This document shows positions 1 to 32,000 of a DNA stretch of 32,000 nucleotides, piece after piece. The notes under the pieces were generated by a model that made no database searches, was not told the origin of the DNA, and saw nothing but the letters and a program-made list of their open reading frames with translations. This DNA comes from Candidatus Iainarchaeum sp. (GTDB lineage: Archaea; Iainarchaeota; Iainarchaeia; Iainarchaeales; CSSED10-239). Position 1 is the stretch's first letter; each line of letters begins with the position of its first letter. Made by a program: the position numbers and the translations under genes. The stretch covers positions 66,020 to 98,019 of the forward strand of contig JBBISB010000002.1 of assembly GCA_037441475.1 (NCBI GenBank). The letters run 5' to 3'.

Positions 1-1204
1 AATCAGTGTGAAGAATAAAAGCAAAGTCAAGAAGAGTGGATTTTTTTGGAATAACCATCTCTTGGTTTGTTTGGGTGTAGACAACTATGTAGTCTATATA
101 GGAGACATCTTTTGGTTTTGTAAGCATATTATTTTCTTTTAAGAAATTTATTAAACGAGAGTCCTTTTCTGAAAATTCAATGTTTTTATAGTGGAAATGA
201 GCAGAAACACCAAACTCAGCATTGTTATGCATATCAATGGTTCTTATCTGTATCTCAAAAGGATAACCATTAAGCATTATATTAAGATGTATTGACTGAT
301 AACCATTTTCCTTAGGATACTTTATAAAATCTCTTATCTTTACATCCTTGTTTTCAATAACCTCAAAGTTATCTTTAATAGCTTGAAGAGCTTTATAACA
401 TTCCTTTCTTGAATTGTAGATAAGTCTTAAAGCATAGATATCAAGAACCTCTAAAAGATGATTCTTTTCTTTCCTTATAAAGATCTTTTGATAAAGACTG
501 CCTGGGCTTTTGTATCTGTAATTGTAGGTTACTGGTTTATGTCCTTTATTTTTTAAAAAATTAATAACAGTTTCTTTTAAAGTATTTAATTTTTCTACAG
601 GATATTTTTTAGTTACTTCTTTATAGGTTTTATTAAAACTTTCTTTATACTTTAAAGCCATTAATTTTTCTAAAAACTCCTCTTTGAAGTTTTGCATACC
701 TAACTGGTAGGCTAAAGGAAAGATAGCTTGTTCAATAACATCTAAAAATCTTGTTTTAAATTTTTCATCTTTAATTTTAGGAAAATAATCTAAGATAACT
801 AAAGCTTCACCAAAAAGAAGAATAACAGCCTCTATCTTAAAGAAAGATTGAACAATCATTTTTTTTATTTTCTTAGGAGGGATATCATAGTTGTGTATTA
901 AATCATAAAAGTTTATAAAATAATAATCTTTAGATATCTTTCTTATAATCTTAGGAAAACCTGCACTCTTAATGTTTATTTCATATTTATAAGGGTTGTA
1001 AAGAACAGCAGTGATTATTATGTTTTCATCATAAACATTTAGTTTTTTTGCAATAGCTAAAGAATACTCTATTAAAGGGATGTTTTTGAAAACATACTCA
1101 GAAGAATAATTGTTTTTAGAGATAGAGTAGGCTTTCTTAATATTTGAAGTGTACTCTTTTATAAGAGATGAATATTCTTTTAAAAAACTTTTTTTAATAA
1201 CCAT
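1..1204 (-). CDS. RelA/SpoT homolog, a (p)ppGpp synthetase of the long form. It has a degenerate N-terminal HD region, an intact synthetase domain and the start of a TGS domain. The 3' end runs off the left edge.
   Basis: Absent from the supplied ORF track because there is no stop inside the window. My translation of the minus strand from ATG (1204..1202) stays open down to position 2. Synthetase motifs RxKxxxSxxxK, YxSxH and EIQIRT..MH..AE are present: YRYKSPGSLYQKI, DIYALRLI, ENGYQSIHLNI, PFEIQIRTIDMHNNAEFGVSAHFHYK. A TGS-like stretch follows: VVYTQTNQEMVIPKKSTLLDFAFILHTD. The expected HD-hydrolase positions read IPLIEY and VLYN instead of HP and HD. Confidence 0.85.
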   Translation of the reverse strand, partial: MVIKKSFLKEYSSLIKEYTSNIKKAYSISKNNYSSEYVFKNIPLIEYSLAIAKKLNVYDENIIITAVLYNPYKYEINIKSAGFPKIIRKISKDYYFINFYDLIHNYDIPPKKIKKMIVQSFFKIEAVILLFGEALVILDYFPKIKDEKFKTRFLDVIEQAIFPLAYQLGMQNFKEEFLEKLMALKYKESFNKTYKEVTKKYPVEKLNTLKETVINFLKNKGHKPVTYNYRYKSPGSLYQKIFIRKEKNHLLEVLDIYALRLIYNSRKECYKALQAIKDNFEVIENKDVKIRDFIKYPKENGYQSIHLNIMLNGYPFEIQIRTIDMHNNAEFGVSAHFHYKNIEFSEKDSRLINFLKENNMLTKPKDVSYIDYIVVYTQTNQEMVIPKKSTLLDFAFILHTD

Positions 1205-1315
1205 TTAATATCACTGTGTTTTTTTACCTTTCTGTAACGTTTTTTGTACTTTCGTATTATTTTTTGTCCTTTGGTATTATTTAATCTTCTTGTTTTTTTT
1301 ATTTTTAAAAAAAAA

Positions 1316-4183
1316 CTATTCCACTAAGAAACCTATCTTACCAGGAGTTGCACTCTTTGCTTTTTCATTTAAAGACTCTTCTGCCTTAACTATTAAAACC
1401 TCAGTTTCAAAGGTATTAGAGATGAAATCCTTTATTGAGGTTAAAAAAACCATATCCTCCTCTTGAGATTTTATGTTTTCCTTTAAAAGAGGTTGCTTTA
1501 TAAGCTTTGTAATGGTTTTAGAAACTTCTTCTTTTTCCTCAGAATACTTAGACATATATTTAGAAATCAGTTGTCCAACATTTCTTGAAACATCTAAATC
1601 AACTAAAACTTCTTGATAAAATAAATATTTCCAAGATGCAGAAACAATTAAGGTTATTTTATTTATTTTCTCAAGACCTGAAAGCTTAATAACATTTCTT
1701 AAATCTGAAACCATCTTTTCAACATTCTTTTCCTTATCATCAAGAGAAAGATTTATCTTTTCAATATCAACTATAGGGAAGCTTTGTTTTGCTACAAGAG
1801 TATTTTCTAAAACTAAGCTGTTAAGCTCTTCTGCTACATGAGGAGTAAACAAACCCATTGTTAAGATCCATTTTTTAAGTAAAGAAAAAATTAATTTTTT
1901 ATTGTTTCCACCTCTTCTTAAATACCATGAAAAGTCATTATGGAAATTAAAATAAACTTCATCAGTTGCAGCCTTAAACTCTATTTTTTCCATAGCCTCT
2001 ATAACTGTTCTAAGTCTTAAGTTAAACTTAGATTCAAACCAGCGGTCAAGCTCAGTTTCATTTGCATCTTCCTTAAAATCATTTGAAGAAATAATATTTT
2101 CTATAAAGGAAAAGATTCTTTCAAGTCTTTGCTTATATGTTTTTAAATCATCTTCCTCAAAGGAGATATCCACAAATGGACTTGCTACATTTGCATAGAA
2201 AAGTCTAATTGCATCTATTGAGTATTTTTCGGCCTCAGAGCCAATTGAACCTACACCACCCTTTGATTTTGAAATTTTTCCAGAACTTGAAACAACCCAC
2301 CAGTTAACAAAGATACCTTGTGGGTAATATTTTTTATCTAAGATACCTACATGGTTCATTAAAAAGGTAGGAAAATGAACTGTTTGGTGTTCCTTACCGC
2401 CTAAGTTAATATCTAAAGGATACCAGTAAGAGACATCTTTTTTAATTTCCTCAACTAAAAGTTTATCTAAAGAAGTTTCTTTTATAACATTCTCTAAAGA
2501 ACCTTTGTTTAAGAAAATATAATCAAAGAACGCTTCTGTTAATTGTTCAGTTTTTATTTTACCTTGGTTTACATAAAGAGAAACAAGGTAATAGATAGGG
2601 TAAAGAGTACTATCTGAAATTGGTTCAACTGTGTAAGAGGAATCAAATGGAAGCTTTGTTCCAAGCCAGGTTCCTTGTCTTGCACATGCTCTATCATCAA
2701 ACCAGTTTAGAATATTTGAAAGATTCTTTTTAAAAGAATCAGGCAAAATAAGCATGTTCTTTGTATACTCAATTGTTTTTTCTGTTAAATCCTTGTCTGA
2801 ATATTTAATAAACCATTGTCCATCTATTCTTTTAATTACAACTGGAGAAGAGCATCTACAAAGAACCTCTTCTGATAAATCATAGAAGATGAATGCATTT
2901 TTTTCTTCAAGCATCCTTTCTTTTATTTTTTCTTTTGCAATTTCAACTTTCATGCCCTTATATTCATTACAGGTTTCTGTCATAACCCCTGTATGGTAAC
3001 CTTTCTTGTAAACTTCTTTTTTAGCTTCCTCTAATTTTTCTGTATCCTTTTGAGAAGCAATCTTCATTCTCTCACAAATCTCAACTGCAGGAAAATCTCC
3101 AAAATCTTTTGATTTAATTATTGGTATTAACTTAATATTTTTAATAGTCTCATAATCAAGAGAGTATTTATCACACTCTTCCTTTGATCTTTGCAAGTCA
3201 TAAAGACCCATCCAGTCAGCAGGCGCATCAGAAGGAACAGAGGTGACTATGCCTGTACCTATCTTAGGGTCACAAAAGGAAGATGGAAGAATAATTATTT
3301 TTCTATCTATAATTGGTGGTTTTACATATTTACCTAAAAGATCCTTACCTTTTATTTTTTCATCAAGAAGAGAAGTATTATCTATTTGGTATTTTATTTT
3401 TTCATAAAAATCTTTTGATGCAATCCAGGTTTCATTTTCATACTTTATCTTAACATACTCTTCCTCTGCTGAAAGCCAGATGTTTGTTTGACCGTAAACA
3501 GTCTCTGGTCTTAGGGTTGCAACTAAGATATATTGATTTTCTTTTTCAAAATTAAGTTTAATGATTGTAAACTCTTGTTTTTCTGCATTTCCACCTTTTG
3601 ATAAATCCATCTCTGAAGGATCAACTGCAACTGGACCACACTTTACACAAGCTGTTGCAAAGTAAGGCTTTTGTACAAGTAAGTCTTTTTCTTTTAGTTT
3701 CTTAAACTGCCATTCTATAAACTTTTGATAATCAGGGTAGGTTGTAACTGTAAATCTTCTAAAGTCACCTAGAAAGCCATAGGAGTTATAATCTCTAACA
3801 TACATTTCAGAAAAGAAATTAACAAAGCCATCTGGAGTGGATATTTTATTTAAGTTATCATTTGTTAAGCCTTTACTTTTGTAATAATCAACAGTCTCTT
3901 TATCATTCTCTTTTACTTTTTGTGCTTTAGAAACAGCTCCGTTTCCTGAAGCATGCCCTCCAGCAGCAAGTAAAACATTAAAACCATTCATTCTTTTAAA
4001 CCTACAGATAGCATCAGCATAAGAGTATCCTCTCATATGCCCTACATGATGAAAGCCTGAGACAGTTAAGTAAGCCCATATTAAAAAGAACTTTGGTTTA
4101 GTTTCATCTCTTGTAGCAGAGCCTATGTTTTCCTCTTGCCATTTATCTTGCCATTTTTTTTCAAAGTCTGTATAGTTGTACAT
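1316..4183 (-). CDS. leuS: Leucyl-tRNA synthetase, archaeal/eukaryal type
   Basis: 955-aa ORF. HIGH-type motif HHVGHMRGY and KMSKS-type motif KISKSKG are present. FIEWQFKKLKEKDLLV and the large inserted editing region match the archaeal-type LeuRS layout. Stop codon is TAG. Confidence 0.95.
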   Translation of the reverse strand: MYNYTDFEKKWQDKWQEENIGSATRDETKPKFFLIWAYLTVSGFHHVGHMRGYSYADAICRFKRMNGFNVLLAAGGHASGNGAVSKAQKVKENDKETVDYYKSKGLTNDNLNKISTPDGFVNFFSEMYVRDYNSYGFLGDFRRFTVTTYPDYQKFIEWQFKKLKEKDLLVQKPYFATACVKCGPVAVDPSEMDLSKGGNAEKQEFTIIKLNFEKENQYILVATLRPETVYGQTNIWLSAEEEYVKIKYENETWIASKDFYEKIKYQIDNTSLLDEKIKGKDLLGKYVKPPIIDRKIIILPSSFCDPKIGTGIVTSVPSDAPADWMGLYDLQRSKEECDKYSLDYETIKNIKLIPIIKSKDFGDFPAVEICERMKIASQKDTEKLEEAKKEVYKKGYHTGVMTETCNEYKGMKVEIAKEKIKERMLEEKNAFIFYDLSEEVLCRCSSPVVIKRIDGQWFIKYSDKDLTEKTIEYTKNMLILPDSFKKNLSNILNWFDDRACARQGTWLGTKLPFDSSYTVEPISDSTLYPIYYLVSLYVNQGKIKTEQLTEAFFDYIFLNKGSLENVIKETSLDKLLVEEIKKDVSYWYPLDINLGGKEHQTVHFPTFLMNHVGILDKKYYPQGIFVNWWVVSSSGKISKSKGGVGSIGSEAEKYSIDAIRLFYANVASPFVDISFEEDDLKTYKQRLERIFSFIENIISSNDFKEDANETELDRWFESKFNLRLRTVIEAMEKIEFKAATDEVYFNFHNDFSWYLRRGGNNKKLIFSLLKKWILTMGLFTPHVAEELNSLVLENTLVAKQSFPIVDIEKINLSLDDKEKNVEKMVSDLRNVIKLSGLEKINKITLIVSASWKYLFYQEVLVDLDVSRNVGQLISKYMSKYSEEKEEVSKTITKLIKQPLLKENIKSQEEDMVFLTSIKDFISNTFETEVLIVKAEESLNEKAKSATPGKIGFLVE

Positions 4184-4259
4184 ATTTTATCTTTTTCTAT
4201 TATATTTTAGTATATAATATAAGTATAGAAACGTTTATAAAAACTCAAGAAAAACAAAA

Positions 4260-5075
4260 CTACTTAACTCTTTCAACAAAAAGATAAACATCAGGAAGAT
4301 CAGGGGTTCTTTTCTTATACTCTAAAGGAAGATATGAAAAATCTGCTCTAAAACCTCTTTTTTCAAGACCACTAATAACTTGTGATCTATGCTCTTTACC
4401 CATACTTGTCTTTAATAGAAAAGTATTGAAACTAAAGATAGCAAGACCACCTTTGTTTAAGGAATAAAGATACTTAAGTAAAACCTCTCTTTGTAAAGAG
4501 GTCTGTGTGTAATGAAAACCACCATAAACAGAAAGAATTAAATCATATTTTCTTTCTGGCATGAAATTTAAGACATTACCTATTTTCTTAAAATCAATAT
4601 TTTTTGCAACCACACTTCTAGTTAAAGAAACTGCTGTTGTTTTTAGATCAGCAGAAACTAATTTTCTTTCTTTTAAAGAATTCCATTTTTCTTTAAGTTC
4701 TGATAAAAAAGTGCCTTTTCCAGCACCATCATCTAAAACATTTATTTCTTTTTTTTTATATTTTCTTTCAAAAGCACTTAAAGTAGATATAATATCTCTT
4801 TTAAAAACAGAGCTATTTTCTAATATACTACTGGTTATTATTTTTTTAAAAATAAAATTATAATCATCATATTTTCTATTTAAGATGTATCTTCCAGACT
4901 TATCACTTTCTTTTAATTTCTTTTCAGAAACTTTTAATCTTGCTAGAATATCTTTATCTTTTAGTTTTTTAAAAATTAGATCTTTTTGTAAAGACACCAT
5001 ACCATTTGCTTTTTCTTTAAGAGAAACCGGTTTCTTTGAAAATTTAGTTAATTTAGAAGGAGTTTTTTTAACCAT
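4260..5075 (-). CDS. Class I SAM-dependent methyltransferase of unknown substrate, downstream member of a tandem paralog pair
   Basis: 271 aa. Motif I is VLDDGAGKGTFL, with post-I and later motifs DLILSVYGGFHY and LNKGGLAIFSF. It aligns along its whole length with 5068..5853 (KEKANGMVSLQKDLI vs KEKPNGMVALQKELI). Its start overlaps the upstream stop by 8 nt. Confidence 0.7.
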   Translation of the reverse strand: MVKKTPSKLTKFSKKPVSLKEKANGMVSLQKDLIFKKLKDKDILARLKVSEKKLKESDKSGRYILNRKYDDYNFIFKKIITSSILENSSVFKRDIISTLSAFERKYKKKEINVLDDGAGKGTFLSELKEKWNSLKERKLVSADLKTTAVSLTRSVVAKNIDFKKIGNVLNFMPERKYDLILSVYGGFHYTQTSLQREVLLKYLYSLNKGGLAIFSFNTFLLKTSMGKEHRSQVISGLEKRGFRADFSYLPLEYKKRTPDLPDVYLFVERVK

Positions 5076-5853
5076 CTAAGAATAACTTTACCCTCTCAAT
5101 AACCAAATAATTACTAGGCAGTTTTTCAAAAATATTTTTTTTTATACTCATTAAATCTGCTTTAAAACCTCTTTTTTCAAAAGCATTCTGAATAGATGTT
5201 ATCTTTGGAGGAAGAGTATATTCAATACCAAAGATTCCCACACCACCTTTGTTTAAAGCATAACAATATTTAAGTAAAACTTCTTTTTGTAATTCTGGAA
5301 TAGTATACTCAAAACCACCAAAAACAGAAATAATCAGATCATATTTTTTTGTAGGCAAAAAATTAGCGACATTTCCTCTTTTTATTTCATCAATATTTTT
5401 TGAAATAATTGTTTTTGAACTTAATGTAACTGCAGTAGTTTTTAAAGAAGCCTTAACTTTTCCTTCTTTTTTTAGTGCATTCCATTTTTCTTTAAGTTCA
5501 GCTAAAAAATAACCTTTTCCTGCACCATCATCTAATAAACTTATTTTCTTCTTTTTGTGCCTATATGCCATTACTCTTAAAGTATGTACTACATCTCTTT
5601 TTAAAATTTTATGAGAAGAAAATAATCTATTAAAAATAGTATTATAACTTGCATAATTTCTATCAAGAACATACCCTGAAGTCCTGTTCTTTGAACGATT
5701 ATAAGCTTCTTGCTCAAAATAAGAATATCTTATTTTATCTTGTTTTAATTTTTTTTTAATAAGTTCTTTTTGTAAAGCAACCATGCCGTTTGGTTTTTCT
5801 TTAGATGAATTTACGTTAAAAAAATTACTTACTTTAGAAAATAATTTTTTCAT
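5068..5853 (-). CDS. Class I SAM-dependent methyltransferase of unknown substrate, upstream member of a tandem paralog pair
   Basis: 261 aa. Motif I is LLDDGAGKGYFL, followed by DLIISVFGGFEY and LNKGGVGIFG. It is a paralog of 4260..5075. Confidence 0.7.
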   Translation of the reverse strand: MKKLFSKVSNFFNVNSSKEKPNGMVALQKELIKKKLKQDKIRYSYFEQEAYNRSKNRTSGYVLDRNYASYNTIFNRLFSSHKILKRDVVHTLRVMAYRHKKKKISLLDDGAGKGYFLAELKEKWNALKKEGKVKASLKTTAVTLSSKTIISKNIDEIKRGNVANFLPTKKYDLIISVFGGFEYTIPELQKEVLLKYCYALNKGGVGIFGIEYTLPPKITSIQNAFEKRGFKADLMSIKKNIFEKLPSNYLVIERVKLFLDG

Positions 5854-5879
5854 ATTTTAAAATCCCCTATACAAAATAA

Positions 5880-6662
5880 TTATTCTCCACCAAATATATT
5901 TGCCATAGCATCATAGCTTGCTCTAAACCTTGAATAAAGTTCATTAAAGTTATTTAGCATAGTTGCATTCAATCTTCCTTCAATACCAGAAACAGAATCG
6001 TTTAAAGAAATATTAAAATCTTGAACTTCTTGATTTAAGTTATATATTTCAGTCATAACATTGTTATCAATGTATGTTTGGATACCATAAACCCTCATGT
6101 CAACAGAATTAATCTGTGCCCTTACATTTGCATCCAAGGCATTTATCTTAGCAACTAAATCATCATACTGTGCTCTCTGTGATTGAGACATTTCAACAAT
6201 TAAGTTAAGACCAGGAGAAACATGGAAGGAATAAGAGATGTTTAAGGTTCTTGGAGTATTGTTTCTTACAACAGTACATCTTATATGCTCTTCATATATA
6301 CCAGGAGTTTGAGGGGTTATAAAGGCATGATAGTAGTTACCAGGAATTGTGGTTGGAATCATTGGAACATCTATTAAAAAGAAAGACTTATCAGGGAAAA
6401 GAAGAGAAAGAATACAGTTTGCATCTGTAATAGGCACACTTCTTGAATCTTCTAAACGAACAATTACTTGTCCTTGCTCACCAGAGATATACTCTGTTCC
6501 AGATACCATTCTAATACCAGGTTCTGCAGTTTTTTCTCTTATAAAGAATATTAAAAAAATAATTAAGCCAATAACTAATAAAGCTATGACTATGTAAAGG
6601 ATAGTTCTTTTATTTAAACTAGAAAATGAACTAAAATTATGATGTCTGAAACCTTTTTCCAT
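5880..6662 (-). CDS. N-terminally membrane-anchored surface protein, short paralog of 6753..8993
   Basis: 260 aa with one N-terminal TM helix (ILYIVIALLVIGLIIFLIFFI). The following domain (QVIVRLEDSRSVPITDANCILSLLFPDKSFFLIDVPMIPTTIPGNYYHAFITPQTPGIYEEHIRC) aligns with STIVRLSDYKGNPYPIDECKVTILYPDKTVFVNNQPMAPSNIAGNWYRTDYLGSAPLGTYEQEVTC of the neighbouring gene. The C-terminal part is helical and N/D/Q-rich. Confidence 0.6.
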   Translation of the reverse strand: MEKGFRHHNFSSFSSLNKRTILYIVIALLVIGLIIFLIFFIREKTAEPGIRMVSGTEYISGEQGQVIVRLEDSRSVPITDANCILSLLFPDKSFFLIDVPMIPTTIPGNYYHAFITPQTPGIYEEHIRCTVVRNNTPRTLNISYSFHVSPGLNLIVEMSQSQRAQYDDLVAKINALDANVRAQINSVDMRVYGIQTYIDNNVMTEIYNLNQEVQDFNISLNDSVSGIEGRLNATMLNNFNELYSRFRASYDAMANIFGGE

Positions 6663-6696
6663 TGTTTTACTCTTTTTTATTTTTTTATAAAAAAAT

Positions 6697-6717
6697 AAAA
6701 GAAAGCTTCTTTCTTTT
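6697..6717. terminator. Perfect 9-bp stem, 3-nt loop hairpin in a T/A-run context between the two surface-protein paralogs
   Basis: aaaagaaag-ctt-ctttctttt. The two arms are exact reverse complements. The hairpin lies 36 nt downstream of the 6753 stop (minus strand) and 35 nt upstream of the 6662 start. Confidence 0.4.
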
Positions 6718-6752
6718 AAAGAAAGAAACTTGTTATAACATTTTTAAAAAAT

Positions 6753-8993
6753 CTAAGAAATTATTCTTATATGTATTTCAGATTCTTGATTTTCTAAAAT
6801 CTTGTGAACAGTTGCATTGATGTCTGTTGTTTGTGCTTTAATGATACCAATATCTGTTAAAAGAGAATCAATCTTTGTTGTTATATCTCCACTTAAAAGA
6901 TTCCATGTGTTAAGTGTAGTTTGATTAATTTCTTCTATCTTTTGTGCATGTGTTGTATCCATAATAGCTACTGCTGTCTTAATGTTGTATACTTCTTGAC
7001 ATAATGGGCTATTATTTGTATCTTGATTTCCACAAAAGTTTTCAACTAATGCAAGGTTGTTATCAACAGATGTAAATCTATTTCTGATCTCTTGCATGTC
7101 TTCTTGGTTAATTGCATTTGAAACAAGCCATGTGGTGTCTGCTTTAACAGCATCTAACTGTGAAGTTAAGTTAGCTAAAAGTTCATCCATTTGAACATCT
7201 ATGTTTCCAATAACTAAACTTGTAATTAAGTTAGATAATGACTCATTAACATCTGTTATCTGTGTTTGGATAGTTTGACCTGTTGAAACTATTGTTCCGT
7301 TTACAGAAACCTCTAAGTTATTAAGTCTTGAAGCTAAAAACTCATTTGAATCCATGAAGCTTTGTGCAATCAATGCATTTGTGTTATTAAATTGATTTGT
7401 AATCTCACTTGCTAAATTAACATTAACAGTGTTTAAAAGATTTGTTAAAGAGGTTGTAGAGGTATTGATTTTTGTATTAATTGATTCTCCAGTCTCTGTA
7501 ACTGTTGCTGTTAATGATAAACTAACATTTGTAAGTTGAGATGAAAGTTCAGCAAATTTCAAATCTATTTTGGTTGAAAGATCATTGTTAACTGTGTTTA
7601 AAAGATTTGTTAAAGAGGTGGTGGAAGCAGTGATGTTTGTATTAATCTCTTCTCCTGTCTCTTCTAATTTAGCATTTAAATTAAGTTCTAAGTTTGTTAA
7701 AACACCAAATAACTCTTCAAACTTAAGATCTATTTTACTTGAAAGATCATTGTTAACTGTGTTTAAAAGATTTGTTAAAGAGGTAGTAGAAGAAGTGATG
7801 TTTGTATTAATCTCTTCTCCTGTTTCTTCAAGTTTAGCATTTAAACTTATATTAACATTTGATAAGTTTGTTTGAGAGGTGTTAAAGTCAGATGCAAGTT
7901 GACTTAATAAATCAGCATTAACTGTATTTAAAAGGTTTGTTAAGTTTGTTGTAGAGGTTGTAATATTTGTATTTATTGTCTCTCCAGTAGAAATAACAGT
8001 ACCTGTTAAGTTAAGGCTTACATCATTTAAGTTTGCTGAAACTGCATTGAAATCTGTTTGAAGTTGATCTAAGATACTAGCATTTACAGAACCTAAAAGA
8101 TTTGTTAAGTTTGTGTTTGTGTTTGTTATATTTGTATTAATTGTTTCTCCTGTTGTTAAAACAGTAGCTGTTAAGTTTAAACTTACATCATTTAAATTTG
8201 CATTTAAAGAATTAAAGTCAGTTGATAATTGATTTAAAAGACCGTTATTAATGTTTGTTAAAAGACCAGATAAGTTTGTATTAACATTTGTTAAACTTGT
8301 CTGTATTGCTTCTCCAGTTGCTGCAACTGTTCCTGTAACAGAAACATTAACATTTGTTAAGTCTGTCTGAAGTGTTGAAACACCTTCTTGTAATTGAGAA
8401 GAAAGTCTTCCATTAACATCGTTTAATAAATCGTTTAAAGAAGTATTCATGTTTGTTATATTTGTTGTAATTGTCTCACCAGTAGATGCAAGTTGACCTG
8501 TAACTGTAACATTAACATCTGCAAGTTTTAAGTCTAAGTTATCAGACTTGTTTGTTAAAACACTTATTTGTTCAAGTGCTGGATTTAAGTGGAAGGATTG
8601 TGAACTTTTAACCTCATTTGCCCCTCTTTTACAAGTTACTTCTTGTTCATAAGTTCCAAGAGGGGCTGATCCTAAATAATCTGTTCTATACCAGTTACCT
8701 GCTATGTTAGAAGGTGCCATTGGCTGGTTGTTTACAAAAACAGTTTTGTCTGGGTAAAGAATTGTTACTTTACATTCATCTATAGGGTATGGATTTCCCT
8801 TATAATCAGATAATCTTACAATAGTTGAACCATAATCATCTCTCCAGTATTCAGTGTGGGATACCCAAGAGAAGATTATTTCATTATCAACAACTGTTTT
8901 TCCATTAACATACGCTGTTGCTAAAAAAGCAATACCTATGAGAAGAATTCCTAGGACTGCTAATAATATTTTTGATTTTTTATTTTTTAACAT
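6753..8993 (-). CDS. Large N-anchored surface protein with a beta-rich membrane-proximal domain, about 8 tandem 55-aa helical repeats and a Cys-containing C-terminal region
   Basis: 746 aa with an N-terminal TM helix (ILLAVLGILLIGIAFLATAYV). The motif TGE[TAES]I.T.I...T.L..LL..VN recurs at aa 171, 226, 281, 336, 391, 446 and 501 (exact 55-aa spacing) and at 571. The protein is extremely N/T/S/L-rich, with many N-x-S/T sequons. Confidence 0.8.
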   Translation of the reverse strand: MLKNKKSKILLAVLGILLIGIAFLATAYVNGKTVVDNEIIFSWVSHTEYWRDDYGSTIVRLSDYKGNPYPIDECKVTILYPDKTVFVNNQPMAPSNIAGNWYRTDYLGSAPLGTYEQEVTCKRGANEVKSSQSFHLNPALEQISVLTNKSDNLDLKLADVNVTVTGQLASTGETITTNITNMNTSLNDLLNDVNGRLSSQLQEGVSTLQTDLTNVNVSVTGTVAATGEAIQTSLTNVNTNLSGLLTNINNGLLNQLSTDFNSLNANLNDVSLNLTATVLTTGETINTNITNTNTNLTNLLGSVNASILDQLQTDFNAVSANLNDVSLNLTGTVISTGETINTNITTSTTNLTNLLNTVNADLLSQLASDFNTSQTNLSNVNISLNAKLEETGEEINTNITSSTTSLTNLLNTVNNDLSSKIDLKFEELFGVLTNLELNLNAKLEETGEEINTNITASTTSLTNLLNTVNNDLSTKIDLKFAELSSQLTNVSLSLTATVTETGESINTKINTSTTSLTNLLNTVNVNLASEITNQFNNTNALIAQSFMDSNEFLASRLNNLEVSVNGTIVSTGQTIQTQITDVNESLSNLITSLVIGNIDVQMDELLANLTSQLDAVKADTTWLVSNAINQEDMQEIRNRFTSVDNNLALVENFCGNQDTNNSPLCQEVYNIKTAVAIMDTTHAQKIEEINQTTLNTWNLLSGDITTKIDSLLTDIGIIKAQTTDINATVHKILENQESEIHIRIIS
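7134..8531 (-). repeat. Tandem 165-bp (55-codon) intragenic repeats
   Basis: The period comes from the protein motif spacing. It is confirmed at DNA level: 7576..7685 and 7741..7850 are nearly identical (gaaagatcattgttaactgtgtttaaaagatttgttaaagaggt...). The plus-strand shadow ORF 7570..7875 shows the same 55-aa self-repeat. Confidence 0.85.
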
Positions 8994-9143
8994 AATTAAT
9001 CTAACCTCACGTTTTTCTAAAAAATTTAATAAACAAGTAAGCAGTTATGTAGCTGTAAGATTATAACTTGTTTATAAAATTAAATATACTATTATATGTT
9101 GTATGTTATATTTATAAACATTTCCTTTTAAAAAAACTTTAAA

Positions 9144-9761
9144 TTAAGGCTTTAGGACTAAGAAAAACTTTCTTTTCTTTAAAGAATCAGAATTATAGAT
9201 AAACATCTGAGAAGAAGAAAGCTCTCTTTTAAAGGAAGAAAAGATGGTTTGATAGACCTCTTCTGAGTCAGGGTAGAACTGTATTATTGAGAGGCCGTTT
9301 GGTTTTAGAAGCCTTTTAATCTCTTTTGCTATTTTTTTAATGATATTTTTAATCTCCATCTCAGATTTATTTGAAACAACCCATTGAAGAGCAGAGATTG
9401 AAAGAATAAGATCATATTTTTCATATATTTTTGATAAATCTTGAAAACCACCAAGCTTAACATCAAGTTTCTTGGATTTTGCTATCTTTATCATCTCTTT
9501 TGAAGGGTCAATACCTTTTAAAGAAAGAAAACCGTTTTCTTTTAAAAAATCTAAAGAAAACCCAGTTCCACAACCAACATCTAGAATGTCAATGGTTAAG
9601 TGGTTTGAGAGGGGAGAAGAGAGATCTAAAGCTATTTTTGTCATTTCCTCTTGTGTTTTTCTCATACCTGTGCTTTGGTTGTACCTGTTTGCTTCTTCTT
9701 CTGTATAAAAATCATTAGGGTTTGTGTAAACTTTCTCTGGAACCTCTGTGTTTAAAGACAT
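9144..9761 (-). CDS. Bud23/WBSCR22-like class I methyltransferase (small-subunit rRNA guanine-N7 methyltransferase family)
   Basis: 205 aa. FYTEEEANRYNQSTGMRKTQEEMTKIALDL, ILDVGCGTGFS, LILSISALQWV, IIQFYPDS and the C-terminal KKRKFFLVLK track the yeast Bud23 pattern (FY..EA.KY..ST....Q..MT..AL.L, LDIGCGSG, ISISA.QW, QFYP, KK.YLVL). Confidence 0.8.
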   Translation of the reverse strand: MSLNTEVPEKVYTNPNDFYTEEEANRYNQSTGMRKTQEEMTKIALDLSSPLSNHLTIDILDVGCGTGFSLDFLKENGFLSLKGIDPSKEMIKIAKSKKLDVKLGGFQDLSKIYEKYDLILSISALQWVVSNKSEMEIKNIIKKIAKEIKRLLKPNGLSIIQFYPDSEEVYQTIFSSFKRELSSSQMFIYNSDSLKKRKFFLVLKP

Positions 9762-9774
9762 ATTAACAACTTCT

Positions 9775-10017
9775 TTATTTTACATGCACAGTTCTTGTAG
9801 GGAAGGCAAACTCAATCTTTGATTTTTCAAATTCTTTTTTAATTGAAAGATTTATTTTATCTTTAACTATTAGATATTCCTTATAATCAAGAGCTCTTAT
9901 CCAGTAGATGATTCTTATGTTTAAAGAAAAATCTCCAAAAGACTCAAAGACAACATGATAGCTATCTTTTTCTACATTTTCATTTGTATTTAAAATATTA
10001 ATTATTATTTTCTTACC
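9775..10017 (-). other. C-terminal cytoplasmic domain of the MscS channel. It is in the same reading frame as 10018..10842 but cut off by an in-frame TAA.
   Basis: My translation immediately after the TAA at 10020..10018 gives GKKIIINILNTNENVEKDSYHVVFESFGDFSLNIRIIYWIRALDYKEYLIVKDKINLSIKKEFEKSKIEFAFPTRTVHVK, ending at TAA 9777..9775. This is the typical MscS C-terminal pattern (F.dss.n..i.yW, I.F..P). 10018 minus 9775 is 243, which is 81 codons. Confidence 0.8.
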
Positions 10018-10842
10018 TTATTCTAATTTCTTAAGAGAAGTACTATAGATAACACCAATTGTGAAATTTTCTCTTTTTGCTCTTCTTGCAGAAATATTTT
10101 CAACAGCATTAAGAGAAAGGTTTCTGTTTGGAACAACAACTAAGGTGTTATCAAAGAATCTTATCTTTGTAGATCTTATACCAATTTCTTCTACAGTTCC
10201 AAGACCATCTGAGGTTTTTAAAGTATCACCCATCTTAAATGGTTTTTCAACAAATATAACAATTCCTGATATAAAATTTTCTAAAATATCCTTAGAAGCT
10301 AAGGCAACTGCAAGACCACCAATACCAATACCTGCAAGCAAAGCACTTATATTAAATCCAAAGTTTGAGAGAACAACAAGAATAGCTAGGATAAAAAATA
10401 CAACTTTAACTAAGGATTTAAGTAAAGGTATTAATTGGTCATCATACTTTGATTCTGTTTTTTGTGTATGAGGTATTAGGTACTCATCTATGATGTCTAA
10501 AAAAAACTTAATAATAAATAATGTGATTGCTAAGACATAAACAAAGAAAGAAGTGTTCTTAACAGCTGTTACCCACCATTCAGAAACAACTAAATATTTA
10601 AAACCAATGTTAAAGAAAATAGTCACAATTAATATCTTTAAAGGTAGAGGTTTTGATAGAATCTTAGAGATTATATCATCTATCTTGTTTCTTGTATGCT
10701 TTGTTATTTTATTTAAAACATTTTTACTTATAAAAACAACAACTGCACTTACAACAAACCCTAAAAGAATAAAAAATATAAACCACATGAAGTTTTTTAA
10801 GGGATTTTGTAGAAACACAAGATCAAGAATATTGAATAACAT
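10018..10842 (-). CDS. MscS-family small-conductance mechanosensitive channel, N-terminal and pore part, terminated prematurely by TAA
   Basis: 274 aa with several TM helices followed by GIGIGGLAVALASKDILENFISGIVIFVEKPFKMGDTL, the MscS pore-helix and beta-domain signature. The ORF ends inside the conserved region (IGVIYSTSLKKLE*). Confidence 0.85.
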   Translation of the reverse strand: MLFNILDLVFLQNPLKNFMWFIFFILLGFVVSAVVVFISKNVLNKITKHTRNKIDDIISKILSKPLPLKILIVTIFFNIGFKYLVVSEWWVTAVKNTSFFVYVLAITLFIIKFFLDIIDEYLIPHTQKTESKYDDQLIPLLKSLVKVVFFILAILVVLSNFGFNISALLAGIGIGGLAVALASKDILENFISGIVIFVEKPFKMGDTLKTSDGLGTVEEIGIRSTKIRFFDNTLVVVPNRNLSLNAVENISARRAKRENFTIGVIYSTSLKKLE

Positions 10843-11015
10843 TTTAATAACACCTTCTAAAATTTTTATTTATAATACAAAAAAAATAAATATATAAATA
10901 TATTATAAACCAAAATCTTTATATTTATATAGACATATAATATGTATGTAAAATTAACTTTAAGTTATTTACTTCTTTTTATAAATAAATTACAATTAAA
11001 TAAAAACGATTAAAC

Positions 11016-11726
11016 ATGATAGACAAACCAATAGTTGAACTTAAAAACGTCTCTAAGATATACAAGATGGGACTTGTTGAAGTAAAGGCAATAAACGATG
11101 TTTCCTTAAAAATATTTCCAAAAGAATTTGTTGCAATCATGGGAGCGTCTGGTTCTGGAAAATCAACAATGATGCATTTAATTGGTGCACTTGATCTTCC
11201 TACAAAAGGAGAGCTTTCTATTCATAAGCATAAACTTTTAAGCTTTACAGAAGATGAACTTGCATCCTTAAGAGGAAAAACCATTAGTTTTGTTTTTCAA
11301 GACTTTCATTTAATACCTACCCTTACAGCTTTTGAAAATGTTAGACTTCCTATACTCTTCCAAACAAACGAAGATGATGAAGAAACATACAACAGAAGAT
11401 GTGAAGAACTTTTAGATGTTGTTGGTTTAAAAGATAGAATGGACCATAGGCCAGCTGAACTTTCAGGTGGTCAACAACAAAGAGTTGCAATTGCAAGAGC
11501 ACTTGCAAATGATCCTGAAATTATTTTAGGAGATGAACCTACAGGAGCCCTTGACTCTAAGTCCTCTGCTGAGATTATTCAACTTTTAAAAAAACTAAAT
11601 AAATCTGGAAAAACAATAATCATTATTACACATGATATTAATGTTGCAAAAAATGCAAAAAGAATAATTACTTTAAAAGATGGAAAAATAATTGAAGATA
11701 AAATAAACAAACAAGAAAACCCTTAA
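11016..11726 (+). CDS. ABC transporter ATP-binding protein, MacB/LolD-like subfamily
   Basis: Walker A GASGSGKST, Q-loop FVFQDF, signature LSGGQQQRVAIARAL, Walker B IILGDEPTGALD, H-loop ITHD. Confidence 0.92.
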   Translation: MIDKPIVELKNVSKIYKMGLVEVKAINDVSLKIFPKEFVAIMGASGSGKSTMMHLIGALDLPTKGELSIHKHKLLSFTEDELASLRGKTISFVFQDFHLIPTLTAFENVRLPILFQTNEDDEETYNRRCEELLDVVGLKDRMDHRPAELSGGQQQRVAIARALANDPEIILGDEPTGALDSKSSAEIIQLLKKLNKSGKTIIIITHDINVAKNAKRIITLKDGKIIEDKINKQENP

Positions 11727-11738
11727 GAAAAAGAAAAC

Positions 11739-12929
11739 ATGAAAAAACTAATTCCCTTTGTTATCTCAAACCTTAAAAGAAGGAAACTTAGAAGTTACTT
11801 AACAATCATAGGTATAATCGTAGGAGTTGTTGCTATCGTCTCTTTAATATCTTTGTCTGAAGGTCTTAAGAGTGGAGTTAGTCAAGAGTTTTCAAAAACA
11901 GGGGCACAGAAAATAACAGTTTCTTCAAAGTATGCACAAACCATACAAGGCTCCTCCTTTCCATTAACTGAAGATGAGGTTAAAGAGATTGAAAAACTGC
12001 CCTCCATTAACTTTGCAACCGGTTACCTTAATACCAGGGCCTCTATTGAGTTTAATAGAAGTAAAAAATTTGCAAGTGTTAGTGCATATGAAACAGATGT
12101 CTATAAAGAGATACTACTTCAAGAAGGAAAAGAAATATTTAGAGGAAAAATAATCACAGATGACAAGGCAAAAGAAATTGTTATTGGTTATGATTTGTTT
12201 AACAGTGATGAATTTTTTGGAAAAACAGTTAAGCTCGGAGATACAGTTGAAATATCAAACCAGAAATTTAAGGTGGTTGGAGTATTAAACGACTCTGGAA
12301 ATAAGAATGCTGATAGAGCAATCTATATGTCAATGGATAACCTTAGAGAGATATCAAATATCAAAGATAAGGAAGTTGATGTTATTTATGCTGTTATTAA
12401 AGAAAATGCAGATATTGAAAAAACAGGGCTTGATATTGAAGCAAGACTTGAAAAATTTAGAAAAGTTGAAGACTTTGTTGTAACTACACCTGTTAAGGAA
12501 GCAGAGAGTAGAGAAGAAACATTAAAAGCAGTTTCAATTGTTGTGGTTGGAATTGCATCAATCTCTCTTTTGGTTGGAGGTATTGGGATACTTAACTCCA
12601 TGTACACCTCTGTTCTTGAAAGAAGAAGAGAGATTGGGATTATGAAGGCTATTGGTGCTAGAAGAGAGGATATCTTAAAAATATTCTTAATTGAAGCAGG
12701 AATAATTGGTTTGATTGGTGGTATTATTGGCACCATAGGTGGTTTTTTAATAGCTTTTATAGTAAATACCATAGGAAAGTTTACAGGAACAGAAATATCA
12801 GCTTCCTTTGATCCAACCATTGTTTTAATTGCTCTTAGCTTTTCATTCTTGTTAGGCCTTTTAGCTGGTTTTCTTCCAGCATACCAAGCATCTAAACAAC
12901 AAGCAATTGATTCTTTAAGAGAGGAATAA
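11739..12929 (+). CDS. ABC transporter permease, MacB-periplasmic-core plus FtsX-type
   Basis: 396 aa. It has an N-terminal TM helix, a large extracytoplasmic domain, then SVLERRREIGIMKAIGARREDIL and three C-terminal TM helices (FtsX/MacB topology). It starts 12 nt after the ATPase gene. Confidence 0.85.
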   Translation: MKKLIPFVISNLKRRKLRSYLTIIGIIVGVVAIVSLISLSEGLKSGVSQEFSKTGAQKITVSSKYAQTIQGSSFPLTEDEVKEIEKLPSINFATGYLNTRASIEFNRSKKFASVSAYETDVYKEILLQEGKEIFRGKIITDDKAKEIVIGYDLFNSDEFFGKTVKLGDTVEISNQKFKVVGVLNDSGNKNADRAIYMSMDNLREISNIKDKEVDVIYAVIKENADIEKTGLDIEARLEKFRKVEDFVVTTPVKEAESREETLKAVSIVVVGIASISLLVGGIGILNSMYTSVLERRREIGIMKAIGARREDILKIFLIEAGIIGLIGGIIGTIGGFLIAFIVNTIGKFTGTEISASFDPTIVLIALSFSFLLGLLAGFLPAYQASKQQAIDSLREE

Positions 12930-12964
12930 AAAAAAATTATAATTTTAAAAGAAAAGGTGAAAAT

Positions 12965-13081
12965 ATGAACTTAAACAAAATAATAATAGTTATTGCATTG
13001 TTAATGGTTATGATAATACCAGTTAATGCTGCAACAACAAACTATGACATCATAAACTTAAATGCAGATAGATACATATAA
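12965..13081 (+). other. Signal-peptide-encoding 5' fragment that appears to belong to 13062..14210 but lies in another frame
   Basis: AAGGTGA Shine-Dalgarno-like motif (12954..12960) sits 4 nt before ATG 12965. The translation is MNLNKIIIVIALLMVMIIPVNAATTNYDIINLNADRYI*, a classic signal peptide with a VNA|A site. It overlaps the downstream ORF, which is offset by +1 and has a TAA immediately before its ATG at 13062. Confidence 0.65.
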
Positions 13082-14210
13082 CTACAACCCAACACCTGTA
13101 ATCTCAGGAGAGGAGTTTGAGATATGGATACAACTTACAAACAAAAGTAATGTTGCTGCTGATAATATAGAATATTTTTTAGAAACAGCATACCCTTTCA
13201 TTTTAATATCTGAAAATGAAGGGAAGATTTCAAAGCTTGAGGGCTTTCAATCAAAGATAATAAAATACAAATTAAAAACAAACAACGATGTTTTAACAGG
13301 AACATACGATCTTGAGTTTAGGTATAAAAGAGAGGGTATTAGTATTTACAATATTAAAAAATACACTATAGACATTAAAGGTAAATCAGCTATACTTGAG
13401 ATTGTTTCATCTAATGTCTTAGAAGCAAGTATTGGAGATGATTCAACTGTTCTTTTAAACCTTAAAAACTTAGGACAAAAAGACTCTAAGGATATCTTCA
13501 TAACACTCGGAGACTCTGCAGACCAAACAATTAAGGTTATTGGTCTTAAGACACAATATCTTGAGAGAATAAATATTGGACAAGAAACAAACGTTTCATT
13601 CATGATTAGTGTTTCAAAAAACGTTACTGAAACAAGCTACACTCTTCCAATAACTATTGAATATTCAGATATTGATAGAGATTATAAGGTTACAAGAAAC
13701 ATAGGAATAAAGCTTAATGATCAGCCAAAAATGATTTTAAGTGTTATTGGTGTTGGAGATGACTTTAAAATAAAACCAAACAGTAAAGAAACAATCACAA
13801 TTGAGATTTACAATGTTGGTAATGTTGATACTGAGATATCATATGTAACTATTGAAGGAAGCGGTATTAACTCAACAAAGGACTTTATAGGTTCTATTGA
13901 AAGAGATAATTACGATAAGATAGATGTTGTTTTAAACACTAAAGACATTAAAGAAAAAGAAACAGAAATTACTGTTACTCTTTTCTATAAGGACAACAAC
14001 CTTAAGGAACAAAAGATAACACAAACAGTTAGTGTACAAACAGATTTTTCTGCAAATGGAAAGAATGCAAATAAAGCTGTAATGTCTGTTCTTGGTATAC
14101 TTGGTTTTATCTTAGGCCTTGCAGTATTTATTCTTCTTGCAAGATGGCTTATTAAGATATTAATAAAACCTGCATACCATGCTGTTGTTGGAATATTTAA
14201 GAGAAAATAA
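13062..14210 (+). CDS. COG1361/CARDB-like cell-surface protein with a C-terminal TM anchor. The N-terminus is probably lost by a frameshift.
   Basis: 382 aa of repeated beta-sandwich-like modules (YNPTPVISGEEFEIWIQLTNKSNVAADNIEY, ITIEIYNVGNVDTEISYVTIEG). The C-terminal TM helix plus basic tail is VMSVLGILGFILGLAVFILLARWLIK. The ORF as called has no signal peptide. Confidence 0.7.
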   Translation: MQIDTYNYNPTPVISGEEFEIWIQLTNKSNVAADNIEYFLETAYPFILISENEGKISKLEGFQSKIIKYKLKTNNDVLTGTYDLEFRYKREGISIYNIKKYTIDIKGKSAILEIVSSNVLEASIGDDSTVLLNLKNLGQKDSKDIFITLGDSADQTIKVIGLKTQYLERINIGQETNVSFMISVSKNVTETSYTLPITIEYSDIDRDYKVTRNIGIKLNDQPKMILSVIGVGDDFKIKPNSKETITIEIYNVGNVDTEISYVTIEGSGINSTKDFIGSIERDNYDKIDVVLNTKDIKEKETEITVTLFYKDNNLKEQKITQTVSVQTDFSANGKNANKAVMSVLGILGFILGLAVFILLARWLIKILIKPAYHAVVGIFKRK

Positions 14211-14266
14211 ATTTTTTATTTTCTTTTTTTTTATTTTATAAAAAATATAAAAATAATAATTTACAC

Positions 14267-15487
14267 ATGAACACAGAAAAATACAAGCACCTTATAGATT
14301 TAACATTTAAAAATATTCTAAGAAGACTTAGATCAATTTTAACAATCATAGCTGTAGTGATTGGAATTGCAACCATTGTTGCCTTGTTTTTAATAAGTGA
14401 TGGACTACTTAACTATGTTGAAGATGTTTTTATGACAATGGGGATAAACACTATTTTCATTTTTCCAGTAAGCTTTCAAGGTGGGGCAAACCAAACTATT
14501 AGTAGGGTTTCTGAGGATATTAAGATAACGCAAAGTGATCTCCGGCTTATTGAAAAAATACCTGAAATAGATTATGCAATTGGTTTTTCTTTCAGAACAG
14601 CAAAGTATGAGTATAAGGGGGAAGAGAGTTATCAGTTTGTGATAATGGTTGACCCTAAGCTTGCAGATAAAACCTTTGAAATAATGGATATAGGGGTAAG
14701 GGAAGGAAAGAGCCTTCAAGGAAGAGAAGGGGCAGAAATTGTTGTTGGTTCATACTTTGCAGATAAACTTTTTAAAGAACCTATTAAGGTTGGACAAAAA
14801 ATAAAAATTCAAGATAAAGAGTTTAAGGTAATTGGTATTTTAGAACCTGTTGAAAATATGCAAGATGACTCTCAAGCGTATATAACCATGAACAGTGGAA
14901 GAGAACTTTTTGATACTGGAGAAACCTTAGATCAGATTTATGCAAGTGTAAAGCCTGAGTATGATCCTTTAGTTGTTCAAAAAGAGATTGAAAAAAGACT
15001 TGAAAAGAAACATGGTAAAAATAAATTTTTTATAATAACAGCAAAACAAGTTTTAACAATGATAAAAACTGTATTAGGTCTTTTACAAACCATTTTAGTC
15101 TCAATCGGGCTTATATCCATTGTTGTTGGAAGTATTGGTATCATGAACTCAATATATACATCAGTTATTGAGAGGACAAGGGAGATTGGTATCTTAAAAT
15201 CATTAGGGGCTAAAAAAGAAGATATTTATTTTATATTTACCTTTGAGTCTTTAGTGTTATCTTTAATTGGTGGAATCATTGGTTTGGGGCTTGGTATTGG
15301 AATTGCTAAGTTTGTGGAGTATTATGCAGCAAGCCAAGCCTTTATTACCCTTAATATAATAGTAACATGGCAAGTTGTGGCTCTTGCTTTAGGAGTATCC
15401 ATTATTGTTGGAATTGCAGCTGGACTTTTACCTTCAAAATCAGCAGCAAAGATGAATGTCGTGGATGCTTTAAGAAAAACTATTTAA
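14267..15487 (+). CDS. Second ABC transporter permease, MacB/FtsX-type
   Basis: 406 aa with the same architecture as 11739..12929. It contains SVIERTREIGILKSLGAKKEDIY followed by three TM helices. Confidence 0.85.
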   Translation: MNTEKYKHLIDLTFKNILRRLRSILTIIAVVIGIATIVALFLISDGLLNYVEDVFMTMGINTIFIFPVSFQGGANQTISRVSEDIKITQSDLRLIEKIPEIDYAIGFSFRTAKYEYKGEESYQFVIMVDPKLADKTFEIMDIGVREGKSLQGREGAEIVVGSYFADKLFKEPIKVGQKIKIQDKEFKVIGILEPVENMQDDSQAYITMNSGRELFDTGETLDQIYASVKPEYDPLVVQKEIEKRLEKKHGKNKFFIITAKQVLTMIKTVLGLLQTILVSIGLISIVVGSIGIMNSIYTSVIERTREIGILKSLGAKKEDIYFIFTFESLVLSLIGGIIGLGLGIGIAKFVEYYAASQAFITLNIIVTWQVVALALGVSIIVGIAAGLLPSKSAAKMNVVDALRKTI

Positions 15488-15550
15488 GATAGATTTATAA
15501 GTATTATTATCTTAGATATTAATATACAATAAAACATAAAAAGAAAAAAT

Positions 15551-16006
15551 ATGATTAACGAAAGATTAATTGAGCATATAAACGAACTTAAAAACAAAAG
15601 GATATCAGATGTTGAAATTACAGATATACTTCTTTTAAATAACTACACAGCAGAAGAAATTAAGGAAAATCTTAATCATTATAATAACATACATGGCTTT
15701 TCTTCAAATAACTATATTGAACAGTATGAAAAGATACAGGGAAAGAAGTTTTCAGAAGCAGAAGTTGAAACTTTTAAAAAAAAAATTGTAAGTGATAAAA
15801 AGAACTATGATCAAAAGATAAAGGACATTAAAAGAGAAGAGCCTGCTGTTAAAGTTGAGAAAAAAGAACCTCTTGTAACTTCTGAGAAAAAGAAGATGAG
15901 TAAAGGGGATTTAATTTCAATAGTTGCAATCATTGTTCTTCTAGCCTTTATAATCTATGTTATAATCTCTTACGATGTTATAAATAAGATAATTTTGAAA
16001 ATGTAA
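15551..16006 (+). CDS. Hypothetical tail-anchored membrane protein
   Basis: 151 aa. A charged K/E-rich soluble part is followed by one C-terminal TM helix (LISIVAIIVLLAFIIYVIISY). No recognisable family. Confidence 0.5.
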   Translation: MINERLIEHINELKNKRISDVEITDILLLNNYTAEEIKENLNHYNNIHGFSSNNYIEQYEKIQGKKFSEAEVETFKKKIVSDKKNYDQKIKDIKREEPAVKVEKKEPLVTSEKKKMSKGDLISIVAIIVLLAFIIYVIISYDVINKIILKM

Positions 16007-16065
16007 TTTTAGTTTTTATAAAAAATAGCAAAGCATTATGTTTTTAAAGTTTTAGTATATATAAT

Positions 16066-16091
16066 ATTTATATAAAAGCTATTTTTATATA
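16066..16091 (+). promoter_or_regulatory. Two TATA-box-like elements (tttatata) upstream of tRNA-Thr
   Basis: tttatata occurs at 16066..16073 and 16084..16091, that is 37-44 nt and 19-26 nt upstream of the mature tRNA 5' end at 16110. The upstream copy has spacing that fits an archaeal TATA box with a short leader. Confidence 0.35.
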
Positions 16092-16109
16092 TTTTAAAAC
16101 AAAAATAAA

Positions 16110-16181
16110 GCCTCTATAGCTCAGTGGTAGAGCGGCAGTCTTGTAAACTGTAGGTCGAGGGTTCAAATCCCCCTAGAGGCT
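16110..16181 (+). tRNA. tRNA-Thr (anticodon UGU), no encoded CCA, no intron
   Basis: Hand-folded cloverleaf. Acceptor stem is GCCTCTA/TAGAGGC. D arm is GCTC-AGTGGTA-GAGC. Anticodon stem is GCAGT/ACTGT with loop CT-TGT-AA. T arm is GAGGG-TTCAAAT-CCCCC with one A-C mismatch. Discriminator is T. It forms a G+C-rich island in AT-rich DNA. Confidence 0.93.
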
Positions 16182-16285
16182 TCTTTCTAAAGGGTTATAT
16201 GTATTTCTATTTTTTTGTACGCTTTTGTTATGTATTTATAAATTTAATGTAATTATATACTTATATAAAATATTAATTTTAAGGA

Positions 16286-16882
16286 GTGATTTATTTGACA
16301 ATAAGAAATCCATTTAAAAAAACATTTAAACAAAAAAGAGAATCTATTGGTGTTGATAGAGAGTTTAATGATACAAGAACAAGGTTAGTTGGAAGTATGA
16401 AAGTTACAAATCATCCAAGTCATCGACAAGCAAATCCGAAGATAAGACAAATAGAAACTTTATCTGAAATTCAAATAAATGGAATAAAAAATAAACTAAA
16501 AGAATTATCTTCTAAAAAAACAAAAAATGAACTTGAGGCTAGAAGACAGAAAGAAGCTATCTCAAAATTAAAATCAAAAATTAATAAATTAGAATTTTCC
16601 ACAAAAAATAAAACTTCTCTAATATCAGCTAAAAGAAATGAAGAGAGAAAATTAAGACAAGGTAAATTAATTGAAAAAAAACTAAAATCAATTATTAAAG
16701 ATTCTGCTGCTTTTAAAAGAAATGCTTCTGACTATGTTAAATATAAATTTGATACTAAAATAGATCCTTTAAAATTAAGGCAAGAATATGAGTATTTTTT
16801 AAAAACAAAAAGAAAGTCATTTGCAGATATTACTCTTAACGAAGCAGTGGCCCTTTTAGATAGCGCTATTGTTAAAAAATAG
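16286..16882 (+). CDS. Hypothetical, very basic Lys-rich coiled-coil-type protein
   Basis: 198-aa ORF. A strong SD-like AAGGAGTGA (16281..16289) suggests the real start is the in-frame TTG at 16295 rather than GTG 16286. No family recognised. It lies between the tRNA-Thr and the duplicated tRNA 3' end. Confidence 0.5.
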   Translation: MIYLTIRNPFKKTFKQKRESIGVDREFNDTRTRLVGSMKVTNHPSHRQANPKIRQIETLSEIQINGIKNKLKELSSKKTKNELEARRQKEAISKLKSKINKLEFSTKNKTSLISAKRNEERKLRQGKLIEKKLKSIIKDSAAFKRNASDYVKYKFDTKIDPLKLRQEYEYFLKTKRKSFADITLNEAVALLDSAIVKK

Positions 16883-17055
16883 TTTTTTTAAAAAATTATA
16901 TAAAAAAATAAGTAAAAAAGAAGAAAAAAGAGTTTTACTCTTCCACAACTCTATTCTCTTTTATTCTTTTAATAATCCTTGGAGCAAACTTTCAATTATC
17001 CTACAGATTGTAGAACCACAATGTTTATAAATAGTAGGCTTTTTACTTTTAGTAA

Positions 17056-17079
17056 AAATCCCACTAGAGGCTTTTTTCT
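17056..17079 (+). repeat. Direct repeat of the tRNA-Thr 3' end plus flank (att-like)
   Basis: aaatcccactagaggcttttttct (17056..17079) matches aaatccccctagaggcttctttct (16165..16188) at 22 of 24 positions. The match covers the T-loop, the 3' acceptor strand and the first flanking bases. Confidence 0.7.
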
Positions 17080-17164
17080 TTTTTTAATAAATTTAAATAA
17101 ACCTAATTGTTATTAAATATAGGAATTATTTTTAAACAGGTATTAACACACAAAAAATTATTTA

Positions 17165-17740
17165 CTAAAAATTAATAGTGTCTATAATAACATGTAATGT
17201 TGTATCTTTAGATTTAATCTTTTCAACAACTGCAAAAGAATTGCACACAAAACTAAAATCAGATTTAATTTTATTTAAATTAATATTGTTATCAAAAAGA
17301 TTATAAAAAATAGTCATGTGTGGATTATATCTTTCAAGAACATATATATCTCTGTATTTATTATAATAAATTTGAGATAATTTATCCTCATATTTTTTAA
17401 AAGGTTTTTCAAAAAACATATGTTTTTCACAAAGCTTAACAATATCCTTTTCAATATTTAATAAATATTTTTCTTTTTTAAAAAGTAGAACTAATGTTTT
17501 TTTATTAAATATTTCATATTTATCACTAACTAAAACAAAAGGACTACATTTTTTAGAAAATCTTATTAGATGTTTTAAAAAAACATCATAATCCTTAACA
17601 ACAAAACTAGACCTTAAGGTAATGTGTAAGGGATGATTAGTTATTTTAAGATCATATTTTTTATTATACCTAGTTTTAATACTTTTTAGATATTTGTGTG
17701 TATTTTTATCTGGTAAAATAACAAGATATATTTCTTTCAT
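17165..17740 (-). CDS. 2H phosphoesterase superfamily protein (LigT / 2'-5' RNA ligase / cyclic phosphodiesterase-like)
   Basis: 191 aa with two H-x-T-x motifs at the expected spacing: PLHITLRS (around aa 38) and NPHMTIFY (around aa 141). Confidence 0.7.
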   Translation of the reverse strand: MKEIYLVILPDKNTHKYLKSIKTRYNKKYDLKITNHPLHITLRSSFVVKDYDVFLKHLIRFSKKCSPFVLVSDKYEIFNKKTLVLLFKKEKYLLNIEKDIVKLCEKHMFFEKPFKKYEDKLSQIYYNKYRDIYVLERYNPHMTIFYNLFDNNINLNKIKSDFSFVCNSFAVVEKIKSKDTTLHVIIDTINF

Positions 17741-17851
17741 AAATAACTAATAGAATAGTAAAGAATAAAAAGCATGTAACCATTTTTAAAAGGACATACA
17801 ACAGAGGCTTTCTTGTTATATAATAGTTTTTAATCCCTTAAGATTTTAAAG

Positions 17852-18088
17852 TTATTTTTTACTTTTCTTTACAGGAAGAGAATCTATTAAATTTTTAAAA
17901 CCTAAATCAGACATCTCTAAAGGAACATTTAAACCTATACCTGCCTTCTTTAATTCCTCTAAAAACTCTCTTACAGAAAGTTTTGAAATTTCTGTGGCTG
18001 TAGAAAAATCAACCTCTTCTTTTTCATAAAGAGATAAGGCTTTGTTTAAATAATATTTATTTATATTTTTTGACATAAATAACTTCAA
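17852..18088 (-). CDS. UPF0175-family small protein (putative antitoxin-like HTH)
   Basis: 78 aa. ALSLYEKEEVDFSTATEISKLSVREFLEELKKAGIGLN fits the UPF0175 pattern (A..lY..g..S.g.AAe.ag.s..ef...L...GI.l). No cognate PIN/DUF3368-like toxin ORF is adjacent. Confidence 0.55.
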   Translation of the reverse strand: MKLFMSKNINKYYLNKALSLYEKEEVDFSTATEISKLSVREFLEELKKAGIGLNVPLEMSDLGFKNLIDSLPVKKSKK

Positions 18089-18266
18089 AGAAAATTATTT
18101 TTATTTGATGTTAGAAGTTTATAACAAAATAAACTAAATATATTTATGTAGTTATATTTAAAAAATAAATGTTTTTGATAAAAAAACCAGTAATAAAAAG
18201 GTTTTGGTACCTATAATATATAACTATTTTTAAGAAAAAGAAACAGTATAAAAGGAAAAATTAAAC

Positions 18267-19013
18267 ATGCTTGAAATATATTTATATACATTAATCAGTA
18301 TCATACTTGTAAGCCTAATATCATTAATTGGTATCCTAACATTATTTACAAACAAAAAACATTTATCAAAAATGCTTTTGTTCTTAATAAGCTTTTCAGC
18401 AGGTGCACTTTTAGGAGATGCTTTTATTCATCTAATACCAGAAAGCTTTGAAAGCTTTAATCATCTAACAATCTCATTTTCAATAATTGCTGGAATCTTA
18501 ATATTCTTTATTTTAGAAAAAATTATACACTGGAGACACTGTCATCTTCCAACCTCTAAGGAACATGTACATCCTTTAGGAAAAATGAACCTTATTGGAG
18601 ATTTATTACATAACTTCTTAGATGGAATAATCATAGCCACAAGTTATATTGTTTCTATTCCTTTAGGAATAGCAACAACAATTGCTGTTATCTTACATGA
18701 GATACCACAAGAGATTGGTGACTTTGGAGTTTTGATATATGCAGGATACTCAAGAAGAAAAGCATTAATCCTTAATTTTTTAATATCCTTAACTGCTGTT
18801 TTAGGAGGAATTATAGGTTTACTTCTAAGCAGATATATTGATACCTTTGCAAGCATAATGATAGCATTCACTGCTGGTGGTTTTATATATATAGCAACAT
18901 CAGACCTTATGCCTGAACTTAAGAAAGAAACAAGTGTTAAGAAAACTATTATACAGATACTAGGTATTGTCTTAGGAATAACTTTAATGGCATTATTAAT
19001 ATTTTTGGAGTAA
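18267..19013 (+). CDS. ZIP-family divalent metal transporter
   Basis: 248 aa with about 8 TM helices. The signature HEIPQEIGDFGVL is present, along with a His-rich loop (HWRHCHLPTSKEHVH). Confidence 0.9.
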   Translation: MLEIYLYTLISIILVSLISLIGILTLFTNKKHLSKMLLFLISFSAGALLGDAFIHLIPESFESFNHLTISFSIIAGILIFFILEKIIHWRHCHLPTSKEHVHPLGKMNLIGDLLHNFLDGIIIATSYIVSIPLGIATTIAVILHEIPQEIGDFGVLIYAGYSRRKALILNFLISLTAVLGGIIGLLLSRYIDTFASIMIAFTAGGFIYIATSDLMPELKKETSVKKTIIQILGIVLGITLMALLIFLE

Positions 19014-19016
19014 AGC

Positions 19017-19538
19017 ATGATTGAAAATAAAAAAACCTCAGATAAACTATTGTATGAGATTGTTATCTTTATACTTATCTTTGCATTAATGATAAGTATT
19101 GTTTTTACCTTTGATAAGTTGTTTATAGAAAAACCAATTAATGAATGTTATGATATTTATCAAAAAGATTATAGAAACGATAAATGTGAGTATGATAACA
19201 TAGCTATGAACGAATGTTATGTAAAAGAAGGACAAGTAATTTTTAATAACGACTGCACTCTTACCTGTGATTATTGTTATAAAAAATATAATGGAGAGAT
19301 TGAAAAGTATAATAACAAAACAAATCTTTTAAGAATCATCCTTTCATTTATGATTGCACTTTCCCTTGCCTTTATTAACCTTAAAGACAAGATCATAAGA
19401 TACTCTTTATTATCTGGAAGTTTAGTATCTTTGTTTGTTTCAACAATAATTGCTATGCAGATGATTGGAATCTTGCTTCCAATAGTTATTATTATTGAGT
19501 TTTTGTTAGTTTTATTTATTTATAAAAAAACTAAATAA
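19017..19538 (+). CDS. Hypothetical membrane protein with a Cys-rich extracytoplasmic segment
   Basis: 173 aa. It has an N-terminal TM helix, a C-rich segment (CYDIY..KCEYD..NECY..NNDCTLTCDYCY) and 2-3 C-terminal TM helices. It starts 3 nt after the ZIP stop. Its 3' end overlaps the convergent 19531..20253 by 8 nt. Confidence 0.55.
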   Translation: MIENKKTSDKLLYEIVIFILIFALMISIVFTFDKLFIEKPINECYDIYQKDYRNDKCEYDNIAMNECYVKEGQVIFNNDCTLTCDYCYKKYNGEIEKYNNKTNLLRIILSFMIALSLAFINLKDKIIRYSLLSGSLVSLFVSTIIAMQMIGILLPIVIIIEFLLVLFIYKKTK

Positions 19539-20253
19539 TTAATTTGGCTCTATTCTCTCTGAGCCATTTACTTTTTTCTTTATGGTTTGGAAAAAACTTT
19601 TCAACAACTTTCCAAAAACTCCTTGAGTGGTTATGATGCACTGTGTGAGAAAGCTCATGCACAATTACATAATCAATAATGTCCTTTGGAGCAAGCAAAA
19701 GAGAAGTTGAAAAAACAAGCTTATGATCATGAGAACAAGATCCAAACCTTGAGGTATTGTTCTTTAAAGATACAGATTTTATTTCCTTTTTAAAATAAAG
19801 ACTATTAAAATAATCTACTCTTTCTTTAAGTAAAGGTAAAAGATCCTTTGAAAGAATCTTGTTTAATAGCTTTGAAACTATTTCTTTTTCCTTAGAAGAG
19901 TTTAAAGGTATTTTAAAAATAATTTCTTTATCTTTAAGTCTTGCAAGAGAGTTTTTTCTTTCCTCTTTTATAATTGTTAGAAGATACTCTCTACCATAGA
20001 TAGAAAAAACCTCACCAGAAGAATATGCTTTTAAAGAAATAGGAGAAAACTTCTCCTCGTTCTTTTTCAAGTAACTTATAAACTTCTCTTTGATTTTTTT
20101 AATCTGCTCTTCTCTTTTACTCTCAAAGAAAAACCTAGGCACCCTTATGTTTACTTTCTTACCTATGGACATATAGGTAGAGTTTCTTCTCTCCACATAT
20201 ATCCTTATAATATACTCTTTGTTATTAAAAATAAGTTTATCTTCTCTTAACAT
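19531..20253 (-). CDS. YgjP-like (DUF45) zinc metallopeptidase-fold protein
   Basis: 240 aa. IIDYVIVHELSHTVHHNHSRSFWKVVEKFFP contains the HExxH motif in the context typical of DUF45/YgjP. Confidence 0.8.
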   Translation of the reverse strand: MLREDKLIFNNKEYIIRIYVERRNSTYMSIGKKVNIRVPRFFFESKREEQIKKIKEKFISYLKKNEEKFSPISLKAYSSGEVFSIYGREYLLTIIKEERKNSLARLKDKEIIFKIPLNSSKEKEIVSKLLNKILSKDLLPLLKERVDYFNSLYFKKEIKSVSLKNNTSRFGSCSHDHKLVFSTSLLLAPKDIIDYVIVHELSHTVHHNHSRSFWKVVEKFFPNHKEKSKWLRENRAKLII

Positions 20254-20323
20254 AATAAATCTTTCTACTTTAAAAAGAATATGCTACAAATATTTTATAT
20301 AGATATCATAAAATTGAGAAGAT

Positions 20324-21652
20324 ATGGATAACATAATAGATAGAGTAAAGAAGCTAAATAACTTTACAGAAATTAAAGAAAAACAAGAGATTGTTTACTG
20401 GATGACAAGAGAACAGAGGGTTAAAGACAACTACTCGCTTTTATTTGCAGAAGAAATCTCTATAAAACATAACTGTACTCTAAAAGTTATTTTTACCTTA
20501 ACAGATAAGTTTTTAGAAGCACAAGAAAAACAATTTCTTTTCATGCTTGAGGGGTTAAAAGAGGTTTGTGAAAGTTTAAATGAGCATGGAATAGAGTTTA
20601 TTCTTTTAAAAGGAAAAGAAGCTTCTAAAGAGATTATAGATTACATTAATAAAAATAAAGTATCTTCACTTGTAACCGACTTTGATCCATTAAAGATAAA
20701 AACAAAATGGAGAGAAGAGGTTTTAAGAGAGATAAAAGTGCCTTTCTTTATGGTTGATGCACATAACATTGTTCCTGTCTGGATAGCATCCCCTAAACAG
20801 GAGTTTGGGGCATACACTATCAGGCCTAAGATAAACCACTTACTTTTTAGTTATTTAAAAGAGATACCTAATATTAAAAAAAGAAAAGAGATAGAAACAA
20901 CCATTGATTGGGAAAAAATAATTACAAAAAAACATGATTATTCTTTTTTATCTGGAGAAAAGTTTGGAAAAAAAGTTTTAAAAGAGTTTATTGAAGAAAA
21001 ACTAAACGATTATGCTGTGCTTAGAAACGATCCTTCAAAAGACTGTCAATCAGGACTCTCACCTTACCTTCATTTTGGACAGATATCCTCACAGAGAATA
21101 GCTTTAGAGGTTTTAAAACAAGAGAAAAATGAAGAGAGTAAAAAGGCTTTTCTAGAAGAACTTATTGTTAGAAAAGAACTCTCTGATAATTATTGTTATT
21201 ATAACAAAGAGTATGATAACTTTAATGGATTTCCTGAATGGGCTAAAAAAACCATAGAAGAGCATAAGGAGGATAAGAGAGAATATCTTTACTCACTTAA
21301 AGAACTTGAAAATCATAAAACACATGATGTTTTATGGAATACATCTCAAGAAGAAATGGTAAAAATAGGGAAGATGCATGGTTATTTAAGGATGTACTGG
21401 GCAAAAAAGATATTAGAGTGGACAAAAGATGTTAAAGAAGCTCAAGAGGTTGCTATTTTCTTAAATGACAAATATAGTTTAGATGGAAGAGACCCTAATG
21501 GATATACTGGGATTGCATGGTCTCTTGGTGGAGTGCATGATAGAGCATGGAACGAAAGAGATATTTTTGGAAAAATAAGGTATATGAGCTTTAACTCTAC
21601 ATCTAAGAAGTTTAACTTAAAAGGATATTTAAAAAAAATAGAAGAATTGTAG
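20324..21652 (+). CDS. phr: Deoxyribodipyrimidine photolyase, class II (CPD)
   Basis: 442 aa. SGLSPYLHFGQISSQRIALEV and KMHGYLRMYWAKKILEW are class II photolyase signatures. The C-terminal DPNGYTGIAWSLGGVHDRAW also fits. Confidence 0.92.
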   Translation: MDNIIDRVKKLNNFTEIKEKQEIVYWMTREQRVKDNYSLLFAEEISIKHNCTLKVIFTLTDKFLEAQEKQFLFMLEGLKEVCESLNEHGIEFILLKGKEASKEIIDYINKNKVSSLVTDFDPLKIKTKWREEVLREIKVPFFMVDAHNIVPVWIASPKQEFGAYTIRPKINHLLFSYLKEIPNIKKRKEIETTIDWEKIITKKHDYSFLSGEKFGKKVLKEFIEEKLNDYAVLRNDPSKDCQSGLSPYLHFGQISSQRIALEVLKQEKNEESKKAFLEELIVRKELSDNYCYYNKEYDNFNGFPEWAKKTIEEHKEDKREYLYSLKELENHKTHDVLWNTSQEEMVKIGKMHGYLRMYWAKKILEWTKDVKEAQEVAIFLNDKYSLDGRDPNGYTGIAWSLGGVHDRAWNERDIFGKIRYMSFNSTSKKFNLKGYLKKIEEL

Positions 21653-21670
21653 TTTTTATCTTAAAAAAAA

Positions 21671-22402
21671 CTACTTGTATTGAAGCATGAAGTAAGCACC
21701 TTCACAGGAGTTGTTAATCATGTCTCCTGATGAAGAACAAACTATACTGTTATCTTCTAAATAGAAACAATCAACTGAACCATTAAAGGTTCCTTTTTCT
21801 TTTAAATCAAGATAATCTAAAAGAGATTGAGGGGTGTTAAAATAACAAGTACCTTCTGTTTTAATATCTTCTTTTGAAACCATGCTTTCATTAAAGTTAT
21901 CTTCACCAGTAATTTCAACATTAATATCATAAAGAGAAAGGTTTACTTTACAGTAGATATACTCAATACCCTGTATAGTGTATTCAGTGGTTCTTGTAAA
22001 AAATTTATTTTCTGTTTCTATTATGTCTGTGAAAAGGAAACTATAACCTTCCTTACAAGCTGCAGCATATTCTTTAAAACAATTTATGTTTGTTCCACAG
22101 TTTTCAGGGTTTTATGCATAAATTATTTCAACTGGTATTTCTTCTGTAAAAGCAGAGTTGTTATCAATAACTAAAGAATTGTTATCTACAAAACCATCTG
22201 GTGTTTGAGAAATATTTTAATAATTTAAAGAAGCATCGTTTGTTCTTACAAAAACAAAGAGAACAATTAAAACAAGGATGATTATTATAATAATTACATA
22301 TAACCATAGAAACTTTGATTTTTTAGAAACATTTACAATGGTTGTATTTTCATCCATATCTTTTTCATCTCTTTTAAATGTATATATAAAAGCACATAAC
22401 AT
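21671..22402 (-). pseudogene. N-anchored Cys-rich extracytoplasmic protein gene interrupted by two in-frame TAA codons
   Basis: ORFs 22217..22402 (TM anchor) and 21671..21883 are in the same frame (the difference of 546 is 182 codons). I translated the 333 nt between them codon by codon. The stretch is open except for TAA at 22114..22112, and TAA at 22219..22217 ends the first ORF. The conceptual product is ...VRTNDASLNY*NISQTPDGFVDNNSLVIDNNSAFTEEIPVEIIYA*NPENCGTNINCFKEYAAACKEGY...MVSKEDIK... Confidence 0.7.
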
Positions 22403-22447
22403 TTAAAAAGTTATATTTTAGAAGAAAATATCTTTTATTCCTTGAAA

Positions 22448-23575
22448 TTATATCTTTTTATTATAAAGCTTGTTTAGGTAAGCAATAATTTTTTTAGATT
22501 TATTTGCATCTATTCCTGGAACCTTTGAAAGATCTGCAAAGTTAAGGTTCTTTACATTATTAATTGACTTATGGGTCTTTATTAAGCTTTCAATAGACTT
22601 TTCATCAATATCGTTTATTTTAGAAAGGATCCTATAACCTCTTGGAAAATCATTTGTTTTTCCGTTTACAAAGTTTGATATTTCTAAAATCTCAATTAAC
22701 TTGTCAGTATCAGCTATTCTTCTTATACCTAGTTGCTTTAATAAAGAGATTTTTTCAAAAGAAGCCTCTCTTGTTATTATATTGTTTGAATAATCTCTTA
22801 AGATGAAAGATAGTTCCTCATCAATACCGTATGTTACTTCATATAAAGTGTTTGAAATATCTTGACCTTGAGACCCAAGCTCAACTACCAAGTCATTCAC
22901 TTGTTTTTCATGTTTTATAAAGTAAAGGATGTTTTGAATAACATCTAAAATTTCTATCTTAAGGTTAGGGGTGTTGTTTATCTCATAGGAAAGAATATTT
23001 CTAAGTTTCTTATCAAGCTTTGTTCTAAAGTCCTTTAGGTTGTTTATAGCATAACTTGCTTTAACCATTAGGATGCTAAAGTCCTGTAAAACATATTTTT
23101 GGTCCTTATAGTAAAGAGAAATAACACTTCTTCTATGGGAGATGGCTATTACTGGAACATTTGATTGTTTTGCTGTTTGTTCAGCTGACCTATGCCTCAT
23201 TCCTGTTTCCTTTGAAGAGATTTCTTTGTCTGGCATTAAATGTTTGTTTGCACCTATTATTTTTGTTAAGTCTTTGGAAAGGACAATGGCACCATCCATT
23301 TTTGAGAGTTCAAAGAGCTTTTGAGAGGAGAAAGGGATATCAAGGTCTATTCCTCCTTTAAGGATAGGTTTTAGTTCCTCTGAGTTGCCTAGGACTATTA
23401 GGGCACCTAGGTTACCATGTAAAATCTCATCTAGGCCTTGTCTTAGTTCTGTTCCTGGTGTAACAAGCGGCAGGATCCTTGTAATATCTATGACTTCATT
23501 TTTATATATTTCATTTAAGAGTTTTGAAGAGAAGTCATCTTCTACAAATATTCTTTTTTTTGGTTTTGTAGGCAT
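22448..23575 (-). CDS. disA: DisA-type diadenylate cyclase (DAC domain, linker, C-terminal helix-hairpin-helix)
   Basis: 375 aa. VTPGTELRQGLDEILHGNLGALIVLG, LSKMDGAIVL and KETGMRHRSAEQTAKQSNVPVIAISHRRSVISLY follow the DisA N-terminal DAC pattern (PGT.LR.G...I.....GALIV.G, MDGAIV, ETGTRHRTAER, VI.VS). The C-terminal LSKVPGIDANKSKKIIAYL is HhH-like. Confidence 0.88.
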   Translation of the reverse strand: MPTKPKKRIFVEDDFSSKLLNEIYKNEVIDITRILPLVTPGTELRQGLDEILHGNLGALIVLGNSEELKPILKGGIDLDIPFSSQKLFELSKMDGAIVLSKDLTKIIGANKHLMPDKEISSKETGMRHRSAEQTAKQSNVPVIAISHRRSVISLYYKDQKYVLQDFSILMVKASYAINNLKDFRTKLDKKLRNILSYEINNTPNLKIEILDVIQNILYFIKHEKQVNDLVVELGSQGQDISNTLYEVTYGIDEELSFILRDYSNNIITREASFEKISLLKQLGIRRIADTDKLIEILEISNFVNGKTNDFPRGYRILSKINDIDEKSIESLIKTHKSINNVKNLNFADLSKVPGIDANKSKKIIAYLNKLYNKKI

Positions 23576-23807
23576 GTTTAATCGTTCTTTTTGTTTTTTT
23601 TAAAAAGTAAAAACAAGGTTATTTTTAGGTAAATATCATATATTTTATTTATATGATATTATAGTTGTGCAAATTATTTAAAAAGAGATGTTGTTTATTT
23701 TATAAGTTATCTTTCTTGAAAGAAGTTGTTTTTTTTTTAAAAAAGTAATTTAAGGTGATCTTTTGTAGAAAACTCATGCTTATAAAAAAACTAAAAATTA
23801 ATATAAA

Positions 23808-25046
23808 CTAACTTATTTTTTTAAAAAAAACATAAAAGTTTAAAAAAGAAAGAAAAGAAATGTTAGTGTTAAAATATTTCTTAGACTCATTTAAATTATC
23901 TGTAAATAAAAAACCCTCTTTAGGATTATACTTTTCAATAAAGCTTAAATAGGATCTTGAAATGTTTGTTTGTTTAAGAGAATTTTTAACCTCTAAAGGA
24001 TATATAGAAAATCCTTTTTCAATAATGAAATCAACTTCAGCACCATTATTAGTTCTCCAGTATTTTGGTTCAATAGATTTTTTAATTAATTCAGAGAAAA
24101 TAAAATTTTCTTTTATAAAACCAATATCACTACCTTCTAGAGAAAAAGTATCTAATATAGCATTTCTTAGGCCTATATCATAGAAATATATTTTTTTACT
24201 TTTAATTAATTCAGTTCTTTTATTTTTATAAAAAGGATGTATTTCTTTGCAAATATATGTTTTATTTAATAGATTCATTATCTTCTTTAAAACAGGATAA
24301 TCTAAGTTACTTAATGTAGAAAGCTCTTTATAATTTATGATATTTCCTGTTTGTAAAGATAGAGCTTTAATTAAATAATTTAATTTGAAATCATCTGCTA
24401 AGTTTGAAATATTTTGAACATCTCTTAGAGCATATGTATAATATATATCTTTTAATAACTTTATTTTAACATCTTTTTTTTCCTCTAAAACAACTCTTGG
24501 ATATCCTCCAAAAAGTAAAAACTCTTCAAAATAAGGTTTTAATAATTTGAAATAAACATCAGCATTATCTGTTGTTTTATAAAGAATTGAAAGGTTTTTA
24601 TCCTTTGCTAAAAGAAATTCATAAAAGGAAAAGGAATATAATTCAAAAATATTTACTCTTCCTACAAGGTATTTTAAACTTTGAATAGATAGATCTATAC
24701 TTGAAGAACTAGTTATTATTATTTTAACTTTATTTTTGTGTAAATCATATATGTACTTTAATATCTTTCCTGAATCCTTAGCATAATGAATTTCATCAAT
24801 AAAAAGTATATCTGTTCCTTGGATGTATAGTTTAATAAATTCATCTGTGTTGTTTACAAAAAGATCTTTAATATTTAGGTTATTAAAACTTATTTGAATT
24901 ATTTTTTTATTTGAAATACCACTTAGTATATGCTCTATCATTGTGGTTTTACCAACTTGTCTTGCACCCATTACTGCTATAATCTCAGGAGTTGATAAAA
25001 AGTTTAATAATGTAAATTCTAGATCTCTAGGGATATATTGGTCCAT
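23808..25046 (-). CDS. AAA-family ATPase with a C-terminal DUF4143 domain (COG1373-type)
   Basis: 412 aa. Walker A is GARQVGKTT and Walker B is ILFIDEIHYA. The C-terminal KIYFYDIGLRNAIL and GAEVDFII are typical of AAA_14 plus DUF4143 proteins. Confidence 0.85.
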   Translation of the reverse strand: MDQYIPRDLEFTLLNFLSTPEIIAVMGARQVGKTTMIEHILSGISNKKIIQISFNNLNIKDLFVNNTDEFIKLYIQGTDILFIDEIHYAKDSGKILKYIYDLHKNKVKIIITSSSSIDLSIQSLKYLVGRVNIFELYSFSFYEFLLAKDKNLSILYKTTDNADVYFKLLKPYFEEFLLFGGYPRVVLEEKKDVKIKLLKDIYYTYALRDVQNISNLADDFKLNYLIKALSLQTGNIINYKELSTLSNLDYPVLKKIMNLLNKTYICKEIHPFYKNKRTELIKSKKIYFYDIGLRNAILDTFSLEGSDIGFIKENFIFSELIKKSIEPKYWRTNNGAEVDFIIEKGFSIYPLEVKNSLKQTNISRSYLSFIEKYNPKEGFLFTDNLNESKKYFNTNISFLSFLNFYVFFKKIS

Positions 25047-25068
25047 ATAGATAATTTATACCGAAAAG

Positions 25069-25076
25069 TATATAAA
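25069..25076 (-). promoter_or_regulatory. TATA-box-like element for the AAA ATPase gene, with spacing implying a leaderless mRNA
   Basis: The minus strand reads tttatata, 23-30 nt upstream of the A of the ATG at 25046. An archaeal TATA box centred near -26/-27 would put the transcription start at about the ATG. Confidence 0.4.
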
Positions 25077-25239
25077 TACCAACGGAAAATTTAAAAAAAT
25101 TAAATAATCCGGCGGTTAAAATTGTAAAAAATTAAATTATTTGGGGGTTGTTTTTTTAAGAAAAAGATAATTTTTTAAAAAAACATATAAAAAAAGGTTT
25201 TATTTTTTAAAAATAAAAGAAAAGAAGATATTTTTTAAA

Positions 25240-25464
25240 TTATCTTCCTAATTTGTTATTAGAGTTTTTATGCTTGATTACAAAGTAAGCAATTATTCCT
25301 AAAATAACAAGAGCAATTAATATCCATACAGCTAGAGAAATACCTTTTTTACTATCAGTTGTTAAGTCATGAGTATAAGGCATAACCTCATCTGTTGGAG
25401 GAGTAACTGCATCTGTAGGTGCTTGAACCTCTTGTACTTCTGCAAAAGAAAGAGTGTTTTGCAT
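25240..25464 (-). CDS. Small ORF encoding only a P/T-rich linker, a TM helix and a basic tail. It may be the detached C-terminal anchor of 25496..26416.
   Basis: 74 aa: ...APTDAVTPPTDEV...ISLAVWILIALVILGIIAYFVIKHKNSNNKLGR. Its frame is open for 16 further codons upstream of the ATG, overlapping the end of the upstream gene, which is in a frame offset by 1. Confidence 0.45.
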   Translation of the reverse strand: MQNTLSFAEVQEVQAPTDAVTPPTDEVMPYTHDLTTDSKKGISLAVWILIALVILGIIAYFVIKHKNSNNKLGR

Positions 25465-25495
25465 ACTTAAAAACTCTTCTTCAGTAACTCTTTCA

Positions 25496-26416
25496 TTAAT
25501 TACAAGGTATATTTATTGTTTGACCTATATCTAAGGATGGAAGAGTAAATTCTATTATTGGGTCATCTAATAATACTCTAAAAGCATATATTGATGAGAT
25601 TTGAGAGGCACTCTGTGCTATTTCCTTATGGATAACTTCAACTATCTTAACTTCCTTTAAAGGTTTATTTGAGTTGTTTCTTACATTTATTGTAAAAGTT
25701 GAAGTAAAGCTTTCTTGTCCGGTTTGAGAAACTGTTCTTCTAACTTCAAGATTTCTTTCTATTGTTAAAAGACCATCTTGAGCAGTTTGCATGTACTCTT
25801 GTATTTCATCTTCAGTTAAGTTACTTCCTTGAAGCATTTCTCTTACTTTAGAAGGAGTTACTGTTTCAATTGTTGAAGAATAATTTTGAACTGTTGTTTG
25901 GTCTTGTGTTGTTGTTCCTGTTGTTGAAGAACCTCCGCTAGAAGAACCTGAAGAACCACCTTCAGAGCCTCCACTTGAGCCTCCACCTGTTGTTACAGCA
26001 GCACAAACTCCTCCTGAACAATTACCGCTTGTACATTTAGCATTATTTGAACAGCTTTGGCCGTTTGCAACTTTTGAAACTGTGAAGTTTTGAACAACCC
26101 AAGGATCTCCGGATGTTTTACAAAAACCTTCAAAAGTAAATGTTTTGAAAGTAGCACCGTATACTTTTAATGATATGAGGTTACCAGTATTTGCTCCAAC
26201 AGAGTTTAGACTGTATGAGCCATCTTCTCCAATAGTTGCACTTTTAAGTAAAGTTGAACCGGAGTATGCTCCAACTGTTAAGCCATTAACAGTGAAGTTA
26301 TCTCCTGTTACTGTTCCCATTACCCAACATGGTTCTGTTGATGGGTCTGCAAAAAGTAAACCTGAAATTAAAAACAAAGAAAAAACTAAAAATAATATTC
26401 CTTTTTTAAAATACAT
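25496..26416 (-). CDS. Secreted protein with a signal peptide, a carboxypeptidase-regulatory-like beta domain, a Cys-rich knot, a G/S/T linker and a C-terminal beta domain
   Basis: 306 aa. The signal peptide is MYFKKGILFLVFSLFLISGLLFA. It also contains GQSCSNNAKCTSGNCSGGVCA and TTGGGSSGGSEGGSSGSSSGGSSTTGTTT. The ORF as called has no membrane anchor. Confidence 0.7.
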   Translation of the reverse strand: MYFKKGILFLVFSLFLISGLLFADPSTEPCWVMGTVTGDNFTVNGLTVGAYSGSTLLKSATIGEDGSYSLNSVGANTGNLISLKVYGATFKTFTFEGFCKTSGDPWVVQNFTVSKVANGQSCSNNAKCTSGNCSGGVCAAVTTGGGSSGGSEGGSSGSSSGGSSTTGTTTQDQTTVQNYSSTIETVTPSKVREMLQGSNLTEDEIQEYMQTAQDGLLTIERNLEVRRTVSQTGQESFTSTFTINVRNNSNKPLKEVKIVEVIHKEIAQSASQISSIYAFRVLLDDPIIEFTLPSLDIGQTINIPCN

Positions 26417-26448
26417 ATATATATATCAACTCCTTATAAAAAAATTAT

Positions 26449-32000: not shown

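What the first reader, a model, noticed from the sequence alone, without database searches (positions are those of the whole stretch)
6753..8993. 746-aa N-anchored protein is built from exact 55-aa helical repeats saturated with N-glycosylation sequons, a candidate long surface stalk or tether
A single N-terminal TM helix and a beta-rich domain are followed by about 8 repeats. Seven lie in perfect 55-aa register (the TGE motif at aa 171, 226, 281, 336, 391, 446 and 501). Consensus is L..V.(L/V)(T/N).(T/K)(V/L)..TGE.INTNIT..T..LTNLLNTVN..L..(Q/K)(L/I)..(D/K)F. The unit I counted (aa 329..383) carries five N-x-S/T sequons. Two adjacent units are nearly identical at DNA level (7576..7685 vs 7741..7850), indicating recent duplication or ongoing expansion and contraction. 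This is not a recognised S-layer or pilin architecture. For an episymbiotic small-genome archaeon, an extended glycosylated stalk with a Cys-containing distal end is a plausible host-contact structure.
Basis: partly seen in the sequence, partly recalled or inferred. Interest (0 to 1): 0.6.

Follow-up and report, generated by a model that had tools for sequence, protein, structure and literature searches.

The report
Variable-length DPANN surface repeat protein
This gene encodes the long partner of a conserved, uncharacterised pair of membrane-anchored surface proteins of tiny symbiotic (DPANN) archaea; its middle part is a repeat array that grows and shrinks between relatives almost always by two 55-residue units at a time, which fits an adjustable surface spacer, though what it binds is unknown.

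Summary
ORF 6753..8993(-) encodes 746 aa with one N-terminal anchor and an Ig-like, disulfide-pinned domain. Seven units follow in exact 55-aa register, then a degenerate eighth unit, then a conserved helical C-terminal domain with a Cys-closed loop.

New here:
1. It belongs to a small DPANN-only family, found in 10 of 215 genomes searched in its phylum. A short paralogue (260 aa here) lay just downstream in all six distant loci and seven related genomes inspected.
2. Array length is quantised at about 0, 2, 4, 6, 8 (this gene) or 10 units. Three of 68 protein clusters do not fit; one of those is a fragment.
3. In this genus the two central unit types are present 1:1, 2:2 (here) or 3:3, and the two duplications are of similar age.
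4. The sequon count of this protein (27) is what its composition predicts (23.5±4). Three sequon sites are conserved, and the genome has an AglB/STT3 homologue.
5. The unit fold is unresolved. AlphaFold2 gives strands plus helix. A family profile matches apolipoprotein A-IV without gaps (E 2e-13), periodicity is 11 residues, and the array has no proline.

Best reading: an adjustable surface spacer or stalk, analogous to bacterial Periscope proteins. Host contact is untested. The scan had already noted this family on other genomes.

The parts
6753..8993 (-). CDS of the long subunit (746 aa, P0001)
   Evidence: There are 42-45 homologous 90%-identity clusters, all without a functional name.
8913..8969 (-). 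N-terminal hydrophobic helix (aa 9-27), read as a signal-anchor with the N-terminus inside. Cleavage after the A-x-A just before the conserved AY.NGK is not excluded.
   Evidence: mean Kyte-Doolittle hydropathy 2.8, the only such segment. Family N-flank has 124 K+R against 15 D+E.
8559..8903 (-). Membrane-proximal Ig-like beta-sandwich domain (aa 31-145) with invariant C74 and C121. Not in Pfam.
   Evidence: AF2 pLDDT 80-93. Foldseek matches filamin, Ig, MG and phage Ig-like domains, with TM-score (target-normalised) 0.5-0.8. No Pfam hit even at E<=10. 275 representative clusters match at E<=1e-3.
7404..8558 (-). Seven repeat units in exact 55-aa (165-nt) register, U1-U7 (aa 146-530)
   Evidence: Hendecad a and h positions are hydrophobic in every unit except position 8 (6 of 7).
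7899..8228 (-). Units U3 and U4, a duplicated pair. Both correspond to unit 3 of the 6-unit relative P0002.
   Evidence: 69% and 82% aa identity to u3; 73% nt identity to each other; unit tree.
7569..7898 (-). Units U5 and U6, the second duplicated pair. Both correspond to unit 4 of P0002.
7161..7403 (-). Degenerate eighth unit with a conserved 15-aa insertion, plus the linker (aa 531-611)
6756..7160 (-). Conserved C-terminal helical domain (aa 612-746), modelled as helices on either side of the Cys loop. Not in Pfam.
   Evidence: AF2 pLDDT 67-83 and 61-85 in P0031. Invariant W622, F640, C654, T659, S662, C665, I725 and T728.
6999..7034 (-). Cys654-Cys665 loop carrying the conserved sequon N660-x-S662, in the turn between two helices. 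Candidate distal tip.
5880..6662 (-). Short paralogue (260 aa): anchor, the same Ig-like domain with both Cys, and a helical tail of about 100 aa. Conserved partner gene.
   Evidence: BLASTP E 1e-23. N-domain HMM 75 bits. Found downstream of the long gene in 6 of 6 distant loci and in the 7 related genomes that hold the long gene.
6663..6752 (-). Intergenic spacer with an inverted repeat, a T-run and an A/T-rich TATA-like box about 25-30 nt before the short gene's ATG
   Evidence: Read directly from the sequence. Function is inferred, not tested.

Best explanation
The gene encodes the long subunit of a conserved two-protein surface module of DPANN archaea.

- Anchoring: the protein is inserted N-in/C-out by a single N-terminal helix. 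An Ig-like domain pinned by a disulfide sits next to the membrane.
- Array: a proline-free, Asn/Thr-rich, acidic repeat array follows. It has an 11-residue amphipathic periodicity, organised into 55-aa sequence units and 110-aa (two-unit) structural modules.
- Head: the protein ends in a conserved helical domain whose turn is a disulfide-closed loop bearing a sequon.
- Proposed role: the array is a spacer of adjustable length, analogous to a bacterial Periscope-type stalk. It sets how far the conserved head reaches from the cell membrane, through the cell's own envelope and towards a partner surface.
- How length changes: unequal recombination between similar units changes the length. Selection keeps only arrays with an even number of units, and in this genus equal numbers of the two central unit types.
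- Partner: the adjacent short paralogue probably pairs with the long protein through the shared Ig-like base or its helical tail.

Shown: topology signals, domain layout, repeat register, family conservation, gene pairing, copy-number variation, the even-number rule and the presence of AglB.
Inferred: rod shape, oligomeric state, actual glycosylation, and what the head binds.
For: - Architecture and register.
- Outside location: positive-inside rule, four invariant Cys in two pairs, conserved sequons at N161, N660 and N726 with a family-wide excess of 491 against 370 expected, and an STT3/AglB homologue at 80 bits against a cut-off of 24.5.
- Conserved ends, variable middle: the N-domain is 46-85% identical across the family, while the spacer between the N- and C-domains falls into classes of about 10-29, 111-142, 230-245, 343-361, 466 and 576 aa. 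Exceptions are 3 of 68 clusters, one a fragment.
- Variation within the genus: 404, 636, 746 and 854/864 aa.
- Many independent changes of unit number appear on the tree of the end domains.
- Paired central duplications: the u3-type to u4-type ratio is 1:1 in P0002, 2:2 here and 3:3 in G003/G004. The partners are of similar age (73% and 75% nt here; 85% and 92% in G003).
- Partner gene conserved in 6 of 6 distant loci. In 8 of the 10 positive genomes of the phylum scan there are two matches each.
- Concept precedent: Periscope proteins (PMC8201768).
Against:
- The unit fold is unresolved. AF2 predicts strands plus helix (pLDDT 81-92 in P0031, 37-58 here). Profile searches and periodicity point to all-alpha hendecads.
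- A straight parallel rod does not by itself explain why units come in pairs.
- Repeat DNA identity (50-92%) is lower than in typical Periscope proteins.
- The hydrophobic N-terminus could be a cleaved signal peptide, since an A-x-A motif precedes the conserved AY.NGK.
- Nothing identifies a ligand.
- The family is rare and patchy (10 of 215 genomes), so it is not a core envelope component of the phylum.
Confidence: 0.5

Rival explanations
1. Folded-back geometry rather than a long one-way stalk. The array is either an intramolecular antiparallel hairpin or an up-and-down stack of long helices, so the chain returns to its starting side after every second unit. The C-terminal domain then sits beside the Ig-like base near the membrane. 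Either the centre of the array is the distal tip (hairpin), or the array is a compact lateral bundle. Length classes arise because units must be added on both arms.
For: - The even-number rule holds in about 65 of 68 clusters.
- Expansions occur in the two units flanking the centre of the array, in equal numbers (1:1, 2:2, 3:3) and at similar ages.
- Members with no units exist, in which the N- and C-domains are adjacent (spacer 10-29 aa). A stalk inserted as a hairpin would preserve any contact between the two domains.
- Self-similarity is strongest at 110 aa.
- Apolipoprotein-like profile matches point to proteins that fold as up-down helical bundles.
- From my own knowledge, symmetric heptad indels about the hairpin tip define the length classes of bacterial chemoreceptor signalling domains, and SMC/Rad50 arms behave likewise.
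Against: - No unique tip loop is visible at the array centre. Every unit boundary looks alike.
- The 4-unit class has an A-B-A-B pattern, with motif spacing of 111, rather than A-B-B-A.
- AF2 did not report a confident compact fold (pTM 0.27 and 0.41).
- After the first duplication, further slippage in the same units is favoured by mutation alone, so 3:3 is weaker evidence than it looks.
Confidence: 0.25
2. Envelope-building role. The pair is the membrane anchor or stalk for the cell's own S-layer or glycocalyx, functionally like SlaB of Sulfolobales or the tetrabrachion stalk. The unit number sets the width of the pseudo-periplasm rather than mediating host contact.
For: - The layout of membrane anchor, beta-sandwich and long periodic helical-type region resembles SlaB (my own knowledge of SlaB).
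- The 11-residue periodicity matches the tetrabrachion type.
- A two-gene arrangement is conserved.
- An earlier scan report on another genome reached the same comparison (e1-3199823).
Against: - The family was found in only 10 of 215 genomes searched in the phylum, and in 2 of 5 genera of its own family. That is too patchy for a core envelope scaffold.
- Polarity is the reverse of SlaB and tetrabrachion, which are anchored at the C-terminus.
- There is no sequence or fold match to any S-layer family beyond generic Ig-like domains.
- No candidate canopy protein is linked to the pair.
Confidence: 0.15
3. Lipid-binding role. The array is an apolipoprotein-like set of amphipathic 11/22-residue helices displayed on the symbiont surface. 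It binds or extracts membrane lipids, which DPANN archaea cannot make and must take from hosts.
For: - The family profile matches apolipoprotein A-IV at E 2.2e-13, with a gapless 237-residue alignment over the whole array. It also matches ApoE (7e-6), ApoA-I (1e-5) and apolipophorin III (8e-4).
- Pfam Apolipoprotein is hit by 39 of 42 members.
- 110 aa equals five 22-residue repeats.
- Lipid dependence of cultivated DPANN archaea is from my own knowledge.
Against: - All Pfam scores are below the curated cut-off (69 against 90 bits).
- The match rests on shared periodicity, a known source of convergent hits (PMC3695513).
- There are no proline punctuations (0 Pro in 466 aa).
- The polar face is Asn/Thr/Ser-rich and acidic (45 D+E against 11 K+R) rather than the Lys/Glu pattern of class A lipid-binding helices.
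- AF2 does not model the array as helices.
Confidence: 0.1

Closest known systems
Periscope proteins of bacteria (SasG/Aap, Rib, Sgo_0707; PMC8201768)
   Same: - A surface-anchored protein with a tandem array of similar units.
- Unit number differs between close relatives (about 2, 6, 8 and 10 in one genus).
- Conserved functional domains lie outside the array.
- Neighbouring units have similar DNA, which can drive gain and loss.
   Different: - Archaeal, and anchored by an N-terminal membrane helix instead of a C-terminal wall anchor.
- The units are not a known globular domain.
- Repeat DNA identity is only 50-92%.
- Number changes almost always in steps of two units.
- Rod shape is not shown.
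- The paper does not mention archaea.
Exchangeable apolipoproteins (Pfam PF01442; ApoA-IV, PDB 3S84 and 9HX4)
   Same: - 11/22-residue amphipathic periodicity over hundreds of residues.
- A gapless profile alignment of 237 residues at E 2e-13.
   Different: - Below the Pfam cut-off.
- No proline punctuation.
- The polar face is Asn/Thr-rich and acidic.
- Membrane-anchored, with Ig-like and Cys-loop end domains.
- Found in archaea.
- Most likely convergent.
[quoted passage not shown]
   Same: Hit by 33 of 42 family members. The relative P0006 passes the cut-off (42.9 against 38 bits).
   Different: This protein scores 36.5 bits, below the cut-off. PF04513 is listed among the Pfam families that most often give spurious overlaps through coiled-coil-like composition (PMC3695513). 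There is no viral context here.
SlaB (Sulfolobales S-layer stalk) and tetrabrachion (Staphylothermus)
   Same: Archaeal surface proteins that combine a membrane anchor, a beta-sandwich (SlaB) or an 11-residue-periodic stalk (tetrabrachion), and heavy N-glycosylation (my own knowledge).
   Different: - Opposite polarity, since those are anchored at the C-terminus.
- No detectable sequence or fold relationship.
- No linked canopy protein.
- Patchy distribution.
Length classes of bacterial chemoreceptor signalling hairpins; SMC/Rad50 arms
   Same: Length changes occur as matched insertions on both sides of the centre of a long periodic region (my own knowledge). Here the two central unit types are present 1:1, 2:2 and 3:3.
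   Different: Those are cytoplasmic heptad coiled coils with a defined tip. No homology exists, and a hairpin is not demonstrated here.
Mce/MlaD-type proteins
   Same: An N-terminal membrane helix, then a beta domain, then a long helical extension, encoded as adjacent paralogues. A weak PDB sequence hit to Mce1E (E 0.054).
   Different: No MCE domain was detected by Pfam or by fold search. The beta domain is Ig-like, not an MCE barrel.

Membership tests
Pfam PF01442 Apolipoprotein A1/A4/E | Score at or above the curated gathering cut-off (90 bits) | tested here: not met
   69.3 bits for P0001. The best E-value among 42 relatives is 4e-18, and every member scored individually is below the cut-off.
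Pfam PF01442 Apolipoprotein A1/A4/E | Tandem 11/22-residue amphipathic helices | tested here: inconclusive
   The periodicity is met: 3.67-residue power and self-similarity at every multiple of 11. The helical state is contradicted by AF2.
Pfam PF01442 Apolipoprotein A1/A4/E | Proline-punctuated 22-residue repeats | tested here: not met
   0 Pro in the 466-aa array; 7 Pro in 2640 array residues of ten relatives.
Pfam PF04513 Baculo_PEP_C | Score at or above the gathering cut-off (38 bits) | tested here: not met
   36.5 bits for P0001. The relative P0006 reaches 42.9. The family is known for convergent coiled-coil hits.
Periscope proteins (functional class) | Cell-surface location with an anchor at one end | tested here: inconclusive
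   Topology, Cys pairs and sequons all point outside. No experimental localisation exists.
Periscope proteins (functional class) | Tandem array of highly similar repeats with high DNA identity | tested here: inconclusive
   The register is exact, but unit nt identity is 50-75%, reaching 92% over 110 nt here and 85-92% for the newest pairs in G003. That is lower than in classical examples.
Periscope proteins (functional class) | Repeat number varies among close relatives | tested here: met
   About 2, 6, 8 and 10 units within one genus. Many further changes appear on the family tree.
Periscope proteins (functional class) | The array forms an elongated rod that projects a distal functional domain | not testable with these tools
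Needs SAXS, EM or a multimer model.
SlaB-type S-layer stalk | C-terminal membrane anchor with N-terminal beta-sandwich domains and a trimeric coiled coil, partnered with a SlaA-like canopy protein | tested here: not met
   The anchor is N-terminal and there is no second hydrophobic segment. No S-layer family hit was found. The only conserved neighbour is the short paralogue.
MCE-domain proteins | MCE beta-barrel domain after the N-terminal helix | tested here: not met
   No MlaD/MCE hit in Pfam. Foldseek places the domain with Ig, filamin and MG folds.
ZorA (NCBIfam NF033914) | Score at or above the curated cut-off (190 bits) | tested here: not met
   23.7 bits. Only the periodic tail region aligns.

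The most novel reading that the evidence does not exclude
The long/short pair is a lipid-capture device of a lipid-auxotrophic symbiont. In this reading, an apolipoprotein-like amphipathic repeat array held on the DPANN cell surface by an Ig-like base binds or extracts host membrane lipids, and its capacity or reach is tuned by the number of 110-residue modules.
Probability: 0.08. Interest if true: 0.9.

Novelty: new variant of a known kind. Interest (0 to 1): 0.55.

Why it matters
- How DPANN archaea hold on to and exchange material with their hosts is largely unknown, and most of their surface proteins have no annotation.
- This family is a conserved two-gene module with two new end domains and a length-tunable middle. 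That gives a concrete, clonable candidate for envelope spacing or host contact.
- The rule that units are gained and lost in pairs, in this genus symmetrically about the array centre, is a strong structural constraint read from sequence alone. It can be tested directly and would discriminate between stalk geometries.
- If the array is an elongated rod, it would be an archaeal counterpart of bacterial Periscope proteins.

Tried and rejected
- Family libraries: Pfam, NCBIfam and PHROGs scans of the whole protein and of each part gave nothing above the curated cut-offs. The N- and C-domains had no Pfam hit even at loose E-value limits. Eight multi-N-domain relatives also had no Pfam domain.
- PDB sequence searches: profiles of the N-domain and the C-domain gave only noise, E >= 0.1.
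- Fold searches: Foldseek of both AF2 models against PDB and BFVD matched only the Ig-like domain. No analogue of the array was found.
- Mce and ZorA leads were rejected.
- Viral origin through Baculo_PEP_C was rejected as a composition artefact.
- Methyltransferase link: the two methyltransferase-like paralogues downstream (4260..5853) are not conserved next to the pair in distant genomes and are unrelated to the genes at that position in L001.
- Secondary structure of the unit: mutual-information covariation on 264 units showed no hairpin ladder and only a slight i+2 excess, so it was inconclusive. Chou-Fasman propensities were uninformative.
- Model coordinates are not exposed, so the geometry of the AF2 models could not be measured.
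Full report
**1. Observation**

The ORF at 6753..8993 on the minus strand is intact and encodes 746 aa.
- The TGE motif occurs at aa 171, 226, 281, 336, 391, 446 and 501, exactly 55 apart. A degenerate eighth copy sits at aa 571.
- Tandem Repeats Finder reports a 165-nt period with scores of 378-405.
- The unit at aa 329-383 carries five N-x-S/T sequons.
Whole units are less alike: U5/U6 75%, U3/U4 73%, other pairs 50-65%.
- The protein has 27 sequons, against 23.5 +/- 4 in shuffles of the same sequence. The density is therefore a consequence of 14% Asn and 14% Thr, not an excess above composition.
- Across 33 family members there is an excess, 491 against 370 expected. Three sequon sites are conserved: N161, N660 and N726.
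- The genome (769 kb, two contigs, 89.5% complete) holds an STT3/AglB homologue above the Pfam cut-off. N-glycosylation is therefore possible but not shown.

**2. Anatomy**

*Anchor.* A Lys-rich N-terminus is followed by the only strongly hydrophobic segment (aa 9-27). In 33 family members the N-flank holds 124 K+R against 15 D+E, and the 15 residues after the helix hold 46 against 61. This indicates N-in/C-out. An A-x-A motif before the conserved AY.NGK leaves signal-peptide cleavage possible.

*N-domain.* Residues 31-145 are among the most conserved parts of the family, with invariant SHTEYW, GNW, YEQ and SFH motifs and invariant C74 and C121.
- AF2 models it as a beta-sandwich with pLDDT 80-93.
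- Foldseek matches only Ig-like folds: the filamin domain 4umg (TM-score, target-normalised, 0.61), Sap S-layer domains, complement MG domains and small phage Ig-like proteins (0.7-0.8).
- It has no Pfam model in the copy searched.

*Array.* Residues 146-611 hold no proline and no cysteine. They are 17% Asn and 17% Thr, and acidic (45 D+E against 11 K+R).

*C-domain.* Residues 612-746 are conserved, with invariant W622, F640, C654, T659, S662, C665, I725 and T728. AF2 models helices on either side of the C654-C665 loop, with pLDDT 67-83 here and 61-85 in P0031. I read this as an antiparallel helical hairpin with the loop, which carries the conserved N660-x-S662 sequon, at the turn.

**3. The fold of the unit is unresolved**

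In favour of alpha plus beta:
- AF2 on a 4-unit relative (P0031, 42-sequence alignment) gives mean pLDDT 79 and 81-92 over most of the array. Each 55 aa is modelled as about 28 residues of strand, an 18-residue helix and an 8-residue loop.
- The model of this protein repeats that pattern at low confidence, pLDDT 37-58.
- Hydrophobic residues alternate at unit positions 15, 17 and 19.
- Several relatives have more hydrophobic power at period 2.2 than at period 3.67.

In favour of all-alpha hendecads:
- Positions a and h of all five 11-residue sub-repeats are hydrophobic in every unit, except position 8 (6 of 7).
- Self-similarity of the array peaks at every multiple of 11, highest at 110 and then 55.
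- The family profile aligns without gaps over 237 residues with apolipoprotein A-IV at E 2.2e-13. The listed PDB sequence hits are dominated by helical proteins such as ApoE, ApoA-I, apolipophorin III, ATP synthase subunit b and designed helical bundles.
- Prolines are essentially absent.

Other tests:
- Two of the five AF2 models of P0031 fell to a mean pLDDT of about 60.
- A mutual-information test on 264 units was inconclusive.
- Foldseek found no structural analogue of the array.

I put the odds near even, slightly favouring helices. The Pfam matches (Apolipoprotein 69 bits against a cut-off of 90; Baculo_PEP_C 36.5 against 38) are below threshold. PF04513 is documented as prone to convergent coiled-coil overlaps (PMC3695513).

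**4. Family and context**

- Size: searches of 5.8 billion protein clusters found only 42-45 clusters of the long type. None has a functional name, and sources label some as Woesearchaeota or Aenigmarchaeota.
- N-domain spread: the N-domain alone finds 275 representative clusters at E<=1e-3. Most are proteins with an anchor followed by the N-domain and variable tails. A few are proteins of 600-1900 aa with several copies.
- Distribution: among species genomes of the same phylum, 10 of 215 have the domain at E<=1e-5. These are concentrated in two genera of the window's family.
- Pairing: eight of the ten positive genomes have two matches each.
  - In six distant loci and in the seven related genomes that hold the long gene, a paralogue of 209-267 aa follows it within 10-150 nt, or after one small ORF.
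  - That paralogue has its own anchor, the same two-Cys Ig-like domain (80-97 bits to the N-domain HMM) and a helical tail of about 100 aa.
- Other neighbours: no other neighbour is conserved. The two methyltransferase-like paralogues downstream in this window are not part of the module.

**5. Length quantisation**

The spacer between the N- and C-domains falls into discrete classes:

| Spacer (aa) | Approximate units | Clusters |
|---|---|---|
| 10-29 | 0 | 6 |
| 111-142 | 2 | 15 |
| 230-245 | 4 | 29 |
| 343-361 | 6 | 12 |
| 466 | 8 | this gene |
| 576 | 10 | 2 genomes of the same genus |

- Three clusters do not fit: spacers of 46 and 277 aa, and one fragment.
- Within the window's genus the protein is 404, 636, 746 and 854/864 aa long.
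- On a tree of the concatenated end domains, unit number changes many times. This gene (8 units) is sister to a 6-unit protein, next to the 10-unit pair, with 6-unit outgroups.
- Unit-by-unit comparison shows that U3 and U4 here both derive from unit 3 of the 6-unit relative, and U5 and U6 from its unit 4. The 10-unit proteins have three copies of each.
- The two central unit types are therefore present 1:1, 2:2 and 3:3.
- The paired duplicates are of similar age: 73% and 75% nt identity here, and 85% and 92% for the newest pair in G003.
- The structural period is therefore two units. Odd intermediates appear to be short-lived.

**6. Mechanism**

*Best reading (about 0.5).* The protein is an adjustable surface spacer that projects the conserved Cys-loop head. 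It is built together with the short paralogue, and its length is tuned by unequal recombination under a two-unit folding constraint. This is analogous to bacterial Periscope proteins (PMC8201768).

*Length estimates (inference).* A one-way helix of 466 residues would span about 70 nm, and a hairpin about half that.

*Rivals.*
- A folded-back hairpin or up-down bundle fits the even rule and the central symmetric growth best. It lacks a recognisable tip and is not supported by the A-B-A-B pattern of 4-unit members.
- An S-layer anchor of the SlaB type is disfavoured by the patchy distribution and reversed polarity.
- An apolipoprotein-like lipid binder is attractive for a lipid-auxotrophic symbiont. 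It is weakened by sub-threshold scores, the lack of proline punctuation and an acidic Asn/Thr polar face.

**7. Novelty and earlier notes**

The family, its two end domains and its pairing are uncharacterised. The general idea of a variable-length repeat stalk is known. Earlier notes of this scan described the same pair in other genomes, and one follow-up compared it with SlaB/SlaA. The quantisation, the symmetric expansion and the conflict over the unit fold are added here.

Noticed in passing
window 9775-10842 (-): The MscS-type channel gene has one in-frame TAA after residue 274. The same frame continues for 80 codons with a plausible MscS C-terminal domain and ends just before the next gene. 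It is either a pseudogene or a read-through or recoded stop.
   Followed up: partly
window 4260-5853 (-): Two adjacent methyltransferase-like paralogues (271 and 261 aa, 48% identical to each other) with only weak Pfam methyltransferase hits. They are not conserved next to the surface pair in distant genomes.
   Followed up: partly
window 11016-15487 (+): A MacB-type ABC transporter cluster: an ATPase and two MacB_PCD/FtsX permeases, with a 382-aa CARDB-domain protein between them. The cluster, without a recognised domain in the middle gene, is syntenic in the relative L001.
   Followed up: no
L001:10897-12741: In one relative (contig of 688 kb) a 614-aa T2SSE/PilB-type secretion ATPase follows the long/short pair directly. 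It is absent at this position in the window and in the other loci inspected.
   Followed up: no
G010:C6:28401-29117 (locus L019): In one same-family genome the homologue of the long gene contains an in-frame TAA, and the open frame over its N-domain is only 168 aa. It may be a disrupted copy or the same stop-codon oddity as in the MscS gene.
   Followed up: no
proteins P0064, P0097, P0138, P0145 (representative library): The Ig-like N-domain also occurs in two to four tandem or dispersed copies in proteins of 600-1900 aa. The eight such proteins scanned (among them P0064 and P0097, not P0138 or P0145) have no Pfam domains. This suggests a wider, undescribed family of surface domains.
   Followed up: partly
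window 2-1204 (-): A RelA/SpoT-type (p)ppGpp synthetase domain protein (Pfam PF04607, E 4e-29) at the window edge, which is unusual for an archaeon.
   Followed up: no
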